Below, piece after piece: positions 1-64,000 of a DNA stretch of 64,000 nt. The position numbers and the translations under genes are program-made. The number at the start of each line of letters is the position of its first letter. The first letter of the stretch is position 1. Origin of the DNA: Basidiobolus meristosporus CBS 931.73 (Eukaryota; Fungi; Basidiobolomycota); NCBI GenBank assembly GCA_002104905.1, contig MCFE01000072.1:1-64000 (forward strand). Reading direction: 5' to 3'. The notes below the pieces were generated by a model. The model ran no database searches, was not told where the DNA came from, and worked only from the letters and a program-made list of their open reading frames with translations.

Positions 1-530
1 AAGTGCGTTAGGGACTCATGTAAAACTATCATGATGAAAAATAAAAGCACTTTATTACCGCGCGGCTGATGATTGATAACTCCCGCTAGACACAAGTAAA
101 TGTAGCAAGTGGGTATCCTTAAAACCTGTTGGGGTATGGTTACCACGCACTATAAAAGTGCATTAGGGACTCATGTAAAACTATCATGATGAAAAATAAA
201 AGCACTTTATTACCGCGTGGCTGATGATTGATGACTCCCGCTAGACACAAGTAAACATAGCAAGTGGGTATCCTTAAAACCTGTTGGGGTATGGTTACCG
301 CGCACTATGAAAGTGCGTTAGGGATTCATACAAAACTAGCATGATGAAAAATAAAAGCATTTCAGTATTGCGCGGCTGATGATTGATGGCTCCCGCTAGA
401 CACAAGTAGACGTAGCTAGTGGACATCCTTAAAACCTGTTGGGGTATGGCTACTGCGTACTTTCAAAGTGCGTTAGGAACTCATGTAAAACTATCATGAT
501 GAAAAATAAAAGCACTTTTGTACCACGTGG
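1..530. repeat. 155-bp tandem repeat (satellite/minisatellite), about 3.4 copies visible, runs off the window start
   Basis: The unit start aagtgc(g/a)ttaggga recurs at 1, 156, 311 and 466. Copies differ mainly at CpG positions. Confidence 0.95.
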
Positions 531-1048
531 CTAAGTTTTACAATTCCCGCGGGATACATGTGCGCATAGAACATAAGTAGTAGTTGCAATGGTGTCAAAT
601 AAAGTTTCTATTATAGCCATAATATATATTGAACTTTTGGATACACTTTATATTTGGTAAAAGCAATTGGGTTACAGAAAATTTGTATTGGCCATGAATT
701 TTTTTATCATATTAGGGCCGCGCAATTTATGGTGCCCAAAGCTTATCAAAATATGGGATTGTGGTCAGATTGGGATGAATCCCATTAATTATTAGATATA
801 TATTAAAAATAACAATTTATTAATTAAATAGTCATCAAGACTTATACAGAGTGTATGGACAGTATAGGGAGACAAATATTGGCCCAGACATGCCCACCAT
901 ATGAGCAGACAATGTGCCAATTGTAGGGTAAAAATATTTAAGGTTAGGGTGATAAGGGTTAGGAGGAGGAATTCTAACCCTAAGGGACCAGAACCAAGAA
1001 TGAGAGAAAAGTAATCCAACGGGAATTTAAAGAGTATAAGAGCAGTAT

Positions 1049-1118
1049 GGGGGATTGCATCCCCCAAACCCCCTGCTTTTTTATTCTCTAGGGGACTGCG
1101 TCCCCCAGACCCCCTGCT
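1049..1118. repeat. Two copies of a GGGG-x-CCCC hairpin plus C-tract motif
   Basis: gggggattgcatcccccaaaccccctgct (1049-1077) and ggggactgcgtcccccagaccccctgct (1091-1118). Confidence 0.7.
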
Positions 1119-1643
1119 CTTCTAACCTTTTTCTAGCCCTTACTATAACACCTACACCCAAACATAACAAATCCCAGTTACAATTTATTTTACCCCACCT
1201 CTGAATCTATTTTTAGCTATCACACCTGATCTATTTTCAAATGGTCATTACGTTATGAACCTATCTGCCAAGCCTTCCCAGGTGATTAGTCATCTGAGAT
1301 CTATCCAACCACTGTGCAGTTGCCAAGATATCAGTTGATTGATGATGTAATTTTCATTCATCTTATGCACCTATGAACACCCAAATTGATTTCAATCAAT
1401 CCAGTCCCTTGGCCCTTACTAATTCAATTAGATCAGAAAAGTATAAATAAAGTTTACTGAACCTTTTGGTTTAGTGTGTGTCTCAACAAAATTCAGATTC
1501 TGTCTCAGCAAAAATAAGAATCCAACAATTCCGTTCTAGTTTCTATCCAAGCCTAGTATATCTAGCACTCCAAAGAACACCAAGCCTAGCCTGCCTAGCA
1601 AACAAATATCATTGTCTTTATAGCCAACCCAGCTATATCCAAG

Positions 1644-1909
1644 ACCAATATTACATCAGAATCTTTCTGCTAATATTTCCGCCACTCTCTGATAATTCTA
1701 AGATTCTGCACTTAATTGTCCCTTTGGTTCAGTTAAGCCATTCAAGAGTTTTATTACACTTTCTCTTTGATACAACACCAATATTAGATCAGAATCTTTC
1801 TGCTAATATTTCTGCCACTCTCTGACAATTCTAAGATTCTGCACTTAATTGTCCCTTTGGTTCAGTTAAACCATTCAAGAGTTTTATCACACTTTCTCTT
1901 GGATACAAC
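1644..1909. repeat. 133-bp tandem duplication inside the TE island
   Basis: accaatatta...gatacaac at 1644-1776 is repeated at 1777-1909 with a few substitutions, including ccgcc to ctgcc. Confidence 0.9.
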
Positions 1910-1939
1910 AAGGTCTATGTTTCTGGATCCACAAGTAAG

Positions 1940-2813
1940 AATTCTTCACCCAAGTGAGCAATCAGCTGTGTTCTCAGTTCCTAATGGAGTGGTTCAAGGC
2001 TCTGTGCTTGGTCCTATACTGTTTGCCATCTTCCTGAATGATTTCCCATGACTCTCAGCTGACTGCCTGGTTACTCTCTTTGCTGATGACATCAGAATAT
2101 CCTCCTCCAATGTGCAACAAGACTCCCAGACCATCCACCAGTATCTGCAGAAGAATAATCTCCAGCTTTTGATTGCAAAGACAGTACCTTTGGGCTCTCC
2201 CATCAACTTGGAGAACTCCACTCTACCTGCTCAGGTTTCTGCTACATATCTTGGCTTTCCTTTCCTTCCTACTGGACTAGACTCTGGAGTACACCTGAAG
2301 AGGAGAATTATCCTGGCAAGACAGGCACTCCACAAGCTACTGGCTGTTACTCCTCCTATAACTTCAGCTCCCAGCTGCCTCCTTCTACTCAAGCAGTTTG
2401 TCTTCCCTGTCCTGGAGTTTGGCTTACCACTTCTCTCTCTTACTTCTAGAGACTGCACTAAGCTTGACAAGTTTGCAGTATGGTGCATTACCTCCTTGGT
2501 GCCTCATCTGCCTGAATGCCCCTACAGACATGCTATTCTTGGTGCTTTTGGGTTTATGCCCTATAAGATCAGACTTCTCTACCTTAGAACCAGATTATAT
2601 CTCAGACTTCACCACTGCAACAACCCACTGATTAAGGCCTGGAAGAGAACACACCACACTACACCTGGCTCCTGCTGGAGAACTATACTTGGAGATCCTG
2701 AAGTCAAGAAGTTTGCTCAATTTATTCTGCAGTCAGAAAAACCCAAGCTGGCCTACCTGAAGTACTTGACAGACCTTTGGCAGCAATATCTGCAGCAGCA
2801 CACTCCTTTATGA
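1940..2813 (+). mobile_element. Decayed non-LTR (LINE) retrotransposon, reverse transcriptase remnant
   Basis: RT motifs GVVQGSVLGPILFAIFLND, then an in-frame TGA at 2049-2051, then LFADDIRI and ATYLG. The frame continues through ORF 2112-2813. The 5' part is missing. Confidence 0.9.
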
Positions 2814-2983
2814 TGAATATCAATCCTTATCACATTCCCCTCATTAATGTTGTTCACACGTCATTCTTACCTCTCTTGCTACCCCCCTTCCCACTGAACA
2901 GTGTCTTGAGCACTGAAGAGCTATCATCGCTTCTTATTAACTTACCTACAAATTCCCCTCAGCTACACACTCTTGTATCAAAG

Positions 2984-3425
2984 CTACAACAGTAGTGCTG
3001 GCTTCTTTGTTTCAACTGAAATAAGGATTTCACCTGTTGGTGACTGTCTCCCCCCTAACCCTTTTTGTCTCAGATACATCTTCTTGGCAGCTGAACACAA
3101 CTGGTAGGTGTCTTCTAATGCCTTCCAGGCATTCTTTGCCGTGTTTGCTCTTGAGCATTGAATTAGCAATTTGCCCTTAACATTAAGGCAAATGCAGTTA
3201 ATGTCACTTTGTTCTTTCTTCTGGTACTTCAAGGCCTCCTCTCCCACATTCTTTAGGTGGGCATTCTTCTCCCATGACAATATCCCAAAGGCCTCTTTCT
3301 TGTAGCAGCATCTTCATTTTCACCTTCCACACTTGGTAGTTAGATCCATCCAACTTTTCAGCAGAGGGAAAAATTCCAGTAATAGCAGTAGTAGACATTG
3401 CAGAGAGTGACAGCTTGGGGCTCAT
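2984..3425 (-). mobile_element. Ty1/copia gag fragment, frameshifted and truncated
   Basis: EKLDGSNYQVWKVKMKMLLQERGLWDIVMGEE is a typical copia gag N-terminus. TAKNAWKALEDTYQ lies in a second frame. The ORF starts within the PBS next to the LTR. Confidence 0.88.
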
Positions 3426-3429
3426 AACC
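3418..3429 (-). other. Primer-binding site GGTTATGAGCCC (internal half-tRNA-iMet type)
   Basis: The minus strand reads ...cttttacaaa GGTTATGAGCCC caag directly after the LTR end. This matches the Ty5/Drosophila copia class of PBS. Confidence 0.8.
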
Positions 3430-3430
3430 T

Positions 3431-3798
3431 TTGTAAAAGTCTTAGAGATATTGGAAGTGATTGGGAGAATAAGTAGATGATGTGGTTTTCACTTAATGAA
3501 TGTACAAGTAGTATTTATACTTTTACATGGTCTTGGCATTACAAACATGTAGAATAGATTAAGGAAGGTCCCAAGAGCATGTGTGCAAAGTTTGGGGCTG
3601 TTTGGACAACTTTGAGAATTTACATGTTCTGGGTACCTGGTATTTTGATGAAAATATTCTAAGTAAATCCGGACAAGGAATTTGGTCAGTATTCACTAGG
3701 ATTTAAGGGTAATGGTCGAAGTGACTAAGTTAGGTGAATATTTAGGTGGAATTACAAACTTTTATAACATTTTTAGGTATATTTACAAAATTACAACA
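3431..3798 (-). mobile_element. 5' LTR (about 370 bp) of the copia element
   Basis: Starts TGTTG on the minus strand (caaca ending at 3798). Aligns along its length with the solo LTR at 45004-45372 and abuts the PBS. Confidence 0.85.
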
Positions 3799-3848
3799 AT
3801 AATCACCTTGGGTATGCCCAGAGCTTTATGACTTAGTGATCAAGATTC

Positions 3849-4194
3849 TGATGTAAATTTTATAATTGAACCTACATATTCACCTAACTTGGTCACTTGA
3901 CTTATGGTTTGCAAGTCTTATAGACTTCTAGTCAAACTTCCTGTTGGGTCTTGCTTGGAATACTGCACTAGAATATCATGTACCCAGGATATGAAGAATC
4001 AGTAAGCTGTCCAAGGATCCCCAAACTTTGTGCATATGCTCTTCAGATCTTTCTGAGCATTTTCTATGGGTTTTTCTGCTAAGATCATGTATGAGTGTAA
4101 ACAACAACTTCACATTCAATTAATTATTGAGTAAAAACCACATAAACCACTTGCTCCCCCAACTACTTCTAATATTGGCAAAGCTTTGACAACA
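3849..4194 (+). mobile_element. Degenerate LTR of the same family, opposite orientation
   Basis: Shares cacctaacttggtcac, ccaaactttgtgcatatgctct, cacattcaat and a terminal caaca with the other LTR copies. Confidence 0.7.
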
Positions 4195-4997
4195 GTTTCA
4201 TATGTCATCTTGTCCGTTGACCATGTGATCAGTCCTACTCAAAGCATTTTTACCACTCCTGATCTGGGTGATTGATCTTACTGGCTTCCATAGAGTTTCC
4301 TTTCTATGTGCCTACTTGTTTAAAAGCTATCCATGCGGCAGCCAGTTACTGAATTTTGTCTCATTGAGACAAATATTTAGCCTGCAAGTGATTGTCTCTC
4401 CCAAATGCCAAGAACCTCATGGTTGAATGTGTTCCTCATGGCATATACATAAGGTATTTTTCTGGATCTGTCCTGGGCAATGCCACTTTCCCTGCTTTAT
4501 AGACTATCAGCATACAACACTTTAGCTCAGCGCACCCATATGCTCTACCTCCCAAGGGCCACATGTATATATAACGCTTTGACGCCAAGGGTTTCAAATG
4601 CAGATCAAAGACAATATCCTCAACAAAATCCTTTCCTGAGTAAACGGTTGGTGACTCACTAAACACTTGCCCAACTTTGCAGCGTCTGTGCGCTATTGTA
4701 AGCTTTGATTGACATCATGTATGCAACGTGCTGTACTACACAAGAGCAAATAGATTGATCAAGAATAACATGCAGCTAGCTCCAAATATGCGGTAATTAG
4801 TACAGCATGGATGAGAAAGTGGCATCAATATCATTGTCAAAATGCACAGTGAAGTGCATCATCTCTTGTTTATAAGCTCCATTAAAAAGAAATAGGAGCT
4901 TCAATACACTTGAACTCGCTCCACTTACTCAACTCATCTTTAGATTGAACTTCCCCGGAAATCCTTCCATACATTCATTTGCGTTGAAATACTTGAC

Positions 4998-6929
4998 ATG
5001 GCTACTCTTGTACCAGAGAACGCATACAGTATCTTGACTGAGGTTATTAAATTTACCGTACCAGTGAGCCTCGGAGTGGCAACTTTTGCTTTCCTAGCGG
5101 GAAAGATGAATACCTCGCCAGGGATCAGGGCTTTTGAAGAGGTAACCTATGGGATCCCTTATGGTATAGCCTTTTCAATCTTACTGACTCTTCTGCTTTA
5201 GCTACCGATGGTTCCATTAGCAAACGGAAATACCACTCATGAACAGGCGTATGAGAGTGACCGCATTGGTTGGATTGAAAAGCAGCGTGCTCTGTATGGA
5301 GATATGTTCAAGGTTAAGATGTATGGGCAAACGCTGATTGTCGTCAGTGGCACCATGATCCGCGAAGTTTTTATCAATGAAAACATGAGCTTTGCTGATG
5401 CCTTGAACGAGGTAAGGGAGGCATTTTAGCGCAAATCGTTCGGCATAGGTACACCAACATGACACTAGATAACAGGTACACGGCCTTTTATACACAGTGT
5501 GATTAAGAGCAACAAAGAAGATGTCAACACATTCCTTTCCGGAGTTATTCGTGATCTTATTTCGCCAAACCTGATGTCGTTCACCCCCAGGATTGTAAAT
5601 CAACTCCAAATCACTCTTGACAAGACTATAGGCCGTAGCAATGGAGAAGGTTTGAACGGAACCACTTGCTTCCGGCGCCTATGCTGACATTCCTTCTGCA
5701 GGCAAGCTGATAAAAGACCCACTTGTAAAGTTTCGGGAGATGATAGCAAGCGCAAGTAAGTACTCTACATGCATACCGCAAGGGATAGTGGATCAGTCAT
5801 CTTTTGCTTGCCTGTATCACTGACTTTTCCGTGCCTATACCCCGATGCTCCTATTGACTGAGGTTCTTCATTTAGTGGCCGTTATCTTTGTGGGTTCCGA
5901 GATTGCTGCGGATAAAGTTGTGATGAATACATTTATGAATTGCACCAAAGACTTCAGTGATCTGTTCGGCAAGGGTAAGCGGCCACGCGCTGACTCCTGG
6001 GTTTCTTGGCTGGTGCGCAAAAAGCATACATACATCTCCCCAATGAGGAAGCATGTTGATATCCTGATGAATGCCGCTAAGCCGGTGATTTTAGAGCGAA
6101 AACGTCTCGAGGCTGAGCAGGGTGAAAACTTCCAACGGCCTGTAGGTTTATATAGCCTCGTTCTTTATAATAACCGAAGCAGCATACAAGATAGAAGAGG
6201 CATTTTTTGTCTAACATATCTCTCATATAGGATGATATTCTACAACAATTACTAGACCGTGCCCAGCATTACAAACTGGTTGATCTTGAGGATATTTGTG
6301 GTTTTATCCTGCTTTTGGTCTTTGCCTCGGTGAATACGACCACAGATTTTACAACTTACATATGCTACTATCTTGCAGCCTTTCCCCAATATTACGAGAC
6401 CTTGCACGAAGAGATGAATAGAGTTTTGGATGAAGAGGCAAAGGAAAATGGGAATACATCGCGAGAGTGGACAGCGGCGGCGGTGAAAAAAATGGCGCAT
6501 CTAGACTCGTTTGTTCGAGAGTCGGTTCGTTACCGATTGAACATGCTGGAGCTGCCACACTATGTACGAAAGGATTCCCAAATGTCAAACGGCGTTATTA
6601 TCCCTAAGGGCCAAACCGTCATATGCAATCTCCACTCGACTCATTATGGAGATGAACAAGGTGAAAACCCACACGAGTTCAATCCCTGGAGGTTTGTGGG
6701 ACAAACCAAAACGGCAGCGAGAGTTGGATTGGACTTTCTTCCCTTTGGTCTTGGTAAACGGGCTTGTCCGGGCCGATACTTGTCTATTCAAGAAATCAAG
6801 ACGGTTATTTGCATGATTGTCACTGCGTACTCCAAAATCGAGTTTGAGGATCCTGTCAAAGGGAACCAATCCCTTCACATTCGATTTGGTTCACCAGTCA
6901 CGACAGGTCTGATCTTCACCAGCCGCTAG
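4998..6929 (+). CDS. Cytochrome P450, multi-exon
   Basis: N-terminal hydrophobic anchor, I-helix VFASVNTTT, K-helix FVRESVR and heme motif PFGLGKRACPG. The first GT-AG introns (5142-5201, 5412-5468) keep the frame. Confidence 0.95.
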
Positions 6930-7448
6930 CTACCACAAGTTTAGTTAGCTGAAGTGAATGCGCTATCCCTAAGTTCTTGTCCTCATGGAGGTGTGCAATA
7001 TTGCGCAATATCGTCTAATAGCATCTGTATTTCGTTCAGCTTCTAGTTGCACTTTTATAAAATAGCTTGAACCCAGCATCGACAGTCAACAGAACAGCCT
7101 TAAATCTGTTGCTCCAGTAGACATCATATCAATGGCAGGGAATTTCGGGATTCAAGATATGAATCATTAGCATTATTGCTCCTGCATGACTGTCAGAAGC
7201 AACTCCCAACAAACGAAATACTTGAGGTAAATGATATGTATGTATATGCATACATTTTGATAGTCAGATTCCTGAGATTGGTGAATTGCGAATACTTGAA
7301 ACTCATGATCGAATTCTCTTAAATCCACGCTTGTTCGTCTAACCTGAACACCAAAATGTATGATCATCCAACATGGCAATAATAATAAATTATTTTCAGG
7401 TTGTATTGCTGGCTACTTAGTGCTGATGATCAAGCTCTACAGAGTCTG

Positions 7449-8462
7449 ATGGCGTCCGCGAGTAGATTCCATATACTGGGTGCCGGTGCTATAGGCTGCT
7501 TACTTGCTCATCATTTACGCCAAGCAAACTATCCAGTCACGCTTTTGCTTCGAAATGCTGAAAGTTTGCAAAAGTTTGGCCTCACCAATTCTGTGCTCAT
7601 AACCCCTGCTCACTCAAAAGATCCAACTTCACAAGCTATAAGGACTACTGGAATAGATGCCGAGGCTCTCGATTCCAGAAACAATTCTGAGGACATTAAG
7701 CACCTAATAGTTACGACCAAAACATATGATACGACGGTAGCCTTCAAGAGCATTAAGGATCGGTTGAATCCAGATTCCACAGTGACCTTGGTACAAAATG
7801 GGATGGGTGTATATGAGGAAACGATAAAGGAGTTTTATCCGGAGGCTAGGGGGGTCGAAATTCCTAGCTTTATTTTGGGGACCACTACTCATGGTTGCTT
7901 CCGAACCGAACCTTTTCGAGTGATTCATGCAGGCTTTGGCAAGATGCTCTTTGGCGCTGTAGACACAGAAAAGCGGTCCACCCCTCAAGTAAACCAAGCC
8001 ATGGGAGCATTTGCAAAATTGGAATTGAACGTTCAGGTAGACCAGCCTTACGATGTCCTCAGAATCAAGCTTTTCGAGAAACTGGTGGTGAATGCATGTA
8101 TTAACCCGCTCACGGCGACCTTGGGCTGCAAAAATGGAGCACTGTTGGATGACGTTCATACAATTCAACTGCTGAAAGATACATGTCACGAAGCCTTTCA
8201 AATCATTCAAGCAGAGTTCGGAAACACAGCTGACAGCATATCGTATAGGACTCTAGAGAAGGCGGTATTCGATGTTTGCAACGCCACACTTGACAACAGA
8301 TCCTCGATGCTTCAGGATGTTTCCGCCAATAGAAGAAGCGAGATCGATTACATCAATGGGTATTTAGTCCATCTTGCGGAGAAACATAATCTTCCTTCGC
8401 CAATCAACCGAATGTGGCAGCAACTGATCAAAGCCAGATCAAGGATACATGCTATGGCCTGA
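7449..8462 (+). CDS. PAN5: 2-dehydropantoate 2-reductase (ketopantoate reductase, ApbA/PanE family), intronless
   Basis: ILGAGAIG Rossmann motif, QNGMG, KLVVNACINPLTA, NRSSMLQDV and SEIDYINGY. ATG at 7449. Confidence 0.95.
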   Translation: MASASRFHILGAGAIGCLLAHHLRQANYPVTLLLRNAESLQKFGLTNSVLITPAHSKDPTSQAIRTTGIDAEALDSRNNSEDIKHLIVTTKTYDTTVAFKSIKDRLNPDSTVTLVQNGMGVYEETIKEFYPEARGVEIPSFILGTTTHGCFRTEPFRVIHAGFGKMLFGAVDTEKRSTPQVNQAMGAFAKLELNVQVDQPYDVLRIKLFEKLVVNACINPLTATLGCKNGALLDDVHTIQLLKDTCHEAFQIIQAEFGNTADSISYRTLEKAVFDVCNATLDNRSSMLQDVSANRRSEIDYINGYLVHLAEKHNLPSPINRMWQQLIKARSRIHAMA

Positions 8463-8637
8463 TTATATTTGAACAATTGGTCACATATCGCATATCACCG
8501 CCCATTCATCGCCATTGCTAACAGGGTGTCCTTTTCTGGTACCGTTACGTTACTCAGCCACCTGACCTATCCTTTCACTTATTATAAGCAAGCCCCTGTG
8601 TTCCAATCCATAAACCTGCTAATAAATGCATTTGTCA

Positions 8638-10659
<2,022 letters not shown>

Positions 10660-10806
10660 TACTCCCAATGTGCTATGTACTTGTTAATTTCACCACTGAG
10701 TTGCCACTATTTTCTCCAATAAATCTAATCTACTGGCATTGGCCAATTTTCTGTATGATCCTCTCGATCATGATTCTGTGCATTTCTTGGAAGACTAGGA
10801 TTAGAG

Positions 10807-10827
10807 TATATATATATATATATATAT
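10807..10827. repeat. (TA)n microsatellite
   Basis: Ten TA units plus T, read directly. Confidence 0.9.
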
Positions 10828-10962
10828 CATGAAGTGCATGTATCAATTTGCGGTCTTCAGGGCTACCTGACCAAACATATTTGGCTAAATACACCACTTA
10901 ATATATATAAATCCGGTGGAGAGTACTTAACTGGCCTTTGGACACATACCAGTGAATTACAG

Positions 10963-11883
10963 ATGGTTGAGTTAGTTTTTACAGAACGCATTCGTAAAGC
11001 TTCAGAGAAAGCACTGGAGGTCGAGGGTTGCAGCGAGTCTTTGAAGAAGCAGATAGAGGCACTTCTTGAGGAGGATCGCCGCATTGCGAAAGAGAACGAG
11101 GCAGAGAGAATTGCCGCGGCTGAGCGTGAAAAGGCGAACACCGATCCCGAGTATGCCAACCAGCCGGTCATCCAAAAAACCTCCACTATCAATTTCTCTC
11201 TAGCCCAAGCAATCTCACAGACCCTTCTGAATGCGAGCTCCTTGCAAGGTACTGGGACCACAGCTTTGTGTCCTAGCCAGCTGATTACTGAAAAGCCATT
11301 TGTCCCTTAGAGAAGAAAGAGTATTATCTACACGAGTTGGTTAAAAGCAGTCAGGTCTACTCTGAGCCCCCTAAGCCACGCATCAGAGTAAGAGTACAAG
11401 TGTCTATACCATGTTGCCAGCAGTATACTCATCCTGGGTTGAAATTTAGAGTCCTGAACTGATTGCCCACCTCGAAAAGATCAAGGTTGAGTTGGCCAAT
11501 AAGGAATACGCTACTATGGTTAAAGACGTAGAGGAGACCGATACAGCCACCTTCCAACTGGATACCAAGGAATGGAAGGAAATGAAGGGTCAGCTCACAG
11601 CAATCCTCAACATCTTCTTCACCATGATTTCAGTCTTTGTGGCTATTTACTGGGTGGGCTATACAGTGACAAACGACATAGGAATGGTAGGCTTTGTATT
11701 CTTCCACCTCAAGCCCCTTGGTTTTGCTCCATCGTACTAACTACAAAATTCCTCGTACTCGAACAGAAAGTGCTACTTGGCCTTGCTGGTGCACTCATAG
11801 TAGGAATTGCCGAAGCATGGCTGTATATTTCCTACAGCAATCGCTCCAAAAACTCAGCAAAAAAGCAAAAGAAGAATCAATAA
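10963..11883 (+). CDS. VMA12: V-ATPase assembly factor Vma12/TMEM199, multi-exon
   Basis: SPELIAHLEKIKVELANKEYATMVKDV, then two TM helices (QLTAILNIFFTMISVFVAIYWVG; VLLGLAGALIVGIAEAWLY) and a lysine-rich tail. Confidence 0.8.
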
Positions 11884-12379
11884 TCTGATCCGACGCGCTT
11901 TGAAATATCTATCTTACAAGTCAGCAACTGACTCTCCGGTGTGGCTACCTCCCAATGTAATAGCATGGCCATCAGCAATCATCTAAACGCAACTGTCATC
12001 CTACAGATGATAGGTACATCGTTTTATGCAGCACGTGAATAAAATCAATGTAGAATACATTCTCATGAACAACACCAAGTACATACCATTGTTCGACCAA
12101 CCCAAGGACCCATAGATACAATGTTCAATGATTCACTGTCAGCTTACCGCCTGGAATATTACATCAACCAAAAAACTAGTGTTATAACTATTGTACAGAA
12201 AGCTAAATACATTGAATCATGTGACCGTGATCATAAGCTTCCCCTCGTGTGAAACCTTTGTCCTATTATAGACGAGGGGATCTATGCACCAGTAAGTGAT
12301 ATTTCATGTGTTTAATACAAGAATAATATGATGACAGGAAGATGGTGAAATGTATACATGAGTTCGAGGATTATTCCAG

Positions 12380-13456
12380 TTACTGACTATACTGCTTGTA
12401 GAAGCTCTCCAGGTCCATGACATCCTCCTTGGATCCCAGGAATATAGGGCTGCGATCGTGTAGTGAGTCGGGCACGTATTCCAGCATCCTTTGCTTTCCG
12501 GTGGTAGCACGTCCCCCTGCCTGTTCAATAATCATCGCCATAGGGAAGCATTCGTAGAGTACACGAAGCTTGCCTTTGGTGGATTTCTTATCGGCAGGGT
12601 AGGCGAAAATCCCACCATAGAGCTAATGTACGGTGAACATCAGCAACCATGGAGCCAACATATCTGGAAGAGTAGGGCTTCTTGCCTTCCTCCTTTGGGA
12701 ACTTCACCGAATCGAAGTATTTTGTGCAAGCCTCATCCCAGTACATGGCATTTCCTTCGTTGACCGAGTAAATCTTGCCTCGGGGGGAGCATTGAATGTT
12801 TGGATGTGTAAGTACAAACTCACCAAGGGCACTGTCGAGCGTGAAGCCATCTACGCCATTGCCTGTAGTGAGAATCATGTTGCATGATGAGCCATACATA
12901 CAATAGCCGGCAGCAACCATTTCAGTGCCAGGGCGAAGAACATCAGCAACTTCGCCTTCACTGCCCTCAGCTTTCTTGTAGATACCAAAGATAGTACCAA
13001 TGGTAACACCACAGTCAATGTTGCTGCTTCCATCCAGGGGATCGAAGACTACGCAGTATTTACCACGCATACTCTTTTCTTGAACATAAATGGCGTCGTC
13101 ATTTTCCTCCGATACCATCACAGAAACCTTGCCGGATGCGTTAAGAGCGTTGATGAAAATTTCATTCGCCAGGATATCAAGCTTCTTGACTTCCTCCCCT
13201 TGGACATTGGTGCTACCGGCAAGACCAACCCTAGAACAACCGAATCAGTACTGCTTCAGGTCGGGCTAGAAAAGAGTGTTACTTACAATTCAAGAAGACG
13301 GGCCTTGCGGACTTGGGTTGCCACGTATTTGGAACCCAACTGGATGGCGGCCATCAGCAAGGTAAAGTCACCGGTTGCCTCAGGAGCATGCTTAGTCTGT
13401 TGACTAATCAAGTAACGAGTAAGGGTGACGATGTTCGTTTTGGTGTGATCAGACAT
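12380..13456 (-). CDS. FBP1: Fructose-1,6-bisphosphatase class I, with a +1 frameshift near 12624 in this sequence
   Basis: [29 protein letters not shown] and [13 protein letters not shown]. The conserved tail [28 protein letters not shown] resumes in another frame and stops at 12380-12382. One intron near 13234-13287. Confidence 0.92.
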
Positions 13457-14014
13457 GGTGGAGAAAAGAGAGCGGCGAAGTGAGGAAGCCCGCTGCATCA
13501 AAGCCCTTTTAACTATTTCCACCCACCCCTCTCCCTTCGGATTTCCCCGCCAACCAAATCGTGGGGATTGTGAGAGCGTCATGGGGGTTTCAAAGCAGGG
13601 CAAAATAAGCGGAAATTGAAACCCGTTGCCAATTCAGTGCAGCATGTTTTACAAGCGCACCTGAATGCGTCACTTTTTCGAATACACATGCGATATATGG
13701 CATGGCGATCTGGTTGATTGATCTAACTCCAATTAGACGGGAATCCTGCTTCAGAATGCCCGGTGGCTTCATACTTATGGCTTCGCGCTTTTGAATTACA
13801 AATCGATGTGATTGATTCCCGTCAATTCAATATAGCATTAATAGGCCGGATAATTTCACAAACATGTGAATGATGTATGGAAGATCCTTTCGTATATATA
13901 ATGTATTGTAGGATTGGTATTTATTCAAGTTCGGATATCTGGATGTATTCTTGATTTTGTGGCTAGGGAAAAGTTAACTGGGCGTAGCTGCGAGGCACTA
14001 GGGGCGGTGAGATT

Positions 14015-14867
14015 TCAAGGACAAATGGGGACCCTGCTATAGTCAATGTTTCCTCGAACTCGAGCAAATGCCTGGGTCCAGAAATTGCCACGTGGGTCTA
14101 ATCCAGCACCCATATGAGTGTAGTCTCTGTTCAGGATGTTCGCACGATGCACTACAAACATCCGGAGTTAGTATGTCGATGCATATGAATGAACGGAAGA
14201 TGGGTGGAAGGAGGGAGAGGGGAAGGAGCGAACTAATGAATGAAGAGGTGGTTTTGACCCATGTCCATCCTTGGCGTGAGATGAAAGTCGCAATACCACT
14301 CATCAGCCATCGCTCGCTCTGTTTACTAGCAGTGCCTACTAACCAGCTGAGTTCATCCACACATTCATCACCTCTTCTTCTGAGCGCTGGCCGCGAGCCA
14401 CATTCTCCCCGAGTGACTGGTACTGCATCCCTCGTCGGCTTGCCTCTCTGTTCATGGGTGCATGATCGTAGCGGTCGTGGGTGAGCGAGTTGTATCGTGC
14501 TTGCATGGTCGAGTGCTCCTGGGCGATGTCATTCAGATCCCTGTAATGGAGATGTCGGCGCGCGTGCACAGTTAGAGATAAGAGTGAGTAGTGCACGGTT
14601 ATGGGCGTTGATTGTTGATGGAGTAGCGTACGGGCGGGACGGGATAGGATGAAGGAGAAGGAAGGCAGAATGGTTAGTGTGCGAGCCGAAATAGCAACAA
14701 GGAGGATCACGGGAGGATTACCTGCTCAAGACTAAGGGTCTTAGGCCATATCTGACTCTTTCCCGATTTACTAAGCAAATAAGTCTAGCTGGAGAGAAAG
14801 CTTCGGTGTTTGAAACGAGTGCTCCAAGTCCAAGAAGTGCCAAGCTCACCAGCGATGAAACTTTCAT
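14015..14867 (-). CDS. Secreted CAP/SCP (PR-1/YkwD-like) protein, copy A, two introns
   Basis: Signal peptide MKVSSLVSLALLGLGALVSNTEA, then LICLVNRER, AQEHS, LGENVA, WMNS, HRANILN and FWTQAF. Confidence 0.9.
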
Positions 14868-16176
14868 GGTTTCTAAAGAAGTAAATCGGTTGCGAGACAG
14901 ATGAGATGCCGATGCTTTACTTTGCAATCTCAATTTTATACTCTTGCTCGTGAGGTTGATATCACGACAGTTAGCACGATCGATGCAATGAACATATTGC
15001 AGGGGATTTTTCGGAAACTTTAAAATGCGAAATGAACTCCAGGCCACCATTGATTAGCATTATTTGAAATGCGATGTGTCCATTGATTAACATTATATTC
15101 TTCTTTCCTATTGTAATCATACACATGACTGCCCAAGATCATGGACACAAAAAGGTATATGCCGCAGACTGATCTCTGCAAGAGACGCTCCTTGATGGTA
15201 ATTAGTGCAAGAAATATTCCTAGAGTTCATTTGATACATTAATTAACCTACAATGCCCCATTTGCGTATATAAGCCTTGATTCGGACGAGTGTGACTTCA
15301 CTCACCCGATTCCAACTGTAAAAACATGAAGATCAACAGTTTGGTTAGCTTGGCACTTCTTGGACTTGGAGCACTCGTTTCAAACACCGAAGCTTTCTCT
15401 CCAGCTAGACTTATTTGCTTAGTAAATCGGGAAAGAGTCAGATATGGCCTAAGACCCTTAGTCTTGAGCAGGTAATCCTCCCGTGATCCTCCTTGTTGCT
15501 TTTTCGGCTCGCACACTAACCATTCTGCCTTCCTTCTCCTTCATCCTATCCCGTCCCGCCCTACGCTACTCCATCAACAATCAACGCCCATAACCGTGCA
15601 CTACTCACTCTTATCTCTAACTGTGCACGCGCGCCGACATCTCCATTACAGGGATCTGAATGACATCGCCCAGGAGCACTCGACCATGCAAGCACGATAC
15701 AACTCGCTCACCCACGACCGCTACGATCATGCACCCATGAACAGAGAGGCAAGCCGACGAGGGATGCAGTACCAGTCACTCGGGGAGAATGTGGCTCGCG
15801 GCCAGCGCTCAGAAGAAGAGGTGATGAATGTGTGGATGAACTCAGCTGGTTAGTAGGCACTGCTAGTAAACAGAGCGAGTGATGGCTGATGAGTGGTATT
15901 GCGACTTTCATCTCACGCCAAGGATGGACATAGGTCAAAACCACCTCTTCATTCATTAGTTCGCTCCTTCCCTTCTCCCTCCTTCCACCCATCTTTCCGT
16001 TCATTCATATGCATCGATATACTAACTCCGGATGTTTGTAGTGCATCGTGCGAATATTCTGAACAGAGACTACACTCATATGGGTGCTGGATTAGACCCA
16101 CGTGGCAATTTCTGGACCCAAGCATTTGCTCGAGTTCGAGGAAACATTGACTATAGCAGGGTCCCCATTTGTCCTT
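14017..16176. repeat. Long inverted repeat: 830-bp arms (14017-14846 and 15347-16176) around a 500-bp spacer
   Basis: The arms are reverse complements with only about eight differences counted by eye. Confidence 0.95.
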
Positions 16177-16178
16177 AA
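15326..16178 (+). CDS. Secreted CAP/SCP (PR-1/YkwD-like) protein, copy B, introns 15472-15651 and 15849-16041
   Basis: MKINSLVSLALLGLGALVSNTEA followed by the same CAP motifs as copy A. Ends ...RVPICP-TAA. Confidence 0.9.
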
Positions 16179-16429
16179 GACAAATGTTGCTTTAATTCCA
16201 GTTATATCCCAATACGATTGTGTGTGCCAACAGTGTGCTTCTCAGTCTAGCTACAGCATAGAAATCAGATTCCAAATTACACTGCCCTTGATGATTCCAA
16301 CAATATCCCACCGTGACTAAAATAAATCAAGGACAATTGGCTAATCGAACTATCAACAGAAAATTGACCAAAGGTTTTAGAATTTTTGTAAACATGGTTT
16401 TGGATGGAAGATCAGTAATTAATAATAAA

Positions 16430-16559
16430 CACGCTCAGCTATCTCACTGCAATCGGGTACAATAGTTTCTCGCGATGCTTCCACTCCCGAAGGGCTTCAA
16501 CAAAGCAATCAACTAATAGTTAGACTCCCGCCATTGGCATGCAATATCATCAGCGCGTG
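16430..16559 (-). ncRNA. Candidate box C/D snoRNA-like RNA, copy 1
   Basis: The minus strand reads CACGC-gc-UGAUGA ... CUGA-GCGUG: box C, box D and a 5-bp terminal stem, with an internal cUUCGg hairpin. Near-identical to 17859-17989. Confidence 0.6.
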
Positions 16560-16782
16560 ATATGTATATTAATTGTAATTGCAGTCTTAGGTTATAACTA
16601 AGACGTAAAGATTCTGTGTTCAAATGAGTCTACTTTATATGAAACTGTTCAAGATGATAACTTATGGGAAAGAAAGATTTTCAGTCATCTCAGGGTATAC
16701 CTAAAAATCACCTAAAAATCACCATAATGATTTACCTTAATAAATTTTCTTCTGTTAGTAACTCCGCACTTGTACGGTAACC

Positions 16783-17681
16783 ATGTTGTCAGTAGCAATC
16801 AAACAGAGTTTCGGAAACGTTCGCAGCTTCAGCACCACTGCCTTAAACAACACTCCCCATCTGGTTCAGGTTTGTCGTTGGTAAATTCTTTTAGCTACTG
16901 AAACCTCCTTTTCTCATTTCCATTTTTGCTATCAGGTTGAGAGCTCCATTAAAGGAGGAAGTTTTTTGGTCTCCCGAAGATTAGCCGAGCGCCTTCAATA
17001 CCAGTATACACCGTATTATGATTTCCTCAAGGCCGTTGTGTTCAAAGTAAAGGCAATTCATATTCAACTTGGCGGCATGACCACTACTAACCAGGAATTT
17101 CCGCCACTAGGGCTTCAAGCAGGAAATAGTCAACCGTAGAGAGCTACCCAACGATTTTCGGGAATTTCATTCAGTTCGTTAAGGAAGCCCCTATTGCTGT
17201 TGCACCAACATCCAAGTTTGATATTGAGATTGAAGGAGAAAATGTCACTGGCGCTGCTCTTTCTCACCGCGAGTTAAATAAGGTTGCCAAGAGCTTGTTG
17301 CAGCAACGCCAAATTGAAAAAGCCGTTACCGATCGATTCTATGAGATTGTCAAACAATCCACCGCCGGAGGCGTTGTCTTTCCTGGCGCCAACAATCTTC
17401 ACAAGATGGTTGATTTCAAATTCTTCTTGGAAGAGGATATTCGCTCCAGAGCTAGAAGAGAATTCAATCGGATCAAATGGCGTGACTCCCGTAAGAACGT
17501 GCTGAAGATGGACGATCTTGTTCAACAAATCCGTAAGGCCGAGATGAACCTTGACCTTCGTAATATGAAGAAAAACGCCATCATCGTTAAGGCTGACGAT
17601 ATCGACATGGAGGAGTTAGTTGAAACTTTAGCATTGAAAATTTTGGAAAGTACAGGCGATCAAGATCCATTAGAGCATTAG
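16783..17681 (+). CDS. Mitochondrion-targeted cytidylate kinase (Cmk)-like protein with degenerate P-loop, two introns
   Basis: Presequence-like MLSVAIKQSFGNVRSFSTTALN. The segments RRLAERLQYQY, IEGENVT, GGVVFPG, KFFL, RARR and AIIVKADDIDMEELVE follow the order of bacterial Cmk motifs. Confidence 0.65.
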
Positions 17682-17858
17682 TTTATTTCTCATTTCCTAT
17701 GTACATCATATAAGACACAATAAACCATTTATAGAACATTTCAACCGTATAGTAGGAATTCCCATAGATATTTGGATCTTTCAAAGTAAACTTTGCAGGA
17801 ACAAGGATACAGCACTGAATTTACTCGGTTTTCTTTTAAAATGTTTGAAAATATAGTA

Positions 17859-17989
17859 CACGCTCAGCTATCTCAATGCAATCGGGTACAATAGTTTCTC
17901 GCGATGCTTCCACTCCCGAAGGGCTTCAACAAAGCAATCAACTAATAGTTAGACTCCCGCCATTGGCACTGCAATGTCATCAACGCGTG
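17859..17989 (-). ncRNA. Candidate box C/D snoRNA-like RNA, copy 2
   Basis: CACGC-gu-UGAUGA ... CUGA-GCGUG. Homology with copy 1 extends upstream to 18044 (16614 in copy 1). Confidence 0.6.
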
Positions 17990-18222
17990 ATATGTATATT
18001 AATTGTAATTGCAGTCTTAGGTTATAACTAAGACGTAAGGATTCAAGGGTACAAGTTCTGCACATATATACAGGTTGCTCACCATCAATAAGTTATGGGA
18101 TTGAACCTGTTTGCTCGAAATCAAGAAATATGGAGAATTTTTCCGGAAAAAAAGAAATGTTGTCACTTTAATACATAATAACACGAACAATTTATACAGA
18201 CCAAGGAATCCCGATAGTAATA

Positions 18223-19299
18223 TTACCTGATTCTTTCCAGTCGCTTAGTCGCAACTTTCATCTTGGATTGTGAGACATCAACATCTTGGCTTAACTCCGA
18301 CAATAATTGATTATGTGTATCCAGCTCCTGGCCAATCAGCGCCCCTACCCGCAGTTGGCGCTTTAGAATCTCACTAAATTGCTCCAAGCTAGTATTTTGC
18401 TTTTGCATCATTTGTTGTTGGAGATTGATTAAGCCGTCACTATCAAGTCCTGAGGTTTCTTCAACGTCTTTAGGCATCACTTTCGCGTTACCGAATACAC
18501 GCGAGGAAAACGATCCCTTCTTAGGGATAGTCCGCAGAGATGAATATGAATCCCGTCTATTGATGAGCGTTGCCGGTGGTGATTTCGGACTCTCGTGAGC
18601 ACCCACGGCTACACGTTCGGAGAGTATTGATATTTCATCAGATAACTTATTCAATTTGTCTCCACGACGAGTGCGTTCCCATTCCGAAATAACTGCGTCC
18701 TCTTCCCCTACACCAGCCAAATATGCTAGCCCATTCTTTAGAGTATTCAGACGTTGATTTAGCAACGCTATCTCTTTCTTTACCTGGAAAGTGAGGTTGT
18801 GTGCGGCCGCAACCTCTTGTTGCGAGTAGTGATTATCTCTACGCAACAGGTTGGTTCGGCTTTGCCTGATCATTTCCTTGATAGTGTGCACTTCGTCTAG
18901 CCAACTTTCCGAGGTAAAGTTTTTGGCAAGATCGAGATTCTTAACCTTGGGCACATCTAAAAAACCTCTCCATTCGGCGGTGTCTCTCCAGCGAGAATCG
19001 GCGTCGTCAAGTATGCTTTTCAGATACCTTGCCAGGCCTTCTCTTCTCTCCTCAATGGATTCTATCCCCCTGCAGCTGGAGAACAAGGAGTATATTTTGG
19101 GTGGAAGCTGATACGGGAGCGGCTGTTTGGGAAAGCTTCGAAGAAAGCTCGCGTTCAGTCGATAGAACTCACTGTATCGGCGATACACTGACCACCCACG
19201 AACTCCTCCCTGTACATCGATTTTATAAACGATGTGTACTGAAGGGCTGTCTCTTACTTCCACGGTGGTAATGCGTATCGATTTGATCACTTCAGCCAT
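18223..19299 (-). CDS. VAM7: PX-domain Qc-SNARE, intronless
   Basis: N-terminal PX domain (VYRRYSEFYRL, LPPK, ERREGLARYL) and C-terminal SNARE motif (QNTSLEQFSEIL...IGQELDTHNQLL). No TM helix. Confidence 0.88.
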   Translation of the reverse strand: MAEVIKSIRITTVEVRDSPSVHIVYKIDVQGGVRGWSVYRRYSEFYRLNASFLRSFPKQPLPYQLPPKIYSLFSSCRGIESIEERREGLARYLKSILDDADSRWRDTAEWRGFLDVPKVKNLDLAKNFTSESWLDEVHTIKEMIRQSRTNLLRRDNHYSQQEVAAAHNLTFQVKKEIALLNQRLNTLKNGLAYLAGVGEEDAVISEWERTRRGDKLNKLSDEISILSERVAVGAHESPKSPPATLINRRDSYSSLRTIPKKGSFSSRVFGNAKVMPKDVEETSGLDSDGLINLQQQMMQKQNTSLEQFSEILKRQLRVGALIGQELDTHNQLLSELSQDVDVSQSKMKVATKRLERIR

Positions 19300-19761
19300 T
19301 TTGAAGACAGAGAAGTTGGGGAATCATTGACAACAGTCTGTGATATATGGCTGGGTGGAGATGAAACTGAAAACATTGCGTGATCGTACATTGACCTATC
19401 CCATAATCAACTGCATACCAGTAATCAGACCAGATATTTTCATTTATGCATAGTCACAAATTCATTTATTCTGATGATGATGGATAGGTAACCCAGCCTA
19501 CTGCCACTAGGTAATATTTCTATTTGGAGACCTCGCTTGCTTACGCTTGTTCGCCCGTTTCATCTCCTCAATAATTAGTGTGGAAAAGTCCTCGGGTCAT
19601 ACAGATATATTGGATTTGGTTTAAGGTTGACTGTACAGACGAGTTCAAATGTATAAGTTGTTCAACCTGAAAGTTACTGAGAGTAGGCTGGGAGTTGGGA
19701 TAGAAGTTAAACATAGTGTAATGCACATGATATTAGCAGCGGGCACCTAAAAACTCCTTCA

Positions 19762-20380
19762 TTAGATAGCTGGTATCTCCTCCTCGTGCTGCTGGGCATT
19801 ATGCGTAGAAGTGCGGCTGGCTTGACCAGCAGAGCCCTCCTGTTCTGAATCCAGTAGACCCTTCTCACGTGCGGCTCTCTGCGCCGCTTCTCGCTTATCC
19901 TCCAGCTCTCTCTCTTCCGCAAGACGAAGTTCTTCTTCCTCTCGTTCAAGTTCCGCATCCAGTATTTCGTTCAACTTGGCCTATAATCATACAAAGATAA
20001 GCATCACTCAAAGGTAATAAAAAATGAAACCATCGTGGTACATGTTCATCTGCCAAGTTTGAAAGGTTTTGAATGTGGCTCTGGTCGAGCAATTCAGCCT
20101 GCGGCTCTTCAGCCGAGAATAAATTGTCCTCCTCATCTGAATAAATATCCGTTGGTGTGTCTCTGGTCGAAGTGTGGCGCAGGAAAGGATTGGACCTGAC
20201 CAGGGAGGAGCGAAACGGACTCCCACTCAAGAAAGAGTTTTCTTGGTTTTGATGGGAATTTAGCAGATTCTCAAACTCCAGATTATCGTCAGGATCCACA
20301 TTCGAATATTCAGGTACTACGGGCAGTCGGTCCACTTTTTCCCCTCTACAAGAAGCGAACATGCTTAAACAGCCTCCCAT
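19762..20380 (-). CDS. Lipid-anchored protein resembling AP1AR/gadkin, one intron (about 19982-20041)
   Basis: N-terminal MGGCLS, then LEFENLL and the coiled coil ADEHAKLNEILDAELEREEEELRLAEERELEDKREAAQRAAREKGLL. Confidence 0.6.
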
Positions 20381-20823
20381 GATAGATTGTTCGACTGAAG
20401 GTAAACGGATGGATGCTTTTCTTTGGTAAATGCAGTACAGTAAAAACGAAATATAGGGCCTATCTATATCACAAGTGAGCTATTCGATATTTAGGGAAGA
20501 TGGTATATTCGTACCTTTGGTTGGTATATTTGAAACCATGACATGGCATGGTGCTCAATCATGTGATCTTCATGGAGGTTTGCAGTAAGCCAAAGATAAA
20601 CAGATTGCATAAATGATCAAACAAGCTAGCATCGACGGTAATGATCCATGATTGGGTCTTTTACAACAAAACAAACAAGCTTTGAGCCATCTGATCATCA
20701 AACAACCGAATCCTTGTGAGTGGTATTTGTGTGTGAGCACGCGAAACGAGCACGACAGCCATTCATTTTCATCCTTTACTAAACACCACCCCCCAACACG
20801 GAGTAATTTTTCGCGTCTCCAGT

Positions 20824-21899
20824 ATGAGCCCAAAAACCAGAAGTGGAAAGAGTCAAGATGATTCCAATGCCGTAGCGCTTGCTACCGAACTGGTCACCGA
20901 GCATCTTGGTTTCCTGCCTCTGGCTTTTGTTGACGACGTGATCAACTCCGTCAACGAACTTATTTATCAAGCAACTAGCTCCTTGGAGCGCTTCGTGGAG
21001 TCCGAGTTGGGTGCTAACGAGCACGTTGAGCAGGTACGCACCGCTTGGTTGCTCTTTCTTCGCTCGCTACTAACTAGAGAACCTCCTTGTAGGGCATCAA
21101 TCAAATCGAAACCTTACTCGAATCGGCAGTTGACAAAAACTTCGATATCTTCGAGTTGTACGTATTGAAGAACATCTTTACCATTCCTCCAGGCGTGAAT
21201 GTAGAGCTCCCCCATTACAAGGTAGGTTGAGAAGGTGATGCCTATTGGTGGCTGGTGGTGGAAGACTAACGCGCAGCTTTGTTAGAATGTTGATTATACA
21301 CTCAGTATGGAGGAGGATGAGAAACTCGACGAGGAGCTCGAGCAGCTAAGAAAGCAGCTAGTAGCAGTAAGATATTCCCGCGTGTCTCTGGTCCGAAGGA
21401 TTCATACTAACCATGCTCTGAAGGAAAAATGCTTCAACCATAAGCTCAAAAAGGCCGTTACCAATACCAGTAAGAAGCTAAGCTATTACGAAGATCGCAA
21501 GTCGCAACTTGATTTCATTTACACCTCAGCCAAGAATGCCAATAGTATATAGCGTTCCTTCAGATCTCTTGGATACCATATTAACACCAATTCCTCCTTC
21601 TAGTTGCATCTCTGAAGGACGCAGTGTCCCTTGTTGCCGATCAAGTGGGGGAACTTGAGAATCAGCTATTTAAGGTCCGTCGTCAAGCCAACCAAGAAGC
21701 ATTTAGCAAGCTCGCTACCAACACTGACACACGAACCACTTACCTGAACGGTGTAGTGGCCGCGTACATCGCCAAGCAAAAAAGCAAAGAGCAAGGCGAG
21801 GATGATGCCATGGATGTCGACACCGAAGACAAATATACAACAGAGATTGCATCTCTGTCTGACTGGAAGGATTTCACAAATACCATTAGAAAGCAATGA
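20824..21899 (+). CDS. MIS12: Kinetochore protein Mis12/Mtw1, multi-exon
   Basis: LVTEHLGFLPLAFVDDVINSVNELIY, GINQIETLLESAVDKNFDIFELYVLKNIFTIP and a C-terminal coiled coil. Confidence 0.9.
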
Positions 21900-22161
21900 G
21901 TTATCCGGATATATGCGAGTCTTTGTCTACGATATTTTGCAATCAATGTATATTTGTATTTCTTGGCTATTGTGTAGTTTCCGTAAATAAAGTTTCCCGG
22001 TTTAATGGATGCCCGAACACAACACTGCTAAGAGGCTTTTGTTTTTTTCGTTTATTTCCCGTGCGGAAACGACCGTAATATAGACGCTCGGCAGGATGTC
22101 CGCTTAAATTGAAAAGTCAACTTGAACGATGAGGTGGAGTAATATATCTTGTGGATTCCGT

Positions 22162-22643
22162 TTAGAAAACAAGAGCAGCACCCTTGGTCTTCTTGTCACC
22201 ACCGAGTTCGAAGTGCTTGCAACGCTTCAAGGAGAGTTGCATCTTGTACTTGCAGGCAGTGCACTCAAGACGAAGGACGACCTTCTTGGTGGTCTTGGCC
22301 TTCTTGTGGAAGACGGGCTTGGTTTGACCACCATAACCGGACTGCTTACGATCGTAACGACGCTTACCTATTCATCAAGCATCGACAGTTAGAAGGCGGG
22401 TCAGGATAACTCAGTCGTCTGATCAACGCTAAATACCTTGAGCGAAGAGGGAAGCCTTTCCGGTCTTGTATTGAGTGACCTTGTGAGGGGTGTGCTTTTT
22501 GCAGCTTTTACCTTTGCAATAGGTATTTCTGGTTTTAGGAATGTTGACCTTAAGTATTAACAAACCATGTTAGCATCGATCTTTGATGGATGGTTGCCGG
22601 ACACCGATGGATAAAAAATCCCGTAACATATTAAACTGACCAT
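22162..22643 (-). CDS. RPL42: 60S ribosomal protein eL42 (L44/L36a), two introns
   Basis: M|[38 protein letters not shown]|[28 protein letters not shown]...GAALVF. Carries Pro at the cycloheximide-determining GQTKP position (sensitive type). Confidence 0.97.
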
Positions 22644-22930
22644 TCTAATAACAAATTCACCAGACGGGAAATGAGAAGGAAGAACCTCGTTTTTCTAGAG
22701 GGACATCTTTAAAGGGTCTCCGCCCTTGAAGCCGATAAATTTTCCATCTTGGGCGAACTTGTGATCTGGCTGAATTTCGGGGTTTTTCGAGGTTTTTTGA
22801 GGCTTAATCCCTTGATTTTTCCCTTCCTATGCGAACTATAACGCTGAAAAAAAACATCCTACTAATCACACATTAGGTGCGAAGTGAGTGATTTCGATTA
22901 GCCCTGCTTCAACTCTGGATATTCTGAACA

Positions 22931-24742
22931 ATGGCTTCACAAGACAAAGATATGGTCGAGCAGAATGATTCTCTGAAGCGTGGTTTGGAAGATACAGGAA
23001 GCGATCAACCCGAGAAAAAGCAATCGCTTGATAACATCGAGCAAGCCGTGGCAGAGGCCAGTGTCCCCCAACCAGCTGCTGCTGAAGCCGTAAACGAGCC
23101 TCAGGCTGCTGATTCGGTGGAGAAGGAAAAAAGATTGCCCAAGAAAAAGGTGGCCTTACTTATGAGTTATTGTGGGACTGGCTACCAGGGTATGCAAGTG
23201 TAAGTGCTCTTATCGCGAGGCTCTCTCATATTCGTGTACTGAACGGATGCGTGTTTATAGTAACCCAGGAGCAGTCACCATTGAGAGTGAACTCTTCAAG
23301 GCTTTGGTTGATACCGGTGCAGTGTCTAAAGACAATGCGGTTGACCAGAAAAAGGTACGGGCTTACGAGGATGCCCAAGCACGTGACACGAGTCCAAGAA
23401 TTCACATTTTCCTGCTGTAGGTTGGGTTCGCGCGTGCCGCCAGAACTGACAAAGGAGTCCATGCTGCTGGTCAAGTGGTGAATCTCAAGATGATCGTAGA
23501 GGACCCAGATATCATCGAGAAGATCAACAAAAGCCTTCCCGAACAAATCCACGTGTGGGGTATGAAGCCAAGACCTGTAACTTTTCTAATGTGAGGGGGT
23601 TGTAACGAGACTTGGGTATTTACGCTAGGTTATGTCAAGGCGATGGGGTCATTTAACGCCAAAGATCACTGTGACTCCCGGTTTTACGAGTACCTGATGC
23701 CCACATATGTGTTCATGCCACCGACTGGTACCCCCAGCACCTTGCCTCCTGATGAACGCCAGATCCCACCATCCACCAGCGAGGAAATGGCGGTTAAAAG
23801 ACAGTTCAGAATGTCGCCAGAAACCCTCGCCTATGTTCGCAGTGCTTTGAACGAGTATGTTGGAACACACAACTACCATAACTTTACCATTGGAAAGGCG
23901 TACAAGGATGCTAGTGCCAAGCGATTCATTAAGGGTTTCGAGGTTGGTTGGACCCATTTCGACATGGAAAACGCGCCACTAACCACCCTTTCCTCCATGT
24001 GAAGTGCTCGGAGCCTAAAATTATTGACGAGTGTGAGTGGATCAGCCTTAAGGTTCACGGTCAATCGTTCATGATCCATCAGATCAGAAAGATGGTTGGT
24101 AAGTAGTGGATTCATTTGTAGACAAAGGGCTTCAAGATACTCATGCTATTCCTTACATAGGTCTAGTTATCCTAATGGCTCGTACCAACACCCCGTTGAG
24201 CCTTATGAAGAAGACCTTTGAGGAAAAAAAAATCAACATTCCCAAAGCCCCAGGCATTGGACTCCTGTTAGAGAAGGTAAGTCCCTTTTCACCACTCTCA
24301 GGTGGATTGCCCTTGTTGATGCTGATGTTTTTGCCTAGCCTGTCTTCGGTTCGTACAATAAGAAAGCCCAGGGCATGGGTCGTGATGCGATCGTGTTCGA
24401 TGCGTATGAGGTAAGCTCTTGGACGCGGAGTCTTGAACCATAATTGGTGACTAAGCCTCCACATCCGTTACAGGAACAAATAGAGCAATTCAAGAACAAA
24501 TACATTTACGACGCGATGGTCAAGGTTGAAAACGAAGAGAACTAGTATGTATTTGCACCACACTTGCTGGAATCGGAGACCTACAACTGACCCACGTATC
24601 TAGCTTTGATCAATGGATCAAGGGAATCGACATGTTTCCAGAGTTTTACACTTACATCAACCCTGAAGGCGAAATCCCTGACAGCGCCCTGATCAGTAAT
24701 CAAAATCATCGTCTGCCTGCAGTTGGCAAGCAGGACTCCTAG
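22931..24742 (+). CDS. PUS1: tRNA pseudouridine synthase, TruA/Pus1 family, multi-exon
   Basis: [19 protein letters not shown], catalytic [43 protein letters not shown] and [10 protein letters not shown]. Confidence 0.93.
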
Positions 24743-24908
24743 ATATTTGGCGATAAATAATCATGTTACACGACGGATTGTATAGAGATTTCAAGTTGGT
24801 TAAATCATTAAGTAAATCACAGTCGGATCAGAGTAAAAAAAAGAAAAATCCCACCTGGATGGCTCCATTAAAGAGAGGAAAATTTTGTTCATTCCCTATC
24901 CATTAAGC

Positions 24909-25232
24909 ATGTTGTCATTATTCAAAGCCGTTTCAGCCAGCCCCCTCCAGAGCCTTGCCCGCAATTATGCGACCAAGACCATCTTCGTCGGAAACCTCTC
25001 GAACTTCACTTCCCCGGAAGTCATCGAGGAGACTTTCAGCCAGTACGGCACAGTGACCAACGTTCGTCGTCCCAACGCACGCTTCGGTTTCGTTGAGATG
25101 GAAGAGGCTGAGGCCGAGGAAGCAGTCAAGAACCTCAACGGTTTTGTCCACTCCGAGCGCGAATGGAACGTCAAGATCGCCAGAGACTCTCCCAAAAAGG
25201 GCGGATACTCCTGGAGCGAGCAAAAAGAATAA
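24909..25232 (+). CDS. Small single-RRM RNA-binding protein with a mitochondrial presequence-like N-terminus
   Basis: RNP2 IFVGNL and RNP1 RFGFVEM. N-terminus MLSLFKAVSASPLQSLARNYA. Intronless with C-ending codon bias. Confidence 0.85.
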   Translation: MLSLFKAVSASPLQSLARNYATKTIFVGNLSNFTSPEVIEETFSQYGTVTNVRRPNARFGFVEMEEAEAEEAVKNLNGFVHSEREWNVKIARDSPKKGGYSWSEQKE

Positions 25233-25582
25233 GCCTTATATACTTAGACCAAGCTGGATACGAACAGCATTCACACATACAAATCACCTTTGCTTCATCA
25301 CTTGAAAATAAACAGCAGATTTTTCCCCTGACAAACTATCTGTGTCTGTATCTATATCTATATCAAACGCGTTACGAAATGCCTAGCATTGGTGTTCGTG
25401 ACTGGTAAACTGTGTTTACTGCAACAAAATTTTATTATGAACGATATTGGAACAGAAGATAATCAACAATTGGATTTCATCAACAGCTCGCGGTTAGAAT
25501 TTAATTAGTGGTGTGTAATGATTAGGGTTATGCATCAACCAAGGTAATGAAAATATTCACAGACTTCGCTCCTTGCTACGTC

Positions 25583-27217
25583 CTAGTTCTTCTTTTCGGC
25601 TTCGGCGCGTTGTTGCTTAAGCTCGTCATCAAGACGATCATAATGTCTGAACAGGAACCAGAACAGGGTTCCAACAATCGCACAGGCGATGGCAACCCCG
25701 CTATACATCCAAGTCAGGTATGGGTCCTGGGAAATGGGAGCCATGAAGATACCGATCAGAGCAGAGATGGCGTTGGGTAACAGGGACAATGCTGACACCA
25801 TACCCTTGAGAGAGTCGGGTGCATGGGTGTACGAGTATTCGAGAGAGGTGATACTGGCAAAAATCTCGGAGAGAGCAATGAGGAAATAGGCAGGGATTTG
25901 CCACCAGACATTCAACTTGGGCTCGTTGGCGTCTTGACGGCGGTAGATCTCGTTCTGAACCAAAGCAGAGGCCACCATGGCAAGAGCACCGAGCCAGAAT
26001 CCAAGGGTGATACGGGTCATGGGGCGTGGACTTCTGTTGATCTTGCGGAGAGCAGGGTAGACCAACATGTCCATGATGGGGATGAAGATGACAATACAGA
26101 TCGGATCAATGTTGGTGATGATATCGTTGGGAAGACCAGGAGGAAGCTTCATGACAACAGCTTGAGAGATCAAGTTGCTGGTGATCTGGTTGTACGAAAT
26201 CCAGTATACGGTCATGGGGATGAAGATCTTGCAGGCCATCAGAGTTTGCTTGATGTCGTCAACAAAACGATCATCCCATCTGCGCAGAGACCTCTCCTCC
26301 TCGGTCTCCGGGGGAATGTTAGGACAGGTAGATTTAGCAGCATCAAGAGTGGAGCTCAGCTTCTGAGTGGCTTTTCGGGCTCTCTTGCGAGCGTACATGT
26401 AGCAATGGTAGAACTTGACAATGGCGGAGTCACCAGAGGGTGGGACTTTGTTATAGAACTTGTTGCCGGACACGAAGATAATAATGGCAACGGCAAACAT
26501 CACGGTTGGGATAAGGAAGGCAAGCCAGAATCCAACATGAAGGGCGATAAGAGGGGTGATGATACCACCGATCAAGGAGCCAACGTTAATAGCCCAGTAG
26601 AACCAGTTATACAAATGTTGAGCGTTCAACTCAGGATCAATCACTACGCGTTCTCCGTTGACGACCCGGACTTCAAGTTCGGTTTGATTGTACTGATCAG
26701 CAGCCATGGGGGATACCAAAGGCTTGATACCTCCAGTACCCATACCGATGACAAATAGGGATACAATGTAGCCCGGATAACCAGCCTGGTAAAGGATCGA
26801 GGGAGCAGCAGTAATGGTCAAGATGAGCCAGCCAACCATGTAAACGATTGAGAAAATCAAGATGGATTTGTATTTGCCAAGATACTGGTCGGAAATCACC
26901 GCACCAATCAAGGGAGTCAGGTAGCAGAAGAAGGTAAAGAACTGCTTCCAGGCGGTAGAGGTAGCCTGTCCCATGTCAAGGGCACCAGCTTGCTCAGGGT
27001 CGCCAGGAGGCAGCTGGATATAGTTGGTGAAAGGGGCAGAGCCACCGTAGTAGGCGAAACGCTCGCAGAACTCGTTTACAATGATGAACCAAGCAGCGAA
27101 TGGGATTTTGCCAGCAACCCTGCGTAGTCCCTCAATGTCTCCGATGGGGCTGCTTTGAGTGACGCCTTCCTCGTAGCCAACCTCTCCGTTATTGTACTTC
27201 AAGTCCTTCTCAGACAT
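25583..27217 (-). CDS. PTR2: POT/PTR-family di/tripeptide transporter, intronless paralogue
   Basis: EFCERFAYYG (ExxERF motif), GTGGIKP, FYWAINVGS and EYSYTHAP. ATG of MSEKDLK at 27217. Confidence 0.95.
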   Translation of the reverse strand: MSEKDLKYNNGEVGYEEGVTQSSPIGDIEGLRRVAGKIPFAAWFIIVNEFCERFAYYGGSAPFTNYIQLPPGDPEQAGALDMGQATSTAWKQFFTFFCYLTPLIGAVISDQYLGKYKSILIFSIVYMVGWLILTITAAPSILYQAGYPGYIVSLFVIGMGTGGIKPLVSPMAADQYNQTELEVRVVNGERVVIDPELNAQHLYNWFYWAINVGSLIGGIITPLIALHVGFWLAFLIPTVMFAVAIIIFVSGNKFYNKVPPSGDSAIVKFYHCYMYARKRARKATQKLSSTLDAAKSTCPNIPPETEEERSLRRWDDRFVDDIKQTLMACKIFIPMTVYWISYNQITSNLISQAVVMKLPPGLPNDIITNIDPICIVIFIPIMDMLVYPALRKINRSPRPMTRITLGFWLGALAMVASALVQNEIYRRQDANEPKLNVWWQIPAYFLIALSEIFASITSLEYSYTHAPDSLKGMVSALSLLPNAISALIGIFMAPISQDPYLTWMYSGVAIACAIVGTLFWFLFRHYDRLDDELKQQRAEAEKKN

Positions 27218-29141
27218 GATGATCGGAATTATGTGTGTATGAAGATAAGATACTCTTTTCACTCCTCTCGCTGGGCTTTTAAGCATTCCCTTCATCCTGT
27301 TGCACAATGTCTGATTGGGGTAGAGCTTAACTTTAGCATGATAGCCTTCAGACCATACGTCTATTTCCGTTTAGTGTTCACATTGGAATTGGGATTTTTC
27401 CTCGCTCGTGAAACAAATCCACCAGTGGCCGTAGATAATGATCTCGGTTGAAAATATCTTTCGTGTGACCCAAGAGTTCCACGAGCCCCTCACAATAAGG
27501 AAATCGAGTCACCCACCATCGGGGCGCTTCCTACAACTCACTGCCATACTTGGCCTGGCCATTCCTGTCTTGGGAATCAGTACAGCCTGTCATGTGGTAT
27601 TGTTCAGTAAATCAGAGGGATGACTAATTTGGCATTTCGTAGAGGTGTGCTCTACCTCCCATTTCTGATACTCTCAGTGAGTGGGTGAAGGGCAACCATC
27701 GTCACAACGTTTCAGGTGCAGGGATTTTTCAGGCTTTTCCTGGTAGCAACCACTTCGGCTGCCTTGATCATCCCACATACCCTGCTCATTGGATGACTTG
27801 CCAAGCGATATGTTCATGTCTGTTTGTGCCCTTTGCTCCCAACCGTGGCACCTCAAGCGTTGGGAGATACGCAAGAAGCCCAATTATTTGATATGTTTAC
27901 TATTCAGATATGAGTGATTAGATGTGTCTTTGTGATGGTAAATCCCCATGGTAGCAAACAAGTTATGCTCTAGATAGCCTTGTACCACTTCGTGGCATTG
28001 GAAAGCATCAGATCCAACGGAGACATCAGCGTTGATTGGAGTATGTATGTATACACATTTAGTAATTTCCTGTTGGTGGGTGTAGAGATATATTTTCCAT
28101 CACCACATCGAACCCCCAGTTACACTGCCAACATGTCCAGGAATACACCGTAGGCCATTCGAAAGCAATGTCATCTGTGGGAACATGATTCAGAGTATCG
28201 GATTCATAAGGCTAAAAATCAAAGTGCAGCAATTCCCAAAAACCGTTCGATCAGGATGGTGTGTGGGTGGATTTCCCACATAGCAATTCGTATGTTGAGA
28301 AGGGATGGGGTGTTTGAGCCCAAGTCGTACATATTTACCCAGGCCCTACATTTTTTGTGTGTTGGATTCCTTTTTGTGGACCCATTTGAGACACAGAGAT
28401 ATTGGGATGAGCACGTATTGGGTGAATGGGAAATGCCGCGTTTGCTAAATGAATTACCCTTGAATCCCGCAACTATACTGTGATTGCCAAAAGGTTTGAA
28501 GCTAGTTTCAGCAAATAAACCAACAGCCACAAGGTTGCCTTGGTTCTCTCTGCGACGGAGATACAGTATTTCCGATGATCGCAGTCAATTCTGGCCACAC
28601 ATCCGAAGTGATTGGCCAGTCTCAATGAGTCATTAGCTATCAGGTTTGGAGTAGAAGTACAAGATTCCATCACAACTACCAAGAAATCATCATCGGACGA
28701 TAATCAATGCTATTCAACCCTGGGTTTTCCATATTCGATGCCCTACTACTAGCCAAAAAGGTGGCCATTAAGCTTTCGGTAGAAGGCTTCCATAATAAGC
28801 TTGCATATAAGCTTTTGCATCCACAATACCGACAAACTGAATTGACTGGGTTGTGGTGGTGCGTCATGCGTAGCAGATGACCGAGTAGATGAACATTATG
28901 TACATATGTGGCCACCCTATGGTAGATTCGAATTTCCTTGGCAACCTTAATTAATCCTGATAAGATGGGTTTCTTCGAAAATAGTCGGATTCTTATGACT
29001 AAATACTGCGAAAATTGGTCAGATTGTCATTGAGGTTGAGAAAAGCCACAAACCTACGCGGATGTTGTTTTGTGCTCTTGCATTTATAGCTTGTGATACC
29101 TCCAAAATATTTTGTCAAATTGTTAGAAAACTTATCAAGAA

Positions 29142-30587
29142 ATGAGCCATACACAAATACAAACTGTTTTCAAGGGAACTCTGATTCATACGCCTGCCAA
29201 AGATAAACTAGAGGTCCTGGAGAACCACCTCTGTGGTGAGTTTATTTCGTACTGTTGGTTATGTAGAGAGCAGCCAACTGAGTAAGCTATTTTCTTTCTA
29301 GGCGTTAATCAAGAGGGAAGAATCGAGTTTATTGAGCCGTTCAACTCTGAAAAGGGCAAGGCTTTGCTCGATGCTGCCAAGTCTGGTGAAGCAGTGCTCG
29401 TCGAGATGGACGAGACCCAGTTCCTTATCCCTGGTTTTGTTGATACTCACCATCATGCACCACAATATCCATACACCGGAACCGCTTGCGAGACCCCTCT
29501 TTTCGACTGGCTGAACAAATACGCGTTTAACTATGAATCGAAATTCAAGGAGTTGGCCTTTGCTCGCGCGGTTTACAGCCGCCAGATTCGCCGAGCCCTG
29601 AAGAATGGCACCACCACCGGACTCTACTTCTTAACTATTGACCTCAAATCCAGCGAACTCTTTGTCGAGTTATTGGAGGAATACGGGATGAGAGGATTTG
29701 TGGGGATCCCTAGTTTAGACCAACACGGCTCCGCTATATACGCCTGCGATACCGAGGATGCCATCCGCGATGTTGAGGCATTCGTGAAGTCCACACTGGA
29801 CAAGAAAAACCCCTTGGTGACACCCGTCGTGACACCCCGGTTTATTCCCACCTGTAGTAACAAATTGCTGCAGGCGCTTGGGGATATCGCGGAGCGTTAC
29901 GATCTACCAATCCAATCCCATATTTCCGAGTCGATTGCCGAGGTGGACTTTGTTCACCAACTACATGAGGGGAAAAACGATGCCGAGGTATTCAATCAAT
30001 ACAAGCTGCTGAACAACAGAACGGTTCTCGCACACGGCACTCGATTGGAAGACCCCGATCTGGATATCCTCAGAGATCGTGGAGCCGCCATCTCCCATTG
30101 CCCGCTTTCGAACAGTTACTTTGGTAACGGAGCCTTGTCTGTGAAGAGGTTATGGCGTCACGGAGTCAAATGCGGCTTAGGGACGGATATTGCCGGTGGC
30201 TACTCAATTTCTATGCTCTCTGCCATCCGACAGGCGGTAATTACCTCCCGATTCCTAGAAGTGGCCCGACTTGAAGAAGACAAGACCGCAGATACCGCCG
30301 ATAAGAACTCCCACCAACTCAACTACAAGGAGGCATTCTGGCTGGCCACCATGGGTGGCGCCGAGGCTCTCGGGATTCACCGAGATGTTGGCTCATTCGA
30401 GGTTGGCAAATCATTAGACGCCCTGTTGATTGATTTATCGAATTTCGAAGATAACCAGAGCTTGGAGAACCCGGTGGAGTTGTTCGTATACGATACCATT
30501 GAGGATGCATTCCAGAAATTCATCCATATCGGTGACGACCGTAACATCAAAGAGACATGGGTTCAAGGAAGAAAGGTGCGGATCTAG
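29142..30587 (+). CDS. GUD1: Guanine deaminase (amidohydrolase family), one intron
   Basis: PGFVDTHHHAPQY, TPRFIPTCS, QSHISE, HCPLSN, GLGTDIAGG, ATMGGA and GDDRNI. Confidence 0.93.
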
Positions 30588-30752
30588 CACTATTGTAGCT
30601 GTCCATCCCTTCAATAAATTGGATTCTTTTTGGTTTATTCTAGATTAATCGTTTTATATTACCTGATGCTGATATATAGTATGTAATAATACGGGAGCAA
30701 TGAAAGATAAAAAAGGAATCAAACACTTGGGATATTCTATACAATCATTACT

Positions 30753-33257
30753 CTACAATTCGCTCTCCTTATACTTGATAAATGCATTCAGGTTAAGATA
30801 AGCCTCATCTGCTCTTTGTCTAAGTAACTTTTGCTTGCGACGATCGACAACCTTGACCTGTGGAAACGTGTTAGTGGCTCATCCCCCATGGACACGTGTT
30901 GCGTGATAGTTACCATTTTACGGAATTCCCCGGTAGATTGCTTCAAGACGTTCAGGAAGTTTCCTTCCACAAAGACTGGTCGATCGTAGTCATATGCGAT
31001 ATCTCCATAGATATCATAGATAGCGTTCAACACCTCCACTAGTACCTCAACCGAGGTTTTGGGAATCTCTTGGATTAGGCTGATCATGAAGGTACCAATC
31101 ACCTTGTTGGCCTCAACGTATCCAGGCTTTCTTTGGGCGAGAACACCAAGGAGACCGATGGTTTTGACACGCATGGAGTCTACAGCCGTGGTGTGATAGG
31201 ATTGAATCAACGCGGCGATTTGTGCTTCGCTAACCGGCTATTAAATGCAAGGTTGAGTAAAGAAGATCCGTAAACATGAGATGGGCCATCGATGAAACTT
31301 ACAACAGCAGCTTCAGCACCACGAGCAAGAGTCCACAAACAACCGACGACTGCTTCCATAACTGAGGCACGGCTCTCTTGACCCTGTCCGACAGCCAAAC
31401 CGGAGCCAGCAGTGGTATTGGCAACCTCGAACAACCAATTCCAGCAACGATCAACATCCTGTTGGTGTTGCTTGAACCAGCCGCGGCCTGTGCTCTCCGA
31501 CATGGTGATCAGGAAATTGTTGAGGCATGAAAGCGCACGAAGGTGAAGAACTGATAGCGCATTGGTGGTGGAGGGAGAGATGGGCTGCTCGCCAGATACT
31601 TGAGGAGGGAAAGAAATTGGGGTGGGTGTGCCCAAGGGAATCAAGTAAGGAAGGGCAGCTGAGAATAGGCTGTTGTCAGACTCCTGGAAGGCTTGGGCTT
31701 CGTTGTTATGCTCATCCATAACGATATCAGCAGGAATGTCAACCACGGAGGAATCAGACATGGCATCGTCGTCATCCTCGTTGTCCCCATTGGCATCTTC
31801 CCACTGTTCTTCTTCAGGGATATCTTCGGCACTCAAATTGGCGAGCAGCTCCAGACAGAATTGCAGTGAAACGATACGCTGATCAATTGCGGCAAGTCGC
31901 TCTTCTTCGGTGGATTGATCTTTACTCAATTGGTTGAAGTCTTGAGCTTGCTCTCTAGTCTTGATAACACCGGCAAGGTCAACAGCCTCCTTGGCTGCGG
32001 ATTGGGTGTCGTATTGAAGGCAGTTGATAAGTAGAGGACCGATTGCCTTGATGATATCGGTCGAGTCGTCGGTAGGATCAGCAATCATCGGACGAAGATT
32101 GATCAAGATACCTGGTAATCCGCAAAATTGAGTGTCACAGAAGATGAATACACACGATGGGTAGTTGACTAACCAGCAGCCAAGACAGACAATTGAATAC
32201 GATCTTCGGTTGGTGGGGTGGTCACCATCTTGCCAAGAAGGCTAATATATTCATGATGGTGGCTGAAGAACTTGAATGCCTCCTTGTTGTCGTCGGTAAG
32301 CGCGTTGAGTGCTTGAGCTGATTCGGAAGCAAAATGAGTTGTTGGTCAGAGGGATAGAAAAGAAATTGCCCAAATACCGGCGGAGAGAACGGGCTTGAGT
32401 GGGAGCTTATCGGACGCAGAGATGAAAGACATCAAAAAAGGAAGGAAATTGGCTTTGTTGATAGAGTTGAAGATCTTTTCGGATGTTTCGCTGTGAATCA
32501 GGTTAGTAATTTATCACGAGCATATCCATCGAGCATGCGCAATCACCTCAAGCTCCAAATGATACAGATGATGTTATCGGAGAAGTCCCAAATGGATTTG
32601 CGTTTCTCCTTTTCTTCCTCGGTGCTTGCGGGAACATTGCCCAAAATATCATTGATGATTTGGGAAACCTATGCGTAACGGTGCTCGTTAGTGCTATGCG
32701 CCACATCTTGGAGATAATCAGCGCGCGTTACTTTGGGAACCAAGCCTTGAATAGGAGACAAGATGTTTTTGTTGAACATCTCTCCACAAACTTCGTCTCC
32801 ACCGATGCTGGCCAAGTTCCTATTCACGAACTTTAGTAACGGTGCCCACGCGAGATTTGGTTTGCTCCAAAAACGAACCTAAGTGCACCAGCAGCTTCGA
32901 CCAATACGTCGATATTATCATCGGTGAGTCTATCGATGAGCAAGCCAACCAGATTCTTCGACATCAGAAGGCGACGTGTCTTGGGGTCGGAAAGCAGCAA
33001 GTTGGAAACACCGGCAGCAGCCCAAGCGCGATCAGAAGCCTCGGGGGCCGAGAGCTATTTTTAAAGAGGGTTTAGTGAAGCGTAGGTAGGTTGCAAAGCA
33101 TCGGGTAAGGGTTTACTTTCTGAATCACGGGCAATACATCTTCAGGTCTAACCCCACCTTGCAGCTGGGATTCCTCCTTATTCACATCGGCGACCGAGGG
33201 GATTCCGGTGGGATTGGGACGTTGGCGGGAGGCTTTCTTTCTATGTACTTTACCCAT
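30753..33257 (-). CDS. SYO1: HEAT/ARM-repeat protein HEATR3/Syo1 (uL5/uL18 import chaperone), multi-exon
   Basis: Basic N-terminus MGKVHRKKASRQRPNPTG, DRAWAAAGVSNLL, VEAAGALRN, an acidic loop and VEVLNAIYDIYGD. Ends ...AFIKYKESEL at 30753. Confidence 0.85.
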
Positions 33258-33698
33258 GACGAAAGTATTGGCTCGATAGCTGGATTGTTGCTCGCCAGGA
33301 CTCTCCGAGATACTAGCATCTCCCTCGATATTCTTTTTTTTTTCAGATTTCTTTTTTGTTTCGTGTAAGGATTTTTTTGGTCTACTTTAACCACGAATTA
33401 GCCAAGATTCCCCTGTTGGTTGTTTATCCACCTCGACCATCTCACATGGCTTCAACAGTAATAGTGTATGACTAATTCAATCCATTTAGTCCTGATGATT
33501 ACGGGTTTCTAGCATATGATCTTATAAATCTTCTTCATGGAATCTAGAATGGGCTAGTCTGATGAGAATATCCGTCTCTGTCGCAGTACCATTTCTGAAA
33601 CAATGGTCAGGTGATTCATGTCGGTTATCGATCATATATGCTGGTTTCTGATGTGTGGCCGAGCTTGTTCTCGGTTCTGCTACCCTCTTGTCTCCCCA

Positions 33699-34831
33699 AT
33701 GTCTTCTCCACCAAAGCCTTGGGAAAAAGCCGCGCCCTCTTCGGTGAATCCTCAGACGGCAACTGCTGCCTTAACGAAGACCTCTGCGGGACACGTCCCA
33801 CCACCAATTCCTGCGAGACCCTCCAGTGCGAATTTCGCAACAACGGGTATAGTGTTTGCTGCTTCTTCTACTTGCAATACTCAGATCTATAACATGAACG
33901 GTTTATGCTATTAGGCTCGTATAGTGGTATGAACGGATACCAACCTGGATTCAGCACTGGTTATGGAAGTAATTTTGGAGGAGGCTATTCGGGCTACGGC
34001 TCGCGCTACGGTGGTACCTATGGCGGCTACGGAGGTCTCGGAAATTATAATGGATATGGTGCCCGTTACGGTGGTGGGTATGGGGGTGCGGGGATGGGTC
34101 CAAACGGGCCTGAAGGTGGACTCAACCTTTTCAATACGGTCGAAACTACAGTCCAGCCAACCTTTCAAGCCATCAGTAACATAGTGAATACTTTCGGGGG
34201 ATTTGCGCACATGCTGGAATCCACATTTATGGCTACCCACTCTTCTTTCATGGCCATGGTTGGAGTAATCGATCAATTCAATCTGCTCAGAACCCATCTA
34301 GGACACATCCTCGGGGTGTTCTCATTGATGCGCACCATCAAGAATTTCTTCCTCCGGATCACCGGGAAGCAAGCTCCGGTGAATCTTGGTGAACTCAACC
34401 TGGCTGACTTTAATGGTTTCCAGCAGAAGAAATCCTCGAAGCGTCCGGTTATCATCTTCTTGCTGGTTGTAATCGGGATTCCGTTCCTTATGCAACGATT
34501 GATTGTCTGGTTAGCTAAACGACAGCAAGCAAAGGGCATCCTCCCTGCTGATCAAACAAATGGGAAGCTACAATCTCTTCCCAAAGATGTCGAATTCGCT
34601 AGAGCAGTGTACGATTTTAACGGGGACAACAACGTCGAACTTAGCCTAAAGCGTGGTGATATCATTGCTATCCTCAGTAGGGTTGATTTCCAGGGGCAGC
34701 CGAGCGATTGGTGGAGAGGTAGACTTCGCAACGGTCAAGTTGGAATTTTCCCATCCAACTATGTCGAAATCTTGGAGAAGAAATCCAATGCTGATGGACC
34801 GCCCGCACCTCCTACTGCCCTTGTGGGCTAA
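33699..34831 (+). CDS. PEX13: Peroxin 13
   Basis: MSSPPKPWE, a Gly/Tyr-rich region, FGGFAHMLESTFMATHSSFMAM, a TM segment and a C-terminal SH3 (ARAVYDF...DWWRG...GIFPSNYV). Confidence 0.95.
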
Positions 34832-35226
34832 CCATGCACAACGCGTTTGTTGCTGTGATGGGAGCTGGCCCAAATCATTAGAATAATAGCCTCGCCTGAC
34901 TCCGATCATAGTATCAAGTCATGTATTAAATTCTACGACTTATCTCTTAATCGCAGGGGTACAACATACATACAAGCCTCCCTGCACACATACATTGTTA
35001 AATAGCACTGAACATTATCCACAAGATAGCCGCCCCCCTCCCCTTTACACCTATAATCGTCCAATCCTTCACCGTTGTAATAATCACAATAAAAAACACT
35101 CCCGCTACATTAATCAAGTTTATATGGATGGGTGTTGGGATAAAAATATCTCGGCGCCCCTCGACACAACTTTTCGGGAGTAAACGATTATAGAGATATG
35201 TGAAGAATATACAGTTGTAATTGGGC

Positions 35227-36765
35227 TTACGAAGCAGAGGCTAGACATGGAAAAGATTAGAAGGGATCAGAGATTAGCTGGACAGCTTCAGGCACTTACT
35301 ATAGAAGTAGATATTCTCCCAGAGGGGCATGTAATCTTGCAAAACACCTAATGAAAATGACGAGGTTAATCACCAAAAGAAGCCCGAGTATCTCCCACCT
35401 GTACGTACCCGAGAAAAGTGAGATGATTGGCTTCTTGCTGGCTGATTTGCAGAATTCCTGGATTTGCGGTCTATTGTAAGGCAATGTTAACCCTAGGCCT
35501 GCTTGGTTCCACTTGGCGAACATTCACTTACTTGGTTAACTTCTCGTAGAATGGCCCACGGAGAAGGTAGAAGATCAAAAGCCACTGGCGGCGCTTGTGC
35601 TCTTCCTGTTCTAGACTGGTGGCAGCCCTCTTTCCGCCATTTGCCTCGAGGTGGTGTTCGGTTGATTTATGGCTGGTATATTCAACTAACAGAGAGATGA
35701 TCCATGGCTTCCAGGACTGGTGTCCATACTTCTTGACCAAGAACGCTAGAATGAACCAAAGATGAGTCGAAGTAATACATCAAGCCTACTTGCATCCAAG
35801 GGTTTACCGTAAAGCACCGGTCTGATGATGAAAAGTATCTCTCCAATACTTCCCCACCCAGACAAGGTCCGAATAAGATCCAATGGCTTTCTTGCGCTTT
35901 CCACATCCAATACCTTCGAGAGGACATAGTCGGTGACCCGGAGGTTTCCCCGTTTATCTTGGACGATGGTGTTGATGGCTGGGTGATTCTGACCGGTCCT
36001 CGAGCCGGTCCAGGTGGCAGTTTTGATGGCCGGTCTATCATTCTGTATGGTGGAAGGGTCTACTTCTCTTTCTGGGTGGGGTGGGGATATAAGTGTACGG
36101 TTTCCCGACATATGCACCAAAGAGAAACGAAGCGCCGCTCTAAACAAACCAAGGTTAAAACCCATTTTCAACACCAACACTGGGATTGAGAATGGAGGCT
36201 GAGGAGTAACTGGGGCCACCAAAAGGCAAACTTACTTCAGCCCTTCGATAAACAATATCACGTTCCACTTCTTGTCTTTCCCCCATTTCTTCTGTATCCC
36301 CATTTCGATCAGCACTTCGGTGTATTGCAGAACCGTCAGCACTATGGAGGCCCGACGGTAATTGTCGGAGGAGCGATACAGGTAGCGCACATATCTGTTG
36401 AAGTTGCTGGGGCTGGGTGGCTTTTCCCCAGTTTCCTGGTAATGATTTGAAGCAGCCTTCACCAAGATTTTGTCGTGGTACAAACCCAGAAGGTTGATGA
36501 AGGCGAATACTAAATGCCAGAGGGGGTGAATAAGCGCACAGAAAACCGAGAGCAGGATATTTTGGGAACTTACAAGCCTCAGACGCAAACTCGGAGTCGT
36601 TGAATCTACCTAGAAAACAATACGAAACCTCCGGGTTAATTTAAGGTCTTTTAAATGGTGAACACATCAGATACCAGGCAATACATATGTCAGCGAGCGT
36701 AGAAAACTCTCAATCCCGCTGACCTGGGAAGCGTTCTTCAGGATGAACTCTTCGTACTTTTCCAT
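35227..36765 (-). CDS. PEX16: Peroxin 16, multi-exon
   Basis: YEEFILKNASQVSGIESFLRSLTYVLPG, TEVLIEM, GEILFIIRPVLY, SWKPWIISL and YLLRGPFYE. Ends YMPLWENIYFYTSAS. Confidence 0.9.
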
Positions 36766-37635
36766 GAGAAGCAAACAGAGGTATTTTAGGGGGGGGGAGT
36801 GGAGGAGAACACTTGTTAGGCTAGTTACAAGGTGCAAGGGCGATATGATGGGTGTTGCACTTGGATCTAACATCAATCATCTGGAATACAATCACGAATC
36901 TTACGGTCCAGAATCACATGATAATCTGATGGTACCTCTCCGATTCCTGAACCGCACAAATCCGCTTATTCATGATGATTCCCAATGTGGCCCGGGATGT
37001 TTCTTATTTGTCATGGATATTTGCAGTCACCACATTCGCAGAAGCTGGTAAATATGTTCAGCGACTGATTATCCGTATCCCACATCACGCACTCATCAGA
37101 GATTGGACGTTTATGCACTTAAACTAAGTACAGGGGTCTTTTGTACTCTGACTCTGGCATTGAAGGTGAGATAGATTCCCCAGACCTCTACCAAAAATCA
37201 GCGGGCGCAGCCGGTTCAAGTATTGATTTATTGGGCATTCACTTTGCATGTACGTTGTATGCTGTATGCTTGCAACTGGGTACCATGAGCAGTTCCACTT
37301 TTGGGAGAAATCTGCGAGATTAAATAGTGCAGTGTATGGAATAGGGTCATAAAAGGCTTTCGAAGTTGTCCAAAAGCCTTAATCTTATCGATACCACAAC
37401 TGTTTTGAGGGGTTTACAAAATTCCATGCAGTTTTCAAGTCTGGTATTGGAAAATCCAAATGATTGTTTAGACCTGATATTTGATCTGTTGGAGTTACTT
37501 GCATGTTTACGGAATGAATATCATGGAAAATAAAAATACACTGCTAAATCCACCCAAAATTCAAGTCATTTTGCAAGGTCATGAACCTGTAATAAAAAGC
37601 ATCAGATATGAAGTTATTAATTGTACCCATTGTAG

Positions 37636-38767
37636 TATTGTAAATTTTGTATTTACACCTAACTACTAGTGTTAACTTGGTCACTTTAGTCCTTTTATAT
37701 CAGCTCTGTCACTTCCAACCCAGGTTCCATGTTGGGATCTACTTAAAATGATTTCACCATAATATCAGATACCCAGAACATGAAAATTGGTGAAATTGTC
37801 CAAAAAACCCTAAGCTTTGCGCATATGCTCTTGAGTCCTTTCTAAACACATTCTATATATTTTAAATGTTGTGAGAGTCTGGGAGATACTGGAAGTGATT
37901 GGAAGAGTAAGTAGCTTATGTGGTTTTCACTTAATGATTTATTGAATGTAAAAGTAGTATTTATACTAGGCAAAACAAACATGTAGAATATGCTTAGAAA
38001 GGTCCCAAGAGCATGTATGCAAAGATTAGGGCTACTTGGACAACTTATCAAAATTTCATGCTCTGGGTACCTGAATTCTGTTGTAAACTTTGTAAATACA
38101 CCTAAATATTCACTTGACCTAGGTATATCATATTATATTATAAATCTTCAAATCTTAGAGAATTCTGACCAAATTGCTTGTTGGATTGACTTGAAATATT
38201 TCACCTAAATAACAGGTACCCAGGACACGAAATTTTAATAATATCCTGTAAAAGAATGAATACTACTCTTACATTCAATAAATCATTGAGTGAAAACCAT
38301 ATAATCTACTTATTCTCCCAATCACTTCCAATATCTCCGGAGCTCTTACAACAATATCATGATGAGAAATTCCTAGTAAATGCTAAAGGTTGTATACTAG
38401 GATCAAGGTGGTTTGATTTATTGTAAAAACTTGTAATTCCACCTAATAATTCACCGAAGTTAGTCACTTAGAATACTTTCACCAAAACATCAGGTACTCA
38501 GAACATGAAAATCTTACAAGTATATCCCAACAAGGAATTTGGTCAGTACTCACTAAGGTTTGTAAATAATGATCTAAATTGCCCAATTTGTCCCAAACTC
38601 TTCACACAAGTTTTTGAGACCTTCCTGAACATATTCTATGTGTTTGTTTTGCCAAGACCATGTAAGGGTATAAATACCACTTTTACATTCAATAAATCAT
38701 TAGGTGAAAGCCACATAGTCTATTTGTTCTCCCAATCACTACCAATATCCCCAATACTCTTACAACA
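37636..38767. mobile_element. Cluster of at least four LTR fragments of the copia family in both orientations
   Basis: Plus-strand fragments at about 37636-37858, 38213-38353 and 38420-38767 (the last two end ctcttacaaca). A minus-strand fragment begins tgttg at 37867. All share ttctcccaatcacttccaatatc-like cores with 3431-3798 and 45004-45372. Confidence 0.85.
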
Positions 38768-39008
38768 TGGCCAATACTAATAGTGGGGTGTAAATATGAA
38801 CAGTGTTAAATCCTAATTGATCAATAATCCAGTGCAATACCTATTGCTTACCATACAAGTTGAATTACCATCATTATAATATTGAATATATATTGGTATA
38901 CATGGTATCTGTACTGAATATTTGCAGAGTAGTGAAGCGCCAAATCTCATTGAATACATGTACATCAAAGCATACCGCAATTAACCCTAAGAAAAAAAAT
39001 AGCAAAGG

Positions 39009-39305
39009 CCAGCAGAATACCATCATAATATCATCTGAGTTCCAACTTTCCCAAAAGTGAAAACTATTAATATCTCAGGTACTAGCTTCACAGCAGACAA
39101 GCAGACATACTTTCCTGGGGGAGACTAGGCCAACTAGCATTCATGCCAAATATGGTAATCAACTGCGTATTGCTTTTGCCAAAAATTGCAACTGAAAATT
39201 TAATGCAGAAACACCAGCGGAATACCAGCAAAATACCATCATAATACCAGCTGAATACCAGCTAAAAATACAACAAATTCCAACTTTGAGATTTCTCATA
39301 GGGTA
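39009..39305. repeat. Short aataccagc/aataccatc repeat array, possibly a DNA-transposon subterminal remnant
   Basis: Repeated aataccagc units at 39213-39265 and a partial duplicate at 39009-39049, each followed by ttccaacttt. Confidence 0.45.
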
Positions 39306-41765
39306 AATTCCGCACTTCAATTGATATCCTTTTGGAGTGTATGCCTTCTGATGTTTAGTCCGAGATTTCTAACGATCATTAGATGAATCGATGATTAATT
39401 GATCACATTTTCGGGCAATGTTTTAGGATTGAATCTAGATCTAGATTGGTGGAATTAAATCCTTTCACCACTAGCATATTCAGAAAAGTTGTCTAAGCAA
39501 ATCCCAAGTCTCCGACACTTATATCAAAGGCTTCCTACAACATTTGCTTAAATGACACTTTGTTGACACAGGCGATTTCTAAGTTCCTATTCTATGAGAC
39601 GCGCAAACGAAATTGAATAAAAGTTGCCGACCTTGATAAACATGAGCCATTCTAAAGGGCACACTATATATTCAACTTGTTTTTCCTCAAATTATCCAGG
39701 TAAATGGCGTATTGGTGTAGTGGTCAAGTCAATAATCAATGAATAATCCTTCAGCAGCATTAAAATGTATAGAAATTTGCAACTCCAAGAATTGATTTGT
39801 AACTGATGAATACAAGGGACGTCACAAGCTGAGTAACAATACCTCCACTCTTTTAGTCCCTCATTAGGGGATTGTAGATACTGAGAAGTTTTCATTCGAG
39901 CGTAGTGTGTGACAGTTCTTCCCCTCCTTCCAGATTCATTATAGCATACAGAGGCAGAGCTAAGATAATTGGCTTCCTAACATTCAATAGCAATCGATTG
40001 CATATGGATTGATTAAGGTATTTGACGGATGTTCACATCCAGTATCTTGTGTTTATTGGCATGTGAATCTATAGATTATTACGCTCACGCCATGTAATCG
40101 TTGATTATGACAGTTAGATATGGTCAGAAGCTAGGACTAGGGCATGTCGTTGGGACTCTTAGCGTCTCATCCGCTTATTAGATAGTGAGTGTGATGAAAA
40201 AAATCGGAGATGCAATCGATAATATTATAAAAATGGCAGCAATCTAGGCAAGGAATAGCCATGACACTATATCTACAGGCCATGTGAACCCGTAGCATAT
40301 CCAAAACATAGAAAAATGCTACCTTTCCAAGTCATGAGATCTCTAAAAACGATAGTGTGGAATCTGGATAGCAAATCGCATGGTTGACTGATGAATCGGG
40401 AACAACGATGGCAACAGCGATATAGTCACAGTATCGCATCATTTCTCTATACAGGGAACATCTAATGGAGCGTATTCTATATATTCCACTAGACAGAATC
40501 ACTCTGGAACCAGTCGTACATTTATCCCGGTGGTTGATAATCATTGTTACCTCACATGACCAGGTGATACATACGTTTGAAAAAATTCCCTAATTTGGCG
40601 GTCTTAGCGATATGACCATTTGAACCCGACTGTCACCAGGTTTTATCCCAATCAAGAGTAAGGAAGTTGGGAGTATTCACGACTGTGGGAACCGTTGTTC
40701 TATTCGGATTCTGTACATAGTTGTGCAATACCAGAACCCACACAGTCAAGTCCAGCTAAATCTCGGCTGATGAAAATGCCCAAAGGCCCAAATACCCAAA
40801 TCCGTTTTGGTTAATCTGTGTTTGACCTTGTAACTTTATTAATAAGAAGCTATATCATAAACGTAATAATTAAACTATGTTCGGCTCTACCGTCACAACG
40901 CTTAATGGCCATAGATGGCAGCGTATATAGATTAATTCAGCATGATTTTATTGATCATATTAGGAACTCGCAACCAACAAATCACACGCGAGAAGAGTGA
41001 ATCGACTGGGCGATTGGGTCAAGTGACAGGGTGCAGGCATTTTCGGGTTGCCGGAATCCTGCGTGAGAAGGCTAATTTTGGCAATGGTGATGTATGATAC
41101 ACTTCGACTGGCCCCATGGATTAGAGTATAATACAAAAAAGCTCAAATTAGGGGGAAGTTTCTATTCTCCATTTTGGAGAAAACCACTTATTACAGCTGA
41201 ACCTTGGATTGCTCGAAATGGGAATTTTTCATCGATATCGGTGAAGCATGGCAATATCAAATTGCGGGAGTTCTGGCTATTTCTGTACCACCAACCACTT
41301 TCTGCTTTGACAGTTTTTCCACGGTCGCTCATTTTTTTGCCAGCTGGCAGGATTGTTTGCTGGTTGTATGGGAAAATTCTTCTTTTAAGCGTCGCTCTGA
41401 AACTCATGGTTTGCTAAGGCTGATAACGTCAGTAGAAGTCTCCATTATGCATAGAAGCAGTCGAGTCTTTTCCATGTTTATCAGCTTTTACCGTTTTGGC
41501 TTATCACCTGCGGTGGATGGAGTAGAGTGCCATAGGGATACGGATAGTTGACGAGTGAGTCAGAAAGAATTAATTCCATTTATGGCCAACGAATGTGCGA
41601 TCTGATGATTAGCCTAATCCAAGCAAATTTAGAGTTACACAAAAACTGCCCCATGATCACCAATTCATTAGTATAAAGCTGAGGGGATGCACGTTTCGTA
41701 GTTTCAGAAACCATCTCTCTCTCCTCCTTTACGGCCAATCACCGTAACCTCATTCATACACCACC

Positions 41766-43477
41766 ATGTCGACGAAGGACGAAAAAATCGGAAATCGCGA
41801 AGTCTGCCACGAAGAGGAGCTGGCTCAATCTCATGCTGGTCAAGACATCCAAGGATTACGCCGAGTAGCCGACAGAATTCCAATTGCTGCTTGGTTCATC
41901 ATCATCAGTACGTATACCATGCCGCCATATCTTTCCCGGCCAATGATATTAACCAGTTGATTGTAGACGAGTTCTGTGAGCGTTTTGCTTACTACGGAGG
42001 ATCCGCTCCTTTCACAAACTATGTTCAATTTCCTGCCGGTGACCCTAACCAGGCTGGTGCTTTGAACAAAGGCCAATCCGTGTCCACCGCTTTGAAACAA
42101 TTCTTCACATTCTTCTGCTACCTAACTCCATTGATCGGTGCCGTGATCTCCGATCAATACCTTGGAAAGTACAAGACCATCCTCATCTTCTCCATCGTCT
42201 ACATGATTGGTTGGCTCATTGTCACAGTAACTGCCATTCCTTCAATCCTGGATACTGCTGGTTATCCCGGTTACATTGTATCCTTGATTGTGATCGGTTT
42301 GGGTACTGGTGGTATCAAGCCCTTGGTCTCCCCCATGGCCGCTGATCAATACACACAGAAGCAATTGGAAGTCCGAGTCATCAAGGGCGAGCGTGTTGTT
42401 GTAGACCCTGAGCTCAACACCCAGCATTTGTATAACTGGTTCTACTGGGCCATCAATGTTGGTTCCCTTATCGGTGGAATTGTCACCCCCCAACTGGAGC
42501 ACTACGTTGGCTTCTGGCTTTCCTACCTTGTTCCCACCTGCATGTTTGCCGTGGCCATCTTCGTGTTTGTCTGCGGTAACAAGCTCTACAACAAGGTCCC
42601 ACCAAGTGGGGAATCCACCCTAGTCAAGGGTTACCGCTGCTACAAGTACGCACACAAGCGCGCCAAAAAGGCCGATGTGAAGCCCAAGGCCGTCTTGGAT
42701 GCTGCCAAGAGCGAGTGCGAAGGAATCCCCGCCGAAACCGAGGAGGAGAGATCAATGAAGCGCTGGGATGATCGCTTCGTCGATGACTTGAAGCAAACAA
42801 TCATGGCCTGCAAGATTTTCATTCCCATGACCATCTACTGGGTTGCCTACAACCAAATCACCTCGAACTTGATCTCCCAAGCTGCTGATATGGAGCTCCC
42901 TCCTGGTATCCCCAACGATATCATCACCAACATCGATCCCATTGCTTTGGTCATCTTCCTTCCTTGCATGGATATCTTTGTGTATCCTTTCTTGAGAAAG
43001 CTCAACATGAATCCCCGCCCCATGACTCGTATCTTCATGGGCTTCATGCTCGGTGCGTTCGCCATGGCTGCATCGGCAATTGTTCAGAATGAGATCTACA
43101 GACGCCGCGATAACGGCTTACCTCTTCTCAACGTGTGGTGGCAAATCCCTGCCTACGTATTCATTGCTCTGTCGGAGATTTTCGCCAGTGTTACATCCCT
43201 CGAATACTCGTATACCCATGCTCCCGACTCTCTCAAGGGAATGGTCTCCGCAATGGCGCTGCTGCCCAACGCCTTTGCTGCTCTGATTGGTATCTTCCTC
43301 TCACCCGTCTCCAAGGACCCATACCTGACTTGGATGTACACCGGTATCGCCATCGCATGTTTCATCGTTGGCATTCTCTTCTGGTACTTCTTCAAGCACT
43401 ACGATCGTCTTGATGACGAGATCAAGCGCAAGAGAATGGAAGAGGAGAGTCAGTACGTGAAGGATTCATCCTTCTAA
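41766..43477 (+). CDS. PTR2: POT/PTR-family di/tripeptide transporter, second paralogue, one intron
   Basis: Same motifs as 25583-27217 (EFCERFAYYG, GTGGIKP, EYSYTHAP). A GT-AG intron at about 41910-41967 splits the II-N-EF segment. Confidence 0.95.
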
Positions 43478-45003
43478 GCATTTCATCGAGCATGTAACAT
43501 TCCCAACTCATTATCCACCGCATCCCTTATAGTACATATTCCAATCCACCATACTATTCCTATCCGCACTGAATTAATAAATCTAATTCCCGCCAAATTG
43601 ATTTGGACTTTTTTGTATCACCACCTGTCTTCCGGATAAATGAGCTGGGGATACAGTCGGTGATTTGCTGTCGAGCGAGCTATTTAAATTTGTTGGAACC
43701 GGCGTACACGAATGCGATTCCGGAGGATTAGTATGGTATCGAGAAGGAGTTGGCCCCGACATATTCCGTAGGCTGGTGCTACATCAGTCTCCATGTTCTG
43801 TCAGGACAATCCGATCGGTGACTTGTGCAACTTACTGGCGATCATGTTTATCAAACCCATACAGGTTCATAAATCCGCAAACTTCTACAAGATATGGCAT
43901 TTAACTCTCAGTGGGTACATGTGCAGTAGGTGAGTTTTTAAGCAGATGTTAAATAGAGTTATCCAAGCGGGTTTTTCTTGAAGAGCGTGGATAGTACTGC
44001 TGGAAGGGTATCGTCTAAATTTCGATTTATTCAGCCAGAGTTTTGGCACAATTATATATAGCGAAGTTTGCTCATGATTATTCAAATGCCGTATCATATC
44101 TGGCAGAGTTGATGGAAATTAGTGGGGATCGAGAGTTCCTCATCTGAGACATACTCTCTGTAATTCGGAAATCCCACAAAATCATTCGATAGCTCGCCCA
44201 CATCCTTGGTATAAAGTTTGGCCAACCTCACCTGAAGGGTGTGTTTCGAAGCGTCCTAATAGGATGCGGGTCTGGCAATTTTTACCAACTTTGACAATAT
44301 TATCACTATCGGAAATTTCTGAATTGGATTATTTGATGGTATTCATACTTTTTCAATGCAGTGTTGGGACGATCTTCCACCCATAGTTATTTAGCTAGTA
44401 GTTAGGCTTCATACTTTACCCAGGAACTGTGCATATGATGGCCTACACATTGCATGTAGTATATTATATATTAGACATGGTCCCCTAATCCTCATTTTTT
44501 GAGAAGTTGTAAGTTTTATCCAAGTTGTATTTCTTCTGACTTCCATATGGCATTCTGACGGATTCCAAAAAAAATCTGATTGGGATTATATCCCTAATGA
44601 GAACATCAGAGTTGGATTTCTCTTGGATCTTTTGATGGTATTTATACCTTTATGCCTCAGGGTTTTGAATGTGTTTCATCCCATGTACAATCAAATGCTT
44701 GGGATTTGTCATCTCTTGCCAGATGGCTACTATATAGGAGGATCTGCATGTGGCATATGGTGGTATGCTCAAATAGCCATCTACCCATATTTTTTGAAGT
44801 TGCATTTCAAGTGCAGATTGAATTTTTACTGATTTTCATATGCCATTAGAAGGAACTCATTAGTGATTCTTGATAGTGTATCCCTTCCTCTAATGGCTCT
44901 CTTCCAATATACCATTCAAAAGTACTAAATATAACTATAATTCCTCTGCGAGAGTCTTGGTGTTATTAAAGTGGTTGAGAGAATAGATGGTATATGTAGA
45001 TTT

Positions 45004-45372
45004 TGTTGTAATTTCTTGAATATTGGTTATAAATTTTGTAATTACACCTAAATATTCAGCTAACTTAGTCAGAATTCTCTAAGATTTATAGACAATGATC
45101 TAAGGGACTAAGTTCCTTGTCGGGGTTTACTTGGAATATTTTCACCAAAATATCAGGTACCCAGAGCATTGGAAATCTCAAGGTTGTCCAAACAGCCCCA
45201 AACTTTGCACGTATGCTCTTTGGACCTCCCTAAACATATTCTACGTGTTTGTTTTGCCAAGACCCTGTAAAAGTATAAATACTACTTTTACATTCAATAA
45301 ATCATTAGGTGAAAACTACATGATCTAAATGTTCTCCCAATCACTTCCAATATCACCAAAACTCTTACAACA
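45004..45372 (+). mobile_element. Solo LTR (369 bp) of the copia family
   Basis: TGTTG...CAACA termini. Colinear with 3431-3798. No matching 5-bp target-site duplication visible. Confidence 0.88.
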
Positions 45373-46096
45373 AACTCCGTATGAGCTCTGCAAGCATAGT
45401 AACAGAAATTCTTAGTAAAAGGTTGCAATTACTTACAACAAAAGGTTCATATAGCTTCCAGAAATACTCGATTCTCGTATTGGAAACCTGGAGTAGCAAT
45501 TATTTGTACTGTGCTAATTGCTGACTTCAGATTTTGTAAGATATAAGATAATTCTCTTGACTAGCGAGGCCCTAGAGGTTCTCAGAATTTCTCAACTTAT
45601 ATACATACGAATTCTTGGAGATATTCAAGTCGTGAAATTACTAAAGTTTTCGAATTTTGCACACAGTTCTCTGGGCTTTGAAACAAGATTATAATAGCTT
45701 CTTCAAGGTTCCACTTGAAGCATAAATACTATATATTAAACATACCCACTTTCACAACCCTCAGTAACGCAATGTATTCTTCATAGCTGGTGAGAAAATC
45801 GGTGGTCAGGTTGAACTTTTTGCATACAATTCAGATATATAAAACTCCTTTGTTTTGACAATCCCAAGCACAAAACCATGGTATGTATATACTAGGTGTA
45901 GTGCCAATTATAGCATTTCGCCTTGACGCATAGCGATGGAACTTTTCAGGTAAATCGAGATCCGTTTATTAAAAGGAGTTTCTAAGAACTAGAGATTGAT
46001 AAAGAGCAACAAAAGAAATACACCGAATGGGGTAAATGAGGGTTCACCAGACGAGATGGTGATATTAGGATAGTGAGGGGGGAGGGGGGGGTTCCA

Positions 46097-49000
46097 TTAA
46101 TTGAAATATCTAGGCTCATTAAACACATGGTACCTGTGGTTACGAACACCCTCACCGTAAAATTGTTGTGGATAACGTTGACCGGCCGGAACCTCGGACT
46201 CGGGGATTCTCTTGTAGTTATCCTTGGGCAGATCCGCCTCGTCAACAATCTGGAACTTTCCGGATTGGATTTCGGTATCGGTGATGCCACCATGGGAGAT
46301 TCTGGCGTAACCAACACGCTTGACTCCACGGAATGCGATGTACTCGCACCATCTATCATCGTCGGTAGGGTCGATATCGTTCACGTTGCCATCTTCCATC
46401 AGAATATGGTAGTTTCCGACGTGAGGGGTGGTCACCACATATCCCAAGAACACGAAGGGATTGGGGGACTCCCGCATGATTCTGGCGATCTCGGTGGTTT
46501 GCAATTTACGATCAAGTGGATCCTCTTCTTGGCCATTGTGAGATACAATCACATCCACGTGCTTACCATACACATCCAATGTGGCATGAATGGCACAAGC
46601 GAGCTCTCCAACGGGGGATGGCAACAAATGATGGGTGGAGTTCACGATGGGGAACTTGGAAAGCATGGTGCATCCCCAGGTATGTCCGGTAGGTCCTGGT
46701 CCGTAATCAGCGTACATGTTTAACTCTTCAGCCAAGGACTGAGTTAAATCACGGTTACCCATGATGATACGTTGAGTGTCGGATTCAAGCAGGCCGATCA
46801 CATCCAACTCAAGTTCGCGAATGGCATCGCGCATTCTCACTTCACTGGCCCACATATCGTTGTCAAGAGCAAAATGAATGGTCCAGATACCAGCGGTCAT
46901 GATCTTCTCCTCAGAATGGTAAGGTTGGGGCTTTTCCAAAGGAATACGGGAGATGTAGGTGAAGATACCGGCAATGACCAAACCGATCAATTTCCAGTTG
47001 ACAAGTCTCTGGCGAGATTTGTACACGGGAGAGCTTGACTTCTTGTTGTATTTCTCGTCAACAGGAGGCAGACTCTTGAGGCCGACACCGATAAGCCCCA
47101 TCATAACGAAGAGAATGATATGAGTGGCTTCACGGAGGTATGGTCCTCCAGGAACAAAGGCATAGGCAACAACCCAGACATGCATAAGATCCAGAATGTT
47201 ATAGGTGAGCATGGACACAAACACGGTACGGCCAATTGGACAGACGCTAATGGAACGAATGAAGCTGGGGAAAATAGACATGGTGTAAACGGCAAAGCAT
47301 AAGCCAGCAATGAATCCGGGGGTTTCCGAAATGTAGTACAATCCCAAGACAGAACTGGTACCAAATGCCCACCAAGCATAGCTGGTGACAAATGCGCGAC
47401 GAGAAAGAACGTATCCGATAGCCAGAGCAGCAATCACCAAAGCTCCCCATGGGACGGGTGCGGGTTGATGATGAGAATATCCACGGGCAATCCAACGGGA
47501 AATAATGGCCGAGTCGGACAACATACTATGAAGAATGAAGAAAATGGCACCCAAACCGACGGACACTCCACTCCAGCAAACATTGGGGTTAGCATTCACG
47601 GGTTGTTTCTGGGCACGCTGCTTGGTGGCGAAATCTCTGGCAATAAGTGCAATGCAAGCTAATACTCCAATGAAAATACCTGTGGCATTTGCACCGCCAT
47701 TCTCGAAACGCATAATGGGCCAAATTGGGTTGTTACTCTTCCACATTGCCTTGACGACATTGTGTAAAATAAGACCTAGGGACAATGAAGCAATGTCTCT
47801 ATCCAGGCGACCATTCTTGTCGTACTCCTCGTACCATGTAGCTGCCCAGGTGGTCAAACTAATACCACATCCGATGGCGGCATAGGCGAGTCTGTCAGTT
47901 GGGGTAGGCCATAAGTATGAAGCAACGCCGATCAACGAAATGAGGTGGAAGAATCCTCTGTACGAACGCATAAGATTGCGGACGAAAGAAAAGCCAAGGA
48001 CAACAGGCAGGAGAGTGATGAACAGGAAGGCCTCATATCCAGAAATGCCCATATCCCACAATGGGAAGTACCAGATAAGTAAGGGCAAGGCGGTAAGCAT
48101 TGACCAGAATACGAATCCAAGATAAACATCAGCACTGAAGTAGATCATTTCGGTGAGGCATGCAAATTGGCTGGATACCGCATCCTTCTTGAACTCGCTC
48201 TTCTCTACGGTGCTGTAAGCGCCATCAAAATCTTGCTCGTTGACAGTGTTTGCGTCCAAGATTTGAATATGGAGAGTTTGGAAATCATACATGGATACTG
48301 CATCAAAAGCAACATCGTACATGATGAGAGACCATTCGAAGAATGCATAAATGGTGTAAGCGCCAGGAACCTTATCAACCTTGTGCTTGATGAAATAATG
48401 GATCAAAGGACCCAAGGTGCAAATAAACAAGCCGCAGATAATCTTACGGATTCTCTTTGCCTTCAACGCGACAGTATGGTTGGAGCTGAGCAAGCTGGAG
48501 GAAGAGGCGTAGATGGTTCCGAACATGTAAGGGAAGGTGCACAAAATATAGATAATCATGCCGATGTCATGGATCATATGGTCATCAGAAGATGTAACAT
48601 ATACGAAAACGCCGCAAGACAAGGTACGAACGACACCAATGAAAAGAAGGACCTTCTTGAAAGTTGCAGAAACGCCGTTACGTCTAGCGGTCACGAAATA
48701 CCACAAGAACAAAAGAAGGAATCTGGGTGCTAACCGGAAATTAATTCATGAAAAAGGCTTAAATCCATAGACTCAAAACTGGCTTACTTGCGGTTGCTGC
48801 GATGAAAAGTTGGAAAATAGCTCTGGCGGGATATCTATCTCCAATAGTGGCGCTGACACTAGGGAACCATTCCTTGACATATGTGTTATTTCCCCGGGCC
48901 AAGTAAGTGGACAGAGCTGCTATGCTATTTAGCTTACCTCAGGATAGCCAAAATATTCGTTTTCAACGATCTTGTAGTAATGGGTTTGGCAACCGACCAC

Positions 49001-49276
49001 TAGGGCTACGAGGAACGCGCCTGATACCAAGTGAGTTAATAACGTGTCAAAACAAAGGCTTTTACCCGGAATACATACTATAGGCCAGGATAGTGTGTAA
49101 ATACGAGATGTATTTGCCATTGAACTGTGTTGAAAGCTACGGTTAGGCTTTGGGAAGTAAAAAAAATAAATGAAAATCACACATACACCCCCTATGACGG
49201 TTTGGGAAGCAAGCAAAGCTTCCTTATTCTCTTCAACTGTCAGCGATTCGTGGTGTGCACGTCGCAAAATAGCCAT
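46097..49276 (-). CDS. CWH43: GPI lipid-remodelling protein Cwh43 (Frag1/DRAM/Sfk1 domain plus EEP-like C-terminal domain)
   Basis: [20 protein letters not shown]-like [59 protein letters not shown] and TDTEIQ. Confidence 0.95.
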
Positions 49277-50194
49277 CTTGAAATAGGCCTTCAGAAACCA
49301 GCTTCAGCACAAAATGGCGGGTAAAAGAAGTAAGCGAGGAACGGAACTTGCACCATCTCTTTAAATCAAATCCTGGATCAAAATAACATGGTAACACGTT
49401 TGTGGAACTAGACTTAACACTATGAATTTGGATTTAACATGCAAAAACCCGAAATTATTCCAATCTTCTAATGAAAATCCATCAAAATCTAGGGCTTGGT
49501 GCACCATTTCGGGTCCAGTCCAGATATATCGGTAAAATTAGTTCCCTGAAAGAGTTGCCAGGGTTTCCGAGATTAATCCGTATCTAATGAACGTCAATAA
49601 CATGGTAGACTCGAGCGAGTATAACTTTAAACATAGGCTAACCTAGATTTAGCAAAGGGACTAGTTCTTGTGGCGAGATACGGCTGCCCGGTCCGTTGAA
49701 TGCGCATCAAAACACAGGGCTCAGGGAACTAATCCGATTTGCCAATTTTATTCATTAGATAAGAAACCCCTTACACAACTACTTTGGGTTGAAATTTGCC
49801 TCAAAGCAGGCGACCAATGAAGTGGTGGAAGCCATGAATATAGAGCTTGGAGCATGTTTCTGGATACGAGCGCGGTCAGCACTAGATGCCAAGATGCCTC
49901 TTTAACAACAGGTCCATGATCGTTATTTCCATGGATTTTTCCTCAGTTACAGTATGCAATGATGGCTAATTTGTGGGTGTCTTTGGTTGGGAATTTTCAC
50001 CGATGGACGTTAATTGAGTGTTGCACATAGTGTTACTTTTACCAATATGATATGTCAACTTTGGTATTACCAGATTGCGGAAGCTATACTAGTTCAGCCC
50101 ATTCTGAATTCAACGAATAATACTTTATAACTGATGATGAGTTCTTGGCGGGTGATAAGCGCGACCATCTCTACCAGTTTGATTGAAAACTTAT

Positions 50195-51480
50195 TCAATT
50201 TGATTTAGTACTCTGGAAGAATACCACCACCACGGTGATATCGTCACGAACACTCCTAGCATAAGGCGGCCTGATTCCTAGTCTGTAGGTTATACTCCGC
50301 TGATTGCTTCCACCGAAAGCATTTCGGATAAGATGGGTAGAGGCATTTTCATCACTGAAGCTCCATTTCGAATCATTCAAACAAGGCTCCTGCTCGAGAT
50401 GTGACGCGACAAGTTGCACGATCTGATCATTACTGAGCTCATCGTATAGCCCATCGGAGGCAAGTACAAGAAATCGGTCACTTGAGGTGAGATGGTGATG
50501 TTGGATTTCGGGTAGAGAACTTATATATGGGGGAGATCGATAATGCTCGAGGTTAGCACGTACATCTGGGAAGTATTGACTCGGTATATTTGACTGGATT
50601 TTGGAGTCCCATTTCAGATCGCAATCGCCTAAAGCAAACTGCATGAGAGATAATACTTGCAAAGTGTGTTCATAGTGGCCTTCTTACCAAAAGCTCTCGT
50701 AGGGGCTAAAAGTCCCAAGACTCGGTCGAGGCTAAACAGGGTCTCGGCTTCATTTGGATGTTCCCGATACATGCGCATCTTTTCGTCAACGTTGTGTGCA
50801 GTATGGTCGTTGCTCATGATCTTTGCATGCCATCCCTGCTCGTCGCGTACACCTATAATCGCTCTTGAATCCCCAGTATTAGCGATATATAAGTCGCTAT
50901 TAGGAATATCAACATATGCCAATATAGCACAAGATCCAGATATGGCGGCAGAGAAGTCTTTTCCTGGTTCTGTGGTTGGATTAGAACGTGCTTCAACAAG
51001 CGCCTTGGCGGAGATATCTTTGTCTAACTCAAGAAAACATTCTTGGATTGCATTGGAAACCGAGCAAATCCGCAAAGTCGGAGTTTCAAACGAAGCGTCA
51101 ACCAGAATATCGATTCGCTTCATGATCTGATTTGGTAAAACATCTCGCACAAGCTGTGCACATTCTGGGCCTCCGTGGCCATCGAATACTCCAAATAAAA
51201 GTGCATTTGGGTTTTCAAGATTAAAACAGTGCTGATCCTCGCTAGGGTAATTTGAGGCAATATGGTTGATATCTAGTCGCTTAACAAGTTTGTTATCTAA
51301 AGTCAGTGATACCTCGTTTTGGACTATGAGAGATTGGATCTCCGGCCAGTTAAGGTCGTCATCAATCTCCTGCTCCTCATCAGAAAACACAAAGTTACAA
51401 AGCTCAGGGTATGTGTCAGAAGATACAGAAGTGGGCTTTGAGGCAGTGATGTTTGGGATTGACGCGTTGGCTAATTTCAT
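50195..51480 (-). CDS. PP2C/PPM phosphatase of the pyruvate-dehydrogenase-phosphatase (Ptc5-like) type, one intron
   Basis: ASNYPSED, FGVFDGHGG, SGSCA, ANTGDSRA, NDH, LAPTRAFGD, PPYI, LVLASDGLYD and RDDITV. Confidence 0.88.
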
Positions 51481-52144
51481 ATTGATGGTTTGGGTTGAAT
51501 GAAGTTCAATAAATCCAGTAGCGTGATTATTTACAGAGCAAAGCGGAAACTATATTTAGCACATGAAAGGACTTGAAGTGGAAGTGGAATGATTCAACAA
51601 TGATACACGACGTGAAATATATAAGCTTTGGGGAAAATAGAATAATCTGCTATGATGCAATATGCTGTTACGCTAGAAAAAGTCCTAGTAGCCAATGTTG
51701 CAGCAAAAGGATTAACTTGCATGACAGTGACGCAACTAAAATGTGGCGTAGTAATTGGTGTCCTCACGATATGCCCGAATGTCGATTCCCAAACTAGTAA
51801 TGAACTCAGCCATAAATGCTCCTGAAACCTATTAATACTAGTTAAACAATTTGGGTAAAAATAAGCAATCGGCGGCTGTGGTGCATAGAGTTTGTATATC
51901 ACACTATGAAAAAAAGATCAAGAATAGATCACTCTAATACGCAATTGCAAAGATATCACTACAACACTTCGAAATTAAGGGTACGTCATCCGTAAGGTTA
52001 GGTTAAGAAGCTCTGAAGCGAAATAGAGCACTTAGTTACAAGATCAGTGTAGGAACTAATTTACTACCTTCCTTTAGTATATTGTCTCCAGTATTTAATA
52101 CTCCTTTCTCATTTCGCTCTAGTAAACTCAGTTAGCTATAGAAA

Positions 52145-53908
52145 ATGTCTGACGGTAGATTGGAAAAGATGGAAAAGGACTACAGTGATGTAGTTGATGT
52201 TCAGCTTCCAGAAGCTGAGCAATTAGCAAAGGTACATAATGTACTCATCTTGGCTATTGCTTCGTATTTTAATCTGTTTTTCGCCTCTTTAGAGTGGCGA
52301 GCTCCGCAAGGCCTTGGAACAACTTCTGTCCCTTGAGAAGCAAACGAGAACCGTAGGATTCTTTCGTTAGATTTTCATTTTCAATGAGGAATTAAGCTTA
52401 TCATAACAGGCCGGAGATCTTGCGTCTACCACCCGGATTCTCACCGGTATCGTCAAGATTTGTTACGAGTCCAACGATTGGAAGACCCTCAATGAATATG
52501 TCGTTCTTCTTTCTAAAAAGCACGGTCAATTGAAGCAGGTTATTTCCTTTTCAATTCGGTAGGCTCCGAATGGGCTATTGATAACATTTTCAATAGGCTA
52601 TCACCAAAATGGTTCAAGAAGCCATGTCATATCTGGACAAAACACCTGATATGCCTACCAAGCTTGAGTTGATTGACACTCTGAGAAACGTCACTGAAGG
52701 AAAGGTATGTGCAAATATTGAATACACTTGCTTGTTGTCGATTCAGAGAGCTTACTGTGGTTGTAGATTTACGTAGAAATTGAGAAGGCTCGCTTGACTC
52801 GTATGCTTTCAAAGATCAAAGAAGATGAAGGAAACGTCGCCGAAGCCGCAGACATTTTGCAAGAACTGCAGGTAACACCTCTATTGATCAATAGATCCTG
52901 CGATCGGGTATTTATACGGAACTCAAACGTGAATAGGTGGAGACTTTTGGATCGATGGAGAAGAGAGAAAAGACAGATTTTATCTTGGAACAGATGAGAC
53001 TGTGCTTAGCCAAGAAGGACTTCATTAGAACTCAACTCATTAGCCGTAAAATCAGCACCAAATTCTTCAACGAGCCCGAGCAGGCTGATTTGAAGCTTCG
53101 TTATTATGATCTCATGATCCAGTACGCCCTACATGAGGGAGAGTATCTTAATATTTGCAAGTATTATAGACAAATCTACGACACCGAGTCTATCAAGAAG
53201 GATGAATCCAAGTGGAAGGAGGTGAGCCTTGTGAAGAGTGTCTCCCTTTGTACGTGCTGTGGTTAACTCTTGGACATGTGTAGGTTCTTCAAAACGTGGT
53301 TTTGTTCATCGTTCTGTCACCATTTGACAATGAGCAATCTGACTTGATCAACCGTATCGCAGAAGATCCTAACCTCGCCAAGCTTCCTCTTTACAAGGAG
53401 CTTCTTAAAAGCTTCATTACTATCGAATTGATGAGATGGCCTAGAGTGGAGGAGATCTATGGCCCCGCTTTGAAGAGCACCGCCGTTTTCAGTCAAAAGG
53501 AAACCGGTAACGATCGTTGGAACGATCTTCACAAGCGTGTTATCGAACATGTAAGTTTCTTGCCCCTCTTTCGCAAACTATTCGTGTAGACGCTAATGAT
53601 TTTGGAATTAGAACATTCGAGTTGTTGCCAAGTACTACACCCGCATCACCACCAAGCGCTTGACACAGTTGTTGGATTTGTCTGATCGCGAAACCGAGGA
53701 GTTCCTTTCCAAGTTGGTTGTCTCCAAAACAATCTATGCCAGAATCGATCGTCCCGCCGGGATCATCAGCTTCTCTGCACCCAAAGACCCCAACCAAGTG
53801 CTGAATGATTGGTCTCACGACGTCAACTCTCTGCTTGGTTTGATTGAAAAGACCACCCATTTGATCAACAAGGAGGAGATGGTGCATAAGATTACCAAAG
53901 CATTGTAA
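52145..53908 (+). CDS. RPN5: 26S proteasome lid subunit Rpn5/PSMD12, multi-exon
   Basis: [57 protein letters not shown] and ARIDRPAG. Confidence 0.97.
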
Positions 53909-54184
53909 AAACTTGATCACCTCAATAATACCTTGAAACCGAGCCTCGTCTGTTTTCGTTCTTGTTTTAGTTGAGTTGTTTAGTGAGCTTCCTAATTTTC
54001 TTACAGTTCCAAGCCATCATCTGAATAGCTCAATAAGGGTCCATGATTATTTGGCAAATGTATTTAATAAAACTGATTGAGAATCTAGCTTCGTGTTTGT
54101 TGTTTGGTTGCCTTTATTTATGTATCTTCAACGATACCTATATTCAGAAACTATACATGGGTCATAACATGGCTGGAGCGTGAT

Positions 54185-55791
54185 TTAGCACACCCCGGAG
54201 GTCTTGCTAGGCAATTGGTTGCCTTGTGCGCCATGTTTTTTGTGGAAGGTAACCCGAGAGACATTTCTTAGCCTGTGGTGATGACGATGGTGGGCAGACT
54301 TGTGCTCCTCAATGGTTTTGGAATCCATCTTCTCGAGCATGTGGATTGTCGACATCAAGTCCTTGATCAACAACTCACATCTTGAGCGAGAGAAATCTTC
54401 ACGAATCACCACACGGCACAGCTTGACCTTCTCGGCATGGGGTGCCATGGTGTAAGCGGGGATGATCCAACCGCGTTCCCTTAATTTAGCGACGATATCG
54501 AATTCGTCAAATTTGGACTTCTTACTTAGTTTGAACGCGACCAGAGGGAGACCGTAGCCGTTACCCTCGCTTAAAATATCGAAATAGCCAGTAGCCTTCA
54601 GATTTTCGGCCAAGAAATCGGCCGTCTGTGTCAAGTTGTTCATGATCGAACGGAATCCGCTTTTACCTAACCGGATGAATATGTAATACTGGGCAATCAC
54701 ATTGGAGGCTCCTTTGCTGAAGTTGAGGGTGAACGAGGCTTGATCAGCACCCAAGTAGTTGATGTTAAAGATCAGGTCCTTGGGTAAGTACTCGGGGCTA
54801 CGCCACACACACCAGCCAATACCAGGGTAACAAAGGCCATATTTGTGACCACTAGCGTTGATAGAGGCCACCAATGGCAAGCGGAAGTCCCAGACCAACT
54901 CTGGTCTAACAAATGGTGCCACGAAACCACCCGAGGCCGCATCAACGTGGATTTGGACATCCAAACCTTCTTCCTTGTTTTTCTTCTCGAGCAGATTGTT
55001 TAATGTCTGAACATCTTCGTAATGACCGGTGTAGGTGGAGCCTAAGATTGCGGCCACACCAATGGTGTTCTCATCAACCAGATCAACTGCCTCTTGAGGA
55101 GTCAGAACGAAGCAATTTTCAGTGCAGTAAACATAGCGAGGCTCAATCTCAAGATATTTGACAGCCTTCTCCCAGCATACTTGGACGTTAGCCCCCATAA
55201 CAATGTTGGGTTGAGTTGCGTCTTTCCCCGCAGCCTTGCGCTTCTCTTGCCAGCGGCGTTTCATTGCCAAACATGCCAAGATGATGGCCTCAGAGGATCC
55301 GATAGTGGAGCAGCCAAGAGCCTCTGACGAAGAGTCGTCCATGGGTGCATTAAATAGACGAGCGATCATGTTAACGCAGCGATTTTGAATTTCACATGTC
55401 AACGGATATTCCTCGTAGTCAATGAAATTCTTGCTCAAATTTTCAGCCATCAGCTTCTCGGCCTCTTCTTCCATGTATGTGGTTACGAAACTAGCCAAGT
55501 TAAGGACGGGGTTTCCATCAAGCGCGAGTTCGTCTTTGATCAACTTGTACGCGACTTTGGGTGGCATTTCCTCGTCTGGCATTGAAAATCTGGGAATATC
55601 TTGGGCGGCCCAGTGGCTTCCGTAGACTGTGGTTGAGACGACACTATCGTCGTGAATACTGCTGGAGGGGTCGTCTGACTTGGCGAGACGGGCTAAAAAG
55701 GCGTCAGTTAGATCTCATGTCGCTAAAGCAAGGTGGCGAGGTACGGTCAAAGAAAATTACCATCGGAAACTGCGTGTGCTAGAAAAACCAT
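54185..55791 (-). CDS. GAD1: Glutamate decarboxylase (PLP-dependent group II), one 5' intron
   Basis: LDGNPVLNLASFVTTYME, GSSEA, HVDAASGGFVAPF, PLP-lysine motif SINASGHKYG and LNFSKGA. Ends KTSGVC. Confidence 0.96.
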
Positions 55792-56207
55792 TTTGAATAC
55801 AAGGTTACGAAGTGCTGAATGCTCTTGATCGAGTTAAATATACTTTTCAAAGCCCAAGCCACTGGCTTCTTGGTTTGGCCAATCTAATCTTTCGTATACA
55901 TGACGCATCCTCTGATTTCCACGCAACCAATACTTCAATTAGCCAGGGTAAATAACAGGACTTGAAGATTATGCTGGTTTGGTAACGTCACTGTTGTAGC
56001 ATGACGTCTGAACTTGAGGCGCATTGGCTATCGTGTTGCTCGAGGTATTTTTGGAAATTGCTGCAAAAACCTATATTTTGGTTCTGCCTAAAGTTTGTCC
56101 CGTCTGGTATCTCATGTTCCCATTTAGTTTGGATCCAGGTTCCTAATCAGTCTCAAGGGCAGCTGCCACATGACCGTACGATCTGATTGCTTAGGGAAAT
56201 GGAATCT

Positions 56208-56286
56208 TGATAAAGTCAGCGTCTTGACTGTATGCTGATTGACGTTGGATTCGACAAATAATAGTCACTCAGATAATCTCTGATAA
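56208..56286. promoter_or_regulatory. Three HGATAA sites in the divergent GAD1/aminotransferase intergenic region
   Basis: TGATAA 56208-56213, AGATAA 56271-56276 and TGATAA 56281-56286. Confidence 0.35.
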
Positions 56287-56356
56287 ATCTTCCGAGCCTG
56301 CAATTTCGGTGTATTTAACTTGGGAGACGTAATTATGTTCGTAGTGAACACTCAGC

Positions 56357-57835
56357 ATGCTTTCCTTAGACCAAGAAAACACTTTATTTGACCGCCCAGG
56401 GAATATTGACCCCAATGAAGACTTTGTGGACTTTACCATTGGTGCACCAGGGGCTGACCTGCTTCAGGAGGTTACCAAGCTTGCTTTGGCAGCTTCCCAA
56501 GAAGCCTTATCGGCACCGGATGCTCATTTTCTACTCCAATATGGGGCGGCAAAAGGTTTAGGTAGTTTCAGGAAAGAGCTGGCCAGATGGTTGGAGCATG
56601 AGTATCAGGAATCATCCATAGATCCGTAAGTCCCATATTCTAATCACTGCACTGATGCCTGGTTGTAATATTTTCGAAGTTCTCGTTTGACAGTAACCTC
56701 TGGCGCCACCCAGTCGTTCACCAACATTGTCACTTTGTTTACATGTCCCGATACTGTATTTCTCATAGAGGATCCCACCTATTTTCTGGCCTTGGACCTC
56801 GTACGAGAGCAGCGGAAAGACTCCACTATATTGCCTGTGCCAACTGACGAGTCAGGAATCATACTAGAGAACCTGGAGGACTTGCTCAAGAAGCATTCGC
56901 CCAAGGAGAAAAACATATGGCCCAATCGTTTCCCATTCATGCTGTATCTTGTGCCTACCCATAATAATCCTACTGGACGTTCATTGACTCATGAAAGACG
57001 GGTGGAGTTGGTGAAGCTTGCCGCCAAGTATAACGTGTTGGTTGTGTGTGATGATGTCTACGATATATTGAGATATGAGGATCGTGCAGACGCACCGAAG
57101 CGATTGGTGGCGTACGACTACGAAATTAACAAAGAGGCAGCAGGAACTGTTATTTCCAACGGAACATTTTCCAAGCTATTCGGTCCAGGGGTAAATATTT
57201 TGACTGAAATCTCTGTCTTTTCTGTGCTTCCAATGACACTTGACATTGTAGATTAGACTGGGTTGGATCGAAGCAAAAGAAGATCTTATCAACGCAATCA
57301 GTGAAAGGTAACCCTATGCCGCTTCCCTCTTAGTTGAAGGATAGTTCTAATCTAGTTGTGGGATCGTAGTGGACTTAATAACAGTGGTGGAAGTCCAAAT
57401 CAATTCGCATCCGGTAGGCTTGATGACCACACCATTTATGAGGTGTCGCCACTAACATAGGCTCTAGGGATAATGACTCAGCTACTCGCAAGCGGAAAAC
57501 TCTCAAGCTTTGTCGATGGCTTGAGAGATATTTATAGCAGTCGGCTAAAAGCATTGATGAGTGTATTGACCACTCAGTTACCATCATCTTGCCAAGTCCT
57601 ACATCCGAAAGGTGGCTATTTCGTGTGGATTCTCCTACCAAAGCATGTGAATACTCGGGAGCTCTTGACCCGTTGCCGTGAGGAAACCCATGTGATTTTC
57701 TCTCCTGGAGATCGATTTTCTCTTGCTGGTCAAACAAATCATTGCCTTCGTTTATGTTTTGCATATAATCCTGAGAAGAGGATCACCGACGGCGCTCAAA
57801 GACTGTGCCAATTTTTGGCTAGTCAGCTAAAATGA
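56357..57835 (+). CDS. PLP-dependent class I/II aminotransferase (2-aminoadipate transaminase/YER152C-like), multi-exon
   Basis: LQYG, VTSGATQS, EDPTY, PTHNNPTG, DDVY, GTFSKLFGPG-RLGW, GGYFVW and LRLCFA. Confidence 0.88.
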
Positions 57836-58136
57836 TTTGGTGGCAAATTTGCGTCACTAGTGTCTCGGTTTCTTTTACATTAGCTTCCCAAATAGTGCAT
57901 CATTGTCATGTATAAGTGCTTATCTATACCTAAAATATTGTGCGATCGTCAAGGCCATAGTGGATCCATATGTCGTATTCAATGTTGATCAAGTGATTCC
58001 TATTTCCATGGTAATAATTATTCATGAATGTGTATTAAATTCTGTTCATTCAGTAAATGTATAGGGGTTGGTTTATTCTAAAACAGTGATATGGGGTTTT
58101 CCAGTAGTCAGATCGGAGTAAATTCAGTATGACTAA

Positions 58137-59915
58137 TCATTGTGTCTTGATTTTGGTAGTTTGGATAGATGAATTAAGGGCACTGAGAATTGTCTGAATC
58201 CCCTTGAAAAATATGTAACATAGAGATACAGAGATGGCGGTAAGTATCAAATAAATATCGCAGTCATAACGCTTCCAGAATGCTAATCTAGACTCAGGAG
58301 ATTGGTGGATGCTCTTCATGGGGTCATCCGTCTTCCCGGCATATATCATCTGCTCAGCAATATCGGCCGCATACTGAATCCGTTTGGAGTTGATTTGGGC
58401 CAGAAGCTGCATGCGATGTACATTCCTTGCGAAGTGGCCGTCTTTATCCTCAAGCAGTAGCCTGGTTTTCTCCATCATCTCAGGGACGCTGAAGGTGGTG
58501 AGCTCCATGGGAATAGAGACTCCGGCAGACTGAAGGTTGGCAGCATTGTAAAAGTGATCCCCGAAAGTTGGTATGTTGAGCACCCTGGTTCCAGTCACCA
58601 ATGCTTCATTTGAGCTATCCAGACCCCCATGAGAAACAAATAGCACAGTGCTTGGGTGGGAAAGAATGGAGAATTGGGGTGCGAAATCAAGGATCCTGAT
58701 ATCCTCATGTTGATTCTTCAGGATTTGTTCAACCTGGATGGTGGCATTGTTGACACGTATCTCTTCAGGGAACTCTTCGGTGGCTGATGCGGAGAGAGGC
58801 CAGATGGCACCATCGATGACTTTGTCCTCGAGCAACTGCAACACACTAGTCAGGATTTTGGTGATGGTGGATCTTTCAAGTTGCGCGACGGTGCCGAATG
58901 CGATGTACACCACCTTTTGACGAGAGTCAAGGAATGCCTGCAACTCGGGCGTCAATGCTGGGTACTCGGGTGAGAGCAGAGGCCCAACAAGGTGAACATT
59001 CGGTGGCAAGTTCTTGGGTTTCTGTGAACAATGGGTTAGATCATGAGCATGAGTCTGAAGTAAGTGACATGGAGATTCTCAGTCAAAACTTACATCGATA
59101 CCGAAGAAGCTGTTGACAAACATGACTCCCTTGTCAATGTTGTTGAAGCCGAACTCTTTCCGGGCCTGTGCCCCAACCTTGACTCGCTCTCTGTTTGCTA
59201 TCCGTGCAAAGCGCCAGTTTTTCCAGAGATACATCAAGCGACGCTTGAAATTACGATTGAACCGGCTAACGATTCCCGAATCCATGACAGCGGATCCAAC
59301 ATCCAATGAGCTGGTTATGGTATCTGAAATTGAGTGCACTATTGAGAATGATTGAGACCGTTTGTTAGTGACAGGCTAGCACGTATGCGAATTGGAGGGA
59401 GACCTACATGCTCCTAATGAAGGGAGTTGTACAGTAAATGGAATGTCCAAATCGTGAGCTGCATCAATACAACCAAAGTTGAAAACATCGCACATCACCA
59501 AACTTGGCTTTTCTTCTGCGAATATCCTTGCCAGTTGATTGTACGATTCATCATAGGAAATTTGCCACATCACAGCAAGGACGTGTAGGAGATCATCCCT
59601 ATCAGCATTGCGAGTGACCTTTTTCGCGATTTCTTTGAGCTCGGTCATTGTCAGGGGACTATCACCCATGGAGACTCTTTCAAAACCCCAAGGGTTAGCC
59701 ATGTCAAGGAAAGGCGTGAAGCTAGCAAAGCCCACTTCATATCCACGTCGCTTCAATACGTTGGCGATCTGAAATATTGGCTTGGCGTGAGAATATCCCC
59801 CGAAGTGGGATGAGATCAGAACCTTTTTTGGTTGTCTCCATGTCTCGTTGAACAAAGCTTGCCCTGAAATGTGAGCGATGAGAGAAGGTAAGATAAACAG
59901 TGACTGAAGCTTCAT
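58137..59915 (-). CDS. UDP-glycosyltransferase (GT1) with signal peptide and C-terminal TM helix, copy 1, two introns
   Basis: SHFGGYSHAKP (catalytic His), MCDVF, YIAFGT and the UGT signature FAPQFSILSHPSTVLFVSHGGLDSSNEALVTGTRVLNIPTFGDHFYN. Confidence 0.92.
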
Positions 59916-59950
59916 ATTGATTGAGCTGTGAAGATTTGGGAATCGATACC

Positions 59951-60130
59951 ACTTATATACGGTAGAGTTGGGAGGGGCCTCCTTTGAACCATGGTTAGCT
60001 GATAAAGATAAGACGATGATGACAGTGATCTGATAACATCTCCAACAGTATGCAAACAGTATTGGTAAGGACGTATTTGCATGGGATCATACTGGTTTTC
60101 GGTGATGTTGAGCTGGCTCCGCTAGAACGG
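59951..60130 (-). promoter_or_regulatory. UGT copy 1 promoter: TATA, GATA sites including ATCTGATAA, and CCG-N6-CGG motif
   Basis: acttatata 59951-59959, ctgataaagataag near 60000, ATCTGATAA 60028-60036 and TCCGCTAGAACGG 60118-60130. Confidence 0.55.
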
Positions 60131-60753
60131 CAAAATAGGGAAAGCATGCTGTATCGTCCCCGAAATGTTCCTGATTATTATTGCTCGAATCATTTGTCCA
60201 TACTCCATCAATGAACACTACTTTAACTTTGAAACCTGTTTCACCTACTATTTTGACGAATATCCGGCAAATGAATTCTTTTAGATATTGCGGAGTGTAT
60301 GGATGGTAGTCCGAAGTGGTGATACCTCGGCGAATGATGAGGCCGAGAATATGTATTAGGCGGGGTACATATGGCATTGCAATCGACGATCAATTCCTAT
60401 TTGATTTTTAGATTGTTGTAATTTTGCTGTAATCTTGATTGCTTCATCTTATAACCAGATTCGGTACTCGTGCCAAAGATTTAAAATCAAAAATCATCTC
60501 CAATTTTCTTAAATGGGACGTATGAGCCTCTTTCTCTGTACAAAGTTTACGAATTACCAAAGATTTCTTTGGAAATGCTAGGAGCTCTATTTGCTGCTTC
60601 CACTGTTGAGAGAGCTGGTACTTTCGAGAATGTTGAGGTAGCTGAGCTAGCGATTGATTTAGTTTTTACCAAGAGATCGAGTTCTCAACATTTATTTCTA
60701 AACTTGACCCTATATTATATTTCTCAACTTGGGGAAGATGGAAATAAACTAGC

Positions 60754-62512
60754 CTAAAGTTTTTTGACCTTCGCAGACGGAGAAAAAGAAATAACAGCCT
60801 CAAAGGCCACTTGTGCCAGCCGGAAAAAGCCATAGGATAGCATGGTTGAGATGCTGATCAATATTATGTAGATATCTAGGTCATATCGTAGCCAGAGCGA
60901 CAACCTGGATTCAAGTGTTTGATGAATGTTCTTCATTGGATCATCCGTGTTCCCAGCATAAATCATCTGTTCAGCAATATCGGCTGCATGCTGAATCCGT
61001 TTGGAGTTGATTTGGGCTAAAAGCTGCATACGATGTACATTCCTTGCGAAGTAGCCGCCTTTATCCTCAAGCAGTAGCTTGGCTTTTTCAATCATCTCGG
61101 GGATGGAAAATGTGTTTATATCCATGGGAATGGTAACTCCAGCAATTTTAAGGTTAGCTACATTATAAAACTGATCTCCGAAGACTGGTAGGCTGAGTAC
61201 TCTAGTTCCAGTCACCAATGCTTCATTGGCACTGTCCAAACCGCCATGAGAAACAAATAGCACAGTGTTTGGGTGGGAAAGGACAGAGAACTGCGGTGCA
61301 AAATCAAGGATCCTGATATTCTCATGCAGATTCTTCAGGATTTGTTCAACCTGGATGGTGGCATTGTTGACATGTATCTCTTCAGGGAACTCTTCGATGG
61401 CCGATACGGAGAGAGGCCAGATGACACCATCAACGGCTTTATCATCGAGCAACTGTAACACACTAGTCAGGATTTTGGTAATCTTGGCTCTATCAAGTCG
61501 AACATTGGTGCCAAATGCAATATAGGTAACTCTTTGTCGAGAATCAAGGAATGACTGCAACTCAGGTGTCAATGGTGGGTACTCAAATGAGAGCAATGGC
61601 CCAACAAGGTGAACATTGGGGGGTAGATTTTTTGGTTGCTAAATGCCAAATGTTAGGTCTGGTCCCAACAGTAAGATAGTTAGATCTTGATAACTTACAT
61701 CGATTCCAAAGAAGCTGTTTACAAAGATCACCCCCTTATCGAAGTTATTGAATCCCGGCTCTTGCCGTACTACTGAACCAGACTTGACCCGCTCTTGATT
61801 TGCTATCTGTGTGAAATGCCAATTTTTCCATAGGTATTCCAAGCGACGCTTGAAGTTCCGATTGAACCGACCAACTACCCCGAAATCCGTAGTAACTGAT
61901 CCAATATCTAGAGAGTTTATCACGGTGTCTGATATCGAATATACTGGAGAAAAAAGTGGGTACACTGTCAGCATCATGTAGTTATATAAAGAATTTGTAT
62001 GGAATCTTACGTAGACACAGAGATGCCACCTGTACTGAGAACGGGATGTTCAAATCAGAGGCAGCATCAATGCAGCCAAAGTTGAAGACATCACACATCA
62101 CAAAGTTTGGCTTTTCTTCAGCAAATATCCTTTTCAGCTGTTGATAGGAATAATCATAAGCTGTGTGCCACATTATCGCGACAACTTTCATGATATCCAT
62201 GTGAGGGTCACTAATCAGCCTCTTTGATGCTTCCTTGATCTCCTCAACAGTTAGTGGCCCATCACCCATTGGTATTTTTCGCATCCCCCAAGGGTTCGCT
62301 AAATCAAGAAATGGCGTGAAACTAGCAAAGCCCACTTCGTATCCACGTCGTTCTAATGCACTTGCAACTTGAAAAATAGGCTTCGCATGAGAGTATCCCC
62401 CATAATGGGACGAGATGATGATTTTACCTGGCTGCCGCCAAGTCTCGTTAAATGAAACCTGGCCTGTGGCCAAAGAGATAAAAGATGGTAGAATAAGGAG
62501 TGTAATTTTCAT
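60754..62512 (-). CDS. UDP-glycosyltransferase (GT1), copy 2, two introns
   Basis: SHYGGYSHAKP, FAPQFSVLSHPNTVLFVSHGGLDSANEALVTG...FGDQFYN and a C-terminal TM helix with a KVKKL tail. Confidence 0.92.
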
Positions 62513-62550
62513 ACTGTATGATTTGATTCTCCTATAGACATCATACGCAT

Positions 62551-62811
62551 ACTTATATAGTAAAAATTGCAGTGTAGAGAATCATCTTTTGGTCCAAAGA
62601 CCCTCATCTACGAATAGTTCAATCTGATAAGGATGGGTGCACAAAGAATCTGATAACTCGCTGTACATTATTTCCATCTGATAATTTTGAAGTACACTAC
62701 ATATCGCTTGTGGTACTACTTTTACTTAAACTCCCCCCATCAATCGTCTTACTCAACATGTATCATCATACTTAATGCAATCAATAAAGCTCTGTATATC
62801 CGCTAGAACGG
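62551..62811 (-). promoter_or_regulatory. UGT copy 2 promoter: TATA, three ATCTGATAA sites, and CCG-N6-CGG motif
   Basis: acttatata 62551-62559, ATCTGATAA at 62622-62630, 62648-62656 and 62676-62684, and TCCGCTAGAACGG 62799-62811. Confidence 0.65.
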
Positions 62812-63563
62812 AAAAACTGTCAACAAACATACAACATGAATATTAGTGTACACTTCATTGTTAACTCTGAGTCATTTCAAATGCGGTGTCAGCCAGTACA
62901 ACGAAGATTCAGATATAGAAGTATTTCTCGCATACCAAACATCACTCCAATATATCCCCAAAGGAATGAACTAGACAGCATGTGGTAACTGCGGAGCGTC
63001 TAGTTTATGTTTATGATGTCCTTTAAACTCAGCGAACAGGTTCAAGTCATTGCATATGCTCGTGTGTGATGATCATTACCAAATACGGCCTCGATTTCCA
63101 AAATAGGATAGAGAAGGTGTTGTGTGGCAGCCAGGCTATACTTTCGAAGATGAGATGGATGGGTCAAGTATATATGCTCCTGTACCGAGCCAGTTTATGA
63201 AGCCCTTTATTAAATTGGTTTCTCCGCAGTTGATATTTCAGCTTGCGAATTCAGTCCAATGAAGCCCTAGTCTAGATAATCATACACAATACCTGATGTC
63301 GACCCTGTCTTGTTTTGTTGGGACCAATTAGGTCTTGGCCACAAATCCACCACTTCGATCATTTGTTATTGTTAAATTATTAAGCCCTCTGATCAGAAGT
63401 TATTTGCGATTTATTTATAGCCTATTTTAGATGACAATTCTAAAGGTAGGGTGTGGATAGATGGTTACATGCTACTTGTCATAAATGTGCATTTATCTTC
63501 AACTAATTATAATTTAAGTTGGCTGCAAAGCCCTTCATATCAATTTGTCAAACGAAGTTACCT

Positions 63564-64000
63564 TCATAACGTCTTAACTTTTGTGGATTTTACAGTAGGG
63601 TTGGTAACATCAATAGCCATCTGACTCAACTTGAATAATCCATATGATAGTAAACTTGAGATGATGATTAATATCAAGTAGATATCCAAGTCACATTGTT
63701 GCCAGAGCGTCCATCTAGACTCCGGAGATTGGTGGATGCTCTTCATGGGGTCATCCGTCTTCCCGGCATATATCATCTGCTCAGCAATATCGGCCGCATA
63801 CTGAATCCGTTTGGAGTTGATTTGGGCCAGAAGCTGCATGCGATGTACATTCCTTGCGAAGTGGCCGTCTTTATCCTCAAGCAGTAGCCTGGTTTTCTCC
63901 ATCATCTCAGGGACGCTGAAGGTGGTGAGCTCCATGGGAATAGAGACTCCGGCAGACTGAAGGTTGGCAGCATTGTAAAAGTGATCCCCGAAAGTTGGTA
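63564..64000 (-). CDS. UDP-glycosyltransferase (GT1), copy 3, 3' end only (continues beyond the window)
   Basis: PTFGDHFYNAANL...ELTTFSVPEMMEK...INSKRIQYAAD and a C-terminal TM helix with a KVKTL tail. Confidence 0.9.
   Translation of the reverse strand, partial: PTFGDHFYNAANLQSAGVSIPMELTTFSVPEMMEKTRLLLEDKDGHFARNVHRMQLLAQINSKRIQYAADIAEQMIYAGKTDDPMKSIHQSPESRWTLWQQCDLDIYLILIIISSLLSYGLFKLSQMAIDVTNPTVKSTKVKTL

Follow-up and report, generated by a model that had tools for sequence, protein, structure and literature searches.

A nuclear gene of Basidiobolus meristosporus CBS 931.73 with three exons occupies 16783-17681 (+) of the window, i.e. of the whole 64,000-nt stretch of DNA analysed here. 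The observations as a whole are best explained (probability about 0.68) by an expressed Basidiobolus pseudoenzyme of 255 aa in which a mitochondrial-type leader precedes a complete but dead cytidylate kinase (Cmk) fold, and which would function by non-catalytic binding of a partner. The dead-Cmk part of this explanation, taken alone, is highly probable.

Gene structure and a surplus base

The gene was read on the plus strand from an ATG at 16783, which is aligned with the start of the orthologue in B. ranarum, to a TAG stop at 17679-17681. Its best protein matches are P0001 of B. meristosporus CBS 931.73 and P0002 of B. ranarum (K7432_013043, 255 aa). P0001 is the product of the public JGI model at this locus, K493DRAFT_312504, and is identical to the window gene over the shared exons. 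In addition, B. ranarum possesses a paralogue, K7432_009634 (P0003), with 31% identity to the window protein. The gene and its surroundings comprise the following features:

16783..16869 (+): exon 1, 29 codons; N-terminal, presequence-like extension that ends 4 residues before the first Cmk core strand
16870..16935 (+): intron 1, 66 nt, GT..AG, phase 0; joint 16869->16936 in the spliced contig of run X3
16936..17046 (+): exon 2, 37 codons; encodes the degenerate P-loop (ESSIKGGSF) together with helix 1, strand 2 and the first part of the former NMP-binding helix (YQYTPYYDFLKA)
17047..17110 (+): intron 2, 64 nt, GT..AG, phase 0; acceptor AG at 17109-17110; joint 17046->17111 in the spliced contig of X3
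17111..17681 (+): exon 3 and stop codon; remainder of the Cmk fold with NMP-domain insert, core strands, former lid and C-terminal helix; one surplus base as assembled
17155..17159 (+): TTTTC run with one base too many; frameshift, with a stop at 17180-17182 if read literally
18223..19299 (-): intron-less open reading frame, 358 aa, encoding a PX domain (PF00787, 52 bits)

Contigs of four public runs were compared with window positions 16600-17900 (1,301 letters). X1 and X2 are genomic contig sets, and X3 is the run with a spliced transcript contig. The gene is transcribed and spliced: the transcript contig of X3 contains both exon joints listed above and is continuous over 17111-17550. Intron 1 occupies a homologous position in the orthologue P0002 and in the paralogue P0003; the acceptor of intron 2 is conserved in the orthologue, and the position of this intron is common to the paralogue. 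Exon 2 encodes the most conserved part of the protein. With the surplus base omitted, the coding sequence has 768 nt, and its product of 255 aa can be aligned with P0002 free of gaps at 82% identity.

A preliminary description of this DNA had located the gene correctly but had derived a spliced product of about 250 aa. Its acceptor for intron 2, 17129, is wrong; the 249-aa product to which it leads was ruled out by the spliced contig and by colinearity with B. ranarum. Only its chance distance of 19 nt downstream from the true acceptor allows it to restore the reading frame. Residues 67-82 of the corrected product are accordingly GFKQEIVNRRELPNDF and not STVESYPTIF. The JGI model P0001 contains a third mini-intron of about 44 nt (window 17111-17220), explained by its avoidance of the stop that the surplus base creates. 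This intron, which costs P0001 14 conserved residues, was likewise ruled out, as the transcript contig reads straight through. A public gene model, whose splicing goes astray at an assembly indel, is thus corrected by the analysis. In the public record, the protein of K493DRAFT_312504 is named only hypothetical.

At 17159 one letter is missing in all three runs that cover the site (X1, X2, X3), and the window is one base longer than B. ranarum at 17155-17159. An assembly error is favoured as the source of the surplus base because the CBS 931.73 assembly is PacBio-based (PMC7466969) and the two indels that the genomic runs contradict are located in T runs. Alternatively, the window copy might be a genuinely frameshifted allele or a decaying duplicate, with only another allele being functional. 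Read literally, the copy does run into the stop at 17180-17182 after the surplus base; moreover, the run contigs differ from the window by three substitutions in 1.3 kb (17146, 17741, 17806), which fits alleles better than PacBio errors, and the intact form is known from contigs of three runs that all belong to one study. Even so, this alternative is considered unlikely, given that the indels rejected by every genomic run (16922 and 17159) are of a type typical of PacBio errors, that no contig of any run has the surplus base at 17159, and that the window copy is otherwise intact, with no further defect. The substitution at 17146, where all three runs (X1, X2, X3) have C instead of A, is synonymous.

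The run contigs further depart from the window by a 1-nt indel at 16922, within a T stretch of intron 1, and, in the 3' flank, by substitutions at 17741 and 17806 and indels at 17837-17846. Either the window assembly is imperfect at these sites or it represents another allele.

A direct repeat of 186 nt was noted on both sides of the gene (window 16429-16614 and 17858-18044, plus strand). The same pair flanks the orthologue in B. ranarum (locus L001, 672-858 and 2154-2340). Repeat copies share 97-98% identity within a species and 83-84% between species, a pattern that suggests concerted evolution or selection. The repeats were rejected as tRNA or known RNA genes, as ARAGORN found no tRNA and Rfam gave no match at E <= 1. 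Farther downstream, the PX-domain gene is syntenic with a PX gene of 359 aa downstream of the B. ranarum orthologue.

Relationship to bacterial Cmk and the N-terminal leader

Exon 3 alone matched the Pfam family Cytidylate_kin (PF02224) with 23.3 bits (E 6e-5; profile positions 55-206). Scores of the window's own pieces (23.3-24.4 bits) were slightly under the gathering score of 26 bits, a shortfall caused by the frameshift in the assembly and by the mis-splicing of the model. The orthologue P0002 (31.5 bits, E 1.8e-7) and the paralogue P0003 (42.2 bits) exceeded it, with profile positions 3-209 covered. A profile built from 79 bacterial Cmks scored 33.6 bits against the corrected window protein, compared with a maximum of 14.1 bits among 9,000 shuffles. 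When a profile of only the two B. ranarum paralogues was run against the PDB, nothing but Cmk chains appeared below E = 1, all matched over their full length (E 0.0036-0.24); single-protein sequence searches of the PDB returned chance matches only.

The sequence is colinear with Cmk from the first strand to the last helix. Colinearity of segments with bacterial Cmk had been proposed in the preliminary description, and every motif match listed there was reproduced by alignment: (i) RRLAERLQYQY with RRLAxxLGFxY; (ii) EGENVT with DGEDVS; (iii) GGVVFPG with GGVVMEG; (iv) FKFFL...RSRARRE with FKFYL...ERARRR; (v) AIIVKADDIDMEELVE with AILIDTSxLSIEEVV.

The structure of P0002 was modelled with AlphaFold (pLDDT 79.5, pTM 0.77) from an input alignment of 7 rows, four of which are bacterial Cmks, so that the model is biased toward the Cmk fold. 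In a Foldseek search of the PDB with this model, the best 21 matches were all Cmk (E 1e-11 to 4e-8), followed by the next match at 6e-5. With VIA-align, an aligner independent of Foldseek, five Cmk representatives reached Z values of 17.2-20.5 and the next fold 12.8. The nearest structures to the single-sequence model of the ESM Atlas, which is without the alignment bias of the AlphaFold model, all belonged to PF02224 clusters (TM 0.65-0.72). Profile scores (P0002, P0003) and fold alike place the family in Cytidylate_kin by homology, and the assignment of the window protein as a homologue of bacterial-type Cmk is supported at both levels.

None of the four best-matching bacterial Cmks that were aligned has an equivalent of the first approximately 25 residues of the window protein. 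These residues are rich in Ser/Thr and include K7 and R14, and no Asp or Glu occurs before residue 31. Counted over the first 25 residues of the window protein, P0002 and P0003, there are 2-4 Lys/Arg and 4-7 Ser/Thr. A leader motif recurs in all three proteins as R14-S-F-S-T in the window protein, R-S-F-S-T in P0002 and R-L-F-S-T in P0003. As intron 1 is located four residues before the first core strand, the leader is essentially encoded by its own exon.

In the classical pattern of the matrix peptidase, an arginine is found two or three residues before the cleavage site. The leader shows the sequence features of such a presequence, namely positive charge, absence of acidic residues and an arginine at -2/-3 of a plausible cleavage site. 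Exon 1 would thus encode a cleavable, mitochondrial-type leader of some 20-25 residues ahead of the complete bacterial-type Cmk fold, and these features point to import of the protein into mitochondria. A pseudoenzyme that is not mitochondrial, and whose extension is a linker or another signal for action in the cytosol or nucleus, appears improbable. Such a protein would be in keeping with the hydrophobic moment of the window leader, which is moderate (0.49), and with a survey in which few bacterial xenologues of early-diverging fungi carried mitochondrial transit peptides (bioRxiv, 10.1101/2021.12.02.471044). It is harder to reconcile with the preservation of R-x-F-S-T and of the lack of acidic residues between paralogues of merely 31% overall identity, with the absence of the extension from the aligned bacterial Cmks, and with its disorder in the model (residues 1-21 of P0002, pLDDT < 50). 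Import into mitochondria is retained as a predicted property of the protein, for which the sequence gives good support.

Active site, selection and origin

At the P-loop position the window protein reads ESSIKGGSF, which does not conform to the Walker A motif GxxGxGK[ST]. The Walker A lysine (Lys18 in E. coli numbering) is replaced by serine in the window protein, in the orthologue P0002 and in the paralogue P0003, i.e. none of the three has an intact P-loop. The GRD motif (Gly-Arg131-Asp132) is missing, and the RDxxDxxR stretch reads RKAEMNLDLR. Further E. coli residues are replaced as follows: R41 by Lys, S101 by Lys, R110 by Glu (Gln in P0003) and R181 by Met or Ile. D185 is not conserved, Glu or Val being found at this position depending on the alignment; R188 is Leu (in the window paralogue) or Lys, with a gap in one alignment. 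The losses agree across the HMMER alignment to E. coli Cmk, the MAFFT alignment and the 82-row alignment. Sixteen of 24 near-invariant columns are replaced and eight are kept in the window protein, these columns being defined by a conservation of at least 93% among the 79 bacterial Cmks and by a location outside the two motifs used to fetch them.

In Yersinia Cmk, Arg41, Arg110, Arg131, Asp132, Asp185 and Arg188 contact CDP, and the variants R110A, R131A and R188A are folded while their activity is abolished (PMC3603445). This CMP-binding set of the functional enzyme (R41, R110, R131, D132, D185, R188) is not retained in the window protein. Against the NCBIfam equivalog for (d)CMP kinase, TIGR00017, only 20.1 bits were obtained, compared with a cut-off of 135.55. 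Taken together, the residue losses support a window protein that is catalytically dead and would be unable to act as a Cmk enzyme. The loss of the P-loop motif, of DGRD and of the RDxxD lid, and with it the proposed lack of catalysis, had been claimed beforehand and is borne out here: the P-loop lysine and the CMP-binding arginines and aspartates are replaced, and three mutations of this kind inactivate the Yersinia enzyme (PMC3603445). With the catalytic residues absent, the name '(d)CMP kinase', which UniProt assigns automatically to the B. ranarum proteins, misleads as to their function.

Comparison of the window gene with its B. ranarum orthologue gave pN 0.097 and pS 0.79 (saturated), and for exon 2 the values between species were 0.012 and 0.69, respectively. 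Over residues 30-66, a segment that comprises the former P-loop, helix 1 and the former NMP-binding helix, identity reaches 97% between orthologues; for the paralogues it is 46% in this segment and 23% in the remaining protein. Purifying selection on the gene is strong and has its focus in residues 30-66. As these residues are conserved most, the remodelled former nucleotide cleft would be the most constrained surface. The attributes of a pseudoenzyme are all present, i.e. loss of catalytic residues, a spliced transcript contig and purifying selection.

The introns of the P0003 gene are at exactly homologous positions and both in phase 0, and exon 2 has 111 nt in both genes. This old paralogue has in common with the window protein the Lys-to-Ser change, the R-x-F-S-T leader motif and the loss of both GRD and the lid arginines. 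Its loop is less degenerate (APLGIGSGT), the protein is more basic (pI 9.2), and the C-terminal helix differs from that of the window protein. From the shared introns, leader motif and Lys-to-Ser change it follows that the duplication came after intron gain, leader gain and lysine loss. In B. ranarum, P0003 is encoded about 500 nt downstream of, and on the same strand as, a gene for a COX24_C-domain protein, a mitochondrial protein (locus L002, 466-926, plus strand); this neighbourhood is probably coincidental.

An exhaustive search of 1.84 billion representatives retrieved only six proteins at E <= 1e-3: P0001, P0003 (E 3e-19) and, at E ~1e-4, four proteins whose Cmk motifs are intact, two of these four being named 'cytidylate kinase' by their source. 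A profile word search for further relatives added none, a word search that used exon 3 as query retrieved no protein beyond the two orthologues, and among ESM Atlas clusters without a Pfam name only weak bacterial matches were present (0.80-0.81). The dead-Cmk family is confined to Basidiobolus in current databases.

A search with bacterial Cmks returned 80 loci, and a tree was calculated from the three Basidiobolus proteins and 79 bacterial Cmks of 12 phyla. The Basidiobolus proteins formed one clade (SH-aLRT 99). Their branches reached the ceiling of the program at about 10 changes per site, compared with a bacterial median of 0.45, and are thus some 20 times longer. The clade attaches to a bacterial polytomy on saturated branches and without a resolved bacterial sister, so no bacterial donor can be named. 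Since 2-5% of Basidiobolus genes are reported to be of bacterial origin (PMC7466969), horizontal transfer is plausible. The most likely ancestor of the window gene is a bacterial cmk that was taken up by the Basidiobolus lineage; acquisition would have been followed by the gain of introns and of a targeting exon, and then by duplication.

Proposed role and comparison with known systems

In the favoured explanation, the fold would no longer bind ATP via a Walker A lysine, nor CMP via the Arg/Asp set of the family. Once imported, the protein may act without catalysis as a binding or scaffold protein for a partner or ligand. The partner would be held by the remodelled former nucleotide cleft, with the signature V-x-V-E...G-S...R-x-L-A...Y-Q-Y-x-P...L-K-A-x-V-F-K.

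A narrower version assigns the protein to a specific mitochondrial machine. According to the preliminary description, it could have been co-opted as a structural or regulatory subunit, with complex I, the mitoribosome and the nucleoid as candidate sites. The analogy drawn on is NDUFA10, an accessory subunit of animal complex I with a deoxynucleoside kinase fold. Several observations are compatible with such an accessory subunit: the Cmk fold was retained under strong selection while catalysis was lost, the window protein has a presequence-like leader, fusions of bacterial Cmk with ribosomal protein S1 occur in some cases (as in a structure match of the ESM Atlas), and Fap7, a protein with an NMP-kinase fold, binds a ribosomal protein (PDB 4cw7, a weak structural match). 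The proposal nevertheless did not hold up well and is judged quite unlikely. A Cmk-type subunit is present in no solved complex of the PDB. The sole complex I chain among the matches listed, 7v2c_w, which we take to be NDUFA10, is a generic P-loop kinase match (TM 0.39/0.33), and NDUFA10 belongs to another kinase subfamily. The mature protein has a pI of 6.3-8.6 and is thus not strongly basic as is usual for mitoribosomal proteins; furthermore, restriction of the family to one genus would be unusual for a core subunit. The same low expectation applies to the fuller scenario, in which a captured bacterial cmk gained introns and a targeting exon, lost catalysis and was duplicated, and in which its two products now serve a mitochondrial machine (mitoribosome, nucleoid or respiratory complex) as accessory subunits or assembly factors peculiar to the genus. 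If true, the conversion of an enzyme obtained by horizontal transfer into a structural protein of an organelle would here be recent and traceable.

That the protein is still an enzyme, as a phosphotransferase or nucleotide-binding protein with a non-canonical site (e.g. Lys35 inside the degenerate loop), is very improbable despite the retained Cmk fold, the Gly37 and nearby lysine in the loop of the window paralogue, and the presence of R179 (in the window paralogue also of K169 and R182) in the ATP-side helix, as the loop lysine is not conserved in P0003 (which reads GIGSGT), every residue whose mutation inactivates Cmk is lost, and the TIGR00017 score is far below its cut-off.

The favoured explanation therefore remains that of a dead Cmk with a mitochondrial-type leader and a non-catalytic binding function. 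No description of a dead bacterial-type Cmk, or of one with an organellar leader, was found in the literature searched, and the search yielded no paper on cytidylate kinase in connection with Basidiobolus, nor one that treats this kinase together with pseudoenzymes and mitochondria; this agrees with the preliminary description, whose author knew of no such protein. Pseudoenzymes with a P-loop kinase fold are already known, NDUFA10 being the textbook case. The Basidiobolus family is evolutionarily young and narrow in range, comprises two paralogues and has a recognisable ancestor, and is thus tractable for studying how a fold is re-used after loss of catalysis and which surface takes over; here the region of the former P-loop and NMP-binding helix is the most constrained.

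With bacterial Cmk (PF02224/TIGR00017; E. coli 1CKE/1KDO, Yersinia 4E22, Mycobacterium smegmatis 3R20) the Basidiobolus protein has the full-length fold in common, including the Cmk-specific insert of the NMP-binding domain; in the structural alignment, 209 of 213 residues were matched (Z 20.5). It differs from these proteins by its N-terminal extension of 25 residues and by two spliceosomal introns in its gene. A bacterial-type Cmk fold is also found in a eukaryote, the microsporidian Encephalitozoon cuniculi, whose cytidylate kinase (PDB 7L4A) has a Z of 18.8 to the model. Unlike the Basidiobolus protein, it was crystallised with two CDP molecules and hence binds nucleotides, and it is no nearer to the Basidiobolus protein than are the bacterial Cmks (18-20% identity). 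NDUFA10 is alike in concept, in that the fold of a P-loop nucleoside or nucleotide kinase is kept in mitochondria in a non-catalytic capacity, a location that for the Basidiobolus protein is predicted from its leader. However, NDUFA10 is of the deoxynucleoside kinase and not of the Cmk subfamily, its structural match to the model is weak, and it is widespread in animals, whereas the Basidiobolus family belongs to one fungal genus.
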